Assembly: GCA_903858935.1 (NCBI GenBank)
Contig: CAIOKO010000070.1
Coordinates: forward strand, 14,003 to 78,002
Source: an uncultured Schlesneria sp.
GTDB lineage: Bacteria; Planctomycetota; Planctomycetia; Planctomycetales; Planctomycetaceae
Direction: 5' to 3'
DNA length: 64,000 nucleotides
Below, in pieces: positions 1-64,000 of the stretch (its first letter is position 1; every line of letters starts with the position of its first letter). The notes below the pieces were generated by a model. That model was not told the DNA's origin. It did no database searches and saw only the letters and a program-made list of their open reading frames with translations. The position numbers and the translations under genes were made by a program.

Positions 1-2
1 TC

Positions 3-101
3 TTCCTGCTCTCAGCCGAGAAGACAGAAGACCTGATCCACGTCATCTTCGACAACTTGAAGCACGATTCCATGCAGCCTCGCAAGGTGGTGGAGAAATA
101 A
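3..101 (+). CDS. 3' end of a gene truncated by the window edge (…FLLSAEKTEDLIHVIFDNLKHDSMQPRKVVEK*), product unknown
   Basis: Open frame from 3 to TAA at 99-101, 2 bp before the TetR GTG start; not in the ORF track. Confidence 0.55.
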   Translation, partial: FLLSAEKTEDLIHVIFDNLKHDSMQPRKVVEK

Positions 102-103
102 TC

Positions 104-754
104 GTGACAACACTGGAGACAGTCAGACCACCAACGAACGATACCGAGGAACGGCTGCTCGATGCCGCGCTGACTCTCTTCGCAGAAAAGGGGTACGAAG
201 CGGCGAGCGTGAGGGAAATCATCGAGGCGACCGGTGTGACCCGCCCCGTGCTGTACTATTACTGTTCCAGCAAGGAAGACCTCTTCAAACGGCTGGTGCA
301 TTGGAAGCACGACGAGGCTTATCGGGAACTCACTAAAACCGTGACCGACACGAAGGGTTGCGCCAATCGACTGCGAGCCATCATGCGGGGTTCATTCGCC
401 TTTTGTGCAACCGACCCTCGTGTCCCTCGGCTGATGTTCCAGACTCATTTCGGTCCGACAATTCCAGGCATTGCCGAATTCATGACCGAAGTCGCCAAGT
501 TACGGTTTCTAATCGTCCAACAGGTCATACAGGATGGTTTGGACGGCAAAGAAATGTCAGGAGGAGACGCTGCCTCATTGTCGCTGATCTTTTGCTGCAT
601 CATGGATCAGCACATCAACGTGCTGGCACGACTTCCAAAACCCAAAAAACGGCTCACCATTGAGTTAGCCGATTCACTGGTGGATGTCTTTCTATATGGC
701 GTGGGATCGGGGAAGCGAGCACCTGTATCGCTGCCACCATTCGCAGCGGGTTAA
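104..754 (+). CDS. TetR/AcrR family transcriptional regulator
   Basis: N-terminal HTH ERLLDAALTLFAEKGYEAASVREIIEATGVTRPVLYYY. Confidence 0.92.
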   Translation: MTTLETVRPPTNDTEERLLDAALTLFAEKGYEAASVREIIEATGVTRPVLYYYCSSKEDLFKRLVHWKHDEAYRELTKTVTDTKGCANRLRAIMRGSFAFCATDPRVPRLMFQTHFGPTIPGIAEFMTEVAKLRFLIVQQVIQDGLDGKEMSGGDAASLSLIFCCIMDQHINVLARLPKPKKRLTIELADSLVDVFLYGVGSGKRAPVSLPPFAAG

Positions 755-1041
755 TCGATATCACCTGACGATTGTCAGAATCGATTTTTCGCTGATCTGG
801 CTTTGCTTGAACAGCGCTGCAGGAAGATCTTTTGCACACCCTCTGTGGCAATTGTTGACGGAGTGCAATAGTTCGTCACTTCCTGTCGGTCTCGGATTCG
901 TTCCGGTCGTCCTGCTGGTTTCATTTGCTCAACGAATAAACACCATTTTGCCGGTTAAACCGATTCTCGTTTTGCGGTAATCATCTCGCAGCGTGTGTCT
1001 GCAATAACAATCATGTTTAAGCAAATTCGTCGTGACAGGAA

Positions 1042-1260
1042 ATGAAAATGACAGAATCCAATGCAACCGAACCGACAAACTGGCCAGATCTGGCAATGTC
1101 ATTGTTTGATGGTTTGACCGGTCGAAAGGCGGAAATCACCTACGATTTTGATCAACTCGAGGTGTCTGTTCCCCATCACGTGGGGGAGGCTTGCAAATAT
1201 GCCACGTGGAAGTTGAACGGTGTTTTGAAAATCCGAACCGCTGAAAAGACTCAGGCCTGA
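1042..1260 (+). CDS. Small hypothetical protein (72 aa)
   Basis: Protein-like ORF (WPDLAMSLFDGLTGRKAEITYDFD…WKLNGVLKIRT); 2 bp from the next ORF. Confidence 0.7.
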   Translation: MKMTESNATEPTNWPDLAMSLFDGLTGRKAEITYDFDQLEVSVPHHVGEACKYATWKLNGVLKIRTAEKTQA

Positions 1261-1262
1261 TC

Positions 1263-1592
1263 ATGTTTTCTAAACTCGGATTCGCCATTGATATGGAAGT
1301 CGTTGCCAATGGCGAATCCTTTTTCGTTCGTGGAGATGACCAACGAGTGGTGATTAGTTTTCCCTCGATTGGTGCTGCCAGGCGAGTTCTTGCATCTGCC
1401 TTGAATGACCACGGCAACACTTTCTTCCAGACGGCACAATTACCGGTCGGCACTGTATTCGAATCACGAGTCGCCGGCCGGACGATCGCATTGAGTGGTC
1501 GTGAAATCAGCTCAAGTTTATTGGCGCGAATGCTGGGAATTCCGGGGACCCGATTTTTCCTGGTCGATCTGTTGCGGTGTGTCTTTACCTGA
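1263..1592 (+). CDS. Hypothetical protein (109 aa)
   Basis: ATG ORF tightly coupled to the 72-aa gene. Confidence 0.6.
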   Translation: MFSKLGFAIDMEVVANGESFFVRGDDQRVVISFPSIGAARRVLASALNDHGNTFFQTAQLPVGTVFESRVAGRTIALSGREISSSLLARMLGIPGTRFFLVDLLRCVFT

Positions 1593-1848
1593 ACCTGAGC
1601 ACCGCATTCCCCGTTCTCGATGTCTGGTCGCGTGACAATTCGGGCGTAAAGATCTTTCGTTTCGGATTCCGTTTCCAACGTACTGCTGGGAGTCGTTCTT
1701 TATTTAGTGGGGTGACGTAGTGAGATTCAGTATTTCTGTCACCATTCCGGGCAGCTCCGTGACTTTTCTTTCGCCTCTATTTTGATGTGCGATAACTTCG
1801 TCCTCTCGCATGAGAATTTTGACCTCTGAGTCGAAAATCAGGCATTCT

Positions 1849-2023
1849 CCCAAAGTAACCATCGTCGCTCCGCGTGATGAGCATGCGTCGGAAACAATTC
1901 ACACGTTGCCGACGCACAGCGACAGATATTCCGAGTGAATTTCTGATTTGAGAACATGCGTATGGGAATTTGGTAGGTGCTCGAACAATGCTCATCACGC
2001 GGAGCGATGATGGCTACTTTGGG
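1849..2023. repeat. REPIN-like element copy 1 (36-bp inverted GTAG-type REP arms around a conserved ~100-bp core)
   Basis: Arms 1849-1884 (cccaaagtaaccatcgtcgctccgcgtgatgagcat) and 1988-2023 (atgctcatcacgcggagcgatgatggctactttggg) are reverse complements with 2 mismatches; homologues at 4419 and 17367. Confidence 0.88.
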
Positions 2024-2153
2024 CTGAGACCACCCTCGCAGAAGCCATGTCTTGAAATCGACGTTCAGTTTGTTGCCATTCGGAGCCAGTCAACAGTGAT
2101 ACCGATTTATGGTACAACTAGACGAGCTCGATTTCGCCTGATGGATTTTCTCA

Positions 2154-2558
2154 ATGCCCTGGATCGAATGGTACAACGCTCTCTCAAAGCCTTCCTGGAC
2201 GCCTGCCCCGGCGACCATCGGGCTGATCTGGCAGATTCTTTACCCGGTCATCCTCATCAGCTTTGGGTTCGTGTTCGTGCAGGCGATCCGACGCAAGGTG
2301 CCATGGCGGGTGGCGTTGCCGTTTGCCATTAATTTCGTGTCAAATCTGATCTTCACGCCGATCCAGTTTGGAATGCGGAACCTGCCGCTCGCGGCGGTCG
2401 ACATCCTGGTCGTGTGGGCCACGATCATCTGGATGGTGGTCGTTGTCTGGCGGCACTATCGCTGGGTGGCAGTGGCTCAAGTACCCTATTTTGTGTGGGT
2501 GTCGCTGGCGACGGTGCTGCAACTGAGCATCACCTGGATGAATTGGGGAAAATCATGA
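2154..2558 (+). CDS. tspO: TspO/MBR family tryptophan-rich sensory protein
   Basis: WYNALSKPSWTP…IW..LY motif, Trp-rich multi-TM protein, C-terminal PY..WV..AT.L. Confidence 0.92.
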   Translation: MPWIEWYNALSKPSWTPAPATIGLIWQILYPVILISFGFVFVQAIRRKVPWRVALPFAINFVSNLIFTPIQFGMRNLPLAAVDILVVWATIIWMVVVVWRHYRWVAVAQVPYFVWVSLATVLQLSITWMNWGKS

Positions 2559-3130
2559 TCCAGAGAACGGTGGCGATGTTGTTTCTCATCCTGACGGGGT
2601 CGTTCGTCATGGCAGCAGAAGTGCGGCAACTGTTGTTTGCCTTCCCCGGCGCCGACTCGGCAAAGGAATGGCAAACCATCAACGACGGCGTGATGGGTGG
2701 CGTCTCAGATGGCAAATTCAAAATCACTGAAACAAAGACGCTCGAGTTCTACGGCACACTTTCACTGGAGAACAACGGCGGCTTTGCCTCGGTAAGGACC
2801 AGGGCCAGCCAGCTTGGCCTGGCAAAAGGGGATACCGTAGTTGCCAAGATCCGGGGTGACGGGCGGGATTATACTTTGAACCTCTACGTCAACAAGCCCT
2901 TGGTCGCCTTCTCGTATAAGGCAACAGTACAGACGAAGAAGGACGAATGGATTGAGATCAAAGTGCCGCTCGACAAGTTCGAAGCAACTTCGTTCGGACG
3001 GGTCGTCAAGGACGCAGGGCCGGTCGATCCAAAGGATGTCAACTCCCTGGGCTTCATGTTGAGCGACAAGAAGGCGGGGTCATTCAAGCTGGAGATCGAG
3101 TCGATCCAAGTTGAGCGGGCTGGGAAGTGA
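2555..3130 (+). CDS. CIA30 family (complex I intermediate-associated protein 30-like) protein with signal peptide
   Basis: WQTINDGVMGGVS…LSLENNGGFASVR motif; ATGA overlap with the tspO stop. Confidence 0.9.
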   Translation: MIQRTVAMLFLILTGSFVMAAEVRQLLFAFPGADSAKEWQTINDGVMGGVSDGKFKITETKTLEFYGTLSLENNGGFASVRTRASQLGLAKGDTVVAKIRGDGRDYTLNLYVNKPLVAFSYKATVQTKKDEWIEIKVPLDKFEATSFGRVVKDAGPVDPKDVNSLGFMLSDKKAGSFKLEIESIQVERAGK

Positions 3131-3438
3131 AAGGCCGAGTGTTCCAGCTCCCGTCGAAAACCGTGCCACCTCTTCACAGTCCTCGATCGAGCAGTGACGA
3201 GCTACAAAATGACCGTCGATTTCAAGCCACTGCTTTTCCGAGGACTCCGAAGCAGTGGCACATTAAGATGAAGCAGTCGTGAGCTGTATCCACTGCGGTG
3301 TGGCTCCGGTACTTTACTTCCGACCTGGGCGAGTCGATCATTACTGGAAAAACGGGCATCGTCAGCCCGTAACGTATGACACCTTTCCGAAGTTAGCCGA
3401 CGAACGGCCGGTAAACACTGCTTAAAAGGAATGTAACA

Positions 3439-3954
3439 ATGTCGAAGGCATTACTGGTTATCGATCTGCAAAACGACTACTTCCCTGGCGGAGCGTTTCC
3501 GCTGTGGAACACGGATGTCGTCCTGAAAAATATCGAGCACGCCATCGAGAAGGCGAATTCTCTTGGCGTCCCCGTCATTCACATTCAGCACATCGCCAAC
3601 AGCAAGCAGGGGATTGCCCCGTTCTTCAACGAAGGAACACCGGGAGCTGACATTCATCCCCAGATCCTTGCCGCTGCCCCTAAAGCCCCGATTGTTATCA
3701 AAGAATTCGCCGACAGTTTCGAGAAGACGACGCTTGAGGAAACGCTGTCCAAGCTCGGCGTCACGGAGCTGCTGGTCTGCGGCATGATGACCCAGAACTG
3801 TGTGACTCATACAGCGATTTCAAAAGCGGCCGAGAAATACAAGGTCACGATCCTGCCGGACTGTTGCACCACAGTCAGCGAGATTCTGCACCTGATCGCC
3901 TTGCACGCGGTTTCGACACGAGTGAAGCTCGTGTCTTCAAGCGAGGCGCTGTGA
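3439..3954 (+). CDS. Isochorismatase/cysteine hydrolase family protein
   Basis: ALLVIDLQNDYF, K..ADSF..T.L, GMMTQNCV catalytic Cys motif; AAGGA RBS. Confidence 0.92.
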   Translation: MSKALLVIDLQNDYFPGGAFPLWNTDVVLKNIEHAIEKANSLGVPVIHIQHIANSKQGIAPFFNEGTPGADIHPQILAAAPKAPIVIKEFADSFEKTTLEETLSKLGVTELLVCGMMTQNCVTHTAISKAAEKYKVTILPDCCTTVSEILHLIALHAVSTRVKLVSSSEAL

Positions 3955-3995
3955 TTCGAGTTTGATGGAGGCATACGAACTTTCGAGCACGACCG

Positions 3996-4412
3996 ATGAC
4001 CGACACGGAATTTCTCGAAGCTTTCGAGAGTTGTACGCTCCCAGAGGCCCAATGGACACACGAAGCACACGTTCGTATGGCGTGGCTTTATCTCCAAAAG
4101 ATGCCGCTTTCGGAGGCCATGCCGGTCGTGCGACAGGGGATCAAGCGTTACAACGCGTCGCTGAAGAAACTATTGGCTTATCACGAATCGATTACGCAGG
4201 CCTTTCTCCATCTCATCAGTCACCGAATGCAGTGCAGTGGCGATCGCCTGTCATTTGCCGATTTTTGCAACGAGAACCCTGACCTTCTCGACCGGAACAT
4301 GACGGCCTTGTTGACTTACTATCGCAAAGAGACTCTGTTTTCGCAGGCAGCACGGGACGGGTTTGTGGAACCGGATCTGGCGATATTGCCGAATACTACT
4401 GCGAGGTTTTAA
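3996..4412 (+). CDS. Hypothetical protein (FLEAFE…WTHEAHVRMAW…YHESIT)
   Basis: Protein-like ORF with His-rich motifs downstream of the hydrolase. Confidence 0.75.
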   Translation: MTDTEFLEAFESCTLPEAQWTHEAHVRMAWLYLQKMPLSEAMPVVRQGIKRYNASLKKLLAYHESITQAFLHLISHRMQCSGDRLSFADFCNENPDLLDRNMTALLTYYRKETLFSQAARDGFVEPDLAILPNTTARF

Positions 4413-4418
4413 TTCAGA

Positions 4419-4591
4419 CCAAAGTCGCCATCATCGCTCTGCGTGATAAGCATTGTTCGAGAACCAGGCGAATATCAATCCGCGTGTCAGCAAATCAGAA
4501 ATTCAAACGACGTATCTGTCCCGATGCCGAGGCAACGTTTGAATCGTTTTCGACACATGCTCATCACGCGGAACGATGATGGTGACTTTGG
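4419..4591. repeat. REPIN-like element copy 2 (opposite orientation to copies 1 and 3)
   Basis: Arms 4419-4453 (ccaaagtcgccatcatcgctctgcgtgataagcat) and 4557-4591 (atgctcatcacgcggaacgatgatggtgactttgg); core aligns to the reverse complement of the copy-1 core. Confidence 0.87.
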
Positions 4592-4628
4592 AAGAAATCC
4601 TGATGCATTGATTCAATAAGTCAAAGCT

Positions 4629-5105
4629 TCAAACCCATCGCCGAACGCGCGCCCGGTAACCGTTGTACGCATCACCGAACTTGGAATGCATCATCCGTTC
4701 TTCAGGAATGATCTGGAATCGGTTTATGAAAAAGACGAAGCCGAGTGGTCCGATCAGTGCCCAGGGTGCAGCGAGGCAAACGGCCCAACCAATTAACACA
4801 ATGGTAAATCCAACGTACATGGGATTTCGGCTGTAACGAAAAATGCCGTCGGTGACGAGTGCCGAAGCCTGTTCGATATCTACAGGATTGATCGTCGTGT
4901 GATGCCGCCAGAAAGTTCTGGCCCCAAGTGCCACCACAAGGAGACCCAGCACAATGGCGATACCACCAATCGCGAATTGCAAATTGTTTCCGATCTGAAT
5001 CGCAGGAATAAACCAGGCACTCACTGCCATGGCCACGCTGATCAGCACCACAACCAGCGGCGGTGGAATTCTGTTATCGAGCGGGTGTTTTCGTTCGTTT
5101 TTCAT
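4629..5105 (-). CDS. Isoprenylcysteine carboxylmethyltransferase / PEMT-like membrane methyltransferase
   Basis: RIPPPLV N-terminus, GIFRYSRNPMYVG motif, EE..M…FG..Y..Y…V.RW C-terminus; ATGA overlap with the upstream gene. Confidence 0.88.
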   Translation of the reverse strand: MKNERKHPLDNRIPPPLVVVLISVAMAVSAWFIPAIQIGNNLQFAIGGIAIVLGLLVVALGARTFWRHHTTINPVDIEQASALVTDGIFRYSRNPMYVGFTIVLIGWAVCLAAPWALIGPLGFVFFINRFQIIPEERMMHSKFGDAYNGYRARVRRWV

Positions 5106-6412
5106 GATGGGAAACACTTTCCAAAAGCAACTAATAACGTCGGCGAGCCTTTAATCCGAATTTTGCGACGCAGGAGCGCCCAAACGAGGCTTCGCTCTTT
5201 CGCCAGGAAACCGAGCCACGTCTCGCTGTCAGCGGTCAGTCGAAGGTCGGCCTTTCCTTCGTGACCATCCGAAACACGGATCGTCTTGTCTTTAATCACG
5301 ACCGTGGCGATATGAGGTTCTTTGCCGGTGAACGTCAGGTGGTAGACGGCATCTAGTCCCACAGAATGACCTCGTTGAAACGTGTATGTCATCCCGCTGA
5401 GGAACCCTTTAATGGTGCGTGGCAGCAGACTCCCTCGGACTTGTTTCACTTTCTTGTGAGGGAACCGCTTTTTGACATGATCTTCAGCGTCGGATTTGGG
5501 GACGACATAGATCGTTTCCTCTTTCTGCAGAAGTGGTTTCACGATCACGTCCAGGAATTCCTTTCGGTCAGCCTGGAACGGCCCGATGACATCTTCACCG
5601 GCAGGACAGACGGAAAGGCAATACGCCGCCTTGTAGTTCGGTCCGAAGGCGAGGCTTTGCCACGTTGAAACCGTTTCTTGACGAGTCACTTTCTTGCGCA
5701 GGTCTAAACCGCTCTTCGCGTCGGCTACCCGTTCCACCCAATCGCTGAAGCCACCCATGAACTCCCGATAGTTGTGCGTGTAGCAAGATGCCAGGTCGAA
5801 CTTGCCATCCGGCGAGATCGCTCCGACGGGACACGCTGCCACGCACAGTTTGCATGACAGGCACGGGTTGTAGTCAATTGGTTTGTCATACTCGGTCACC
5901 TCGGCGCCGATGAGAACCGTCCCCAGCAAAATGAAGTTGCCAAACTTCGGGTGGATGACGTTGCGATGAATCCCCATCATGCCGAGCCCTGCCGCAACGG
6001 CGACCGGCTTGTGAGAGACAACCCACATCTTTTCCGGAAAACGGTCGGATTCCATCGGGAACCCCATTGGTGGGTTGATCGCTGATACCCCCTGTTGTTC
6101 CAACGCGGTGACAACCGCACGGCACACGTCATTGACGTCTTCACCGGTTGAGTGAAATTCCAGGTTCGCCACAGAACGAGCCGGGTTCCGGATCGGCTCG
6201 CGGTTCATGCGGCAGACGATGGCGAGTAACGCTTTGGTCTGCGGGTAGAATTTCAAAATGTCGGCCCGCTGGTCATCCAGCCCCGGATCGCCAATCGGAA
6301 CCAACCCGGCATCGTCAGCCCCGTGATCGAGAGCAAGCTGTTTGAGCCAGACAGAATCCAGCCTGTTTGATTTCGAGTGATCTGGTTTTGTCTGTTCCTC
6401 CGTCAGTTTCAT
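5102..6412 (-). CDS. QueG/reductive-dehalogenase-like 4Fe-4S protein with C-terminal SCP2 sterol-carrier domain
   Basis: SHKPVAVAAGLGMMG…HPKFG, CLSCKLCVAACP ferredoxin motif, second YCLSVCP motif; C-terminal SCP2-like ADLRLTADSETWL…IRIKG. Confidence 0.82.
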   Translation of the reverse strand: MKLTEEQTKPDHSKSNRLDSVWLKQLALDHGADDAGLVPIGDPGLDDQRADILKFYPQTKALLAIVCRMNREPIRNPARSVANLEFHSTGEDVNDVCRAVVTALEQQGVSAINPPMGFPMESDRFPEKMWVVSHKPVAVAAGLGMMGIHRNVIHPKFGNFILLGTVLIGAEVTEYDKPIDYNPCLSCKLCVAACPVGAISPDGKFDLASCYTHNYREFMGGFSDWVERVADAKSGLDLRKKVTRQETVSTWQSLAFGPNYKAAYCLSVCPAGEDVIGPFQADRKEFLDVIVKPLLQKEETIYVVPKSDAEDHVKKRFPHKKVKQVRGSLLPRTIKGFLSGMTYTFQRGHSVGLDAVYHLTFTGKEPHIATVVIKDKTIRVSDGHEGKADLRLTADSETWLGFLAKERSLVWALLRRKIRIKGSPTLLVAFGKCFPS

Positions 6413-6426
6413 CGCACCCCCCATTA

Positions 6427-6438
6427 TTGTATATACAA
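6427..6438. promoter_or_regulatory. Putative MarR operator TTGTATATACAA
   Basis: Perfect 12-bp palindrome ~15 bp upstream of the QueG-like start; near-identical site at 6940. Confidence 0.65.
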
Positions 6439-6462
6439 GCATAAGATCAAAAAAACACGGCA

Positions 6463-6915
6463 TCAGACACGATTCGATTCACTGGCTCTTTTGGCCGCAT
6501 TATTGAGAAGCGACACGAAGTCATCACCCAGCACTTCTCTGGCTTCTGCCTGAGCCTTTTCCCATGCCGGGATCGCTTGTTCGATGAGTCGTTTCCCTTC
6601 TTCCGTCAGGCGGAAGGGACGGCTGCGAGCGTCGTCAGTGGGAACTTCTTCCAGCCAGCCATTCTTGCGCATCAGTTCCACATTACGGCTGAGTGTCGAA
6701 GTATCGAGCTGCAAATGCTCGCAAATCTGGCCCGGGCTGGCGACACCCAGTTTGCCAGTGAGTATCAGAATATTCCCCTGGCTGATCTTCAAACCAAAAG
6801 GTCTCAGTGCATCATCATAAATGTTAGAGACAACCCGATTGATCAGGCGTAGCCGGCCGGCAATACAGGTCTTGGCAATGGTTTCGATGTTGGTGACAGG
6901 CTTGTCCATACTCAT
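6463..6915 (-). CDS. MarR family transcriptional regulator
   Basis: wHTH: YDDALRPFGLKISQ..IL, LDTSTLSRNV, D.RSR…LTEEG. Confidence 0.92.
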   Translation of the reverse strand: MSMDKPVTNIETIAKTCIAGRLRLINRVVSNIYDDALRPFGLKISQGNILILTGKLGVASPGQICEHLQLDTSTLSRNVELMRKNGWLEEVPTDDARSRPFRLTEEGKRLIEQAIPAWEKAQAEAREVLGDDFVSLLNNAAKRASESNRV

Positions 6916-6939
6916 GCGGCTCCCTCACCGCTCAAATGA

Positions 6940-6951
6940 TTGTAGATACAA
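6940..6951. promoter_or_regulatory. Putative MarR operator TTGTAGATACAA (autoregulatory)
   Basis: Differs by 1 base from the palindrome at 6427; 25 bp upstream of the marR start. Confidence 0.65.
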
Positions 6952-7080
6952 CTATCGGCAAGTTCAAGGGGTAACTTCGAGAAATCTGACGTATTCCCTT
7001 CACCCGCCCCCTCTCGCCGCTTCGAACGTGTCAAAGTCAGATCATCGACATCTCTCAACCGAAGTCCGAATCGAAAGGCG

Positions 7081-7608
7081 TCAACGCGGTCCTTTGCCCT
7101 GGCTCAACGCTGTCTGCCATGCTTCCGCTGCGACCCACAATGACGCACCGAGCAAAACAGCATCCTTCAGGAGAAACTGGCCCGGAACGGACAAGGCCGG
7201 AAATCCCAGCGACGGTTCCCATCCAGGTGTCGTTACGATGAAGCTCAGCGTCCCGACGAACATGGCAGCGGCGGCCAGGCTGCTATAGGCCGACACTCTC
7301 GGCCAAACGGGGCGGGTTGCGATCAACAGGCCTACGACAATCTCAACCACGCCGAGGATCGCCGAGAACTGGTTTACGCTGAAGATCTGGTAGAGCCAAC
7401 TCATCAGCGGGCTGTTTGCCACGAACGGCCGAATCCCTTCCGCTTCGTAATTCGTGAATTTCATCCCCCCGATCCAGAGGAATACCAGCACCAGACTGTA
7501 ACGGGTCACATGGACGCCGCTCGTTTGAAGCAGGGAAACGAGGCGATCTTCCCAAAAGGCCGGCACGATGTTCTTCTTAGTTGCGACAGTTTGCGTTGCG
7601 ATAGACAT
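7081..7608 (-). CDS. DUF417 / YkgB (RclC-like) inner membrane protein
   Basis: WIGGMKF..YEAEGI.PFV.NSP.MSWLY, GQFLLKD motif; AGGAG RBS before ATG at 7608. Confidence 0.9.
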   Translation of the reverse strand: MSIATQTVATKKNIVPAFWEDRLVSLLQTSGVHVTRYSLVLVFLWIGGMKFTNYEAEGIRPFVANSPLMSWLYQIFSVNQFSAILGVVEIVVGLLIATRPVWPRVSAYSSLAAAAMFVGTLSFIVTTPGWEPSLGFPALSVPGQFLLKDAVLLGASLWVAAEAWQTALSQGKGPR

Positions 7609-7823
7609 GGTTAAACTCCTGTGAAATAAGATTGGGGCTTGTGAGCCCTGGTTTTGTAGTACTAACGTTTGGTTTCTTCGCGCACCGCCATGATTTTCCA
7701 CGGAAGGAAAAGGTTTCCGCCGAGCTGCGAGGCAGGGACACGCATCGACTTAGCCGCTCGGCAGGAACGTCGCCACCCCTTGGGATGCAGGCGCTAATCG
7801 CGCCGTGTTCTTCAGGGTCAGTG

Positions 7824-8060
7824 CTAATTGCAGAGGGCCAAGCAAAGCATCTCGTATTCTTCCCGGCACTCGTCGCAGATTGAAAGGTGCTGCTCGATGG
7901 CTTCGATCCCTTCGGGGATCGGCTTGCCAAGTAAATTCAATTCGGCGAACTCCCCGACCTGCATCAAGCACACATCGCAGTCGATTTCAACAGGATGCGT
8001 GGCACGTACGACATCGAGCATTTTCTGGAGTTCAAGATGTGATAAGTACATGGCGCTCAT
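7824..8060 (-). CDS. Small zinc-finger (zf-HC2 anti-sigma-like) protein
   Basis: EIDCDVC and HLSICDECREEY (H-x3-C-x2-C) motifs. Confidence 0.72.
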   Translation of the reverse strand: MSAMYLSHLELQKMLDVVRATHPVEIDCDVCLMQVGEFAELNLLGKPIPEGIEAIEQHLSICDECREEYEMLCLALCN

Positions 8061-8111
8061 TCTTCATTGCCGTGTTGCAGCACTCTTCCGGTCGGAAAAA
8101 GACTGTGAACT

Positions 8112-8495
8112 TCAAGCGACCGCAAGAGCAGGGCTTACTTTCGACACGTGAGCGTTCAGCAGGAACGTGACAGCCAAGACGGCGGCTCCATTGGCCCAAT
8201 AGTAGCCTGCATCGAGTCCGCTGAAGCCGAGAACGAACGGGGCCACGACGAATGTCATGCCCACCAAACGATCCACGGCGACATGAAACGAGTACGGCAG
8301 CACCTTGATGACGCCCGTTTCATGATCGGTCAGCAGTGTCAGAATAAGCGCCGCAACACCAGTTGCGACAGAAAGCCATTTGGCAACGGGGTTCGAAGAA
8401 CCAAGATTGAGGAGAAACGGCATCACCATCAGACTGATGGCAACGGGATAGTCGATGCAGGCGTGAACTTGGCGATTGACGAATCGAAGGTTCAT
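8112..8495 (-). CDS. SPW-repeat-like membrane protein
   Basis: H..IDY.V…L…PFLL repeated as H..VD..VG…APFVLGF. Confidence 0.75.
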   Translation of the reverse strand: MNLRFVNRQVHACIDYPVAISLMVMPFLLNLGSSNPVAKWLSVATGVAALILTLLTDHETGVIKVLPYSFHVAVDRLVGMTFVVAPFVLGFSGLDAGYYWANGAAVLAVTFLLNAHVSKVSPALAVA

Positions 8496-8628
8496 AACAT
8501 TTTCCTTTGAGCTGATTGTCTCGACAGGGCCGACCTGCTTCGGATGACCAACAAGGTCACCCCGCAGGGTCGGCCATTGAGTTCTTACGGTCGATTAAGT
8601 CGTCTGAGCGAACTGTAAGATCGACTTC

Positions 8629-9009
8629 TTAGCCCTGGTGAGCCTTGTTCCAGTTCCGATTGGCTTTGATCATGCAGGCCCCGTTGCCTTCCTTTTCCCA
8701 TAGGACTTTGGCATCGACTTCGGCATTCTTCAGAAACAGCAGCAACTTGCCGTCTTCGATCTTGAAGTTGGTCGGATCGACGGGAAACTCTTTTTCCACA
8801 GCGTGGCCGTAGGCACACTGGCCGCCGAACGCCGGGGCGAACTTGCCGGGATTCTCCTGGAACGTCGCCACTTGAGCAGCTGACGTAAAGAAGTAGGTCT
8901 TTCCTTCGTATTCGGCATGGAATTCCGGATTGCCGTGCTCGGCTTGTCCTTTCTCGAAATACGATACCGGGCTGTATCCACCGATGGTTGCGTCGATTGT
9001 CTTTGTCAT
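8629..9009 (-). CDS. YHS domain protein
   Basis: GGYSPVSYF, YEGKTYFF.S…FQENPGKFAPAFGGQCAYG; GGAGAG RBS. Confidence 0.88.
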   Translation of the reverse strand: MTKTIDATIGGYSPVSYFEKGQAEHGNPEFHAEYEGKTYFFTSAAQVATFQENPGKFAPAFGGQCAYGHAVEKEFPVDPTNFKIEDGKLLLFLKNAEVDAKVLWEKEGNGACMIKANRNWNKAHQG

Positions 9010-9139
9010 GATTCTCTCCAGTTCAGGGTTTTCGTCAGATGGTCTTGTCTCTCCACACCCTCTTGGACGCCGCGACAATCTGTTTCCTTACCCCGTCCGA
9101 AACATTTTTTTAAAAAACGGACTTCTTCTTGATCACAAG

Positions 9140-9525
9140 GGGCTGCGAAAAGCGTCGCCATCACCGGAGCGGCGTCCCAATACGCCTTGAGCGACAGGAT
9201 TTTTCCTTCGTGATCGAATTCAAAATCCATCCCCTGGAACTCGACGGTCCGAGGGTTTCGGCTATGGTCACTCCCTGTTCATTTTACGGCTGCAACTTGC
9301 GGTGCATGAAACACATCGGTCTCCGCCAGCCCGAACGTCTCGAACTGAGCCAAGACGCAAATGAAAGTTTCGCAACCTGGTGTGACCGTAATGTGAAGGC
9401 GCACCGACAGGAACGTGAGCGATGGCACCGGGGGCGAAATTCGCCAACCACGCTTCCAGGTCATTGGAACGGAGCACGGCGTAAAAGCTGACGACGAAAT
9501 CGGAATACGTCTTCGGTTCCGTCGT
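9140..9525 (-). pseudogene. SnoaL/NTF2-like (ketosteroid-isomerase-like) pseudogene
   Basis: AGGAGG RBS followed by ACG instead of ATG; frameshift after RNF (~9365); in-frame TGA in AAVK*TG at a position where W is expected; intact tail GKILSLKAYWDAAP. Confidence 0.75.
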
Positions 9526-9554
9526 GGCCCGACTCCTCCTCAAAAGGGGGACCG

Positions 9555-9722
9555 GAAACGTTGGCTTGAACAGCCAGGGTGTCGCCTCCAATAGCTGCGG
9601 CAGGTTTGCCAAGCGACTTGTCGTCTCGCCCGCTGATGACGACTTTCTGCGCCTCGGCGACGAAGGTCCCTGGCCGTAGCAAGGTCGGCGCCGTTTATTC
9701 CACCCGCGATGACGGCGACTTG
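9555..9722 (-). pseudogene. Degraded 5' fragment of an SDR gene paralogous to 13183-13932
   Basis: VAVIAGGINGADLATARDLRRRGA / KVVISGRDDKSL..AAAIGGDTLAV; 36 bp identical between 9611-9646 and 13804-13839; one frameshift. Confidence 0.85.
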
Positions 9723-9799
9723 GTATTTGACTTCTGTTCAACGTCCGTTGTATTTGACGTCCGGCATTCATCCTGCTGCCGCTCGGTACAATTTGCTAT

Positions 9800-9925
9800 T
9801 TGCACACGAACCGAATTGATTGTTGATCAGCGATGCGATTTTGGCACAAACTTCTTCGAGGGCGAAGTGACCAGACACCGAACTCGTGCGGGATGAGCCG
9901 TTGCCAGCCGCACGGATGAGTCACC
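9800..9925 (-). pseudogene. Degraded 3' fragment of an alpha/beta hydrolase gene
   Basis: SGHFALEEVCAKIASL (9875-9828) versus [16 protein letters not shown] in the intact hydrolase. Confidence 0.6.
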
Positions 9926-9947
9926 GCGATCCGTAACGAACCTTGGG

Positions 9948-10439
9948 TCACTTGATGTCAATGATCCCTTCATGGCCCACCGGTCGAGGACCGGGAGCGG
10001 GCCAGAAGAACTTGCGATCGGACTCCGCGATTGGAATGTCGTTGATGCTGGCTTCACGCCGGCGCATCAATCCGTCGTCGTCGAACTCCCACAGTTCATT
10101 CCCATAAGCGCGATGCCAATCACCGGAATCATCCTGCCATTCATATTGGAATCGGACAGCCATACGGTTCTTCAGAAAGCCCCAAAGCTCCTTCACCAGG
10201 CGGTACTCGCGTTCGCGGTTCCACTTCTTGCGGAGCAAGTCTTTGATTTCTTCCCGGCCTCGAACGAACTCGCCGCGATTGCGCCATTGGCTGTCCACGG
10301 AATAACTCATTGCAACTCGTTCGGGGTCACGGCTGTTCCATGCGTCTTCCGCAGCTCGAACCTTGGCGGTCGCGGTTTCGAAGGTAAACGGTGGAACGAT
10401 GATTGGAGTCGGTGTTTTAACCACGCAGGTTTCGGTCAT
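9948..10439 (-). CDS. DUF1348 family (SnoaL-like/NTF2) protein
   Basis: [56 protein letters not shown]. Confidence 0.93.
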
Positions 10440-10531
10440 GATCGATTCCTTACAAAGGGGGGCGGTGATACCACGAAGACTCGCAGCAAGTCGCCCCCGC
10501 GTTTTGGACAGTACGTCCGGGCTAACTGCTT

Positions 10532-11071
10532 TCAGACGAGCACTTCAGCGGCGGGAAAATCGACGTCTGTACCGGCGACGTGGTTGAAGTAATTCGTAAA
10601 AATATTGAGTGCCACATTGCCGACGACCTCGGCGAGTGCTCCATCATCGAATCCCGCATCACGCACGGATTGCAAGTCGGCGTCTGACACTCGCCCTTTG
10701 GTTTCCAGTACTTTTTGAGCGAATCGAACCAGGACTTCCGTTTTTGAATCAGTGGATGTCCCTTTGCGGCTGTCCCGAATCTCGTCAGCGGTTAGCCCGA
10801 CCATTTTGCCGATCGTGGAGTGAGCAGCGAGGCAATAGTCGCAATGATTTTCTTGAGCGACGACGAGGGCGATTCGTTCACGGTTCTTGGCGGAAAGGGT
10901 CCCTTTCCCCAGTGAGCCGCTGAATTGAAGGTAGGCATCCAAGGCTGCGGGAGCGTTTGCGAGTGCTCGCGTCAGATTTGGAACGAGACCGAGCTTGCTT
11001 TTGACGGCATCCAACAGTTCCTTCGCTTTGCCGGTCGCGGTTTCTGGAGAAATTTGATTGATGCGTGACAT
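10532..11071 (-). CDS. AhpD-like alkylhydroperoxidase / carboxymuconolactone decarboxylase family protein
   Basis: [28 protein letters not shown] (CxxC), [18 protein letters not shown]. Confidence 0.92.
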
Positions 11072-11144
11072 GGTTTGTTCCTTTCAGAGAACAGGTTTTT
11101 TGATTCGCCACCTGAACTTATCAGCGGCTGGCGAGAGTGCTTTA

Positions 11145-11160
11145 TTCATCTTCCGTGCCA
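11145..11160 (-). promoter_or_regulatory. Putative sigma54 -24/-12 promoter for ahpD-like gene (TGGCACGGAAGATGAA, non-canonical -12)
   Basis: Perfect TGGCACG -24 box with correct spacing; -12 reads ATGAA rather than TTGCA; divergent sigma54 activator. Confidence 0.5.
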
Positions 11161-11226
11161 AAAGCAAAATATTCCATAACACATTTAACAACAGATACTT
11201 ACGTATTTATAACTCAAAATTGATAA

Positions 11227-11281
11227 CAACGATTTTTCGTTGATACACGAATAATCGTTGCGTAACAACGAAATTTCGTTA
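11227..11281. promoter_or_regulatory. Three tandem palindromic enhancer-like sites (CAACG-N6-CGTT)
   Basis: caacgatttttcgttg 11227-11242, cacgaataatcgttg 11246-11260, caacgaaatttcgtta 11266-11281; ~20-bp periodicity, 70-120 bp upstream of the -24 box. Confidence 0.6.
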
Positions 11282-11288
11282 TTCTTCG

Positions 11289-12911
11289 ATGATGCATTCA
11301 CTCGTTGATCAACACTTGTTCGCTCGGAATCCCAAGGGGCTGTTGATTGAGCTGGCGGAACAGCTCGATGTCGACAGGATATTGACGCTTGCTGCTCAGC
11401 GGCTTAGTGAAGGGCCATCAGTTGCTTTGGTGCGGGTATGGCTGCTGCAACCTCCACTCGCCGGCGATTGCACCGATTGCCGATTCGCCACAGAGTGCTT
11501 TCAACGTGACTTTTGCCTGCATCTCGTGGCGAGCGCTGGCCGATCGCTCAACGCCTCGGCCGACGAATGGAATCGTCTCGATGGATCTTTCCGTCGATTT
11601 CCGATCGGCATCCGAAAAGTCGGGCAGATCGCGAAAACGGGTAAGTCACTCGAAGTCTCGGAAATCGCCGAGAACCACGCCTGGGTCGCGCGCCCGGAGT
11701 GGGTGCGTGATGAAAAGATCACATCGTTTGCCGGTCATCCCCTCATCTTTCGAGGCCAGGTGCTCGGAGTGCTCGGGTTGTTCTCGCGTCAGCCGCCTGG
11801 GGAATCGGGTTTTGAATGGTTACGAATGATTGCTGATCACCTCGCCGCCGCGATTGCGAATGCCCGGGCACTCAACGAAATCGAACTCCTTAAAAAACGA
11901 TTGGAGCTTGAAAACGAGTACCTGCGAGAAGAAGTTCAGCAAGCGGAATCTTATGGTGAACTGGTCGGACAAAGCCCTGCTTTACAAGTGGTTTCGCGGC
12001 AGATTGATCTGGTTGCACCAACCGATTCGTCGGTCCTGATTCTGGGCGAAAGCGGCACGGGAAAGGAGCTTGTCGCTCGTGAGTTACATCGCCGTAGTCG
12101 ACGTGCGAGCCGTCCTTTGATCAAGGTCAACTGCGCCGCCATCCCAAGAGAGCTTTACGAGAGTGAGTTCTTCGGGCACGCGAAAGGAGCGTTTACCAGT
12201 GCCCTGCGTGATCGTGCCGGTCGATTTGAACTGGCCGACGGAGGGACACTGTTTCTCGACGAGATTGGAGAGATCCCGTTGGATCTTCAAGCCAAATTAT
12301 TGCGCGTGCTGCAAGAGGGTGAGCTTGAACGAGTGGGGGATGAAACCACTCGAAAAGTGGATGTCCGCATTCTTGCCGCCACCAATCGAAAACTCCGTGA
12401 AGAATCGGAAGCGGGCCGATTCCGACAAGATTTGTATTACCGGCTGAGTGTCTTTCCGATCGAACTGCCGCCGCTGCGTAATCGCATCGAGGATATCCCA
12501 TTATTGGCCGAACAGTTTCTCGAACGCCTTTCGCGCAAGCTGGGGCAACGCCGACCAAGATTGACCCTTGCGAATGTTCAAACGCTTCAACAGTACAGTT
12601 GGCCTGGCAATATTCGAGAGCTGCAACATGTCCTTGAGCGAGCCTCGATCGGTGCAACCGACGGACGGCTTCGGCTGGAACTCCCCACCGACATCGCGAA
12701 GCGAACGGTCTCTACAGAATCTTCTGGTGAATCCGAACGAATTTTGACCGAGGCTGAAGTGCGGAGTTTTGAAGCGAATAATATTCGATTGGCACTGAAA
12801 GCATCCGGCGGAAAGATCTATGGCCCGGACGGAGCTGCCGCGAGGCTGGGCGTGAAGCCAACAACACTCGCGTCTCGGATCAAGATCCTTGAAATTTCGA
12901 TCAGCAAATGA
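11289..12911 (+). CDS. FhlA-like sigma54-dependent activator (GAF, AAA+, Fis HTH)
   Basis: GESGTGKE Walker [24 protein letters not shown]-terminal [16 protein letters not shown]. Confidence 0.95.
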
Positions 12912-12987
12912 GTTGGACTTTTGTTGGCATCGAGAAAGCTTCAATGTGGACGCCTGAAGCCTGTTCGATGGACTGTCGGGTGTCCTG

Positions 12988-13083
12988 CTTCAACTCAAAC
13001 TTCACGCCGTAATACTCGGCAGCGCTTTTGATGTCTTCCCGATTGATCTCCGGTGGTTTATCGCCGGTTCCTGATGTTGGCGT
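12988..13083 (-). pseudogene. Orphan 3' fragment of a cupin gene paralogous to 16688-17260
   Basis: TPTSGTGDKPPEINREDIKSA---AEYYGVKFELK versus TPVSGTDEKPPEIKPEDIKRAVATAEKYGVKFEKK. Confidence 0.75.
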
Positions 13084-13138
13084 AGAAACGGGCGATAGCA
13101 TCGGCGTTTCAATGAGTTGTATCATTGTCCCGCTTCAC

Positions 13139-13168
13139 AAAAAAAGGGACGGGTCTGACCCGCCCCCC
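13139..13168 (-). terminator. Rho-independent terminator after the SDR gene
   Basis: Minus strand GC-rich hairpin (ggggggcgggtcagacccgtccc) followed by T7. Confidence 0.8.
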
Positions 13169-13182
13169 AAACGAATGGTGAT

Positions 13183-13932
13183 TTACAGTTGTCCTAATCC
13201 ACCATCGACGTTGAGTTCCACTCCGGTGATGTATGACGCTTCGTCCGAGGCGAGAAACGCCACGGCTTTGGCAACCTCGTCCGGTTCGCCGAAACGCTTC
13301 ATCGGCACCTGACCCTTTACCCCGCTGGCAAACTGGTCAAGGGCGTCAGCGGGCATTCCCATTCGACCGTAGATCGGGGTCGAGATCGGGCCTGGAGCCA
13401 CTGCGTTGACTCGAATGTTGCGACCGACGAGTTCTGCCGCGAGGGTCCGGGTGAACGACCGCAATGCGGCCTTGCTTGCCGAGTAGACACTCGTTCCCGC
13501 CCAGCCCTTCTCGTCCACAACTGATGTGTTGAAGATCACCGCTCCACCGTCCTGAAGCAACGGTAGCGATTTCTGGACCGTGAAGAAGACCCCCTTGAAA
13601 TTGATATCCATATTTTCATCGAAATGCGCCTCGGTTGCTTCGCTTACCGGAGCGAACTTGGCAACCCCGGCATTGGCGAACAGGACATCGATCTTGCCAT
13701 GCCGCTTCTGGACGTGTGCGTACAGTCCATCCAGATCACTGAGACGGGATACATCGGCTTTAACGGCCAAGGTGTCGCCGCCAATGGCTGCGGCAGCTTC
13801 GCTAAGCGACTTGTCGTCTCGCCCGCTGATGACGACTTTTGCTCCTCGTCGATGAAGTTCTTTGGCCGTGGCCAGGCCGATGCCACTGTTGCCACCTGTG
13901 ATGACGACCACTTTGTTGTTGAACGAGTTCAT
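13183..13932 (-). CDS. Short-chain dehydrogenase/reductase (classical SDR)
   Basis: TGGNSGIG, NAG, YSASK, RVNAVAPGPI; GGAG RBS. Confidence 0.95.
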   Translation of the reverse strand: MNSFNNKVVVITGGNSGIGLATAKELHRRGAKVVISGRDDKSLSEAAAAIGGDTLAVKADVSRLSDLDGLYAHVQKRHGKIDVLFANAGVAKFAPVSEATEAHFDENMDINFKGVFFTVQKSLPLLQDGGAVIFNTSVVDEKGWAGTSVYSASKAALRSFTRTLAAELVGRNIRVNAVAPGPISTPIYGRMGMPADALDQFASGVKGQVPMKRFGEPDEVAKAVAFLASDEASYITGVELNVDGGLGQL

Positions 13933-13997
13933 GATTTTCTCCAAATTGTTGAGGGTTTCAGATGCTTGGTTGAAATCGAATAAAAGTTAATACGGTA

Positions 13998-15413
13998 CTA
14001 GTTTTTTACGTTTTTGAGCAGGAAATCTCGCATCAGGCTGGCGATCTGCTGGCCTTCTTCTTCCAGAGCGAAATGGCCGGTATCGAGCAGGTGGAACTCG
14101 ATGTTCTTCAAGTCCCGCTTGTAGGGATGCGCCCCTTCGGCGGGGAAAATCTTGTCATTCTTGCCCCACACGATCAGTGTCGGCGGCTGATACTTGCGGA
14201 AGTATGCCTGCCACGCCGGGTAGAGTTGTGAGTTGGTACGGTAGTCATAGAACAGGGCCAGCTGGATTTCCTGGTTGCCAGGACGGTCCAAAAGTGTCTG
14301 GTCGATGGTCCAGGTATCGGGGCTGATTGACTCGACGTTGCGAACCCCGTGGGTGTACTGCCACTTGGTTCCATCGATGGTGAGGAAACCACGCAGCGGC
14401 TTGGAGTTCTCCTCGGTGTGGTCTTTCCAGTACGCCCTAAGTGGTTTCCAGAAATCGTTATTCAGCCCTTCCTCATAGGCATTTCCGTTTTGCACAACGA
14501 GTCCGGTGACGCGCTCCGGGTGCTTTACGGCGAGCCGATAGCCGACCGGCGCACCGTAGTCTTGGACGTAGAGTGTGTATTTCGTCAGGCCGACCTTTTC
14601 GGTGAACTTGTCCACGACTTCGGCCAGTTTGTCGAAGGTGTAATTGAACTTGTCCGCGGATGGAGCGGAACTTTGGCCGAAGCCCGGATAATCCGGAGCG
14701 ACGACGTGGTACTGGTCGGCCAGAGCAGGGATCAGGTTTCGGAACATTAGCGAGGACGTTGGAAAGCCATGAAGTAGCAGAAGTGTCGGTGCGTCTCTGG
14801 GACCCGCTTCCCGGTAGAAGATTTCCAATCCGTCAATATTTACCGTGTTATGCGAGACAGTAATCGAGCCGCTATCGGGGCGAACGGTACGAAAGAACTG
14901 GATGGAATCAGCTAACATTTCAAAGCGGACGGCCTTGCTGTTCTCAAGTGTCCAAGTATGAACAAACCGGGCTTCAAACGGTTGCCCGGTCCATTTGTGT
15001 TTGCCCCGGTAGCGGCCGTGAACGATGACCAACTCACCTGTGTCACTGATCTTTTCCGGAGTGACAGTCAATTCCGTCCAAGTGGCGATGAAAACCCCCA
15101 GGACATTTTTGAGAATGTTATCTTTACCCTGATATGTCCCGCCGTCGTGCCCAGGAAACGGTGGTTCAACCCAAATGAGATTGTCAGCAAACAACTCGGT
15201 GGCAGTGGAAATCTCTCCACGGCTTAAGTGGTCGTAGAAGTCTTGGACGGTCCTGACGTTCAAAGTTGTCGTGTTCGTTTGGCTGTCGATCTTGGCGGTG
15301 TGATGCGACACTTTCGGGTCTTCCGGCTTCGTTTCACCCGCATGGATCGGCGTTAAAGCCGACCCAAAAGCCACAAGAGTGAAAATCGAGGATAGTCTGA
15401 TACGTGGAAACAT
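13998..15413 (-). CDS. Signal peptide + SnoaL-like domain + alpha/beta hydrolase (epoxide hydrolase/haloalkane dehalogenase-like) fusion
   Basis: Hydrophobic N-terminus; NTF2-like [12 protein letters not shown]…ARFVHTWTL; [15 protein letters not shown] nucleophile, GHFALEE His. Confidence 0.88.
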
Positions 15414-15554
15414 GGAATTCTCCTGATGAAGGATGTCAGTCTGGTTGTCCCTCGGGGACCAGTCGAACGGAAACGGATCAATGAGTGGTCCACGATGCCG
15501 AACTTCTCTTAGCGAGCGATTCGATGAGCTGTGTCTGATTTCAGTTACCGAGCA

Positions 15555-15872
15555 TTACCCGTAGTGCGGGGACTTCATTTCACGACTGGGAGCTTCCGTG
15601 ACTTCCCCGTCGAACAATTTCACGGTCAGGCTCGCCCCTAACTTGGCAGCTTCCTCGGCATACGGGCCGACTGCAAACTTTCGGGCATTCTCCTCAGAAT
15701 CAAACTCGTAGAACCCGCCCACCGATCCGCCATGGATGCCATACAACCACGTCTTACGAACCAGACCAGGAACCTTCTTCAGACCAGCGTTGATTGACCG
15801 CCAGTCCACGTCGCTGAAGGGAACCGTCATTTGCAGTTCGCCGTACAAGAAGACTTTCTTGCCGCTCATCAT
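15555..15872 (-). CDS. YdhR-like dimeric alpha/beta-barrel putative monooxygenase
   Basis: KKVPGLVRKTWL…GGFYEFDSEENAR pattern; start could be at 15932. Confidence 0.7.
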   Translation of the reverse strand: MMSGKKVFLYGELQMTVPFSDVDWRSINAGLKKVPGLVRKTWLYGIHGGSVGGFYEFDSEENARKFAVGPYAEEAAKLGASLTVKLFDGEVTEAPSREMKSPHYG

Positions 15873-15966
15873 TTGAAAACTCCCCGACTCAAGCCCCGGA
15901 CAACGATCCGACGATCCAACATGAACCGTCACTTCAGATCGCAGCCTTTCAACCTCGACAATAAAT

Positions 15967-15980
15967 ACAGACAGGTCTGT
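15967..15980. promoter_or_regulatory. Putative TetR operator ACAGAC-AG-GTCTGT
   Basis: Palindromic 6-bp arms upstream of the ydhR-like gene; exact reverse complement at 16601-16614. Confidence 0.72.
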
Positions 15981-16010
15981 CTTTTTGATGCCAAAAAAAG
16001 AGAAGAGTTA

Positions 16011-16589
16011 CTAGCTTTTTGCTACCGCCACCATTTTCAACGCAGCGTCACGAGCGACGTCTACGGCGTCAGGCGAACCCTGAATCACCGCTGTCACGAT
16101 GGCCCCTTCGACGAGTAGACCCACAGCGGGTGCAACCTTCGCCGCCCCCTTACCGAGTGATTCCTCGACCAAACCCGTCAGAAACTCCTGAAACCGGCGC
16201 TTGTGTTCCTTCACGAACTGCGTCCCTGCATGTGCAGGGTCGGCCAGTTCCACGGCAGCGTTCTGAAACGCACATCCGCGGAAACCGGGACTTTCGAAAA
16301 AGTCCTTGAGGGTGGCGAAAAAGCCCCTCAGTTTATCTTTCGTCCTCTTACTATTCCGTTCCATCCCAGCGGTGAAGAACTCTAAAAGCTTCTCTTCCCG
16401 ATACTTCAGAACGGCCAGGATCAGGTCGTCCTTCGACGGAAAGTGCTTGTACAGGCTCATCTTGGCAACGTCCGCCTCGGCGATGATCCGGTCAATGCCA
16501 ACCGCCCGAATACCGTCCTGGTAGAACAGCCGATCGGCAGTTTCCAGAATTCGCTGGCGGACTTCAGAAGTAGCTTTCGTGCGTTCCAT
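16011..16589 (-). CDS. TetR/AcrR family transcriptional regulator
   Basis: RQRILETADRLFYQDGIRAVGIDRIIAEADVAKMSLYKHFPSKDDL; C-terminal FRGCAFQNAAVE. Confidence 0.95.
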   Translation of the reverse strand: MERTKATSEVRQRILETADRLFYQDGIRAVGIDRIIAEADVAKMSLYKHFPSKDDLILAVLKYREEKLLEFFTAGMERNSKRTKDKLRGFFATLKDFFESPGFRGCAFQNAAVELADPAHAGTQFVKEHKRRFQEFLTGLVEESLGKGAAKVAPAVGLLVEGAIVTAVIQGSPDAVDVARDAALKMVAVAKS

Positions 16590-16600
16590 GACCAAAGTAT

Positions 16601-16614
16601 ACAGACCTGTCTGT
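16601..16614. promoter_or_regulatory. Putative TetR autoregulatory operator ACAGAC-CT-GTCTGT
   Basis: 12 bp upstream of the tetR ATG; same 14-mer as 15967 on the opposite strand. Confidence 0.72.
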
Positions 16615-16687
16615 TACCGTCAAGGGGACGGAAAGATTTTTCCTGGCGTATACTTCGATCTCATCGGCAGTGCGGCGCTTGGCAGCT

Positions 16688-17260
16688 CTACTTCTTCTCA
16701 AACTTCACTCCGTATTTCTCGGCGGTGGCGACAGCTCGTTTGATGTCTTCCGGCTTGATCTCGGGTGGCTTCTCGTCGGTTCCGGACACCGGCGTTCCGA
16801 TATCCAGGAACCATTGTTCAAAGCCGCCGGGGGTGTACGAGAGCAACAGCCGGGTCGGCTTGTCGCTCACGTTTTTGAAATAGTGCTGGACCCCGCGCGG
16901 CATGTGGACGAAATCACCCGCCTTCACGTCGTACTGCTTGCCGCCCAGCCATGCACGTAGTTCACCCTCAAGCACGAAAATCGTTTCGTCTTCCTTTGTG
17001 TGCGTGTGTGGCACCGGACCTGCGCCAGGCGAAATCAGATCTTCAAAGACCGAATAGGCCCCGCCCGTATCTGCGGCTTTGACTTTGACGGTTACCAGAA
17101 CCCCCATCGCCCAGACCTTGGTTCCCTCGCTCCCGGTAACAACCTTTGGTGCTGTGAGCGCCGACTTATCCTGTGCAACAACATCATTGCTGCCTGCCGT
17201 TGCCGCTGCACCAGCGACGACGCCAAGTGATGTCTGAAGAAACGCTCGCCGTGAATTCAT
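16688..17260 (-). CDS. Tat-exported cupin (quercetin 2,3-dioxygenase-like)
   Basis: MNSRRAFLQ Tat motif; PHTHTKEDE…GE and MPRGVQH cupin motifs. Confidence 0.87.
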   Translation of the reverse strand: MNSRRAFLQTSLGVVAGAAATAGSNDVVAQDKSALTAPKVVTGSEGTKVWAMGVLVTVKVKAADTGGAYSVFEDLISPGAGPVPHTHTKEDETIFVLEGELRAWLGGKQYDVKAGDFVHMPRGVQHYFKNVSDKPTRLLLSYTPGGFEQWFLDIGTPVSGTDEKPPEIKPEDIKRAVATAEKYGVKFEKK

Positions 17261-17366
17261 GATTGATCCTGACTGGGTTGTGAAAAGCGCCAACAATGGA
17301 AAACGATTTCAATAGACATCTTCGGGTTTGGAACTTGACTCAGTGAATCGAGTTTCATGATTTGTT

Positions 17367-17539
17367 CCAAAGTAGCCATCATCGTTTCGCGTGATGAGCA
17401 TTTGTCGGAAACGATTCAAACATTGCCTCAACTTCGCAACATTTAAATCGTTTGAATTCCTGATTTGAAAGCATGCCGATCGGTATCTGCGCGGTTCTCG
17501 AACAATGCTCATCACACGGAGCGATGATGGCCACTTTGG
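17367..17539. repeat. REPIN-like element copy 3
   Basis: Arms 17367-17401 (ccaaagtagccatcatcgtttcgcgtgatgagcat) and 17505-17539 (atgctcatcacacggagcgatgatggccactttgg); same core orientation as copy 1. Confidence 0.88.
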
Positions 17540-17564
17540 TCTGAGGCGAAGCCTCTCTGGATTC

Positions 17565-18530
17565 TCAATGCGTCGGCAACCTGAGTTCGATTCCGTATCG
17601 GGGAGCGACTTCGATCAGTGTTTCAATTTCTGCCTTCGTGGGGGGCAATGCCGTTGTGGCTCCATCATCCAGCGGCACACCCACTTCGAAGAACATCTGC
17701 TCCAAACCGGCTGGTGCGACCACAATCAACATCCGGGCCGGTTTGTCGCTCTCATTCTTGAACGAATGCGGAGTCCCGACGGGCATATTGGCGAACGTAC
17801 CTGCTTTTGCCACGACCCGATCCACGCCGATCTGGAACGTGATCTCGCCTTCCAGAATATAAAAACCTTCTTCCTCGCGGCTGTGAACGTGTGGCGGTGG
17901 CCCTCCACCTGGAGGGACGATGGCTTCCCAGAACGCATATTTGCCGTTCGTATCGTCGGCCGTCGCCAGGAAGCGATAAACGTCGCCAACCACCGCGACG
18001 GTGCGACCCTCGGATGGCATCGTGACCTTGATATTTGGCGGTTGCTCGAAAGCCGACGCTGGTGGGTTCAGATCGATCCCGTATTTGGGTGCAGCTGACA
18101 TCATTCGAGCGATAAAGCTGGGGGGATCGAATGAAATCGGTGCATCGGGTCCTGGCAGCATTCCTCCAACCTCCGCCTGGAATTCGTCGAATCCTGCGGG
18201 AGCCACGAGAACAATGACTTCTGCCTCGACTGAACCGGAGTTTTTAAAGAAATGTGCCGTCCCAGCCCCGATGGCGATACAGCCATTCGCAGGGACGATC
18301 ACCGTCTCGTTTCCAGCAGTGAAACTCAGTTCTCCCCGGACTACAAAAAACGATTCTTCGAATGAATGTCGGTGCGGTTTAGGACCAGCCCCCACAGGAA
18401 CCCGACCCGTTGAGAAGGCGTAGCGACCTCCGGTGTCGGTACTCAAAGCCGTGTATCGAATGGGGGAACCGAGCCAGGAAATCCATGTTCCCTGCTGGTC
18501 GTTTACAATCAGAGCTTGACGCGTTTCCAT
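17565..18530 (-). CDS. Bicupin (quercetin 2,3-dioxygenase/QdoI-like)
   Basis: Two cupin repeats PKPHRHSFEE and PPPHVHSREEE, each ending in YGIxL. Confidence 0.87.
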   Translation of the reverse strand: METRQALIVNDQQGTWISWLGSPIRYTALSTDTGGRYAFSTGRVPVGAGPKPHRHSFEESFFVVRGELSFTAGNETVIVPANGCIAIGAGTAHFFKNSGSVEAEVIVLVAPAGFDEFQAEVGGMLPGPDAPISFDPPSFIARMMSAAPKYGIDLNPPASAFEQPPNIKVTMPSEGRTVAVVGDVYRFLATADDTNGKYAFWEAIVPPGGGPPPHVHSREEEGFYILEGEITFQIGVDRVVAKAGTFANMPVGTPHSFKNESDKPARMLIVVAPAGLEQMFFEVGVPLDDGATTALPPTKAEIETLIEVAPRYGIELRLPTH

Positions 18531-18611
18531 CTCATTACCTCGTGAAAGCATTCACTATGGATTTTTGATTCTTTCAAGAATGGATCGTACCCAAGAACAA
18601 TCGAATTCCGA

Positions 18612-18977
18612 TCATTTGCTTGATTTCAACTTGATCTTCTTCATGTGCTTTTTGCCCCAGTCACACATGATTTCGGTAATTGGACGAAGTGTCTCGCCAT
18701 ATTCGGTCAGTGAATATTCGACCTTGGGAGGCACTTCGGGATAAACCTCGCGGTGGACGATGCCGTCATGTTCGAGTTCCCGAAGCTGCTGCGTGAGCAT
18801 TCGCTCGCTGATGCCAGGGATCTTCCGCCGCAATTCAGCGAAGCGGTGCGTCCCTGAATGTGACAGATGGAACAGGATCACGACCTTCCACTTGCCGCCG
18901 ATCACGGACAGAGTTGCCTCGACCGGGCAGTTAAAGCCGGTGTCCGTACACTCAGAATCTTTGACGCTTACTTTCAT
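18612..18977 (-). CDS. HxlR family winged-helix transcriptional regulator
   Basis: [47 protein letters not shown]. Confidence 0.95.
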
Positions 18978-18979
18978 GT

Positions 18980-19006
18980 AAGTACCCAACAATAAAATGC
19001 GTACTT
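18980..19006. promoter_or_regulatory. Possible HxlR operator AAGTAC-N15-GTACTT
   Basis: Inverted 6-bp arms immediately upstream of hxlR in the divergent promoter region. Confidence 0.4.
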
Positions 19007-19089
19007 GTTGATTGGAGTGCTGGATTCTACGATCCCGCCGAAGGAATGTCATCATCGTTCGTAGAACACGCAAGCAGGGAAACGGACAA

Positions 19090-19722
19090 ATGAAAATCGG
19101 CATTATTGGCTCCGGAAATATGGGAGCGAGTATGGGTAAGACCTGGGCCGGCAAGGGCCACGATGTTTTGTTCAGCTACTCTAAGAACCAGGACAAACTC
19201 AGGGCCATTGCCGCTGCAGCCGGTCCGACGGCAAGAATTGGAACACCCGTCGACGCCGTGGCGTTTGGAGACGTTGTCTTGCTGGCCGTGCCATGGGCAG
19301 CGGTCACAGACGCACTTCAGGCGGCGGGGCCGATCGGGGGAAAGATCCTCTTTTCATGCTGCAACTGCTTGAATCCCGACTTCAGCGGCCTGGTGCTTGG
19401 CACAACCACCTCGGCTGCCGAAGAAATCGAGAAACAAACTCCAGAAGCCAGAGTGGTCGAGGCGTTGCCTCCGATGGCACAAATCCTCGCGGCAGAAAGT
19501 CATCGCCTCTCCGGCGACCAGATCAGCACGTTCTATTGTGGCAATGATGCCGCTGCCAAATCTGTCGTCGCGTCACTGCTGCGCGACCTTGATCTCGAAC
19601 CCGTTGATGCGGGCCCGCTGACCAGTGCACGATTCATTGAACCCGCTGGTATGCTCAACGTTCAGTTATCCTACGGGATGGGACTGGGACCGTTCATCGC
19701 AACCAAAGTGTTACGTGGATAA
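19090..19722 (+). CDS. NADPH-dependent F420 reductase-like / NADP oxidoreductase
   Basis: [12 protein letters not shown] Rossmann motif, [36 protein letters not shown]. Confidence 0.88.
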
Positions 19723-19754
19723 CCCGCCAGTTCCCTCAGCAAAGGAAAAAGCAA

Positions 19755-20054
19755 ATGCAATTCCTCGCCATCCTCAAAGTTAAGCCCGATGCGCCCCGGG
19801 AAACACTTGGTCCGCTGATCAAACCCGAAGCGTCACATGTCTGGGATATGACGACATCCGGTGTCGTTCGCTCAGTCCATTACATCAAAGGCCCAGTCGG
19901 AGCAGTCCTGATGCTCGAAGCGGTCGATGAACACGAGGCCGATGAGCACGTCAAGAAGTTGCCGATGGTTGAGCAGGGCTTACTGAGCGTGGAAATCCTG
20001 CCCCTGACGCCATTCACCGGCTTTGAGGCACTGTTCGCTACTCCCACAACCTGA
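19755..20054 (+). CDS. Muconolactone isomerase/YCII-like dimeric alpha/beta-barrel protein
   Basis: EA.HVW…SG.VR…GAVL.LEA…EA…..LP.V…L..VEI.PL.PF pattern; AAGGA RBS. Confidence 0.7.
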   Translation: MQFLAILKVKPDAPRETLGPLIKPEASHVWDMTTSGVVRSVHYIKGPVGAVLMLEAVDEHEADEHVKKLPMVEQGLLSVEILPLTPFTGFEALFATPTT

Positions 20055-20072
20055 CATACAGGAGTTTGTCCG

Positions 20073-20783
20073 ATGAATGTGCTGATTGTTTATGCTCATG
20101 AAGAACCGAAGTCATTCAATGGGGCCATGCGAGATACGGCTGTTCGAGTCCTTCAGGAAGCAGGGCATACCGTCGAAGTCTCCGACCTTTATGCCATGAA
20201 TTTCAATCCCGTCGGTGGGAAGCATGACTTCACCGCATTGGCCGACCCGGACTATTTCAAATATGGCATCGAGCAGACGAAGGCGAGCGAAGCCAAAACG
20301 TTCTCAGCGGACGTCGCTGGCGAGCAAGAAAAACTGCTTCGGGCCGACCTGCTGATCTTTCAATTCCCGCTGTGGTGGTTCGGTCTTCCGGCGATTATGA
20401 AGGGATGGGTGGACCGGGTATTCGCTGCGGGCCTGACCTATGGGGGTGGTCGGTGGTACTCCAACGGCATCTTCAAAGGCAAGCGGGCGATGGTCAGTTT
20501 GACGACGGGTGGCGGGCCAACGATTTACAGTCCGACAGGATTAAACGGCGAAATGGACTCGCTGCTGTTCCCGATCCAGCATGGGATGTTTTACTTCCTG
20601 GGTTTCGATGTACTTCCGCCGTTGGTTGCCTGGTCTGTCGCAAGAAGTTCGCAAGAGCAGCGGGAAGAATATCTGCGGGAATATGCCGAACGGCTCCGTA
20701 ACTGGCGTACTACCGAGACAATCCATTTCCCAACGCTTGACGAATACGACGAGACAATGCAATTGAAACCAGGATTGGACTAA
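20073..20783 (+). CDS. NAD(P)H:quinone oxidoreductase (flavodoxin-2 fold, MdaB/NQO1-like)
   Basis: AHEEPKSFN, SDLYAMNFNP, QFPLWWFGLPAIMKGWVDRVF. Confidence 0.95.
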   Translation: MNVLIVYAHEEPKSFNGAMRDTAVRVLQEAGHTVEVSDLYAMNFNPVGGKHDFTALADPDYFKYGIEQTKASEAKTFSADVAGEQEKLLRADLLIFQFPLWWFGLPAIMKGWVDRVFAAGLTYGGGRWYSNGIFKGKRAMVSLTTGGGPTIYSPTGLNGEMDSLLFPIQHGMFYFLGFDVLPPLVAWSVARSSQEQREEYLREYAERLRNWRTTETIHFPTLDEYDETMQLKPGLD

Positions 20784-20876
20784 ACACGGAGCACGAACAC
20801 TGACGCAAGATGCATTCGTAAGGAGGGGCTGGCCGATCAATCCCGCGGAGCTCATTCGCGTCTATCTGAGAGGAGA

Positions 20877-21293
20877 ATGAGTAGCCGAAGCGACGCAGCC
20901 GTTCACATGAACGATCATCTCATTGGTTTGATTGGGATTAAGATGTACCAGGTCAAAGTTCGAGAGGTTGATGTCGAATGGACCCCGCTGGAAATTCCGG
21001 GAGTCCGTATGAAGGTGCTGCATAAAGAAATTACGAGCGGAGCCATGACGGTCATGACTCACATGGACGCTGGAGCAGTCATTCCGGCACACTGGCATTC
21101 GAAAGCCGATGAGATGGTCTATGTTCTGGAAGGAGATTTCGTGGAAGATGGCGTGAGCTACGAGCGAGGTTCGTATTTCCAGGGGAAGGCCCAAACCACG
21201 CATGGCCCTCACACTTCAGTACACGGTTGCACCGTCCTGACGCATTTCAGCGCCGAGTTGGATTTCCAGACAGGCCCTGTGTTCGCATCGTGA
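20877..21293 (+). CDS. ChrR-like cupin domain protein
   Basis: PAHWH…E.VYVLEG and HGPHT cupin motifs; start may be later (~20943). Confidence 0.8.
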   Translation: MSSRSDAAVHMNDHLIGLIGIKMYQVKVREVDVEWTPLEIPGVRMKVLHKEITSGAMTVMTHMDAGAVIPAHWHSKADEMVYVLEGDFVEDGVSYERGSYFQGKAQTTHGPHTSVHGCTVLTHFSAELDFQTGPVFAS

Positions 21294-21401
21294 GAAACAA
21301 ACTTGTCCAACCAATTACCCGAAACTGTTGACGTCTTCGTCAGTGATGTCAGGACAAAAGACCATCAGGAACATTTTTGAAACGCGAATTCGTGGGGCGC
21401 T

Positions 21402-22082
21402 ATGTTTAAACTCAATGATGTCGTTCCATGGGGTCGTTCTCTGGATGAATACCAGCGCATGTTTGCCCTGACGGGTGCAGATCTGTGCCGTCGTACCCTG
21501 GGTTGTGCGGATGGACCGGCGAGCTTCAACGCCGAGGCGACGGCAGTTGGTTGTTCAATCGTCTCGTGCGATCCTCTTTATCGGTTTCGCGGCGACGAGA
21601 TTAGAAATCGGATCGATCAGACTTTTCTGACGGTGATGGAACAAACCCGAAAGAACGCTGACGAATTTGTGTGGACGTCCGACCTCCCTGACGTCGAAGC
21701 ACTCGGACAGCGACGAATGTCGACCATGATGACGTTTCTCAATGATTACGATGCAGGGAAGGCTTCTGACCGGTACGTGGATGCCGAACTTCCTCATTTG
21801 CCATTCGCCGACAACAGCTTTGAGATTGCCGTCTGCTCGCACTTTCTCTTTCTTTACAGCGAACATCTCTCCGAAGGATTCCACGTTGAATCGATCCTGG
21901 AACTTTGCCGAGTGAGCCAGGAAGTCCGCATTTTTCCACTGCTCAAGCTTGGCGGCCTTCCGTCTCAACATCTTCCCGCCGTCACGAATCAACTGCGAGA
22001 GACAGGGCTCAATTTCGAAATCAAGAAAGTTGACTACGAGTTTCAGCGTGGCGGAAATGAAATGATGCACGTGTGGCATTGA
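21402..22082 (+). CDS. Class I SAM-dependent methyltransferase
   Basis: VVPWGRSLDEYQRMF, LGCADGPASFNAE, LPFADNSFEIAVCSHFLF. Confidence 0.88.
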   Translation: MFKLNDVVPWGRSLDEYQRMFALTGADLCRRTLGCADGPASFNAEATAVGCSIVSCDPLYRFRGDEIRNRIDQTFLTVMEQTRKNADEFVWTSDLPDVEALGQRRMSTMMTFLNDYDAGKASDRYVDAELPHLPFADNSFEIAVCSHFLFLYSEHLSEGFHVESILELCRVSQEVRIFPLLKLGGLPSQHLPAVTNQLRETGLNFEIKKVDYEFQRGGNEMMHVWH

Positions 22083-22187
22083 TGGATTTGCGAAATATTA
22101 CGAACACGTCGCACATGCTTTTCGAGGATCGACTCTTCGACCGGAGTTAACCTATTAATCCCTTCGCCAGCATCGAAACACGTTCGG

Positions 22188-22583
22188 TCACAGCTCAACC
22201 TTGTAGTCCAGAACAATCTCGTCGCCGGTTTGTCCTCGAAAACCCCAGTTGTGCTTTGGGGTTTCTGTGATCGTGATTTCTAGATCGGCAGGTGCAATTC
22301 CCACATCACGGCTAATGTTTTTGAAAAGCAGGTGGATCAAGTGCTTTTTGGTTTCGACTGATCTCCCTTCGAACATGCTGATTTCGATGATCGTGTATGC
22401 GTCTGTTCGCCCTTGTCCTGCGGGTCTATAAAAATCGGAACGATCCATCGGAAAGAAGCGGTGGGCCTTCTTGTCTGTCGGAAAATGCAACGCCTCGACC
22501 ACACACGAATGAATGACCTCTGAAAGCTTGGGCTTAACTGGATTTAACATCTCAGCAATGCCGTAAATCTTGATTTGAGCCAT
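22188..22583 (-). CDS. Tautomerase family protein
   Basis: MAQIKIYG, ALHFPTDKKAHRF, IIEISMFEGRSVETKK, ETPKHNWGFRG. Confidence 0.88.
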   Translation of the reverse strand: MAQIKIYGIAEMLNPVKPKLSEVIHSCVVEALHFPTDKKAHRFFPMDRSDFYRPAGQGRTDAYTIIEISMFEGRSVETKKHLIHLLFKNISRDVGIAPADLEITITETPKHNWGFRGQTGDEIVLDYKVEL

Positions 22584-22705
22584 TTGAGTTATTCACCTTT
22601 TAAATGAGTTGAGTCGCGCGTCACGGGCATTGCGAATGAATTATCGTTTGTTATTTTGTCATCCGCATCAGGCGTTCGAAACCATTTCGATACCAACCGT
22701 CGCGA

Positions 22706-23158
22706 TTAAGAATTTGTCATCAAGCGCATCGCTGTCATTTCAGACTCGATAAACCCGTGACGTCCGTAGAACCGAATTGCTCCGGCGTTCAGCTTGTCAG
22801 TCAACAGTGTGATGCGTGAGAAACCGTGAGAGCGTGCGTAGTCGATGGCGCTCTGCAATAACCGAGAACCAAGTCCGCCGCCGCGCCGGTCGGGGCGAAC
22901 GACCATATCTTCCAGCCAGCAGACGGGACCACCTTCGGCCGTACTGACGGTGAATAACAGGCTGACCATTCCGACAACCTGATCGCCGTCTCGTGCCGCA
23001 AGAATGACACCAACGTGAGCCGATTCGATGATAAGTCTTAACCCTATTTCCTGTTTCTCTTGATCAGGCTCAAAATCGGCTTCTTGCTTGAACAGCAGAT
23101 TCAGCAGGCCTGCCAATTGCGGCACATCGCATACAGTGGCTCGTGTGATGACTTCCAT
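22706..23158 (-). CDS. GNAT family N-acetyltransferase
   Basis: LEDMVVRPDRRGGGLGSRLL acetyl-CoA binding motif. Confidence 0.92.
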   Translation of the reverse strand: MEVITRATVCDVPQLAGLLNLLFKQEADFEPDQEKQEIGLRLIIESAHVGVILAARDGDQVVGMVSLLFTVSTAEGGPVCWLEDMVVRPDRRGGGLGSRLLQSAIDYARSHGFSRITLLTDKLNAGAIRFYGRHGFIESEMTAMRLMTNS

Positions 23159-23233
23159 GAAATCCTCAGCTTTCCCAACGGACTCGGCTCTACAAATCGG
23201 TGACCTGTTCCCATTGTGTTCGGTGCAATTCCG

Positions 23234-24538
23234 TTATGCTTGTACCGCATTCCAGATCGGCTGAATGGTTCCATAGGTCATTGACCGCCATAGCCATTCG
23301 ATCGGACCGAAACGAAAATATCTTAGCCACAGCGGGCTGTACCAGAGTTGCAAGCACCAGACTGCTACCACAATCCCGTAGAGCTGAACTCGGTCAAAGG
23401 CCCCGTAGAAGCCGAATCCGTATCCATTGAAGAATGTCGTGCAGAGCAATGATTGCATCAGGTAATTCGTCAGTGCCATTCGTCCGACCGCTGCCAGTCG
23501 ACAAGTGAGCCAGGCGAACAATCCCGCTTTGTAGATCAACATGACGACCGCGATATGTCCCAGTGCAACCAAAAGACTGCCGAAGAAATTGATCTGGAAA
23601 CAGCTGCCGAACAGGGTCACGACATCGAAGTCGTTTTGGATCAAGCGGTTGGCAGCGAACGCGACGATCGGCCAGCCCATGCCATAACCAAAGAGTGCAA
23701 GCAGTCGGTAGTATCGCAAGGAACGAGTCGCCGAGAAGACGCCCAACTTCATCAAAGCCATACCGATCAACATTCGACCTGTAATGGTCCAGACAAAGGC
23801 GCTGCCAAACACCGTGGTCTGGACTCCGAACGCTTCTGGCGCATTTTTGACGACCAGTCTCCAGTAAGACGACTCTCGGTTTCCCTTGATCGTTTCCGAG
23901 ACTTCGCTGGCCGTCGGATGAAAAGCCTTGCGGATGCCGTTCCAGCCTTCGGCCAGTTCCTTGTCCTTAGCGGAAATGGGTTGGCGGTTTTGCTCGGCTG
24001 CCTGAACTCGAACCGATGCGTCACGAAACGATTGAAACAGCCCGGCAACCGCAGCTGTCAGAGGTACCGAGGGGAGCGTAAGAAGCACTGCAATGACCAC
24101 GAGCGTTCGAGGTGAGAGTTTTCGAAATGGGTAGGCGAGCATTCCACAGAGGGCATACGAGACGAGGATGTCGCCGTCCCAGATCAGGTAAGCGTGAATC
24201 AGGCCGATGACCAGAAGGATGCCGACCCGCCGATAGTACAGCATCGTGGACGACTTTCCTTGTTGAGTTGTTCGATCGGTCATCAAGACAAGACCCGCAC
24301 CGAACAGCATTGAAAAGATCGTGATCATCTTTTCATCAAACAAGAAATAACCGACGAGCCAGGCGACGTAGTTCACACCTGTAAAGCCGCCAGCGACGTT
24401 CGGATTGAGTCGTGCCGTGCCAGGAAGTCCCAGCGAAAGGATGTTCATCGTCAAGATGCCACACAGGGCAAAGCCTCGAAGAACGTCGATCGAAGCCTGT
24501 CGTTCAGATGAAGTCACGGGAGCAGCTTGTTCACTCAA
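23234..24538 (-). CDS. DUF418 (YeiB-like) membrane protein
   Basis: IDVLRGFALCGIL.MNI, K..TIFSMLFGAG, GRMALTNYLMQS, GPIEWLWR. Confidence 0.93.
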   Translation of the reverse strand: MSEQAAPVTSSERQASIDVLRGFALCGILTMNILSLGLPGTARLNPNVAGGFTGVNYVAWLVGYFLFDEKMITIFSMLFGAGLVLMTDRTTQQGKSSTMLYYRRVGILLVIGLIHAYLIWDGDILVSYALCGMLAYPFRKLSPRTLVVIAVLLTLPSVPLTAAVAGLFQSFRDASVRVQAAEQNRQPISAKDKELAEGWNGIRKAFHPTASEVSETIKGNRESSYWRLVVKNAPEAFGVQTTVFGSAFVWTITGRMLIGMALMKLGVFSATRSLRYYRLLALFGYGMGWPIVAFAANRLIQNDFDVVTLFGSCFQINFFGSLLVALGHIAVVMLIYKAGLFAWLTCRLAAVGRMALTNYLMQSLLCTTFFNGYGFGFYGAFDRVQLYGIVVAVWCLQLWYSPLWLRYFRFGPIEWLWRSMTYGTIQPIWNAVQA

Positions 24539-24687
24539 GATTCATTCCTTCGCTTCGGCAGAAATCGTACGGAACGTAGCGCTGTCCATGAAGGAGGTAA
24601 CTTCTCATAAAGTGACCACATCAGGCACGAGAGATTCAAACATTGGACGTCTTCTTCAATTCCCCATGCTTGCAAGCCGATTTTCAT
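24535..24687 (-). pseudogene. Possible N-terminal remnant of a GT1-type glycosyltransferase
   Basis: MKIGLQAWGIEEDVQ resembles the MKIxLxTWGxxGDxxP start of such enzymes; decays after ~15 codons. Confidence 0.4.
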
Positions 24688-24872
24688 TTTTTCGCGTCCG
24701 TGTGAAGTGAAATCCATTTAATGAACGAGGCTTCCCCTGTAAAGGAAAGCCGATCACTTGCCAATTGAGTCCGTTTCACCGTGTAATCCCGGTGCGAAAG
24801 AAAGCGCAGATATTGCTTCGAGTTAAGCATGACAGGGATGATTGATTGACTACAAGAGCGAGTTGGCCAGGG

Positions 24873-25067
24873 ATGTCGATGTGCGACACATGCCGCAACG
24901 GACGAGAGGTCCGCACGGCACGCTCGCGCTTCCTGCTGTGTGAATTATCCGCCAGCCTGAATCACTATCCCAAGTATCCTCCACAGCCGATAATTCGTTG
25001 CGATGGATATGCGCATTCGGACGAACCAGATGAATTGAACGCGTCTCCAGAGACGGAAAAACAATAG
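24873..25067 (+). CDS. Small four-cysteine hypothetical protein
   Basis: MCDTC…SRFLLC…YPKYPPQPIIRCDGY; 10 bp upstream of the ferritin-like gene. Confidence 0.65.
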   Translation: MSMCDTCRNGREVRTARSRFLLCELSASLNHYPKYPPQPIIRCDGYAHSDEPDELNASPETEKQ

Positions 25068-25077
25068 AGGCCGAGCA

Positions 25078-25647
25078 TTGAACTTGAGTCATCCAAAACT
25101 GGTCAAGCTGCTTCAGCTCGCCTATTCCGCTGAGAAAGCTGCTGCCTTTGCCTACATCGGCCACGCCGGTTCCGTAAGGAATCCGGAACAGAAAGCTGCG
25201 ATCAGGCAGATCGAACTGGATGAATGGCGGCACCGGGAAACGGTTCTCTCGATTATGCAGCAATATGAGATTGCTCCGTCACGTTACAACGAGATCAAGT
25301 ATCACATTATTGGCAGAATCATCTCGTTCAGTTGCTATGTGATCGGCTGGTTCATGCCGTACTACTTCGCCGGACGTCTGGAAAGCGGAAACGTCTGTGA
25401 GTATTTCATCATGATGAGATATTTCCACGAAGTCGGGATTACGGCCCACGACGACGAGTTGTACGAAATGGGGATGAAAGAGAAGGAGCACGAGGTCTAT
25501 TTTCAGAAAAGTCTCGAGAACAATCCGCTGCTACCGCTATTCGAAAGAATTTTCGGCTGGGGAAAGAAAAGCAGTTTGAATAATGTCGATTTGGAGAACA
25601 AGTATTCGGTTAACGAGTCCAACGCCTATTGCAAACACCGAAAGTAG
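25078..25647 (+). CDS. Ferritin-like (COQ7/demethoxyubiquinone hydroxylase-like) diiron protein
   Basis: E(YSAEKAA)…DEWRH…E(GRLESG)…KEKEH diiron carboxylate pattern. Confidence 0.82.
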   Translation: MNLSHPKLVKLLQLAYSAEKAAAFAYIGHAGSVRNPEQKAAIRQIELDEWRHRETVLSIMQQYEIAPSRYNEIKYHIIGRIISFSCYVIGWFMPYYFAGRLESGNVCEYFIMMRYFHEVGITAHDDELYEMGMKEKEHEVYFQKSLENNPLLPLFERIFGWGKKSSLNNVDLENKYSVNESNAYCKHRK

Positions 25648-25651
25648 GCTG

Positions 25652-26356
25652 ATGATGAGTAATACTTTTACGCCCGGTCCTTCTCCGAATACCGTGCGTG
25701 ACGCCAATGGAAAAGTACTAACGGTGCCGGAAGGCTGGGTCCTGTTACCTCCTGGTGACGCGGCACTGACTCGTCGCGTGAAGGCTGCTGGTGATCATTG
25801 GGTTGTCGCCGAGAAGAAGGGCCGGAAGGTTTTTTCGCGAGGAGTCTGGACCCTGGCAGCCACTGTTGAGTCGATTCGAGGTGATCTTGAAGCGGAACGA
25901 TCCACTGAGAGTTTTGCCAGAAAGAAAGAGGCCGATGCCCGACGCCGGGAAAAGGTCCAGTCGGAGTACGTCGAAGATTTCCTGGGGGCGGTCGTCACAT
26001 TTCTGGGATTTCACGAAACGTATGCTGAACTCGCTGACCGTCTCGCGAAGGCCGTCACCGAACATGCCACGCCGGTCGGCAGCGGCACGGTCGCTCGCAC
26101 AAAACGAATCCCGGTCGAGCAGCGAGCCGAAGCAGCCGTCATCGCCTGGATGCGTCATCAGACGACCGGATACGACAACATGCACATCCCCAGGGAAAAG
26201 GGCAAACGCCGGGAAGTCCGGCGCATGTTGGCTCAACGATCGCATCAACTGCTTGAGCAATATCGTCAGGGTGCCCCGATTTCGAAATCGTGCCCGCTGA
26301 TGAAGGCGTTATGCTCTGGAGTCGGGTATTTAGATATCAAAGTCGTGCAGGGTTGA
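25652..26356 (+). CDS. DUF2293 domain protein
   Basis: PEGWVLLPPGDAALTRRVK, ATPVGSGTVART, AAVIAWMRHQTTGYD. Confidence 0.88.
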   Translation: MMSNTFTPGPSPNTVRDANGKVLTVPEGWVLLPPGDAALTRRVKAAGDHWVVAEKKGRKVFSRGVWTLAATVESIRGDLEAERSTESFARKKEADARRREKVQSEYVEDFLGAVVTFLGFHETYAELADRLAKAVTEHATPVGSGTVARTKRIPVEQRAEAAVIAWMRHQTTGYDNMHIPREKGKRREVRRMLAQRSHQLLEQYRQGAPISKSCPLMKALCSGVGYLDIKVVQG

Positions 26357-26413
26357 TTGCATGCCGACTGACGAGCCGAACTTGCGGCGGGAAGTGAGGT
26401 ATCGGGAGATGAA

Positions 26414-26821
26414 ATGAACTCGGAGATCAGACCCCATGTTGAGAAAAGTGGTCCCGGTAAGTTGGATGAGATGATGGAGCGCATTGCGCGCGTAGTGCTT
26501 GTCAGCGTTAGTGGATGCTTTGTTTGGGCAATCCACTCCGGGGACATGTTTCTAATTTGTTTGGCACTGATCGTCGGTGGCTGGCTCGGCCTGTTCACTA
26601 GCCTTGTAGCGGGTCTTTCAATTCCTGATATCACGATGACAATTGGAGCCGCCACCGGGGTGCTTGAGGGAGCCATCCGGGGATTCACTGCGTATGGGTG
26701 GATCGGCGCAGTCTTTTTGGCGCCGCTTGGACTGGTGGTGGGGATCATTGCATCTATTCCATCGATGGTGGTAATCATCTTGATCCTCTGTCTTGCAACC
26801 GGCCGTGGACCTGACAAATGA
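26414..26821 (+). CDS. Hypothetical membrane protein
   Basis: ATG ORF with several hydrophobic segments; GGGAG RBS. Confidence 0.45.
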   Translation: MNSEIRPHVEKSGPGKLDEMMERIARVVLVSVSGCFVWAIHSGDMFLICLALIVGGWLGLFTSLVAGLSIPDITMTIGAATGVLEGAIRGFTAYGWIGAVFLAPLGLVVGIIASIPSMVVIILILCLATGRGPDK

Positions 26822-26876
26822 GCGATCATTTTCCATTCCGTCACACACCGAACGCCCGACCCCCTCTTCGTTTGAA

Positions 26877-27707
26877 TCAGCCTAAATGCCGATCCAGGAA
26901 GTCAAACGATTCCTGCATCACTTCGGGAGCCATATGGCTATGGCGGCTCAGTTCCACGTTCAGACTTCCTGCATAGTTGAGCGATTTGAGAGTCTTAAAC
27001 ACGGGCGGAAAGTCGATTGTTCCTTCGCCGAATCGCAGGTGGTCGTGGATACCTCGTTTCATGTCTTCGATGTGGATTGTGTAAATTCGATCATGCCACG
27101 TTTCGAGATAATTCGAAATCGGCAGCGGCTCGAGACAGTGTACGTGGCCGATATCGACGGTGAGTCCGAAACCAGGCCCATCGACCAGAGAGAGTAAGTG
27201 CTGGTAGTCATTAAACGTCTGGACGAGCATTCCCGGTTCTGGTTCGAAGGCCAGTCGGATGCCTGACGGTTCTGCGAAATCAAGAACTTCACGGCAGCCA
27301 TCGGCCAGTCGACGGTACGCTTCTTCTGGTTCGGCGATGTCGCGAATGATGCCGCTCCAGAACGAAACCGCTTCCGAATGGAGTTCCCTGGCGATAGTGA
27401 CACAGCGTTTGAGAAAGTCGACACGAACGGCACGGGCTTCGGCTGAAGGACTCACCAGAGTCGGTTCGTGTTTTCGTCGAGGATCAAGCAGAAAGCGGGC
27501 ACCGGTTTCGATGACGCTTGCCATTTCAAACCGCTCTAAAACGCGTCGCATGCGAATCAATTCGGAAGCAATGTTCGTCGAGAATGGGTCGAGACAGTTG
27601 TGGTCAACCGTGATCGCGACCGATCGATAGCCGATTTCGGCCATGAGTTCAATCGCCTGATCCCAGCGATGTCCGGTCGTCCCGTTGGTATTATAACCAA
27701 GTCGCAT
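26877..27707 (-). CDS. Sugar phosphate isomerase/epimerase (xylose isomerase-like TIM barrel)
   Basis: AFEPEPG, LTVDIGH, HIEDM…HDHL, LNVEL metal ligands. Confidence 0.9.
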   Translation of the reverse strand: MRLGYNTNGTTGHRWDQAIELMAEIGYRSVAITVDHNCLDPFSTNIASELIRMRRVLERFEMASVIETGARFLLDPRRKHEPTLVSPSAEARAVRVDFLKRCVTIARELHSEAVSFWSGIIRDIAEPEEAYRRLADGCREVLDFAEPSGIRLAFEPEPGMLVQTFNDYQHLLSLVDGPGFGLTVDIGHVHCLEPLPISNYLETWHDRIYTIHIEDMKRGIHDHLRFGEGTIDFPPVFKTLKSLNYAGSLNVELSRHSHMAPEVMQESFDFLDRHLG

Positions 27708-27944
27708 ATTTGATCTCGTCTGAGAGTGCTCGTAAAAGATGAAGAAAATTGACGGACAAGGCCAGCAAGTGTTTCAAATTGTCGGCACGCATTGAAGACG
27801 TGAACGATACCCAAATATTGATTCTCAAGTAACGCTCAAAGAAATCTCAGGCGGTGACGATTGGGATCGCGTGTGCCGGTCGGGTATGCTGCCAATCGCA
27901 AAACATTCTTGTTTGTTGATCGTCTTCGGACTTCGGATATTTTT

Positions 27945-30086
27945 ATGACGTGGCTCTACTCATTGTATTGGCTGGGTGCGTTGGCAGCCGCTGGACCTGT
28001 TCTGTTTCACATGTGGCGAAGAATGCCGCGTGGTGAACGACAGTTTTCGACGTTGATGTTTCTGACGCCGTCGCCACCACGGATCACCAGCCGCAGTCGG
28101 ATCGAGCATTGGTTGCTGATGCTGCTTCGTGCGGCGGCCCTCGGATTGCTGGCATTTGCATTTACGAGACCCCTTTGGCGAGCGGCGGTGACCGAGCCCG
28201 ACGAAGCGACAAACGAACAATTATTGGCGATCCTGGTCGATACCAGTGCCAGCATGCGACGGGAGGGAGTCTGGACCGATCTGATCCAACAAATTGACGA
28301 GCGCTTGGCGAAGTTGCCACCACAGACAAAAGTCGCGCTCTATCGATTCGATCAGACGTTCGTTCCTGTCGCGGATTTCAAAGAACTCAAATCGATGGAA
28401 GCTTCGGCTGGACGTGAATTGGTCAGGGCTCGACTGAAGGATTTGAAGCCGACCTGGGAATCGACTCGATTAGGCGAAGCTCTGATCAGAACAGCGACCT
28501 CGCTACAGGAAGCTCAGACCGAACGGGCCAAGCAGGCTCCTCAGCGGATCTGGCTGGCGAGCGATTTGCAAAGCGGTTCCGAGACCGTTGCTTTGCAAGG
28601 TTATGAATGGCCGGACGATTTGCCTGTGGAACTGATCGTCGCCCACCCGAAATCACCATCGAATGCAGGATTACAGGTTGTTGAACGGAACCCTGAATCG
28701 GCAGATCAAGTTTTGCGAGTCCGGGTGACAAACGCTGCCGACTCGGTCAAAGAAAAGTTTACTTTGAAATGGGGGCTGGACGATTCGCCAGAAGTTTCTG
28801 TTTACGTTCCACCAGGTCAAAGCCGCATCCTGCTTCCGCCCAAACTTCCTGCGGGTCTGGTTTCCTCTGTCCTGCAGTTGGCAGGGGACGATGACGATTT
28901 TGATAATCGGGTTTATGTTGCCGAGAGCGTCCCGGAAACACGACTGGTGATCTACTGCGGACCTGAATCCGCCAATGATACCGATGGTGCACGCTTTTAT
29001 CTTGACCGACTGTTTGCTGCTTCGCATCGGTTCAAAATTGAGTTGCGTGAACCCAGTCAGGCAAACATCGCATCAGCAGATTCCCAACCGTCGCTCATTG
29101 TATTGACCGCGCCTGACGCTGACGTCCAGCCGCTCGTTCGAAATCATCTGTCGAACGGCGGAACAGTGTTGATTGCATCGGCAACTCCAGAAGCGACTGC
29201 GGCGAGTCTCGCCTTGTGCGGGCGCGAAGGAATCTCGGTGAGCGAAGCGACTGTTTCCAAGTATGCCATGCTCGGCGAAATCGATTATGAAGATCCGGTA
29301 TTTGCTCCCTTTGCGGAGTCTCAATTCAGCGACTTCACAGGCGTACGTTTCTGGAAACATCGAAAGCTGGAAGGATTGAACGTCGTCGATTCGAAATCGG
29401 AAAAGGCTGGAGTCGATTCGACCGGGGACGCAGACCGAGTACTGGCCCGCTTCGATGACGGCGATCCTGCGATCGTCGAGTTTTCAAGTCAACGGGGAAC
29501 TGTCATTGTCTTCGCGGCCGGCTGGCAACCGGCCGACAGCCAATTTGCTCGCAGTTCCAAATTCCCGATGTTGATGTTTCGTCTGCTGGAACACTCGACA
29601 AAACTCACCCCACGAACAGAAGGACAAGTCGTTGGCAGCGCACTCGCCTGGCCTACCACATCGCGAGCCGAAACCTCGGCGACGGGAATGGCCCGACTGC
29701 CGGATGGTGCCGAGTTATCTTCGTTACCGACCGATGCACCGTTCCACGCAACATCGACTCCAGGTCTCTATCAATTAAGTGTGCCCGGTCGAACAGAACA
29801 AATTGCTGTGAATCTTGCTGCCGAAGAAAGTCGGACGAATCCGCTGACGCTTGAGCAACTGGAAAGTTTTGGATTAAAAATGAAAGGACGCGAAAGATCG
29901 GACGATCCGCAGCGTCAACGCCAACGGCAGCGTCAACTCCAACTGGTCGAATTAGAACAATCGCAAAAGTTGTGGCAGCTGATTCTCGTGGCTGTGATCG
30001 CAGTGTTGCTTCTGGAGACGTTCTTGACAGGCTGGTTTGCGTCCAAGCAAAACACCGAAGGGTCTCAACCATTACCGGTTGGATGA
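27945..30086 (+). CDS. BatA domain / vWA membrane protein
   Basis: N-terminal P.L.H.WRR…F.TLMFL…LLM.LR BatA motif, DTSASM MIDAS, C-terminal TM LW..IL. Confidence 0.88.
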   Translation: MTWLYSLYWLGALAAAGPVLFHMWRRMPRGERQFSTLMFLTPSPPRITSRSRIEHWLLMLLRAAALGLLAFAFTRPLWRAAVTEPDEATNEQLLAILVDTSASMRREGVWTDLIQQIDERLAKLPPQTKVALYRFDQTFVPVADFKELKSMEASAGRELVRARLKDLKPTWESTRLGEALIRTATSLQEAQTERAKQAPQRIWLASDLQSGSETVALQGYEWPDDLPVELIVAHPKSPSNAGLQVVERNPESADQVLRVRVTNAADSVKEKFTLKWGLDDSPEVSVYVPPGQSRILLPPKLPAGLVSSVLQLAGDDDDFDNRVYVAESVPETRLVIYCGPESANDTDGARFYLDRLFAASHRFKIELREPSQANIASADSQPSLIVLTAPDADVQPLVRNHLSNGGTVLIASATPEATAASLALCGREGISVSEATVSKYAMLGEIDYEDPVFAPFAESQFSDFTGVRFWKHRKLEGLNVVDSKSEKAGVDSTGDADRVLARFDDGDPAIVEFSSQRGTVIVFAAGWQPADSQFARSSKFPMLMFRLLEHSTKLTPRTEGQVVGSALAWPTTSRAETSATGMARLPDGAELSSLPTDAPFHATSTPGLYQLSVPGRTEQIAVNLAAEESRTNPLTLEQLESFGLKMKGRERSDDPQRQRQRQRQLQLVELEQSQKLWQLILVAVIAVLLLETFLTGWFASKQNTEGSQPLPVG

Positions 30087-30298
30087 AAACTGACGCGAGG
30101 GTATAGGCCGGTTAATCAACCCCGCATGGGGGGAGTTGGTTTTCGATGTGAACATGATACCGAAATCGTTCACGGCGTCGCTGTTCAACGCGATCATGGC
30201 GAGATTTCATGGTTCTGCGGGTTTTGAGAATTGCAAGTCTTAAACCACAGATATTGTGGGTCACCGTAGCCTGACGGTTTTTGGAACTGCCGATCGGT

Positions 30299-30326
30299 TT
30301 GACTCTTCGGGCTGGTGGTCTAGAAT
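30299..30326 (+). promoter_or_regulatory. Putative sigma70 promoter TTGACT-N16-TAGAAT
   Basis: Near-consensus boxes ~60 bp upstream of the GT2 gene. Confidence 0.5.
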
Positions 30327-30387
30327 CACGACCCGGCGTGCAGGGATGCTGTTACGGAGGCTCAGTTTTTTATAGCGGGAGTCGCTT

Positions 30388-31170
30388 ATGTCCCTGCGAG
30401 TTTTGACGGCATTACCTGTGTTCAATGAAGAACGTCACGTGATCGATGTGATCACGGAGGTCCGGAAATACTCAAAAGAGATCCTCGTTGTCGATGATGG
30501 GTCATCTGATAAAACGCCGGAACTGCTGAAATCGATGCGTGACGTGCATGTCGTGAGGCACCAGCAGAACCAAGGTTATGGTGCCGGTCTTCGAACGGCA
30601 TTTACGTATGCCCTGTCGGGTCAATACGACGTGCTGGTCACGATTGATTGTGATGGACAGCATCAACCGGCACTGATTCCCGAAATGGCTGCAGCGGTTT
30701 TCAATCACGAAGACGCTCCAGCCGACATTGTCTCAGGCAGTCGTTATTTAAAAGTTTTTGATGGCGCCAGTGAGCCTCCCATCGAACGACGCCGAATCAA
30801 CCTCCAAATCACCGAATGGTTGAACCACCAGTTTTCGCTGAACCTGACTGACGCATTCTGTGGCTTCAAAGCCTACCGAGTTGATTCACTTGCCCGGCTG
30901 CGAATCACTGAACTCGGTTACGCGATGCCTCTGCAACTTTGGGTGCAGGCAGCCGCTCAAAAAATGAAGATCGTTGAGTTTGCCGTTCCTCTGATTTATC
31001 TGGAAGAAGAGCGTTCATTCGGTGGTTCATTGGATGTCGCAGCAAAACGACTGGCCTACTACCAGGAAGTGCTCGACCGCGAGATGGCGTCGCAGCATCT
31101 GACTCAGACGAAGAAGTGCGAGTCGACGCCTCCTTCGGGACATCGTCCGCTGGCCTGCTGTTCACGATAG
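30388..31170 (+). CDS. Glycosyltransferase family 2
   Basis: LPVFNEE, VVDDGSSD, NQGYGAG, IDCDGQH, SGSRY, DAFCGFKAY. Confidence 0.93.
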   Translation: MSLRVLTALPVFNEERHVIDVITEVRKYSKEILVVDDGSSDKTPELLKSMRDVHVVRHQQNQGYGAGLRTAFTYALSGQYDVLVTIDCDGQHQPALIPEMAAAVFNHEDAPADIVSGSRYLKVFDGASEPPIERRRINLQITEWLNHQFSLNLTDAFCGFKAYRVDSLARLRITELGYAMPLQLWVQAAAQKMKIVEFAVPLIYLEEERSFGGSLDVAAKRLAYYQEVLDREMASQHLTQTKKCESTPPSGHRPLACCSR

Positions 31171-31188
31171 CGCTTTGTCAGTCTTCAA

Positions 31189-31352
31189 TCGTTTAACCCG
31201 CAGCCAGCGGCGCAGGCGAATCGGCGTTCAGCCGATTTCTTCAGACGTTGCCGCAGGCCTGTTTTTCTCAATGGCCCAACGAGAAATGACGCTTCGGTTG
31301 ACTCCAATTCCGCCGTTACGCTGCCGCTTCTCTTCAAGGCGCGGTTAAACGA
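31189..31352. repeat. 164-bp palindromic element, copy A
   Basis: Terminal inverted repeat TCGTTTAACC…GGTTAAACGA; internal hairpin aatcggc-gttca-gccgatt. Confidence 0.88.
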
Positions 31353-31366
31353 AGAAAACGGGTTCG

Positions 31367-31530
31367 TCGTTTAACCCGCAGCCAGCGGCGCAGGCGAATC
31401 GGCGTTCAGCCGATTTCTTCAGACGTTGCCGCAGGCCTGTTTTTCTCAATGGCCCAACGAGAAATGACGCTTCGGTTAACTCCAATTCCGCCGTTACGCT
31501 GCCGCTTCTCTTCGAGGCGCGGTTAAACGA
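31367..31530. repeat. 164-bp palindromic element, copy B (direct tandem repeat)
   Basis: Identical to copy A except 2 substitutions; 14-bp spacer between copies. Confidence 0.88.
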
Positions 31531-31568
31531 TGGGGACACATTCATTGTTTCACCTTGCTGCTCCGGGA

Positions 31569-33932
31569 TCATTTCACCACAGCGCGCGCTGATTCGTTCG
31601 TTTCAATCTTCCAACGGACCAGCTGTTTTTGGGTTGCCGGGTGTTTTGAGTCAAGAAACAGACCAAGTCGTCCACGCAGCTCAAACAGTTTCTGGGCGAC
31701 CGCCGGTTTGTATTCGGCTGTCCCGGCATCCTCAGAATTTTTCTTTTTCAGATCGACTTCCAGACCAAGAAATTCCCGTACCGCTTCGGCCACCGCCTGG
31801 CGAGATTGCCCTGTCAATAAGGTATACGCTGTCAGGTATTCAACCAGTTGTTGACCTTCACGATAGGATTTGAGCCGAAGGCTCGGTGAGACCACCGGGT
31901 CTTGCGGATTGCGAGCCGGGTAGAACAGCGACAGTGCGTCCGGCTTGTCCCAGGATTCTTTTGTTCCAATCGTCTGCCACGGTAAGACTCCGTCCGCCCC
32001 AAGGCACCACGCATCCAGACACCAGGCGACCGGCTGCACAGGAAATTCTGTCGGGGGCGCGGTCGTTCCATAGAATGTGACCATCGTGCCGTATCGAGCC
32101 TGTCGACGCTCAATTCGTTCTTGATACGGTCGAAGGGCACCGCTGATCACTTCCACACCACTCACGCCGTCCAGCAGATCACGTTGCCATTCTGGCCTCG
32201 AGATGTCACAACGAAAGACGGCATTCGGAGCAATCGACCGGGCCGCTCGGTTAAATTCCTGGCCGTAACGGCGCAAGGCCCAGAAGTCTTGAGTATTGAC
32301 TGGTTCATCGAAAACCCAGGGTGCTGAACAGGAGCTCCAGTTTCCTCGCTGTTCTTTGAAATAAACTTTGTTATTAAGGTAGAACTGGAGCCAGGTCTTC
32401 GTCCAACCCTTCTTCACAGCGTGATCCGCAAATTCTCTGGCAGTCGTTGAAAACTCGTTCCAATAACTTTCATCGAAGGCATTCTCAATCCAATATCCTC
32501 CTTTGAAATGACGATGAACGTCGGCAGGCCAATGTTCGTTAAGTGGCAAATAAAACGCATCAACCGGAACATCCGTTCGTGGCAAACCGTGAAACGCGGT
32601 CCCATCGAGAAGGGGGCCAAACCGGCGGTCCCAGGCCTCCCAGTCCCATGCGTTCGCTTTCTTCACCGGCGCACAGCCATCGGCCACGCGTCCGTTCCAA
32701 CCATAGCGAAGGACGTTGAGGTTTAATCGATGCTCATGAGCCATCCGATACCAGGCGACTTCTTGATCTGCAGGAACTGGCAATCCATAAGCGTTCATTT
32801 CGGGGACAAAAGAGAGCTGATCGGGCAGCGTAAAATCCCAGACATGCAGCTCAATGGACCAGTACTTTTTGCCAATCCGAACCGTCACGGAATGCTTTCC
32901 ACTACTGACTGCGTGAGGCACATAGATTTCGCAAACGACGCGACCCGGCTGAAGAGATTCGGTCAGGACATCTCCCACATCACCTGCGGCAGCGGCTTTG
33001 ATCAGTCCAAATAATTTTGGTTTCAGATCAGCCGCTTCGACTTCGACCGTTTCATTCTCAATACGTTCGATGAAGAAAGTCACCGCTTCATTCTTGGCGG
33101 CATAGAGATGGCTTGTGAGTGGAACACCCATCAGATCGGTGAGTAACGATTTTTCCGCGTTCGGTCGTTTCGTCATCGCAGCCGGGAGAACACATTTTTC
33201 CGTTTGACGGGACGTTTGCGTTGTGAGAGCTGGTGGTTGACTGGCTTCTCCGTCGGTCCAGACCATGAAGTATGGGGCGACCGTCTTGTTCATATCGCGT
33301 GAGGCGACCATGCGATTTGGAAACAGCTTCCACGTGAACTTTTCGCCGTCGCGTTCGTACTCGGAACCGACATCATCTTGAACGAAAACACCATGACTTC
33401 GTCCGTCGGCACAGGCCTCAATGACTTTGGGATCAACGGGAATAACCTGCCACCCGTTAGCATCAGGTGGCGATGCATCACCAAAGCCCCAGATGGTCCC
33501 CGACTCGCTGTTAACCACCGAGGTGACGTCTGAACCAGGACCATTCCAGGGCTGCTCCGGTTTCGCCCAGCGAAACGATGCACCTGTTCCTTTCGCGTAT
33601 CCACTACCGTTCCCTTCTTCCCAAGGGCTGGCGACCGTGGAAACCGTCATTCGCCGCAGAGGTGCTTCCTTCGATTCCAGATGCAACCACAACTGAGCAC
33701 GGCTTATTCGCTTTCCGCGCAATGCATCACTGTCGAAGTCGAGCAACGAAAACTCCTGAATCCCCTTAAACTTTAGTCGGGGAGCACCTCCGTTATTTCC
33801 TTCCTGTTCGCCAGGATAAGCTGAGATCCAGACATCCCGCGTCACTGGAAGTTTTAATGGTTCGGCAGCCGAAGCCACGGTGATGAAGCCGAATGACAAG
33901 ACATACGAAAAAAGTCGGATGAAGGTTTGCAT
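31569..33932 (-). CDS. Secreted protein with DNRLRE/CBM96-like N-terminal domain and DUF4091/GH123-like glycoside hydrolase region
   Basis: Signal peptide; DVWIS…N.GG…LLDFD…ISRAQLWL; LHVWDFTLP, FDEP, SLRLK..REG.Q..EYL. Confidence 0.65.
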   Translation of the reverse strand: MQTFIRLFSYVLSFGFITVASAAEPLKLPVTRDVWISAYPGEQEGNNGGAPRLKFKGIQEFSLLDFDSDALRGKRISRAQLWLHLESKEAPLRRMTVSTVASPWEEGNGSGYAKGTGASFRWAKPEQPWNGPGSDVTSVVNSESGTIWGFGDASPPDANGWQVIPVDPKVIEACADGRSHGVFVQDDVGSEYERDGEKFTWKLFPNRMVASRDMNKTVAPYFMVWTDGEASQPPALTTQTSRQTEKCVLPAAMTKRPNAEKSLLTDLMGVPLTSHLYAAKNEAVTFFIERIENETVEVEAADLKPKLFGLIKAAAAGDVGDVLTESLQPGRVVCEIYVPHAVSSGKHSVTVRIGKKYWSIELHVWDFTLPDQLSFVPEMNAYGLPVPADQEVAWYRMAHEHRLNLNVLRYGWNGRVADGCAPVKKANAWDWEAWDRRFGPLLDGTAFHGLPRTDVPVDAFYLPLNEHWPADVHRHFKGGYWIENAFDESYWNEFSTTAREFADHAVKKGWTKTWLQFYLNNKVYFKEQRGNWSSCSAPWVFDEPVNTQDFWALRRYGQEFNRAARSIAPNAVFRCDISRPEWQRDLLDGVSGVEVISGALRPYQERIERRQARYGTMVTFYGTTAPPTEFPVQPVAWCLDAWCLGADGVLPWQTIGTKESWDKPDALSLFYPARNPQDPVVSPSLRLKSYREGQQLVEYLTAYTLLTGQSRQAVAEAVREFLGLEVDLKKKNSEDAGTAEYKPAVAQKLFELRGRLGLFLDSKHPATQKQLVRWKIETNESARAVVK

Positions 33933-34118
33933 CACAAAAAGCCATGCCTCGAGGATGAGTGGTCGAATCGAACTGTTGGCGTACTTGAAACGCAATGTCC
34001 TGACACGGTCAATTCTCAAAGTCCCGTGTGTGGGTCTTTCGGCCGGACGACATTGTTAAAAATGTATCACTTCGACTTTTTTCACAGGGAAAAGAATCAG
34101 GTTAGGAAAAGAATATTC

Positions 34119-34243
34119 GCCACAGATGCACACGGATTCACAGAGATAAATGCAATTGACGTCCTCATTCAACGTGGAATCGGGAGTAAGATTCCAAATA
34201 CGTTTGCGTGTTTTATCTGTGTAGCTCTGTGTGCATCTGTGGC
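34119..34243. repeat. 125-bp element bounded by GCCACAGATGCACAC inverted repeats
   Basis: 34119-34150 versus 34212-34243: 15 bp perfect then imperfect to 32 bp; internal ggaatc/gattcc hairpin. Confidence 0.8.
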
Positions 34244-34286
34244 CGAATGGCCTTTGCGATTTCTTCCTTTATCGACTTCGATACTC

Positions 34287-35471
34287 TCAACGGCTTTCAC
34301 TTTGTCGGATCCAGCCACCACCCAGAACACGATCCCCTTCATAGAGGACTAATGCCTGACCGGGCGCGACGCCGAATTGTGCTTCTGTGAAATTCACTCG
34401 CACATGATCCGGGGCGACTCGGACGACGTGCGCGACTGCTGCCGTGTGCTGATAACGGATTTGTGCGAGACAATCGAATTCAGCGGGAAGGCCATCGACC
34501 AGCCAGCTTATTCCATCCGCTTCCAGTTCGCGACACGCCAGATCCTGATGAGTCCCCAGGACAACGCGGCGTGACTCGGGCTCGATGCGGATGACGAAAC
34601 GAGGTTCACCAAACGTAATGCCCAGTCCGCGTCGTTGTCCGATCGTGAATTGATCGAATCCGGAATGCTTTCCCAGAACGTTGCCTGCTGGATCAACGAA
34701 TTCACCCGACATGTCGGGACGACCCCGGTAACGTTCCAGAAACCCGACATAGTCGTTATCTGGAATAAAACAGATTTCCTGGCTGTCAGGCTTGGTCGCC
34801 ACTCGCAAACCCGCTTGTGCGGCCAGCTCGCGAATCTCGGGCTTATTGAAATCGCCGACAGGAAACAGAATTCGATCGAGGATATTGTGATTGATCCCCG
34901 CCAAAACGTACGACTGGTCCTTCGTGAGATCGCGACCCCGCAGCAGGGCAGGGCTGCCATCAATGGTCTGAATTCGGGCGTAGTGACCTGTCGCAATCAG
35001 GTCCGCTCCGACACTGACCGCAAAATCCCAAAGCTTGCCAAACTTCAGCCAGTTGTTACACATCACACAGGGATTGGGAGTTCGTCCTGCAAGATATTCA
35101 TCGACGAAATAATCCTTGATCCGCCCGAATGCGTCCGAAAAGTTGAGCGCGTGAAAAGGAATATCAAGAACATCTGCCACACGACGCGCGTCGGCAGCAT
35201 CCGACGCGCTGCAGCACCCTTGCTTGTTGGCCTTTGTTCCCAGGATGGGCAGCGTCGGAAGTGCGGCTGACGCCACCTGCTGCGATTCTGCTCCAGACAT
35301 CGCACCGGATGCGACTAAGTTTGCCTTGGGTTCGACTCGACAGGCTGTTTCTTCAACCGCCCCTGAACGCATGAAAAGCCCGATGACCTCGTACCCCTGC
35401 TCTTTTAACAGCACGGCTGAGGCCGAACTATCGACTCCACCACTCATCGCCAGGACAACTCGCTTGGGCAT
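34287..35471 (-). CDS. mnmA: tRNA 2-thiouridine(34) synthase MnmA
   Basis: AMSGGVDSS, TPNPCVMCN..LKFG, ATGHYA, KDQSY, DSQEICF, TIGQRRGL, PGQ. Confidence 0.97.
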   Translation of the reverse strand: MPKRVVLAMSGGVDSSASAVLLKEQGYEVIGLFMRSGAVEETACRVEPKANLVASGAMSGAESQQVASAALPTLPILGTKANKQGCCSASDAADARRVADVLDIPFHALNFSDAFGRIKDYFVDEYLAGRTPNPCVMCNNWLKFGKLWDFAVSVGADLIATGHYARIQTIDGSPALLRGRDLTKDQSYVLAGINHNILDRILFPVGDFNKPEIRELAAQAGLRVATKPDSQEICFIPDNDYVGFLERYRGRPDMSGEFVDPAGNVLGKHSGFDQFTIGQRRGLGITFGEPRFVIRIEPESRRVVLGTHQDLACRELEADGISWLVDGLPAEFDCLAQIRYQHTAAVAHVVRVAPDHVRVNFTEAQFGVAPGQALVLYEGDRVLGGGWIRQSESR

Positions 35472-35479
35472 TTCTTCTT

Positions 35480-35917
35480 TCATTGGCAAAGCGAACATTG
35501 TCCGCGGATCAGGATCTCGGTCACATTACCCACTTCCGTTACAGACTTGAGCGCCGATTTCGGGAAATCGAATTTGTGAAGGCAGGTGACACGACCACAA
35601 TCGACGCAGATAAAATGGGCATGTTCGCAGCCGTCGGGATGTGATGCATCACGCAGTTCAAATCGCCAGACGTGATCACCCAGTTCTTTGCGTGTCACCA
35701 GTCCCGCTTCAACCAGGTCGGTCAGATTGCGCAACACGGTCGCCTTGTCGATACCCAGTGGGACCAGGTCGATAGAAATCTCGGCGTGCGTCGCGGGCGA
35801 GTTCGCTCGTTGCAGCCAATGCATTACGGCCAAACGAGCCGCTGTCGTTCGCAAGCCGCAATCCGACAGCAGCTTCCGAATTTTGGCAACAGTACCCGCC
35901 TCTGTATTCAATGACAT
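35480..35917 (-). CDS. Fur family transcriptional regulator
   Basis: GLRTTAARLAV, DKATVLRNL..L.EAGLV, HAHFICVDC, GQCSLC. Confidence 0.88.
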   Translation of the reverse strand: MSLNTEAGTVAKIRKLLSDCGLRTTAARLAVMHWLQRANSPATHAEISIDLVPLGIDKATVLRNLTDLVEAGLVTRKELGDHVWRFELRDASHPDGCEHAHFICVDCGRVTCLHKFDFPKSALKSVTEVGNVTEILIRGQCSLCQ

Positions 35918-36144
35918 CTTCAACCGTTCATGCGAACCGCTCTTTTTTACTCCCAACACAACAGAGGATACCTTCCGCAATCCGCTAACGCCAATTCCAA
36001 GGTCAAATGGACGAACAAGACAATCTGATCCCATCGTATTACTCTGTTCTCGAAACCGAGTACCGGGAATTTTGAAAATTGCTGCAAATTGGGTAACGAA
36101 GGCGAATCCTCGCCAGGACCCCACTTTGAGTCGGGAGAAAACGG

Positions 36145-36954
36145 ATGGACCTTCAGTTAAGCGGTAATGTGGCTGTCATCACGGGCGGAGCGAGTGGTAT
36201 CGGGTTTGCCTGTGCAGCAGAACTGGCTCGTGAAGGTTGCCGTGTCGCCATCTGGGATGCCTCTTCGAAAAGTGCTGAGGTTTCCTCCAGGCTCAGCACA
36301 GATTGCGGAGTGATATCATTAGGTCTAACGGTCGATGTCAGCCGCCTGCAAGACGTTGAAACGGCGGCTGATCAGACGGAACAGCAACTCGGACCGGTTG
36401 ATCTGGTCGTGCATGCGGCGGCCGTCTCGTCTGGAAAATTTGGATTTCCGTTCACGAATGTCGATCCCGCCGATTGGAATCGAGTCCTCAACGTCAATAT
36501 TTTAGGAATGGTGCATGTTGCGCACGCGATCGCGCCACGAATGATTACTCGCCGAAGTGGTTCAATGGTTTTTATCGCATCGGTCGCCGGCCAGATTGGA
36601 TCTCAGACCGATCCCCCCTACAGCGCGAGCAAAGCGGCAAACATCAACTTCGCTCAATGCCTGGCTAAGGACCTGGCCCGGCACGGAATTCGTGTAAACA
36701 CCGTTTGCCCTGGGATGGTTCAAACGCCGCTGAATCAGTCGGTCTGGCAAGCCTGGAATGACCAGCAATCGCCTGAACTTCGACGCAGCTATGAGGACTG
36801 GGCGAACGAGAAAGTCCGGAATGTGATTCCTTTAGGACGCTGGCAGCGACCGGAAGATGTCGCCAATCTGGTGACATTTCTCTCGTCTGACCGTGCTTCA
36901 GAGATGACTGGCCAGACAATCAACATCGACGGTGGGTTCGTGATGCACTGGTAA
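36145..36954 (+). CDS. Short-chain dehydrogenase/reductase
   Basis: TGGASGIG, YSASK, RVNTVCPG. Confidence 0.93.
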   Translation: MDLQLSGNVAVITGGASGIGFACAAELAREGCRVAIWDASSKSAEVSSRLSTDCGVISLGLTVDVSRLQDVETAADQTEQQLGPVDLVVHAAAVSSGKFGFPFTNVDPADWNRVLNVNILGMVHVAHAIAPRMITRRSGSMVFIASVAGQIGSQTDPPYSASKAANINFAQCLAKDLARHGIRVNTVCPGMVQTPLNQSVWQAWNDQQSPELRRSYEDWANEKVRNVIPLGRWQRPEDVANLVTFLSSDRASEMTGQTINIDGGFVMHW

Positions 36955-37062
36955 CCCGATTTTTTCGCAATTTTCCGATTCCTCGATTCAGTATATCAGC
37001 ACGTGACTCGTGGTTATGATGGCTGACCTGCCCGAACTTCGCTTGACCGAAAGGATTTTTTG

Positions 37063-37527
37063 ATGAGTGCCGAAGCCCGCGTCGCCGAATTGCAACTCGA
37101 ACTTCCTCCCGCACCTAAACCAGGCGGGATTTATCATCCCGTCTTAATCGTGGGGAAGCTGGCATACGTCTCCGGACATGGCCCGCTGCGATCCGATGGT
37201 TCGATGATCACGGGAAAAGTCGGCGACACAATGACCGAAGCCGAGGCCTATCAGGCGGCGCGTCAGGTGGGTCTGACTATGCTCTCGACACTTCGTCGCG
37301 AACTCGGTTCACTCGACCGAATCGACCGACTCGTGAAAACGCTCGGCATGGTGAATTCAACACCGGATTTCGGAAGCCACCCGCAAGTCATTAACGGTTT
37401 CAGCAATCTGATGGTCGAAATCTGGGGCGAGGTTAAAGGCCGAGGGGCGCGCAGTGCCGTCGGGATGGGATCGCTTCCTGCGAACATCGCCGTGGAAGTT
37501 GAAACGATCTTTGAACTGGTCGATTGA
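37063..37527 (+). CDS. RidA family protein (YjgF/UK114)
   Basis: AYVSGHGP, INGFSNLM, ARSAVG..SLP.NIAVEVE. Confidence 0.92.
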   Translation: MSAEARVAELQLELPPAPKPGGIYHPVLIVGKLAYVSGHGPLRSDGSMITGKVGDTMTEAEAYQAARQVGLTMLSTLRRELGSLDRIDRLVKTLGMVNSTPDFGSHPQVINGFSNLMVEIWGEVKGRGARSAVGMGSLPANIAVEVETIFELVD

Positions 37528-37609
37528 CGACGCGGGCTCATGTTGGTCGCTAAAAGATTAAATTGACTGATTTATTAAACAACGGGTTAAACAACGAGAG
37601 AGTTCGGAC

Positions 37610-39103
37610 ATGGCAGAACAAGTGTATCTGGCGATCGATCTGGGTGCGGAAAGTGGTCGCGTCATGGCGGGGATGTTCGATGGTCAGCATATTCGCCTGG
37701 AAGAACTGCATCGATTTTCGAACGGTCCCGTCAACGTCGCAGATACAATGCGCTGGGACCTGCTCAGGCTATGGTCGCAGATTCAGGTCGGACTTCAAAA
37801 AGCGGCTGCCCGATTCGGACAGAACATCGTTTCCGTCGGGGTCGACACCTGGGGTGTCGATTTCGTGCTGCTCTCGAAAACCGGCGAAATGCTCGGGCAA
37901 CCCTACCACTATCGTGATGCGAGGACTCGCGGCGTGATGGATCACACGTTTCAACGTGTTCCACGTGCTGAAGTATTTGCCAACACTGGCCTGCAGTTCA
38001 TGGAAATCAATTCACTGTACCAGTTACTGGCCATGAATCAGACGAACCCGGCGCTGGTCGAAATGGCCGACAAGTTCCTGATGATTCCTGACTTCTTTCA
38101 CTGGCTGCTGTCAGGGAGTCGCGTCGTCGAGTTCACCAATGCGACCACTTCGCAAATGTATCATCCGACGAATCGAAACTGGTCGATCGACATGCTGCGA
38201 AAGCTTGGACTTCCAACGCAGATGTTCCCCGAAGTTGTCGCCCCTGGAACGAAACTGGGCCGTTTGCGTGAGGATGTCGCTCGACGAGCCGGCTTGCCTC
38301 GTCTGGAAGTTGTCGCCCCCGCCACGCATGACACAGGTGCCGCCATCGCTGCCGTCCCGACGGAACGAACGGGATCAGCGAACTGGGCCTATATCAGTTC
38401 CGGGACATGGTCGCTGATGGGTCTCGAATTGCCTCATGCCGTCCTGACGCAACGGGCACTGGAGCTGAACGTCACCAACGAAGGTGGTATCGACGGCACG
38501 TACCGCCTGCTCAAGAACATCATGGGTTTGTGGCTGGTTCAGGAATGCCGCAAGTCGTTCGAACGAAGCGGTTCGGCCTACGACTACGGGTTGCTGGCCC
38601 AGGTCGCTCGCGATGCCAGACCGTTCCGAGCGTTTGTCGATCCCGATTCCCCCGCGTTCCTGGCCCCGCATGATATGCCTGAAGCAATTCGGGACTGGTG
38701 CCGCCAGACGAATCAGGAGATTCCGGATACTGACGGAGGACTAATCCGCTGTGCTCTGGAAAGCCTGGCGCTCAAGTATCGAATGGTCCTCGGCTGGCTC
38801 GAAGAACTGTCCGGCGAGAAGACGGAAGTCATCCACATCGTTGGTGGTGGAACTCAGAATGAACTGCTTAACCAATTCACCGCCAACGCGACGGGACGCC
38901 CCGTCATTACTGGCCCGGTAGAAGCCACCGCACTCGGCAACGTCCTGGTTCAGGCACGTACCAGCGGTTCGGTTGGTTCACTGGGACAGATCCGGGACAT
39001 CGTCCGAGCCTCCTCAACGATGCAGAGGTACGAACCACAGAACACGGCACAGTGGAACGACGCCTACGGACGGTTTCTTGATCTGGTGAAACGGGCAAAA
39101 TAG
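37610..39103 (+). CDS. rhaB: Rhamnulokinase / FGGY carbohydrate kinase
   Basis: [56 protein letters not shown]. Confidence 0.9.
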
Positions 39104-39131
39104 AGGAAACAAGAAAGCCGCGAAGCGTTGG

Positions 39132-39203
39132 CCCGATGCGCAAGCGAAGGATCTTCCCTTCGTTTTCACCGGATTAAGATCCCTTCCTCGCTCGAGCGTC
39201 GAG
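39132..39203. repeat. Degenerate REP-like inverted repeat
   Basis: cccgatgcgcaagcgaagg … cctcgctcgagcgtcgag imperfect arms with an inner ggatctt/aagatcc stem. Confidence 0.5.
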
Positions 39204-39244
39204 ATATGGAATCAATCACGTTTTTGGCACCCAAAGAAGGCGAG

Positions 39245-39276
39245 AGGCCGGTACGCTGCGGGCAACGTACCGGCCT
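39245..39276. other. Perfect 11-bp stem hairpin (aggccggtacg-N10-cgtaccggcct)
   Basis: Directly visible; no U-tract. Confidence 0.6.
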
Positions 39277-39737
39277 GTGTAGGCGGAAAGTCGAGGTGTG
39301 CTGTAGGCGGGTGCTTGGCCTGTCTCCCTCAGGCCGGCAGGATGTATGAATCTCGAACTACTGAAGAGTAGTTGCGTGAATCACTTGGGTGATTGTTCAC
39401 TCCGATGCTGACTAAAGCAGTCGGCGTGCCAAAAGAATGTTTCTTGAAACAATTTTTCGTAGAATAACGAATTCCCCTGAAAAACAGCCTGTTTTCAAGC
39501 AGGAACTCAGCCGCTTTCGGGTGACGACCGTTTTTGAAGCCCGCGAATTGTAACGCTTACAAGCATTCTCGATTGAAAAAGTTGCAAAAGGAGGGTGCAG
39601 CGGTGCTTTTGGACGGCGACGCATCAACTAACTAGAATGTGAAGTCGCGAAACGAACGGCTCACGTCTTGCAGACGATGCAAGCTGTCGAACGTAAAATG
39701 AAAACGCTTCGAAAACTCTTTCTCAGGATACGCTCCT

Positions 39738-40925
39738 TTGTCAGTACCCTTAAAGTTACTCAAAGACCTGATCGCCATCCCCAGTGTGAACCCGATGGGA
39801 CGAGACATCTCGGGACCTGAGTACTTCGAAACGCGGGTCACGGAATACCTTGTCCATTATCTGACAGATTTACGCGTTCCGTTTGAACAAGTGGACATCG
39901 TTGCGGGACGGTCGAATGTGCTGGCTCGCCTCGACTCGCCAGGAGCAACCAGGACGGTGTTGCTGGATGCTCATCAAGACACGGTTCCCGTTGATGGAAT
40001 GACGATCGCCCCGTTTGATCCGATCGAGCAATCAGGCCGCCTTTACGGTCGCGGATCTTGTGATGTTAAAGGTGGCCTTGCGGCGATGTTGGCGGCGTTC
40101 ACTCGCCTGGCTCTTGAACGGCCCGCCGGGATGCCGAATGTCGTTTTGTCGATGACGTGCGACGAAGAATCGACAAGTATTGGCATCAATCATCTGACGG
40201 ACAGCTGGTCCGGAAAGACTGTGCCCTATCGACTGTGCCCTGTCCGGCCGGATGTCGCGATCGTGGCCGAACCAACAGAGCTTGATATCGTCGTGGCTCA
40301 TCGCGGAGCAACTCGCTGGAAAATGCGAACAACCGGTCGAGCCTGTCATAGTTCACGTCCCCATGAAGGGATCAACGCGATCTATCGCATGGCAAAGGTG
40401 GTCGCATATCTGGAAGAGTACGCAGCCTGGTTACCCGGCTCGCGACCTGCTCATCCACTCTGCGGCCCGGCAACACTGAGTGTCGGTCGAATCGACGGCG
40501 GAAGCAGCGTTAACATCGTTCCTGACGCATGTACGATTGAAATTGATCGCCGAGTCATTCCTGGTGAAGACCGGTTTGGCGTCATCGACGAACTTGCTGA
40601 ATACCTGCGATCTCGACTCGACTTTGAAGTGATCCATGATGCGCCCTATTGCGCCAGCCCGGCACTCGGTGACGATAATAACAGCAAGTTGTCACACGAA
40701 TTAATGCAAGCCATTGAGGCAGTTGTCGGCCCGCGAAAAACGATCGGCGTCCCCTATGGAACTCACGCATCTCGCTTTGCCAGGGCAGATGTCCCGTCCG
40801 TCGTGTTCGGCCCCGGCAACATCGCTCAAGCTCATACGAAAGACGAATGGATCGAGATTTCACAACTCGATCAAGCAGCCGAAATCTACTTCCAGTTCTG
40901 CGTACGTTCGGTATCTCACGCTTAG
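39738..40925 (+). CDS. M20 family metallopeptidase (ArgE/DapE-like)
   Basis: DAHQDTVP, GRGSCDVKGG, DEE, AEPT, GPGNIAQAHT.DEW. Confidence 0.93.
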   Translation: MSVPLKLLKDLIAIPSVNPMGRDISGPEYFETRVTEYLVHYLTDLRVPFEQVDIVAGRSNVLARLDSPGATRTVLLDAHQDTVPVDGMTIAPFDPIEQSGRLYGRGSCDVKGGLAAMLAAFTRLALERPAGMPNVVLSMTCDEESTSIGINHLTDSWSGKTVPYRLCPVRPDVAIVAEPTELDIVVAHRGATRWKMRTTGRACHSSRPHEGINAIYRMAKVVAYLEEYAAWLPGSRPAHPLCGPATLSVGRIDGGSSVNIVPDACTIEIDRRVIPGEDRFGVIDELAEYLRSRLDFEVIHDAPYCASPALGDDNNSKLSHELMQAIEAVVGPRKTIGVPYGTHASRFARADVPSVVFGPGNIAQAHTKDEWIEISQLDQAAEIYFQFCVRSVSHA

Positions 40926-41225
40926 TAAGACAACTTGGTGACAGGTTTTTTGGTGGTGAATTCTCAGTGAATCAGGTTTGGGAAAGCGATGTGACATTGC
41001 CTGTTTATTTGGCATTTGTTCGCGCAGTAGGCGACGTGCCGAGCAGCAGGTACGACGAGTGCAGAAATTTCGGGACTTTGGCCGTTGCGATTGGAGCTGT
41101 TGCACGTATGCAAACCTGAATTCGGAATTTTCTGTGCAGACTCCTTGTCGCATGAGATAGGCGACCCTATTGTGTCCTGAGAATTCGATCCAGTTTGCTT
41201 GGCAATCCGGCGTGGATGGAGCGAG

Positions 41226-41555
41226 ATGAAGAGCGGTTTTAAACCGGGCGATCCAGTGATCTTCAGGATCACGAAACAAAGTACCGATCCCGGTCCGCGC
41301 GCCGTCGATATCCACCCGGCTCCTGCTGGCGAAATGTATTCGTATCAAATCGACAAATTCTGGACCGTGATTGAAGTCCTAACCGATGGAAAGGTGAAGC
41401 TGGTGACCCGTCGAGGCAAGCAGCGTACCGTCGCGGTCGACGATTTTCGTTTAAGGCACGCTCGGTGGTGGGAGCGATGGCTTTATCGAGACCGCTTTCC
41501 GAAGTTGTCTGAACTCAAGGATCTGCCGTTACGCCCGGATTCTTCGGCGGAATGA
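41226..41555 (+). CDS. Hypothetical protein
   Basis: PGD.VIFR..K.ST.PGPRA…TRRGK…LR.A.WWER; GGAG RBS. Confidence 0.7.
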   Translation: MKSGFKPGDPVIFRITKQSTDPGPRAVDIHPAPAGEMYSYQIDKFWTVIEVLTDGKVKLVTRRGKQRTVAVDDFRLRHARWWERWLYRDRFPKLSELKDLPLRPDSSAE

Positions 41556-41621
41556 CGCTCTCGTTCCGTCTTCAATTGATTGGGAGTCCGCCCACGATTC
41601 ATACGCTTTGGAGTTTCGACA

Positions 41622-42383
41622 ATGAATTTAAGTGATCTCACCTGGCCCGAAGTCGCAGCGCTGTCGCGTGATCTGCCTGTCGTCATTCCCGTCGCAGCGC
41701 TTGAGCAGCACGGTCACCACTTGCCGGTTTTTACCGACAGCATGCTGCTCGGCGAAGTTGTTCGTCGCGTCAGCGAATCCATGAAACAACGGGTTTTGTT
41801 CACGCCGCTGATGTGGCTGGGAAATTCGCACCACCACATGGATTTTCCCGGAACGATGTCGGCCAGCCCGCGAGTTTACCTCGATCTCTTGAATGACCTG
41901 GTCGAAAACATGCTGTCACACGGGTTTCGCAGGATTGTGTTGTTAAATGGGCATGGCGGAAATTCGACACCGGGCAAACAGGCGGTCTTTGAGATCCGCC
42001 AGCGGCACCGCACTCGAAAAGATTTGTTGCTGTTGTTTGCCACTTACTGGGAACACGGAACCCCGAACCAGGTTCGCTCGGATCTTGTCCAGACTCAAAT
42101 GGGACACGCATGCGAGTGGGAAACGTCAATGATCATGAGGCTGGCACCTCAATTGGTAAAAGACATCAATCAAGTCAAGCCGGTTGAGTTCGGGTTTGCT
42201 TTTGAGCCAGCTTACCGAGGCTGGACAACAAAGGATCGTACGGCTCCCGGTCATATTGGACAGCCGAACGCAGCAACACCGGAAAAAGGAGAGGCGTTGT
42301 TTCAGGCGTTTTCCACTGGAGTCAGTCAGTTCCTTGAGCAGGTCATCGCGTGGGATGGCCATAGTTGGGAAATGTCAAAATGA
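41622..42383 (+). CDS. Creatininase family protein
   Basis: EQHGHHLP..TD, SHHH.DFPGT, NGHGGN, HACEWETS. Confidence 0.92.
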   Translation: MNLSDLTWPEVAALSRDLPVVIPVAALEQHGHHLPVFTDSMLLGEVVRRVSESMKQRVLFTPLMWLGNSHHHMDFPGTMSASPRVYLDLLNDLVENMLSHGFRRIVLLNGHGGNSTPGKQAVFEIRQRHRTRKDLLLLFATYWEHGTPNQVRSDLVQTQMGHACEWETSMIMRLAPQLVKDINQVKPVEFGFAFEPAYRGWTTKDRTAPGHIGQPNAATPEKGEALFQAFSTGVSQFLEQVIAWDGHSWEMSK

Positions 42384-42399
42384 TCATTTTTGGTGAGAA

Positions 42400-43296
42400 A
42401 TGCCGTATTTCTGGTTCTCGGTAATCTGTCTAATCTGGGGCAGCAGCTTCATTTTGATGAAGCGCGCCATGGAATGCCTCTCGCCGATTGGTGTCGGTGC
42501 GGGTCGTGCCATTGGCGGAACGCTCGTGCTTGCACTGATCTTTCTGATTTTGAAGCAACCCTGGACCATTCGGCGAAGTAACCTGTTGCCATTGATGGGG
42601 GTTGTCTTTTTGGGGTTTGTCTGGCCGCACTCGATCCAACCGGAGCTGGTGGCTCGACACGGCGGCGCGTTCGTCGGACTGACCGTCGGTCTCACTCCCT
42701 TGCTGACAATTCTGGTCTCAATTCCAATTCTTGGCATCTGGCCAACATTCCGGCAAACGATCGGAGTGATCGGAGCACTGGTGTGTCTGATGGCCTTGAT
42801 GTTTGATTACGGACGTCAGTCGGTTCCCATTGCCGATATCCTTCTGGCAATCAGTGTCCCGCTGACTTACTCAACCGCCAACAGTATTATCCGGCGATAT
42901 CTTCGGCACCTTCCACCGCTTGAGTTAACGCTGATCTGTCTGGCCACTGCGGGAAGCATCCTGTTGCCACTCGCAATGGCCGTTCGTAACCATCGGACGG
43001 CAAATCTGGATCAACTCGGTTCCGCATTGCTGGCTGTGGGACTACTGGGAGTCGTCGGTACGGGGATCGCAACGTTTCTTTTTAACCGCCTGGTTCAAGA
43101 TCAGGGACCACTCTTCGCCGGTATGACCACGAACCTTGTCCCGATCGGTGCCGTCATGTGGGGTCGAGCTGACGGCGAGCGCATCACCATGGTCCAGATA
43201 CTTGCCTTAGTAGGCATCCTGGTGATGGTGACCTACGTGCAGACCGCACCCCGAAAGTTGCCGGAAGTAATTGAAGAGGCGAGCCCGGCAAAATAA
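42400..43296 (+). CDS. DMT/EamA family transporter
   Basis: IWGSSF start and ~10 TM helices in two repeats. Confidence 0.9.
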   Translation: MPYFWFSVICLIWGSSFILMKRAMECLSPIGVGAGRAIGGTLVLALIFLILKQPWTIRRSNLLPLMGVVFLGFVWPHSIQPELVARHGGAFVGLTVGLTPLLTILVSIPILGIWPTFRQTIGVIGALVCLMALMFDYGRQSVPIADILLAISVPLTYSTANSIIRRYLRHLPPLELTLICLATAGSILLPLAMAVRNHRTANLDQLGSALLAVGLLGVVGTGIATFLFNRLVQDQGPLFAGMTTNLVPIGAVMWGRADGERITMVQILALVGILVMVTYVQTAPRKLPEVIEEASPAK

Positions 43297-43367
43297 ACCA
43301 ATTGATTACGTAAACAGCTCGATGCAAGCCTCGCAGTCCCAGATTCTAAAGCGGATATGCGAGTGAC

Positions 43368-44060
43368 TTAGTCGTCGCGCGAACCATTCAACAGACCTGC
43401 CCTGAACAGATAATAAAGCAGTACCGACAATGAACTGATTGCCGCCGCGACGTATGTCAGTGCTGCCGCATCGAGAACCCGGTCAATTCCCACGCGTTCT
43501 TCTCGCTGAATGATTCCCGCTTCGACGACCAGCCGTTTTGCCCGGGCCGAGGCATCAAATTCCACGGGAAGTGTCACGATCTGAAACAGCAGTACCAATG
43601 AGAAAATCGCTGCACCCAGCACCACCACCAATGGGTGCAGAAACAGCCCCACACCCATCACGATGTATCCGAGTGTAGAACCAATCCCCGCTGCCGGGAC
43701 CAGCGCCGAACGAAGTCCAAGCGGAAGATACCCATGAGCATGCTGAAGCGCATGTCCCGCTTCGTGAGTGGCAACCCCGACTGACGCCACCGATCGACCG
43801 TGAAACACGTCGTGTGAGAGGGCCAAATGCCGAGATACAGGGTCATAGTGATCGGACAGGTAACCGTCCGTCTCGACAATCTCCACATCGGTCAAGCCAG
43901 CCGCGTCCAACAGATGTCGAGCCGATTCGGCACCGGACATACCGCGCATTGTTCCCACCTTTGAATAGTGGTCAAACGCGGTACGAACCCGGTAACTGGC
44001 CCACAGCGAAAGAAGCAGCCCAGGAGCAGCAAACAACAGGTAAATCGGGTCAAACATCAT
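43368..44060 (-). CDS. Putative neutral zinc metallopeptidase (YugP-like)
   Basis: LSDHYDP, ATHEAGHALQH (HExxH), TLPVEFDASARA, AAALTYVAAA. Confidence 0.93.
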   Translation of the reverse strand: MMFDPIYLLFAAPGLLLSLWASYRVRTAFDHYSKVGTMRGMSGAESARHLLDAAGLTDVEIVETDGYLSDHYDPVSRHLALSHDVFHGRSVASVGVATHEAGHALQHAHGYLPLGLRSALVPAAGIGSTLGYIVMGVGLFLHPLVVVLGAAIFSLVLLFQIVTLPVEFDASARAKRLVVEAGIIQREERVGIDRVLDAAALTYVAAAISSLSVLLYYLFRAGLLNGSRDD

Positions 44061-44167
44061 CGTCGTAAACCTGGAAATTCCTTTGAATTCGTGAAAACAA
44101 GACTCAATGAATGTCAACGAAGATGCGAGCCTGTCGGATCACAAAGATTCGACAGAATCGACATTGA

Positions 44168-45112
44168 TTATTTCAAATGCCGATCGAACCAATCAGCAAA
44201 GGCGGTAATATCCTCGCTGGATTTCCAGAAATCACCCCAGCCATGGCCTTTTCCAACACGAACGATCAGCTCAACGTTCGCGACACCTGCGGCACGGGCT
44301 TTGGCAACAAAACTTTCAGACTGCTGAATTGGAACAACTTCGTCGCGATCACCGTGGATGATCAGGGTCGGAGGCAATTTGCCGGTCACGTAGCTAATCG
44401 GCGAGATTTCACGACCGAGTTGTTCGCGGCCCTCAGCCGTGAGAGCCAACGGGCCGAACGCGACCTGCAACGGCGCCAGCGGACCCGCACCTGCTCCGTT
44501 GATTCCAGGTGCGCCGTAATTCAGAAAATCGGTGGGAGGAAAGAAACAGGCTGCTGCTTGAACGACACTGCTTTCCCGTTCCACCGGGTCGGGCGAATCA
44601 CTGTTTCCCGGACCACCACGCGTAGCAGCCGACAGGGTCAGATGTCCACCCGAACTGGCGCCCAATACACCCAGACGATCAGGTTTGACTCCATACTGAG
44701 CCGCGTTTCGCCGAACGAAACGAACGGCCCGCAGCACATCTTCAATTTCTTCTGAAACAGTGAACTTCGGCTGTGAGCTCGTCACAACGGCGAACATCGT
44801 GTAACCCCGATCAAGAAAGACCCGATAGTCTTCCGGTCGGACTGTCACCATCATTGGCGTTGATTTGCTCGACAGCCAACCTCCGTTCACGAGAAACAGT
44901 AGCCCCGCTCCGTTCGGTTTGGCTGGCTGAAAAACATCCAACGTCAATGTCATGCCGAATTTCCGTCCGTAAATCACGTCTTCCGTCCGTCGAACCGGTT
45001 CGTCACAACGAACGATTTTGGGCTGCCAGACGACCATCGCCAACATCGACAGCAGGCAAAGTTTCATTTTCACTGTTGTTGGCCTTTTCCAGATAAATTT
45101 CGGAAGGTCCAT
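44168..45112 (-). CDS. Alpha/beta hydrolase (BD-FAE-type esterase)
   Basis: GASSGGHL nucleophile, IHGDRDEVVP, GHGW. Confidence 0.9.
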   Translation of the reverse strand: MDLPKFIWKRPTTVKMKLCLLSMLAMVVWQPKIVRCDEPVRRTEDVIYGRKFGMTLTLDVFQPAKPNGAGLLFLVNGGWLSSKSTPMMVTVRPEDYRVFLDRGYTMFAVVTSSQPKFTVSEEIEDVLRAVRFVRRNAAQYGVKPDRLGVLGASSGGHLTLSAATRGGPGNSDSPDPVERESSVVQAAACFFPPTDFLNYGAPGINGAGAGPLAPLQVAFGPLALTAEGREQLGREISPISYVTGKLPPTLIIHGDRDEVVPIQQSESFVAKARAAGVANVELIVRVGKGHGWGDFWKSSEDITAFADWFDRHLK

Positions 45113-45245
45113 GCCTCACTACGTGAATTGTTCACCGAGGCTCAAACTTCTATTCATGCGGGGATTTCGATCCATGCCGCTCTTGAAACAATTCTTATCA
45201 GTCGGTGATCACAAATGAAGTGACGTGTTGACCACACTTGAAACC

Positions 45246-46148
45246 TCAACTTCCAAACAATTCGGCTGCGATGGATACTGTTTGGAAGTGACAATCGACG
45301 ATCTGATGGATGTCAGGGCAATAGCCGCCCGCCATTGATACCGCAACCGGAACAGACTTTTCGCGGCAGGTTTGCAGGACCATTCGGTCGCGAGCCGCCA
45401 GACCTTCCAGTGTTAGCGCCAGACGACCCAGCCGATCACCGTGATACGGATCAGCTCCCGCCAGAAAGACTGCAAGGTTAGGAGCCGACTCGCGAAACGC
45501 CGTGGTTAACCCGTGCTTCAGTGCGGCAAGATAATCTGCGTCGCCTGTGCCGTCTGGTAAACCGATATCGAGATCGCTGATTTCTTTGGGCTGGGGATAG
45601 TTTCGTTCACTGTGAATGGAAAAGGCGTAAATCGACGGGTCATTTCGAACAATCGACGCGGTTCCGTTCCCCTGATGAACGTCACAATCAATAATCAAGA
45701 CGTTTGATGCCAAGCCGTTCGACTGCAGGTCGCGCGCGGCGACAACGCTGTCATTGAACAGACAAAAGCCTTCCGCTCGATCCCGATAGGCGTGATGCGT
45801 GCCTCCCGCCAAGTTAACGGAACATCCGTCGTCTTGAGCAGAGCGGCAGGCCGAGATCGTGGCACCGGACGATCTTCGGGAGCGTTCGACCAGTTGGGGC
45901 GACCAGGGAAAACCAAGCCGCCTGATTTCGATCTCGCTGAGTTGCCCCGTCGTCACACGCTCGATGTATTCGGCGGAATGAGCTCGTAAAAGTTGCTCGT
46001 CAGTCGCTGCTGGCGGTCGAAGAAGTTCATGACGTTCGGCCAATCTATGGCGGACGATTCGTTCCCGTAATAGCGCGTATTTCTGCATGGGAAACCGATG
46101 AGTCGGTGGCAATGGAAGTACAAATTCGTCGGTGTAATAAAGTCGCAT
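45246..46148 (-). CDS. Histone deacetylase family protein
   Basis: [42 protein letters not shown]. Confidence 0.95.
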
Positions 46149-46266
46149 CTTTTCCAGATCGCCTGACAAATCATGTCATAAATTGTGTCGAACACGGATA
46201 GCAAGTATATTCTTTGGGCGCGCCATTTACCTAAATATTGTTTGCAGAAGTACCAGGTCTAAACAG

Positions 46267-47199
46267 ATGGAACAATTGCTCAGTCCGCAGGTTCAACAAT
46301 TCCTGAGAGATGTATTCCGTCTCTCAGTATGGCTGACCATTCTGACGGTGATCTTTGTTCCTCTGGAGCGACTGTTCGCAGTCCATCCGCAAAAGATCGT
46401 TCGCAGGCAGATTGTCACCGATCTGGGCTACTATTTTCTAAGCAGTCTTTTACCGGCCGTGTTACTCAGTTATCCCATCGCATTGCTGGCATGGTCGGTA
46501 CATCAAACGATTCCGGAAACTTTTCTGCAGACGATGGTAACACTGCCGCTTTGGGCAAAAACTGTCATTGGACTGGTCGCCACAGAAGTGGGATATTACT
46601 GGGGCCATCGCCTGAGTCACGAAATTCCATTTCTCTGGAAATTCCATGCGATCCACCACAGTGCCGAACAGATTGATTATCTCGTCAATACTCGCGCCCA
46701 TCCGATCGATATGGTGTTCGGACGTTTCTGTGGTTTCATACCACTTTACGTTCTGGGATTAGGCGGACCGACAGGGGCCAACGAGAGTCTCGTCCCGGTT
46801 ATCGTGACCTTGATTGGAACCGTCTGGGGGTTCTTCATTCACGCGAATCTGTGGTGGCGATTTGGGCCGCTGGAATGGCTGATTTCCACTCCAGCATTTC
46901 ATCACTGGCACCATACCAAGACACCAATTAATCGAAACTACGCCTCGACACTTCCGTGGATCGACATCCTCTTCGGAACTTTTTATCTGCCAAGGCGAGA
47001 ATTTCCGACGGCATACGGCATCAAGGCCAAAATACCCGATTCACTGGTGGATCAATTGTTCTATCCACTGGAACGTAGCACTTCAGTCTCCGCGTCACCG
47101 CAAGCGGCAACAACCGACGCGGCGAATTCATCTGCGAGTCACAAGGAAGGCGCCATGGAAATGGCTGCCGGGACTGAATCCCCCTCGACGTCGGATTGA
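46267..47199 (+). CDS. Sterol desaturase / fatty acid hydroxylase family protein
   Basis: His boxes HRLSH, HAIHH, FIHAN, HHWHH. Confidence 0.9.
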   Translation: MEQLLSPQVQQFLRDVFRLSVWLTILTVIFVPLERLFAVHPQKIVRRQIVTDLGYYFLSSLLPAVLLSYPIALLAWSVHQTIPETFLQTMVTLPLWAKTVIGLVATEVGYYWGHRLSHEIPFLWKFHAIHHSAEQIDYLVNTRAHPIDMVFGRFCGFIPLYVLGLGGPTGANESLVPVIVTLIGTVWGFFIHANLWWRFGPLEWLISTPAFHHWHHTKTPINRNYASTLPWIDILFGTFYLPRREFPTAYGIKAKIPDSLVDQLFYPLERSTSVSASPQAATTDAANSSASHKEGAMEMAAGTESPSTSD

Positions 47200-47205
47200 C
47201 GTCGA

Positions 47206-48597
47206 TCAGAAGTCAGCACTTTTGGGAGTTCGCGGGAACGGAATGCAATCACGGATGTTCGTCATTCCGGTAACAAGCTGCACCGTCCGTTCAAGTCCCA
47301 GTCCAAAGCCGCTGTGCGGGACGGTTCCGTATTGACGGAGTTCGAGATACCACCAGTAGTCTTCGGGAACAAGTCCGCATTCTTTCATCCGGTCAATAAG
47401 AACGTCATGCCGTTCTTCTCGCTGACTGCCACCGATGATTTCGCCGATACGAGGGACCAGAACATCCATCGCTCGAACTGTTTTGCCATCTTCATTACAG
47501 CGCATGTAGAACGACTTAATCGCCCGAGGGTAGTCGGTCAGAATCACCGGTTGTTTGAAATGTTGTTCCGTTAGAAAGCGTTCATGTTCCGACTGCAGGT
47601 CGTGGCCCCAGGCGACCGGGTATTCAAACTTATGCCCTGATGTCTCAAGGATTTTGACCGCATCAGTATACGTCAGGCGAATGAAGTCGTGCTCGACGAT
47701 GTTTTGTAATGAAGCCAGTAATGTCGGCTCGATCCGTTCATTGAAGAATTCAAGGTCCTCCGAGCAACGATTCAGAACATCTTTCACGATCGTGCGGACG
47801 AACGATTCGGCCAGGTCCATATTGTCTTCGAGTTCGTAGAAGGGCATTTCGGGTTCGACCATCCAGAATTCAGCCAGGTGCCTTGTCGTGTTCGAGTTTT
47901 CCGCTCGAAACGTAGGACCAAAGGTATAAACATCACCCACGGCCGTCGCGAAGATTTCCCCTTCAAGTTGACCACTGACCGTCAGCCCCGCCTTTTTTCC
48001 AAAGAAGTCGTGAGAATAATCAAGAGGTCCTTTGCTTTGTTGAAGTTTTGCCAGGTCAAGCGTCGTGACCTGAAACACCTGCCCGGCCCCTTCACAATCG
48101 CTGGTCGTAATAATGGGGGTCTGGACATAGAGGAATCCGCGGGCCTGAAAGAAATTATGGATCGCTGAGCAAAGAGCGTTTCGGATTCGTGCAATGGCAC
48201 CAAACGTGTTTGTTCGAGGTCTGAGATGTGCCTTCTCGCGAAGGAATTCGAAGCTGTGCCCTTTTTTTTGCAAAGGATAAGTTAAGGGATCGGCGGTACC
48301 GAGGACTTTCAAGGACTGGGCATGAACCTCAACCCGCTGGCCCTTACCAAGCGATTCCTTGATTTCGCCGACAACCGCGACACTGGCACCCGTCGAAATC
48401 TGCTTAATCAGTGAGGCGTAATCGGGAATTTTGGCGTCCACGACGATCTGCACGTTCTTCATGCAACTGCCATCGTTGATTTCAAGAAATGCGAAGTCCT
48501 GCTTCGATTCTCGCTTGGTACGGACCCATCCACGCACATCGACTGTCGTCCCCGGCTGACCGGCTTTTAATATCTGAGCAACTCGAGTAAGCGACAT
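47206..48597 (-). CDS. asnS: Asparagine--tRNA ligase
   Basis: [46 protein letters not shown]. Confidence 0.98.
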
Positions 48598-48865
48598 AAT
48601 GCCAATCCGTGGAGAAATACTGATCGTTCAATGGGCGCCGAATGGACGGAGCGAAAAGTCGAAGCAGGCAAGTCAAGGGAAGTTAGCCATCGGCTGGCCT
48701 TGATGTTCTTTTCTTTCTGGCATTCAGGCATGTTGATGTAGATATACCCGAATCGTCCGCGATCGAAAAGAAGTGTTTGAACGACCCGTTCGAAAGTGGC
48801 TGTAAGAAAACGGCATCAGTCACAACTGCCTGCATGTCGATGCGATCATCTGTCAAAGAATGAAG

Positions 48866-48896
48866 ACGGCCCCCGAAAGAATTCGGAGGCCGCCGT
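48866..48896 (-). terminator. Probable terminator hairpin downstream of the Cys-rich gene
   Basis: cggcc-cccgaa-aga-attcgga-ggccg imperfect GC stem ~60 bp after the stop. Confidence 0.45.
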
Positions 48897-48953
48897 TTCG
48901 TTGTAGTATGTCATCTCAGGGTGTCTGAGATGGTTTGTCTTTCATTCGCTGAA

Positions 48954-50237
48954 TCAGATCCGCATTCCGAGGAGGGTCGACAGGTGGCCCTTGCGGGTCG
49001 ATCCGGTCTTTTCCATTGGAGGAACTGGAGCTGGCGAAGCTGGTTCAACAACTGGAGCAACCGAAGGAGCACAGCCAGTGCTGTTGCATCCGCTTGAGCT
49101 GCATCCGGTTGAGCAGCAGCTGTCGCAGTTGCCATCTACGATATCGTATCCGCACAAGCGAAGAGCTTGTTCGGCTTGGCGTCGGACGCCACGATCGCAG
49201 TCACCAAGAGCACAGGTCAAGGCGGCTACGACTTCTGGGCAGCAGCAGCAGTTCGCACGAATCTGATCACCAATCTTATCGGCAGCAGTGCTGCGAACTC
49301 GTTCATCAGCATCGTTCAATCCGTAGATGAACGCTGACATGATTTCTGGGTTGCAGATGCAGTCATATCGGTTACCGAGTTTGCGAAGAGCAGCAGCTCG
49401 TTGACGAGCATAGCAAGCGGTTTGCGATGTGTAGATCAACTTGGCGATATCGCAAGCATTCGCATTGCAGCATCGTGTTTCAACTGGAGGTACACAAGTC
49501 GCTGCGGGAGCACCGCAGCTTGGATCACTTGGAGCACCACAAGTTGGAGCACAAGCTGAAGCACAGTTGTGCTTAGCGAACAGACCCTTCAGAAATCCAC
49601 AGCCCAACAGGCTGCCATGTGATTTCGTCCCACAGGTCGTAGCTGGTGTGCAGCTCGTTGCAGGAGCAGCACAAGCTGGAGCACAACCGTTTCCGCCACC
49701 GGTGCCGCAAGCGGCAGCAGGAGCAGCACAAGCTGGAGCACAGCCGTTTCCGCCACCGTTACCGCAAGCGGCAGCAGGAGCAGCACAAGCTGGAGCACAG
49801 CTGCCAGCACCAGCACCAGCACCAACACAGTTGGCAGCAGGAGCAGCACATCCAGGAGCACAGCTGTTACCTGAACCGCAGAGTGACGCAGGAGCGGCAC
49901 AAGCGGGAGCACAACCATTTCCTGAACCACAAGCAGCAGGAGCGGCACAACCATTGCCACTGTTTCCGCAAGCACTGCCTGTGTGACCACATGCACCTGG
50001 ACCACATGAGTCACAGCATGGTGGCTTAATATCCGAACATTTTCTTTGATACGTGTGAACCGTTGGACCGCAAGGTCGAACGATTACGGGTTTACAACAG
50101 GCTGGCTGCGTCGTCGCGGCACAACCACAACTCTTGGCAGCACCACAGGCTCCAGTGAGACCACAGAAACCAGCGTCGGCCAGATTAGCCATGCTCATGG
50201 CGGCGAGCACAGCACCACAGAACTTGATCCATCGCAT
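48954..50237 (-). CDS. Secreted cysteine-rich protein with CAPACAAP repeats and C-terminal HEAT-like repeats
   Basis: Signal peptide MRWIKF…ADA; 57 Cys in 427 aa (hand count); LNDADERVRSTAA and LGDCDRGVRRQAEQAL; GAAGGAG RBS. Confidence 0.88.
   Translation of the reverse strand: MRWIKFCGAVLAAMSMANLADAGFCGLTGACGAAKSCGCAATTQPACCKPVIVRPCGPTVHTYQRKCSDIKPPCCDSCGPGACGHTGSACGNSGNGCAAPAACGSGNGCAPACAAPASLCGSGNSCAPGCAAPAANCVGAGAGAGSCAPACAAPAAACGNGGGNGCAPACAAPAAACGTGGGNGCAPACAAPATSCTPATTCGTKSHGSLLGCGFLKGLFAKHNCASACAPTCGAPSDPSCGAPAATCVPPVETRCCNANACDIAKLIYTSQTACYARQRAAALRKLGNRYDCICNPEIMSAFIYGLNDADERVRSTAADKIGDQIRANCCCCPEVVAALTCALGDCDRGVRRQAEQALRLCGYDIVDGNCDSCCSTGCSSSGCNSTGCAPSVAPVVEPASPAPVPPMEKTGSTRKGHLSTLLGMRI
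49662..49800 (-). repeat. Intragenic 57-bp tandem repeat (19 aa unit CAPACAAPAAACG[NT]GGGNG)
   Basis: gcaggagcagcacaagctggagcaca recurs at 57-bp spacing, with more degenerate units flanking. Confidence 0.85.
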
Positions 50238-50939
50238 AAGACAACGTCTCCTTCCCTTGGGATTCTCAAAACAAATGAGTCTTCGCTGACTCATTTCCGA
50301 CCGGGATTGTGAGCCTAGGAACCCCAGGCGGCGCACTCCGAAGTCCTTGGAGGATGCAAACCGCCCGCGACGCGCGTCGCAGTTCTTTCGACTTTGTCGA
50401 AATTCAATTCCCGGTCGAGCTAATCGTCGACAAACGCACTCTCCATTTAAAATCTATGCAACAGCCGAAACCGACTGCCGCCCCCCTCACAGCCCACGCT
50501 ACGTTCGTTTCATTTCATTGCTATGAACTTCGCTACATGCGGGTCTGGACATTGGATCGGCGGTGTAACCAGCAGCTCTTGAATATCACAAGCTGTTATT
50601 TTTCAAGGAGTTGGCGTCATTTTTGATCGCGGTTATAATGCCTGTAGCGGTCAGTCAAAATGGACGTGACTTTAACGCCGTCAAAGTCAACGCTTTTTCA
50701 AAACAAGCTTCACAATAGGTAAAATATTTCTACTTTGGTAAGATATGTGAGTTTGTTTTGCCTATACGGATTGTTCCCAAAACGACGAGGCTAAACTGCC
50801 ATGCCCGGTAGCGAGTGGAGCGAACATGCGGGTCGTGTAGCGGATCTTCTCACGAGACTGTACCCTGAAAGGCTTTGACGGTCGGTGAGATACGCCATTT
50901 CTGAATTGGTTCTTTGACCAAATCCTTAAGACACACGCC

Positions 50940-53570
50940 ATGGGTCTCAATTCATTACGGATACAAACCTGTTTTCATTTCTCCGTTGCATTCGCGATTG
51001 CAATGTTCGGGATGAAATCGTCGTCGTTGGCCCAGACGGAACAGACTGAGACGGTGGTCAACAATTTACCAACCGTCGAATCGACTCCCTCGAATGATTT
51101 TCAATTCTCTGTGGTGCGGCTTTCCACGGGAGGAAGCTACGTTTACGTACCCGAGAAATGGGGCGAACTTCACTTCAGCATTGTGAACGCCCGCGAAGTA
51201 CCTCGCGAAATGATTTGCGCAACGTCTTTCGACGAACAACCCCAGTTGCAGTTCGGCCGGCGGATTTGGGTTCCTGCGAAATCGGTTTTACGGATTTCGC
51301 ATCCGATTGTAATCCCCAAATATGATGAAAGTCGAGGACGCGTATTGAACTTGCATACGGTGGTACTCGACGCTTCGGAGAAAGACGAAGTCTTTTTAAA
51401 GAACGATTCTGGACAGAATCTTCACGACGGGGCATTGGTTATCACGCGTTCTCCACAGATTACCGGCCTGGTCAATTCGCTCGGAGAAGCGAATGGTCAG
51501 TTGCCGGACGCCGTTTCAGAATTGATCCAGGCCGGCCGAACCAGTCAAAAATTGACAAGTCAAGTTGTGTCGCTGTACGACCAGTTTCTTCCAGCCGACG
51601 CAAGTGGCCTGCATTCGTACGACCAGATCGTGATCGCAGACAATCGGATCACAAACGACTTTGCCGCACTGGGGGCTTTGCGTCACTGGCTTCATGCGGG
51701 TGGACATCTCTGGGTGATGCTCGATCGAGCCGACCCCATCGTACTTGAGCGACTGTTGGGCGACGAATTTACCGGACAGGTTTTGGATCGGGTCAGACTG
51801 ACATCCGTACGAGTAGATCGAGCTCCGACGTTAACCGATGTTGATGGGATGACCGGAGAGGTTGTCGAATACGAAGAACCGGTTGATTTAGTACGCATGG
51901 TCTCTTCAAATCTGGACGTCCTGTATCGGGTCAATGGCTGGCCTGCCCTGACGACAATAGCGGTTGGAGAAGGCAAGGTTTTTATTACGACTTTGGGTCC
52001 CCACGGATGGATGAAGCCGACCCCGCCCAATGCGAAACAATCGTCTGATCCATCGAAGACGTCTGATTACACTGCCACCGGGCCGATGAACGACTTTGCG
52101 ACGGAGTTCTTCAGTCAGCGAGAACCCGAATTGCTGCCGCTGACTTCGCTCGAACCTCAAGTTCGGGATTACATTGGATATTCGATCCCCTCGTGGAACA
52201 TGATCGTTGGCACACTTTTTGGTTTCGCCACATTTCTCTTTGCCATCGGAATTCTGCTGCTGCGTATTGGCCGACTTGAGCATCTCGGTTGGATTGGATC
52301 GTTGATGGCGATTGCGGTGAGCGTTCTTTTGCTATCGGTTGGCCGTTCTTACCGGCATGGAATCCCTGGAACCGTAGCCAGTGTCCAGCTGGTTCAGGCC
52401 ATCAAGGGTACGGACGATACCCGAACACAAGGCCTGGTCGCTGTCTACCAGCCGGAAGGGACGCGTTCGAAAATCAAAGTCAACGGCGGAGGCCGGATGA
52501 TGCCCGATATGACCGGTCTCGAAAACGCAACTCGCCGAATGGTTTCGACCGATCTTGGGGCGTGGTATTGGGAAAACCTGGCTCAGCCCGCCGGGCTGAG
52601 AGCCACTGAATTCACCCGGGCAGAAACCGTCATGGATCGGATCGAGGCCCATGCAACGTTTGATGGCAACGGTCTCGTCGGGACGTACTCCGGTGGTCTT
52701 GCCGCAGGAACCGATGCACTGATCGCGACACGCAGCGGCCGCCTCGCAGTGACATTTGACGGTCCTGGAAGATTCGTCGCCCGGGCCAATGATGTGTTCG
52801 AGAAAGATCAGTATCTGAATGCTGATCTGGTCAGCGATGAACAGGATCGACGTCGACGGACTTTTGAAAAGCTTCTGGCTCATCCTAAACGGACAGAATA
52901 TCCCGTTAAACCACAATTGATGTTCTGGTCTGATCAGTGGGAACATGGGTTTGAATTTGGGGACGGACTGAAAAGACAGGGATCAACGCTTGTCGCAGTT
53001 CCCCTGAACTTCGACCGGCCGGTAAATGGGACGAAGTTTTTGATTCCTTCGCCATTACTCACCTATCGAAATCGGACTCAACCCGATGGGGAACCCAGTT
53101 CGACGTTGTGGAACTATGGACGGAAGGAATGGCATGAACGTTCATCACCAGGTATCGCCTGGTTGAGATTTCAAATTCCCAGGGAACTTCTGCCGCTGAC
53201 CGCAAACCAGGCGCGGATTGATCTTACGGTGACCGGGCCAATCGGCCGCGTCGAAATTATGGGACTCAAAAACGGCAAAGTGATCAGTCTCCGAACAGTC
53301 ATGGACCCCGTTGGGGACTTGTCGATCGACGTGAACGACTCCGAGGCCCTTTCGATCGACGAGGATGGAGGGTTATCGCTGGGACTCTACGCCGGCGATC
53401 CAAATCGTCCCGAGTTGACTCATTCCGCCGGAAAACCTGCAGTGAATGCGACCGGCCAGGCCGCTAACGACGCGAGTCGAAATACAAAAGTGAACTACTG
53501 GCGAATCGAGTCGCTGACAATGCAACTTTGGGTGACGGCAACTGAACCGACCGCGAGAGCTGAAAAATGA
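50940..53570 (+). CDS. Large membrane-anchored hypothetical protein associated with ABC transporter
   Basis: 876-aa ORF with signal-like N-terminus and two central TM helices; ATGA overlap with the ABC ATPase; start uncertain. Confidence 0.8.
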   Translation: MGLNSLRIQTCFHFSVAFAIAMFGMKSSSLAQTEQTETVVNNLPTVESTPSNDFQFSVVRLSTGGSYVYVPEKWGELHFSIVNAREVPREMICATSFDEQPQLQFGRRIWVPAKSVLRISHPIVIPKYDESRGRVLNLHTVVLDASEKDEVFLKNDSGQNLHDGALVITRSPQITGLVNSLGEANGQLPDAVSELIQAGRTSQKLTSQVVSLYDQFLPADASGLHSYDQIVIADNRITNDFAALGALRHWLHAGGHLWVMLDRADPIVLERLLGDEFTGQVLDRVRLTSVRVDRAPTLTDVDGMTGEVVEYEEPVDLVRMVSSNLDVLYRVNGWPALTTIAVGEGKVFITTLGPHGWMKPTPPNAKQSSDPSKTSDYTATGPMNDFATEFFSQREPELLPLTSLEPQVRDYIGYSIPSWNMIVGTLFGFATFLFAIGILLLRIGRLEHLGWIGSLMAIAVSVLLLSVGRSYRHGIPGTVASVQLVQAIKGTDDTRTQGLVAVYQPEGTRSKIKVNGGGRMMPDMTGLENATRRMVSTDLGAWYWENLAQPAGLRATEFTRAETVMDRIEAHATFDGNGLVGTYSGGLAAGTDALIATRSGRLAVTFDGPGRFVARANDVFEKDQYLNADLVSDEQDRRRRTFEKLLAHPKRTEYPVKPQLMFWSDQWEHGFEFGDGLKRQGSTLVAVPLNFDRPVNGTKFLIPSPLLTYRNRTQPDGEPSSTLWNYGRKEWHERSSPGIAWLRFQIPRELLPLTANQARIDLTVTGPIGRVEIMGLKNGKVISLRTVMDPVGDLSIDVNDSEALSIDEDGGLSLGLYAGDPNRPELTHSAGKPAVNATGQAANDASRNTKVNYWRIESLTMQLWVTATEPTARAEK

Positions 53571-54592
53571 CAACTGACCAACCGCGTAAGACGGCGACAG
53601 ATATTCCGGTCGTGGTGTTGGAGCATCTGACAAAGCAATATGGTTCCTTCACAGCTCTGAATGATTTAACACTGACGTTAAATGCAGGTCAGATTCTGGG
53701 CCTGATCGGGCCGAACGGCGCAGGAAAGACAACCGCCATCAAGATTCTGGTCGGTTTGATCCGCCCCACCTCAGGGACGGCAAAAATCGATGGAGTCGAT
53801 TGCGTTAGTGACTCGGCCAGAATCAAACGCCTGGTCGGATACATGCCGGACACGTTTGGTTCTTACGACAATATGCGGGTTCGTGAATATCTGGATTTTT
53901 TCGGAGCAACATTCGGAATCGCACCTCGCGCCCGGGCCAAACGAATCGGTGAGGTCATGGAGACGACCGGCACGGAATACATGAAAGATCGTTTCGTGGA
54001 AAGCCTCAGCCACGGGATGCAGCAACGAGTCGGTCTGGCTCGCACATTATTACACGACCCCAAGGTGCTGATTCTTGACGAACCCGTCAACGGACTTGAT
54101 CCCCAGGCTCGAATCGAAATGCGAGACCTTCTGATCCAACTCGCAAAACGAGGAAAGACGCTGCTTGTCACAAGCCACATCCTGCCAGAATTGACTCGAA
54201 TCTGTGATCGCGTCGCCATCATGACTCACGGCAAATTACGAGCCTTCGGGACGGTCGAAGAAATCGGACGTCAGGTCAGCCAGCAGCGAACAATCGAATC
54301 ACACCTTGTTTCAGCCGATCAGGTCTCGATCGCCGCGAACATTATCCGACAAGCGATCGAACCTGGAGCCGATGTCGTAGAAGCTCCGGCGGAAGCAATC
54401 GTACGCTTCCGAACGGCTCGACCTGAATCCGAACTTGGCGAAGTCCTCGCTCAATTGATTCAAAAAGGAATCCGGGTCACGCAATTCCGCGAAGTACAAA
54501 CCGACCTTGAAGAAGCGTTCATGTCGTTCACAAGGCCTCAGCAGGGAATTGTCGCCACACCCGTCCCAGCGGGAGGTCAAACCCATGCTTAA
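53567..54592 (+). CDS. ABC transporter ATP-binding protein (ABC-2 exporter type)
   Basis: GPNGAGKTT, LSHGMQQR, LILDEP. Confidence 0.95.
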   Translation: MTTDQPRKTATDIPVVVLEHLTKQYGSFTALNDLTLTLNAGQILGLIGPNGAGKTTAIKILVGLIRPTSGTAKIDGVDCVSDSARIKRLVGYMPDTFGSYDNMRVREYLDFFGATFGIAPRARAKRIGEVMETTGTEYMKDRFVESLSHGMQQRVGLARTLLHDPKVLILDEPVNGLDPQARIEMRDLLIQLAKRGKTLLVTSHILPELTRICDRVAIMTHGKLRAFGTVEEIGRQVSQQRTIESHLVSADQVSIAANIIRQAIEPGADVVEAPAEAIVRFRTARPESELGEVLAQLIQKGIRVTQFREVQTDLEEAFMSFTRPQQGIVATPVPAGGQTHA

Positions 54593-56243
54593 GGCGATGG
54601 TAAAGCGAGAACTGACGACGCTGATGCGGCGACGCAGAATGATGGCGCTGCAATGCGGACTTGTTGCTTTATTCGCGGTCCTGGTCGCGATTCGATGGCC
54701 GACCGATGCTCGCATGGCGTTAACGGGAAGTCGTTCACAGCAGGTCTTTCAGCTTTTCGGATACGGATTGCTGGCGACGCTCCTGCTCATCATGCCTGTT
54801 TTTCCCGCGACGAGCATCGTCCGGGAAAAAAAACAGGGAACATTGGCTTTACTGTTGAACACTCCGCTTGGTCCGTGGCGGATTTTTTTCGGCAAGCTGA
54901 CGGCGGTGCTCGCACTTTCGGGGATCATTCTCGTAATGAGCCTTCCTGCTGCAAGCGCCTGCTATGCAATGGGTGGGCTGTCGCTCTATGACGATATAGC
55001 AAAGGTCTATCAAGTCCTGATCGTCGCGGCCCTGGAATACGCCGTCCTGGGACTGCTCGTGAGTACGTATTCGAATTCGATCGATTCGGCCGTACGGTTA
55101 ACCTATGGACTGGTCCTCGGACTCAGCGTTATGACTCTTGGTCCACACTATTTCTTTCAGGGGACAAAAGGATATCTGGCAGAGATTGGTGACGTTCTCT
55201 ATTCGCTTTCACCATTCGCAGCCATGATGTCGTTAACGGGTGTCGGTGATGTCGGAAGCAAAGGGTTAATCACGAAAACCGAATTGCTTGGACGATTCAC
55301 CGTGACGTCGCTGATTGTGTCGGTGATCGCCAGCATCTGGTCAGTCTCACGCTTAAATCACACGATTTTCGACCAGGCCCGGTCCCAGGGAACGATTAGT
55401 GATGATCAAACTCAGTCGGTGCGATTTTTTCGTCGGCTTTTCTTTCTGGTCGACCCTCAACGACGTTCGAGTAACATTTCTTCCTTCGCCAATCCCATTA
55501 CCGTAAAGGAGTTCCGCTGTCGACGATTCGGGCGACTCCATTGGCTGTTGAGGCTGGTTGCCATATGCGCTGTTCTGTCACTCGGCCTGACGTATGCAAC
55601 AACGGCAGGAACGTTCGATTGGGGTGTGGAAACGATCGGCGGGATCATGGTCGTGATGCAGGTGGCACTACTGGCACTGATCACCCCCAGTCTTTCTGCC
55701 GGACTGTTGAGCAGCGAACGCGAAAGCCGGGGCTGGCAACTGCTTCAAACAACTCCGATGTCGATCACGCGCATTGTCTGGGGCAAGTTGTTAAGCGTGA
55801 TTCTGCCACTGATGCTGATTCTGTGTGCCACTCTTCCTGGCTACGTGGTCATGGTCTATATCGAACCGGGAATGAAATTGCAGGTTGAGCGAGTGATTAT
55901 CTGCCTGGCAGCAATGGCGGTTTTCGCGATGTTGTTGAGCGCCGCCGTAGGAAGCTTGTTCAAGCGCACTGCCGCCGCAACGGCAGCGGCTTACGGTGCC
56001 CTGCTGTCGATTTGCGCTCTGCCATTATTGGTCTGGCTGGGGCGAGATGCTCCTTTCGGGCACAAGACCGTCGAAGCGGCACTGTCAGTCAATCCCATCG
56101 CAGCCGCATTATCGGTGATTCGGATGCCCGGTTTTCAGGATTACTCACTGATCCCGGCAAATTGGTGGTTCCTGGGAATTGGATCGATCACTTCTTTATT
56201 GATCCTTCTGGCACAGACCTACCGTATTTCCCGTCCGCAATGA
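54585..56243 (+). CDS. ABC-2 type permease with two tandem membrane domains
   Basis: Repeated A.SI..E…GT..LL..TP motifs (EKKQGTLALLLNTP and ERESRGWQLLQTTP). Confidence 0.9.
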   Translation: MLKAMVKRELTTLMRRRRMMALQCGLVALFAVLVAIRWPTDARMALTGSRSQQVFQLFGYGLLATLLLIMPVFPATSIVREKKQGTLALLLNTPLGPWRIFFGKLTAVLALSGIILVMSLPAASACYAMGGLSLYDDIAKVYQVLIVAALEYAVLGLLVSTYSNSIDSAVRLTYGLVLGLSVMTLGPHYFFQGTKGYLAEIGDVLYSLSPFAAMMSLTGVGDVGSKGLITKTELLGRFTVTSLIVSVIASIWSVSRLNHTIFDQARSQGTISDDQTQSVRFFRRLFFLVDPQRRSSNISSFANPITVKEFRCRRFGRLHWLLRLVAICAVLSLGLTYATTAGTFDWGVETIGGIMVVMQVALLALITPSLSAGLLSSERESRGWQLLQTTPMSITRIVWGKLLSVILPLMLILCATLPGYVVMVYIEPGMKLQVERVIICLAAMAVFAMLLSAAVGSLFKRTAAATAAAYGALLSICALPLLVWLGRDAPFGHKTVEAALSVNPIAAALSVIRMPGFQDYSLIPANWWFLGIGSITSLLILLAQTYRISRPQ

Positions 56244-56319
56244 GCGCCGAAAGGCTCTGTTTTCTGCACGTAGTGACGTTGTGAACGATCGCAATATTTT
56301 TGTCCTGAGATCATCAGCC

Positions 56320-58104
56320 ATGTCGCATCAATCCCTCATTTACCTGATTGTGACCCTTGTCTTATTTTCCGGCGTCAGTCGAGCTGAAATTAAACCGGAT
56401 TTCCTGATGGACTCCGACCCCAAGTTTGATCGCTTGTCGCCAGTCAAGAAATCGATGCCGGAACACATACGGCTTTGGATTGAAGTTCTCGCTCGTCCTG
56501 AGATCGATTATCAGCGGATGGCTGCTGAATCAATCGCTTTTGCACATCAGAAAGGAATCCCGGACTTGATCGAGGCGGTTCCAGCCCTCGAAACGGTTTT
56601 GACCGCTGAGTCGTCCCATCCTTCGGCGCGCTACGCAGCCGCACGGGCACTGATCGTGCTCGAATCGCGCAGTTCGTCTGAAAAACTGTTTGATGTCTCA
56701 CAGAAACATGGTTCGGAACTCAGGCAACTGATCGAACCGGCCTTAGCGGCATGGGATTATCTTCCAATTCGTTCCGTTTGGAAAAAGCGTCTGGAGACCA
56801 GGGAAACCCGGCCGCAAGATTTGATTCTGGCGACTCGCGGAATTCGCCGCGTCCGTGAAACATCGGCGTTGGCCACGTTGCAACAGATGACGCTCAACTT
56901 TATTCAAACACCGGAAATTCGCCTTGAAGCGGCATCAGCTGCCGGGGAGCTGGCCGAAACAGGACTTGAAGCCGATGCCGATCGGCTGGTGCAGGAAACA
57001 CGCACATCTTCGACGATCAATCGTCACTGTGCGCTCCGTTTACTCGCGCGGCATACGAGCGAAACAACACTTAAACTTCTGGCTGAACGCGCAACAGACC
57101 CCGAACCCTCAGTCGCCGCTGCCGCGCTGAAGCGGCTGAACCAGATTGATTCGACTCTCGTACTGCCGTTCGTTGAACTCGCACTACAGAACAAAGATGT
57201 GAACGTTCGCACTCAAGCCGCACTCGCGTATATTAAGCTTCCAACGAAGGACCGAATCCGCACTCTCGCTGAGTTATTGGACGATCCTGTTCCGGATCTG
57301 CGAAGACAAGTCTGCACAGAGCTTTCTCGTATCGCAAAGCAGCCGGAGTTTGAAGAAACGATTCAATCTGCCGCGATGGAAATTCTATCGCGAGATCGTT
57401 GGCGAGGTCAGGAGCAATCCGCGCTGCTGCTCGGCGAATTAGGACACAAACCTTCGTGGAAACGAATGACCGAACTGCTGGAATCATCACGTCCAGAAGT
57501 GATGATCGGGTCGGCCTGGGGCCTGCGTAAAATCGCAGATCCCGAGTCGATTCCAGCGATCGTTGACAAAATTCGGCGGCAGACCGAGGTCAGAAAGACA
57601 AATCAGTCCGCTGAGATCGACCTTCAAGTTGCCCATCTTTTTGAAGCATGCGCTCGAATGCTGGCGAAAGAAGCCGAGCCTGAGATGTTAGTTTACGTTC
57701 CCAAAAACCTGATGAATGGAGAACGTTCTCGTTGCTGCGCCATTTGGGCATTGGGGTGGTTGTACGCCGGCAAACCAGATCGATCGATTGGGCGTCAACT
57801 GATCGAGCGTGTGAACGATAATTCGATGCCTCCGGTCGAAAATCTACTTGTTAAAAGAATTTGTATCGTTTCTCTGGGTCGGATGAAGGCCGTCGATTAC
57901 GCAGCTGAGTTTCGGCAGAAACTGGGAAAAAAGCCGTCAAATGACACGTACTCGTTGACCTTGCAATGGGCACTGACTCAAATGACCGGAGAAGAATTCC
58001 CCGACGTACCTCCCGAATTGGCTGGTATTGGAGGTTGGTTCCTTGATCCAATCCCATCAAAAGTCACATCAGCGAACGATGATCCGGCCAACCTGCAACC
58101 GTAA
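56320..58104 (+). CDS. HEAT repeat protein with N-terminal signal peptide
   Basis: Multiple HEAT-like units (R.AAARAL, D.EP.V..AAL, LLDDP.PD.RR, SAWGL). Confidence 0.82.
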   Translation: MSHQSLIYLIVTLVLFSGVSRAEIKPDFLMDSDPKFDRLSPVKKSMPEHIRLWIEVLARPEIDYQRMAAESIAFAHQKGIPDLIEAVPALETVLTAESSHPSARYAAARALIVLESRSSSEKLFDVSQKHGSELRQLIEPALAAWDYLPIRSVWKKRLETRETRPQDLILATRGIRRVRETSALATLQQMTLNFIQTPEIRLEAASAAGELAETGLEADADRLVQETRTSSTINRHCALRLLARHTSETTLKLLAERATDPEPSVAAAALKRLNQIDSTLVLPFVELALQNKDVNVRTQAALAYIKLPTKDRIRTLAELLDDPVPDLRRQVCTELSRIAKQPEFEETIQSAAMEILSRDRWRGQEQSALLLGELGHKPSWKRMTELLESSRPEVMIGSAWGLRKIADPESIPAIVDKIRRQTEVRKTNQSAEIDLQVAHLFEACARMLAKEAEPEMLVYVPKNLMNGERSRCCAIWALGWLYAGKPDRSIGRQLIERVNDNSMPPVENLLVKRICIVSLGRMKAVDYAAEFRQKLGKKPSNDTYSLTLQWALTQMTGEEFPDVPPELAGIGGWFLDPIPSKVTSANDDPANLQP

Positions 58105-58199
58105 AAACCCGAATGCCCGATTGTTGTGCAAATTTGGGAATTCACGCCTGGTTCCATGTATCGAAACCCTAACATGAAGGTTTCGGTAGACTCATTGCG

Positions 58200-58228
58200 T
58201 TGCAGTTTGCCGGGACCGTTCCTAGAAT
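58200..58228 (+). promoter_or_regulatory. Putative sigma70 promoter of nuo operon TTGCAG-N17-TAGAAT
   Basis: Near-consensus boxes ~110 bp upstream of nuoA. Confidence 0.45.
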
Positions 58229-58336
58229 CCCGAGCCTGACGGCGGTTGTGGCTCGAATCTTGCGATTCAACACGAACTGCTGTTCTGGTCGCCGCTCCGT
58301 CGGGCGTCCATCCGCGAAAGTCAGAGGCTGAAACGT

Positions 58337-58732
58337 ATGGAAAGTTCGTATCCGATATTGTTGTTTGTTGCGGTCCTGATTGGGTTCGTTATTACGAACT
58401 TGATCATTATTCACATTGTCGGGCCCCGCAAAAAAACGGCTGTGAAACAGATGCCGTACGAATCGGGCATGGACCCGGTTGGTGATGCCCGTCAGCCATT
58501 TGATGTCAAGTTTTATCTCGTCGCAATTCTGTTTCTTGTGTTCGACGTCGAATTGCTGTTCCTGTATCCATGGGCCGTTTCCGCTTACCTTGACGACCCA
58601 TTAAGAGCTAATCAAATAGGCGTTCCGGTTGAATTACGAGGCACTGTCTTCGCAGTGATGCTGGTTTTTATGGCCACACTTGCGATTGCTTATATTTATG
58701 CGTGGCGCAAAGGGGTCTTCCGATGGCGATGA
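58337..58732 (+). CDS. nuoA: NADH-quinone oxidoreductase subunit A
   Basis: [32 protein letters not shown]. Confidence 0.97.
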
Positions 58733-59298
58733 AAGACGTTCCTGACAATATTTTTATGACCAGCCTTGATGCAGCGGCAAGCTGGGCTCGATCCAACAGT
58801 CTCTGGCCAATGCCGTTTGCGACCGCTTGTTGCGGTATCGAATTGATGGCGACCGCCTCTTCACGGTTTGACCTCGCTCGATTCGGGGCAGAAGTCATGC
58901 GATTCAGCCCTCGACAATGCGATCTGATGATTGTCGCGGGTCGTGTCGTCATGAAGATGTTGCCCGTTCTGCAGCGAATCTGGCTGCAAATGCCTGAGCC
59001 GAAGTGGTGCATCAGCATGGGTGCCTGTGCCTGTACGGGTGGCGTTTTTGATACTTACGCGGTTGTGCAGGGTGTGGATCGATTTATCCCGGTTGATTTG
59101 TACGTTCCCGGTTGCCCACCTCGACCGGAACAACTGATGGCCGGAATCATCGCTTTGCAGGACAAGATTAAGCACGGGGGGACGCTGAACGGAACAGAAT
59201 TTGGAAAGCGAACTCAACCCACCGGACCGACTCCTTATGATCTCGACGAATTGATTCGAATTCGAGAAGCGAACGAAAAATTGATTTCCATCAATTGA
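58723..59298 (+). CDS. nuoB: NADH-quinone oxidoreductase subunit B
   Basis: [23 protein letters not shown]. Confidence 0.98.
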
Positions 59299-59396
59299 GT
59301 GAAAATAACAGGACGAGCTCCAGGCCATGAATTGCACAGGGACGCTGAGTCCCCGGTGTCCAGAATAATCCTCGCAGCTAAAGTTGATTAAACACC

Positions 59397-59891
59397 ATGT
59401 CTGCTGAAGATGCATTGAAGTCAAAGTTTGATGGCGGAGAACTGGCTTTCAGTCAGTTCCGCGATAATCATCGCATTGTGGTGCCTGCTGCAAAACTGTT
59501 CGAGGTTCTCGCGTTTCTTAAAAACGAACAGAATTTTGACATGCTTGCCGAGGTCACAGCCGTTGATTACCTCGAATATGAGGGTGCCAAAGACCGGTTT
59601 GGGGTTGTGTACGTTATTGTCTGTACGAAATCTGGCGAACGCCTGGTCATTAAGACGTTCGTCAACGATCCAGAGCCTCTGTTGCCGTCTGTTTATTCGT
59701 TGTGGAAATCAGCGGACTGGCTGGAACGTGAAGTTTACGACATGTTCGGAATTCGATTTTCAGGACATCCTGACCTGCGACGGATTCTGACTCCCGATGA
59801 ATTTACTGCCTACCCGTTGCGAAAAGACTATCCACTGAAGGGGCGCGGTGAGCGACATAACTTCCCCGTACTGACCCGAGCGGAAAGTTGA
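59397..59891 (+). CDS. nuoC: NADH-quinone oxidoreductase subunit C
   Basis: [30 protein letters not shown]. Confidence 0.97.
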
Positions 59892-59989
59892 TCAATCGTA
59901 TTTATCTGGCAGCCTTTTGAATAAATCTCAGGGCTGCCAGTCGATTTTGTTGTTGGTTTACATCATTTATCACCGTCCAAGAGACGATC

Positions 59990-61210
59990 ATGCCTTTTGA
60001 AGTTTCCGATCTCGCAGAACTGGATGCTCCTGACAAGGAATATCTCTGGACGCTCAACTTTGGGCCACAGCATCCGGCGACGCATACCACGTTGCGATTG
60101 ATCCTGACACTGGATGGTGAGACCGTTGTCAATGCGGTCCCGCATATCGGATACCTGCACTCCGGATTTGAAAAGCTGGGTGAACACCTCGATTTCAACC
60201 AGTATGTGACGATCGTCGACCGGATGAATTATATCTCGCCGCTGCATAACGAGATCTCGTGGCATCATGCCGTCGAAAAGCTGCTTGGGATCGAGCTGAC
60301 TCCGCGCTGCAAGTACCTGCGAACGATCCTGGCCGAGTTAATGCGGATTCAGGATCACCTGCTGAACACAGGAACGTGCGCCCTGGATTTGGGCGGCTTT
60401 ACGGCGTTCCTGTACTTCTTCCAGCAGCGTGAACTGATTTACGACATCGTTGAAACAGCTTCCGGACAGCGATTTCACACCAGTTATACGCGTGTTGGCG
60501 GCGTCGCATTTGATGTCAACAACGCCTGGGTCAACAAAGTTCGCAGCTTTGTCAAAGGCTTTGCTGCGGTACACGCCGAAGTCCATCGCCTGCTGACACG
60601 TAATCGAATTTTTATCGAGCGGGTCAAAGGGATCGGATACCTGAGTGCCGAAGATTGTATCAACATGGGAGTGACGGGGCCTTTGGCGCGAGCCAGCGGT
60701 GTCTTGCGAGATCTTCGTAAAGACGAACCGTATCTCGCGTACCCGGATCTCGATTTCAAAGTTGTCGCGGCAAAAGATGGTGACTGTTACGCTCGATATC
60801 TCGTTCGTATGCAAGAGATGGTCGAAAGTATCAAGATCATCGAGCAGTGCATTGAAAATATTCCTGAAGGTCCGGTGAATGTGGACGCAGGGAGCAAAGC
60901 GGTCATCCCTGCCAAGCCGTCGGTCTACCGCAGTATTGAAGGACTGATTCAGCACTTTGAAGTGATGATGCCCAACCGTGGGTTTCCCACGCCAAAAGAA
61001 GAGATCTATGCGGCGACGGAATCGCCCAACGGTGAACTGGGGTATTACATTGTCAGTGATGGAACTCCGCGGGCTTATCGGGCACGAACCCGTCCGCCAA
61101 GTTACATTCACTTCGCCGTGTTCCCTCAAATTATTAAGAATCATCAGCTGAGCGACGTCGTCGCGGTACTTGGCAGCTTGAATATTATCGCAGCGGAATT
61201 GGATCGATAA
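59990..61210 (+). CDS. nuoD: NADH-quinone oxidoreductase subunit D
   Basis: NFGPQHPATH..LRL, GYLHSGFEK, DRMNY, ESPNGELG, DVVAVLGSL. Confidence 0.98.
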   Translation: MPFEVSDLAELDAPDKEYLWTLNFGPQHPATHTTLRLILTLDGETVVNAVPHIGYLHSGFEKLGEHLDFNQYVTIVDRMNYISPLHNEISWHHAVEKLLGIELTPRCKYLRTILAELMRIQDHLLNTGTCALDLGGFTAFLYFFQQRELIYDIVETASGQRFHTSYTRVGGVAFDVNNAWVNKVRSFVKGFAAVHAEVHRLLTRNRIFIERVKGIGYLSAEDCINMGVTGPLARASGVLRDLRKDEPYLAYPDLDFKVVAAKDGDCYARYLVRMQEMVESIKIIEQCIENIPEGPVNVDAGSKAVIPAKPSVYRSIEGLIQHFEVMMPNRGFPTPKEEIYAATESPNGELGYYIVSDGTPRAYRARTRPPSYIHFAVFPQIIKNHQLSDVVAVLGSLNIIAAELDR

Positions 61211-61356
61211 TTCGTTGGATTGACCGAAGGAAAAACAGTTCGAATAAGTCATGACGAACCTGCTGGTGTAAGCCTCAGGAATTCGCGGCGAAACAAACAA
61301 TCCGGGAGGGTGGAATTCGCCTGACTGGATACCGAAAACGTGAAAAGAGAGAACCG

Positions 61357-61830
61357 ATGGGCGTGCTGAGCGAGGAACTGCGAGACCAGATTCGGGCGCA
61401 GTTTCCGAACTATCCGAATAAGCGTGCGGTCGTCTTGCCTGCCTTGCATCTTGTGCAGGATGCGCAGCGACACGTCTCAATCGAAGCTGTGCGTGAAATC
61501 GCCGAGTTGCTCGAACTGCATCCGTCGGAAGTCCACGACACGATGTCGTTCTACCAGTTCTTCAAAGACGAAAAACACAAACTGGGTAAGCATCGGGTCT
61601 GGGTCTGTCGAAGCATCAGCTGCATGTTGCGTGGTGGAGAAGAACTGCTGCAGCATATGTGTGAAAAGCTGCATGTGCACCCGGGACAGACCTCTGCGGA
61701 TGGCAAGGTCACCATGGAATTCGCGGAATGCCTGGGAGCGTGCGATGGAGCTCCGTGTATCCTGGTTGACGACGAAGCTCATATGAATATCACGCCTGAG
61801 AAAGCGGACGAACTTTTGAAGTCCCTGTGA
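61357..61830 (+). CDS. nuoE: NADH-quinone oxidoreductase subunit E
   Basis: VCRSISC, ECLGACDGAP 2Fe-2S ligands. Confidence 0.97.
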   Translation: MGVLSEELRDQIRAQFPNYPNKRAVVLPALHLVQDAQRHVSIEAVREIAELLELHPSEVHDTMSFYQFFKDEKHKLGKHRVWVCRSISCMLRGGEELLQHMCEKLHVHPGQTSADGKVTMEFAECLGACDGAPCILVDDEAHMNITPEKADELLKSL

Positions 61831-61928
61831 TAAGTCTGATACTGTAAAAAACCTGATGATGCCGGTCGATCGCTGCAAAAACACGAAGTACCAAACACTG
61901 CGAAGACGATTACACAACGAAAAAGACC

Positions 61929-63263
61929 ATGTCTACTTTTGAACCTACACTACTGGCGCGGATCAGCAAAACCGATAGTCAGTTGCTTGAAACCTATCGG
62001 CGTGATGGTGGCTATGAGGGCTTTAAAAAAGCTCTTGGAATGGCACCGGTCGATGTCATCAATCTTGTTAAGGATTCCGGGCTGCGGGGTCGCGGTGGTG
62101 CGGGATTTCCCACCGGACTCAAGTGGACCTTCCTCCCTAAAGATCATCCGGGTCCGATCTATCTCGCCATCAATGGCGACGAGTCTGAACCTGCGACGTT
62201 CAACAATCGCATTCTGATGGAACAAGATCCGCATCAGGTTCTGGAAGGGATTGCGATCAGTTGTTACGCAATCAAGTCAAAGAAAGCCTATATTTATTTG
62301 CGTTATGAATACGGTCGCAGCTATCGCGCACTGAAGAAGGCGATCGAGGAATGCTACGCCGCCGGACTGTTCGGCAAAAACATTCATGGTACCGGGTTTG
62401 ATCTCGACGTGGTGCTGCATCGCGGCGCGGCAGCTTATATTTGTGGCGAAGAAACGGGACTGATTGAAAGCCTGGAAGGAAAACGAGCCTGGCCTCGAAT
62501 CAAGCCACCTTTTCCCGCCATTGAAGGCCTGTTCCGCAAGCCAACAATTGTTAACAACATCGAAACGATGGCTTGTGTCAAACAGATTCTTGACCGCGGT
62601 GCCGACTGGTTCAAAAGCATGGGTGTTCCCCCCGACCCCAGTAATCCTCGCGATGCCGGCAGCTACGGACCAAAACTCTACTGTATCAGCGGACACGTGA
62701 ATAAGCCGGGCTGCGTTGAACTTCCCATGGGGATCACAGCGCGACAATTGATCGATGAGCATGGTGGTGGTGTCTGGAAGGGCCGAAAAGCGAAAGCAGT
62801 GGTTCCTGGTGGAATCAGTATGGGCTTTCTTTCAGCCAGCGAACTTGACACTCCGCTCGATTTCAATGGTCCTGGTAAAGTGGGTTGCCTTGGTTTGGGG
62901 ACTGCGGCAATTACTGTCATTGATGACCATACGAGTATGGTCGACGTGCTGTTCAATTGCGCTCGATTCTTCGCTCATGAATCTTGCGGTCAATGCACTC
63001 CGTGTCGCGAGGGGACCGCGTGGATGCACAAGATTCTCGCCAGAATCCGCATGGGAGAAGGTCAATCCCGAGACCTTGATTTGCTCACCGAAGTTGCGTC
63101 TTCGATGGGGATCATCCCAGGCACGACAATTTGCGGCCTGTCCGACGGGGCCGCCTGGCCGATTAAAAACGCGATTAAGAAATTCCGAAGCGAGTTTGAA
63201 GAGTACATCCAGACCGGTCGCAAGACGGTCAAGCCATCCGATGCACTGATGGAAGTGCATTGA
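61929..63263 (+). CDS. nuoF: NADH-quinone oxidoreductase subunit F
   Basis: GLRGRGGAGFPTG.KW, DESEP, YICGEETG, ESCGQCTPCREG. Confidence 0.98.
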   Translation: MSTFEPTLLARISKTDSQLLETYRRDGGYEGFKKALGMAPVDVINLVKDSGLRGRGGAGFPTGLKWTFLPKDHPGPIYLAINGDESEPATFNNRILMEQDPHQVLEGIAISCYAIKSKKAYIYLRYEYGRSYRALKKAIEECYAAGLFGKNIHGTGFDLDVVLHRGAAAYICGEETGLIESLEGKRAWPRIKPPFPAIEGLFRKPTIVNNIETMACVKQILDRGADWFKSMGVPPDPSNPRDAGSYGPKLYCISGHVNKPGCVELPMGITARQLIDEHGGGVWKGRKAKAVVPGGISMGFLSASELDTPLDFNGPGKVGCLGLGTAAITVIDDHTSMVDVLFNCARFFAHESCGQCTPCREGTAWMHKILARIRMGEGQSRDLDLLTEVASSMGIIPGTTICGLSDGAAWPIKNAIKKFRSEFEEYIQTGRKTVKPSDALMEVH

Positions 63264-63328
63264 TCATTGAAATGGTCGGTTCGACGCGACAGAGTTTTTT
63301 TACACTAGCAATAAACCACTGATTGCCC

Positions 63329-64000
63329 ATGCCAACCGTCATTGTAAACAATAAGCCGGTCGAGATTGGTCCTTCCGAGAAGCTCAACTGCATTCAAGCA
63401 GCCGAGCGTGCGGGGGATACGATCCCGAGTTACTGTTGGCATCACGACCTGTCCGTGGTTGCCAGTTGCCGTATGTGCCTGGTCGAAGTTGGCGAGAAAA
63501 AGCCAGACGGCACGATAGCCATGCAGCCAAAGCTTTCACCCGGTTGTCAGACCCCGGTGAAAGATGGCACGGTGATCGTTTCCAACAGCGAAAAGGTTCT
63601 TGCCGCTCAAAAGGCGACACTGGAATACCTGCTGCTGAATCACCCGCTCGACTGCCCCGTCTGCGATCAGGCCGGGGAGTGCGGGTTACAGGACTACAGC
63701 TACAAATACGGGCGTGGCTACAGCCGTCTGCAAGAACCCAAGAATATTAAACCCGATAAAGACTATATCGGCGACCAGATTACGCTGTTCACTGATCGCT
63801 GTATCATGTGTACCCGCTGCGTCCGCTTCACTCGTGAGATCAGCGGAACGGCAGAGATGCAGGTGGTCAGCCGGGGAACACACGAAGAAATTGACATCTT
63901 CCCGGGTGAGCCCTGCAACAATAAACTGGCCGGCAACGTCGTCGATCTCTGTCCGGTCGGTGCTCTTTGCAGCAAGGATTTCCTGTACCAGCAACGGGTC
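63329..64000 (+). CDS. nuoG: NADH-quinone oxidoreductase subunit G (5' part, runs off the window; absent from ORF track)
   Basis: MPTVIVNNK…YCWH…ASCRMCLVE…HPLDCPVCDQAGECGLQD…RCIMCTRCVRF…DLCPVGAL. Confidence 0.97.
   Translation, partial: MPTVIVNNKPVEIGPSEKLNCIQAAERAGDTIPSYCWHHDLSVVASCRMCLVEVGEKKPDGTIAMQPKLSPGCQTPVKDGTVIVSNSEKVLAAQKATLEYLLLNHPLDCPVCDQAGECGLQDYSYKYGRGYSRLQEPKNIKPDKDYIGDQITLFTDRCIMCTRCVRFTREISGTAEMQVVSRGTHEEIDIFPGEPCNNKLAGNVVDLCPVGALCSKDFLYQQRV

Follow-up and report, generated by a model that had tools for sequence, protein, structure and literature searches.

The open reading frame at 48954-50237 on the minus strand of the window (the whole stretch of DNA analysed here, 64,000 nucleotides long) is a real gene, and its product is an exported-type protein with 13% cysteine. 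This protein is a good candidate component of the wall of disulfide-bonded protein that planctomycetes are reported to have, and we tentatively read it as a thiol/disulfide cross-linking envelope matrix protein of the Planctomycetaceae, to which we would give somewhat less than an even chance. The chief competing explanation is that it buffers metals or redox state in the periplasm. Planctomyces-type bacteria were reportedly described in the 1980s as having a cystine- and proline-rich, SDS-resistant envelope, and early chemistry is said to have found planctomycete envelopes to be protein-dominated and rich in Cys and Pro; peptidoglycan was detected later, and the make-up of the planctomycete wall has been debated for decades. 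To our knowledge, the YTV proteins are the only Cys-rich wall proteins named so far, and the HEAT-domain family described here is a second Cys-rich exported-type family, unrelated to YTV and previously uncharacterised.

Translation of the open reading frame gives 427 aa with 57 Cys (13.3%), 81 Ala, 54 Gly, and 34 Pro, and it bears out the five CAP[AG]CAAP units (at aa 109, 126, 147, 166, and 185) and the CCCC run (aa 330-333) listed in the initial annotation. The tandem seen there in the DNA was recovered by Tandem Repeats Finder as a 57-bp period present in 2.5 copies at 96% identity (49660-49801), the two full units differing at 3 of 57 bases, and the repetitive Ala codons are likewise real, with GCT making up 68% of them in the gene and 18% genome-wide. 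The 5' untranslated leader (50238..50297, minus strand) carries a stem-loop, AAATGAGTC...GACTCATTT, and a Shine-Dalgarno region, CCCAAGGGAAGGAGACG, and AAGGAG stands 10 nt 5' of the ATG. This ribosome-binding site, rightly described as strong, is kept across genera: the Shine-Dalgarno block is retained in five homologous loci of other genera, and a leader hairpin of different sequence lies 30-60 nt upstream in each of them. The gene also has its own intrinsic-terminator-like hairpin (48865..48894, minus strand), as had been noted, with a 13-bp stem of which 9 pairs are G-C, followed by TTCATTCTTT. A longer frame started by GTG (50336) is unsupported because homologues begin at the methionine of MRWIK, and the open reading frame on the opposite strand (49441-49986, 181 aa) is a by-product of the repeats; it is the minus-strand frame that is conserved. 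A search for structured RNA gave no Rfam match in 48500-51000 at E up to 0.1.

Contigs from four metatranscriptomes span 48902-50294 with nearly bare flanks, and some of them are at least 99% identical; such gene-only coverage was repeated for a homologue in another genus. One RNA contig reaches 50294, inside the leader, and at the other end the RNA contigs stop by the terminator-like hairpin (contig end at 48902). Assembled contigs are a poor quantitative measure of expression, and codon usage provides a further indication: the codon adaptation index (CAI) of 0.729 lies at the 99.3rd percentile of the genome, similar to rplK, rpoB, and rpoC. From these two lines of evidence, we infer that expression is high, the gene being apparently among the most strongly expressed, and the abundance of the protein assumed in the initial annotation is very likely.

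The protein looks exported, in line with the secretion proposed earlier. Its first 22 residues (MRWIKFCGAVLAAMSMANLADA; 50172..50237, minus strand) form a predicted signal peptide with cleavage after A-D-A, in which MRWIK, FCGAVLAAMSMANL, and ADA|G line up, by eye, as the n-, h-, and c-regions of the type I layout; aa 2-17 are helical in the AlphaFold model. This layout is kept family-wide, the conservation of A22 being 90% or more and most homologues continuing with G-[LF]. The signal peptide has no twin-arginine motif, and the lipobox pattern [LVI][ASTVI][GAS]C does not fit: the stretch here is LADAGFC, which puts F at -1, and in most homologues it is AQAGLFG, without a Cys close by. The protein is a putative Sec substrate, and it contains no outer-membrane or cell-surface sorting signal and no peptidoglycan-binding domain. 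At the other end, a Cys/Ser/Gly linker (aa 373-390, SCCSTGCSSSGCNSTGCA; 49068..49121, minus strand), in which C379 is nearly invariant and the pLDDT is low, leads into the last segment (aa 391-427, ..APVPP..RKGHLSTLLGMRI; 48957..49067, minus strand), made up of a spacer rich in Pro and a conserved peptide at the C-terminus. P402, P404, P406, and L419 are conserved in this segment, for which the family consensus is APAPAPP..AYFPxRL...LSxLFGLxx, and AlphaFold predicts a short helix on the C-terminal peptide in the model of a homologue.

Two separate parts of the protein are conserved in sequence and appear to fold together. An N-terminal Cys motif (aa 23-95, CGAxKSCGCA..QPxCCKPxIxRPC....TYQRxCSxIKPPCC; 49953..50171, minus strand) has K35, P45, C48, P50, P55, Y63, Q64, and R65 invariant among 61 sequences, and AlphaFold gives it a strand (51-53) and a helix (63-70) with a pLDDT of ~82, together with a further strand at 365-367. 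The Cys-studded domain at aa 251-372 (49122..49487, minus strand) consists, by Pfam and AlphaFold, of three PBS-type HEAT-like repeats. Pfam places aa 279-360 in HEAT_2 (PF13646) at E=1e-6, with 29.4 bits against a cut-off of 27.7 bits, and the same family is in the precomputed annotation of most homologues. The HEAT module of the initial annotation is thereby upheld as a domain, though not as a pair of repeats, as the model contains six helices forming three helical hairpins (pLDDT 93-98), in line with the stacked helix-turn-helix units of ~31 residues that characterise this repeat type. A Foldseek search matched alphaRep (target-normalised TM-score 0.86, rmsd 2.0 A, ~30% identity), and profile searches of the PDB likewise hit alphaRep designed HEAT-like repeats with E-values down to 1e-21. 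The domain bears 13-14 conserved Cys at helix ends and in loops, of which C262, C275, C295, C332, and C347 are invariant in an alignment of 111 sequences, while C342 and C335 swap. When Cys pairing was judged by covariation among homologues, the best pair was C56/C371 (phi 0.61), with both present in 139 sequences, both absent in 11, and 13 discordant. A model of a 297-aa homologue shows the same head elements, the strand and helix of the N-terminal motif included. The AlphaFold models and the Cys covariation together suggest that the N-terminal motif clamps onto the head formed by the three HEAT repeats, probably pinned there by a C56-C371 disulfide.

Between these two parts lies a hypervariable Cys/Ala/Pro/Gly low-complexity region (aa 96-250; 49488..49952, minus strand), which holds 24 Cys, the five CAP[AG]CAAP units, and the 57-bp tandem, and which is predicted to be disordered (pLDDT <50 throughout). 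Among homologues, it ranges from 32 to 254 aa in length and its unit type differs between genera, as does the spacing of its Cys (x3, x5, x6, x7), while overall Cys density is held at 10-17%. Comparison of repeat number between strains, as proposed earlier, shows that the region has been remodelled recently and repeatedly, with units gained or lost between strains at least 90% identical and the head invariant. Embedded within it is a basic-hydrophobic motif, GFLKGLFAKHN (aa 214-224; 49566..49598, minus strand); G-L-F or L-F-[KR] relatives of this motif are found again in the variable region of homologues from other genera, and GLF-type motifs also occur at the mature N-terminus (AGLFG) and the C-terminus (LSxLFGL). 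The initial annotation had pictured a Cys-rich arm anchored by a HEAT module. Going by the structural models and covariation, a free arm is improbable, and the Cys-rich region appears instead to be a loop closed by docking of the N-terminal motif on the HEAT domain. Of the mature homologues, 66 have an even number of Cys and 56 an odd number, a split that fits free thiols as well as intermolecular bonds. In one subfamily, Cys falls to 3-8% and the protein carries a long acidic tail.

At least 256 homologues share this architecture. Within the Planctomycetaceae (GTDB), the gene occurs in 253 of 301 genomes, which represent 78 of 92 genera, leaving 14 genera without it. It is absent from the samples of the phylum and class taken outside the Planctomycetaceae, save for remote relatives with the HEAT part alone, including some in another family that keep the HEAT domain and the Pro-rich tail. 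A protein search of the genome returned no match besides the query, which makes the gene single-copy. Homologues carry no annotation beyond HEAT-repeat or hypothetical protein, none of them having an established function at odds with the earlier proposal, and a literature search found no paper on the family and no proteomic or genetic data for any member. In the loci of Gimesia algae, Planctomicrobium SH664, and Maioricimonas JC845, the gene is always monocistronic, with ~700-900 bp upstream. These three loci and the window have no common neighbours, and because of this, a functional link between the gene and the divergently oriented ABC-transporter operon with its 607-aa HEAT protein (50940-58104) is unsupported. 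The homologue of Planctopirus limnophila sits at ~3.463 Mb of a 5.42-Mb genome, flanked by a PfkB kinase gene and a membrane-protein gene downstream.

As a cross-linking envelope matrix protein, the product would be exported by Sec and lose its signal peptide, after which the N-terminal motif would pack on the HEAT domain by beta-strand pairing. This packing and the C56-C371 bond would generate a compact, Cys-stapled head, making the repeat region a flexible closed loop with one thiol every 3-7 residues, with the Pro-rich spacer and the conserved basic-hydrophobic C-terminal peptide following the head. The loop thiols could then form intermolecular disulfides in the periplasm or wall, yielding a cystine- and proline-rich matrix, and the HEAT head might serve as a protein-docking module, possibly for GLF/basic peptides. 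We infer the cross-linking, the polymerisation, and the envelope location. The disulfide partners would be other copies of the protein, small HEAT-less Cys/Ala/Pro proteins, and perhaps YTV proteins. Two such small proteins (158 aa and 142 aa), with the same signal peptide, CAPxCAAP repeats, and a CAI of 0.75-0.77, are encoded elsewhere in the genome; they surfaced when open reading frames were ranked on Cys content and not by protein search. The genome also encodes three YTV proteins, with 17 repeats according to the Pfam YTV model and similarly high codon adaptation, and both sets are possible partners. In a more specific and rather unlikely version, the HEAT family and the small HEAT-less proteins would constitute the main matrix of the SDS-resistant envelope, assembled by head-to-tail docking in which the HEAT groove binds the GLF/basic peptides of the N-terminus, loop, and C-terminus, and then disulfide-locked without DsbA, DsbB, or VKOR. 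The genome has no recognisable periplasmic VKOR, DsbB, or Thioredoxin_4-type DsbA, and its only DSBA-family protein has no signal peptide, a finding that calls for an explanation of how such proteins are oxidised, if they are oxidised at all. If the matrix reading without these oxidases is correct, it would point to a way of oxidatively cross-linking proteins in the planctomycete periplasm that has yet to be described.

The same lack of a recognisable DsbA, DsbB, or VKOR oxidase favours the main rival, a periplasmic thiol-rich buffer in which a largely reduced loop would, like a metallothionein, sequester soft metal ions (Cu, Zn, Cd) or scavenge oxidants and electrophiles, with the HEAT domain only providing solubility or docking; taken together with Cys counts that are odd as often as even, it keeps the metal- or thiol-related role offered as an alternative in the initial annotation in play. 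We consider this explanation somewhat unlikely overall. The dense loop Cys lie among small residues only, Asp or Glu stands beside Cys in several genera (CAPECAAPC, CDPGCEAPC), and high expression suits a stoichiometric role. However, Cys spacing varies between genera, unlike the conserved CxC/CxxC metal-cluster spacing of metallothioneins, His is almost absent, metal-homeostasis genes are linked in none of the four loci, and no metallothionein family in Pfam or NCBIfam matched at E up to 10. The covariation of C56 with C371 and the swap of C335 and C342 look instead like disulfide or structural constraints, and the Pro-rich spacer and conserved terminal peptides would be left without a role. 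If this explanation is nonetheless correct, the family would represent a new type of exported metallothionein-like protein.

The uneven conservation of head and loop could also be read as the mark of a periplasmic adaptor or scaffold, with the HEAT head binding a peptide or protein, such as a factor of envelope biogenesis or appendage assembly, and the loop being a tolerated, fast-evolving spacer. The invariance of the N-terminal motif and HEAT domain beside a loop of 32-254 aa agrees with this, as do the remote relatives retaining only the HEAT domain and Pro-rich tail and the closest folds, namely HEAT and armadillo repeats that bind peptides or proteins. Members of the low-Cys subfamily retain the head, and because this subfamily exists, the conserved function may lie in the head rather than in the Cys loop. 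Yet the Cys density of the loop is held across genera despite turnover of its sequence, which argues for selection on the thiols themselves, expression at the level of ribosomal proteins is unusual for an adaptor, and no conserved gene neighbour points to a partner; we consider this explanation quite improbable. Very unlikely, in our estimation, is a place in an external structure (stalk fibres, holdfast, or crateriform-pit fibres) rather than in the wall proper. The Planctomycetaceae, to which the family is limited, include the stalked, rosette-forming Planctomyces-type bacteria, and both high expression and strain-level hypervariability of repeats, the latter typical of exposed proteins, fit such a location; the protein nevertheless has no signal for outer-membrane translocation or sorting, and none of the four loci links it to a pilin-like or secretion-system gene. 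Under the envelope matrix reading, which we continue to prefer, a near-universal, single-copy gene offers a concrete and tractable candidate for the study of envelope rigidity in Planctopirus limnophila or Gimesia maris. Its architecture is also unusual: in an exported-type protein, a HEAT head predicted to be stapled by disulfides would close a hypervariable loop rich in thiols.

Among chlamydiae, which share the PVC superphylum with planctomycetes, the large OmcB and small OmcA are exported, Cys-rich proteins thought to replace or reinforce the wall by disulfide cross-linking, and the HEAT protein and the 158-aa and 142-aa proteins resemble such a large and small pair. The HEAT protein does not belong to the chlamydial families, with Pfam giving only HEAT-type families at E up to 10; OmcA is a lipoprotein whereas the HEAT protein has no lipobox, its HEAT domain and disordered loop make for a different fold, and cross-linking is only proposed for the HEAT protein. 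Planctomycete wall preparations have been reported to be protein-dominated, and those of Rhodopirellula baltica, Gemmata, and Tuwongella contain the Cys-rich YTV proteins (PMC12673574, PMC8567305). YTV-domain proteins (PF07639) and the HEAT protein are both exported-type, Cys-rich, and planctomycete-specific, and wall rigidity through disulfides has been proposed for both. The YTV model did not match the HEAT protein at E up to 10 and phmmer against the genome's own YTV proteins was negative, results that also rule out the VHTYQR-containing N-terminal motif as a relative of the YTV repeats. YTV proteins are found class-wide, whereas the HEAT-protein family is confined to one bacterial family, and they have neither the HEAT domain nor the Ala/Pro/Gly low-complexity loop.

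Other likenesses are more local. The high Cys density and scant secondary structure of the loop recall metallothioneins, including bacterial SmtA and BmtA, but the HEAT protein, at 427 aa with a folded domain, has a predicted signal peptide and no metal-related gene context. The mammalian keratin-associated proteins (Keratin_B2) also embody the idea of a Cys-rich disulfide matrix, and QPACCKP, CCKPV, and KPPCC resemble their sequences; with no Keratin_B2 match at E up to 10 and a likeness limited to short CCKP/QPxCC strings, this resemblance is convergent only. The keratin-associated repeats are Ser/Gln/Pro-rich rather than Ala/Pro/Gly-rich, and the protein described here is bacterial and exported-type with a folded HEAT head. 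A search for domain fusions in a library of 1.84 billion proteins was uninformative, the long matches being generic multi-HEAT proteins. The C-terminal domain is a genuine member of the PBS-lyase-type HEAT-like repeats represented by alphaRep, and differs from other PBS-type HEAT proteins in having only three repeats, in belonging to an exported-type protein, and in the addition of the N-terminal clamp motif and the Cys-rich loop. Ordinary planctomycete multi-HEAT proteins contain ~0.9% Cys, in contrast to the 13% found here.

The minus-strand ORF at 48954-50237 encodes a protein of 427 residues, and it is well supported that this protein is highly transcribed, apparently exported, and family-specific, and that it has a clamped head, comprising a HEAT domain and a conserved N-terminal Cys motif (N-motif), and a hypervariable, thiol-rich loop. 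Every feature of the gene described in the initial annotation, and the gene itself, proved real, and the 57 Cys then reported (13.3%) were borne out, beside 81 Ala and 54 Gly residues and 34 Pro. Five CAP[AG]CAAP units lie at aa 109, 126, 147, 166, and 185, a CCCC run occupies aa 330-333, and Tandem Repeats Finder places 2.5 copies of a 57-bp unit at 49660-49801 with 96% identity, the two complete units differing at 3 of 57 bases. A ribosome-binding AAGGAG is found 10 nt 5' of the ATG and a terminator-like hairpin with a 13-bp stem at 48894-48865 on the coding strand. A longer, GTG-started frame was rejected as the gene because the homologues have the MRWIK methionine as their start. Few other plausible proteins exceed 12% Cys when crude ORFs of 100 aa or more are surveyed across the 7.9-Mb genome. 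The protein belongs genuinely to HEAT_2, with a match that only just exceeds the Pfam cut-off, and NCBIfam gave no match.

A word-indexed search recovered at least 256 homologues, the top match being 94% identical and the range extending down to ~40%; those with a named source come from Gimesia algae, Schlesneria, Planctomicrobium, Maioricimonas, and Planctomycetaceae MAGs, and the only annotations are "HEAT repeat domain-containing protein" and "hypothetical protein". The order of parts is identical in all of them: a signal peptide ending in A-x-A and followed by G-L-F, the N-motif (family consensus CGAxKSCGCA..QPxCCKPxIxRPC....TYQRxCSxIKPPCC), a low-complexity region, 32-254 residues long, in which Cys recurs periodically and the unit depends on the genus (CAPACAAPAAN, CCAPAPKA, CVNGNG, and CAPECAAP among them), a HEAT-like domain that is highly conserved and whose Cys are invariant or nearly so, a stretch rich in Pro, and a conserved terminal peptide, ..AYFPxRL...LSxLFGLxx. 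Cys accounts for 9-18% of residues across the best 120 homologues. A search of 1.84 billion representatives gave 236 proteins at E <=1e-10, including a low-Cys subfamily (3-8% Cys) in which signal peptide, N-motif, and HEAT head are all retained and a long acidic/Pro tail is present, while the long matches in this search are ordinary multi-HEAT proteins with ~0.9% Cys. The recent repeat expansion previously suspected is upheld by 11 variants at least 90% identical, in which the N-motifs and HEAT domains are essentially identical and the loop differs through units gained, lost, or converted. Their CAPxCAAP count ranges from 1 to 7, their length from 426 to 449 aa, and their total Cys from 56 to 61, so that turnover is recent and ongoing with Cys density preserved. 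A G-L-F or L-x-x-L-F-G motif beside basic residues was also observed at aa 23-26, 214-224, and 415-427 (50160-50171, 49566-49598, and 48957-48995); it recurs family-wide at the mature N-terminus, within the loop, and at the C-terminus, as well as in small HEAT-less proteins, and may serve as a docking peptide or bind membranes as an amphipathic element.

An AlphaFold2 model built from a 61-sequence alignment assigns pLDDT values of 93-98 to the HEAT part (aa 255-372) and below 50 to the repeats (aa 71-250). The HEAT domain anticipated earlier stands with its Pfam HEAT_2 match; the pair of repeats does not, as the six modeled helices form three hairpins. The N-motif constitutes an island of confidence (pLDDT ~82) with a strand at 51-53 (VIV) and a helix at 63-70, and a further strand, 365-367 (DIV), immediately follows the final HEAT helix; N-motif strand, C-terminal strand, and helix were all reproduced in the model of a 297-aa homologue. 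Structural matches from Foldseek and a PDB profile search were confined to designed alphaRep/PBS-type HEAT-like repeats (alphaRep: target-normalised TM-score 0.86, rmsd 2.0 A, ~30% identity). When Cys pairing was assessed by presence/absence covariation in 163 full-length sequences, the top pair was C56-C371 (phi 0.61; both present in 139, neither in 11, discordant in 13), lying 3 residues past the N-motif strand and 4 residues past the C-terminal strand, respectively. The second was C256-C330 (phi 0.50), and C342 and C335, two turns apart on the same helix, are mutually exclusive. These patterns fit structural disulfides, and together with the models they suggest that the N-motif is clamped onto the HEAT domain, which would make the repeat region a closed loop; the covariation is supportive rather than conclusive, because shared ancestry inflates such correlations.

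With a profile built from 61 sequences, the gene was detected in 253 of the 301 genomes in the window's GTDB family (192 of 223 high-quality genomes; 78 of 92 genera), usually in one copy. In a 401-genome sample of the phylum, matches were confined to this family apart from short generic HEAT matches, and a 251-genome sample of the class added weak, HEAT-only matches (E 1e-11 to 1e-12) in 3 genomes of one other family. The proteins matched in these 3 genomes are remote relatives of ~290 aa (L015:920-1813, L016:727-1950 on the minus strand, and L017:801-1673). Each starts with a hydrophobic segment and contains CCxxCG, a HEAT domain in which some of the conserved Cys are kept, and a long tail rich in Pro, and all are without the N-motif and the Cys/Ala/Pro repeats. 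Since they carry only the HEAT domain and Pro tail, we infer that this core predates the clamp motif and Cys loop, which would be Planctomycetaceae-specific additions. No conserved synteny was found across loci of four genera, in all of which the gene is solitary with roughly 700-900 bp of non-coding DNA ahead. The divergent operon at 50940-58104 (+), encoding an 876-aa membrane protein without a Pfam match, an ABC ATPase, a large ABC-2 permease, and a 607-aa HEAT_2 protein, is probably unrelated, because it is not kept beside the homologues. The window's genome is a MAG, probably of a Schlesneria-like genus to judge from the closest named homologue, and the metagenome in which its gene is best represented is from lake water.

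In four permafrost/peat metatranscriptomes, assembled contigs at >=85% identity, several of them >=99% identical, span 48902-50294, end at the terminator hairpin and leader hairpin, and leave the neighbouring asparaginyl-tRNA synthetase, fatty-acid hydroxylase, and divergent operon almost uncovered. Soil and rhizosphere metatranscriptomes, together with an RNA run labelled as another organism, likewise give gene-restricted cover for a homologue in another, probably Planctopirus-like, genus, and the locus of this homologue is evenly covered in a DNA-like run. The contrast between the gene and its neighbours is consistent, though contig depth is a poor measure. Relative to tuf and rplK/A/J/L, the gene has a CAI of 0.729, the 99.3rd percentile among ORFs >=300 aa and on a par with rplK (0.715), rpoB (0.708), and rpoC (0.755), and its HEAT part alone reaches 0.77. 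The Shine-Dalgarno block CCCAAGGGAAGGAGACG is kept across genera, and a leader hairpin is present in each genus compared, with unrelated sequence.

Known identities were rejected for YTV proteins (PF07639), the only Cys-rich planctomycete wall proteins named in recent reviews (PMC12673574, PMC8567305, PMC10632474), and for lipoproteins, and Pfam assigned none of the chlamydial Cys-rich OMP, metallothionein, or keratin-associated identities. Our literature search found no paper on the family, and we provisionally class the protein among the exported, Cys-rich envelope proteins known from PVC bacteria. The best functional fit is as part of a disulfide-cross-linked matrix, a reading we hold tentatively and at somewhat below even probability. 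The number of Cys in mature homologues is even in 66 and odd in 56, so nothing enforces complete intramolecular pairing. This parity fits intermolecular bonds and free or metal-bound thiols equally well, the latter being expected of a thiol or metal buffer, a serious rival that we consider less likely. The whole genome also contains no detectable VKOR, DsbB, or Thioredoxin_4-type DsbA; its lone DSBA-family protein (C155:79011-79616) starts MNFTVDVISDVICPWC, lacks a signal peptide, and resembles cytoplasmic enzymes of the FrnE type. These absences favor the buffer and, with the Cys parity, argue against simple disulfide cross-linking. A metal role is in turn disfavored by the lack of a metal-homeostasis neighbour at the loci of four genera and of a metallothionein family match in Pfam or NCBIfam.

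Ranking the genome's ORFs by Cys content identified two small predicted secreted proteins outside the window. The first, of 158 aa (contig C72, ~21629-22105, +), has a family-type signal peptide (MKFVWISAAL..AQAGLF), CAPxCAAP-type repeats, and, at its centre, a basic KLPKLCMPKIR motif, but no HEAT domain. Its 29 homologues come from metagenomes and Planctomycetaceae MAGs, the sole named source being a Planctomycetaceae MAG. The second, of 142 aa (C226, minus strand, reverse-strand offset 9811), begins CCKPARPVCCKPAR, continues with Cys/Ala/Pro/Ser repeats and a Pro/Ala/Glu-rich tail, and has no Pfam match. Given their similar signal peptides and repeats and their high CAI (0.75 and 0.77, respectively; YTV proteins, 0.68-0.71), the genome carries a group of Cys-rich proteins that are codon-adapted and apparently exported. 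That large and small members occur together recalls chlamydial OmcB and OmcA, as an analogy only.

Two further observations concern L006, a homologue's locus in another genus. Upstream of the gene, summed contig depth at 1435-1547 is very high in one run (up to ~279); this segment, which matched no tRNA or Rfam family, could be a repeated element or small RNA. Just 3' of the gene, the Rfam Acido-Lenti-1 RNA motif occurs twice in inverted orientation (4308-4352, -, and 4458-4502, +), and in one run depth peaks over this pair; the motif is absent downstream of the window's gene.
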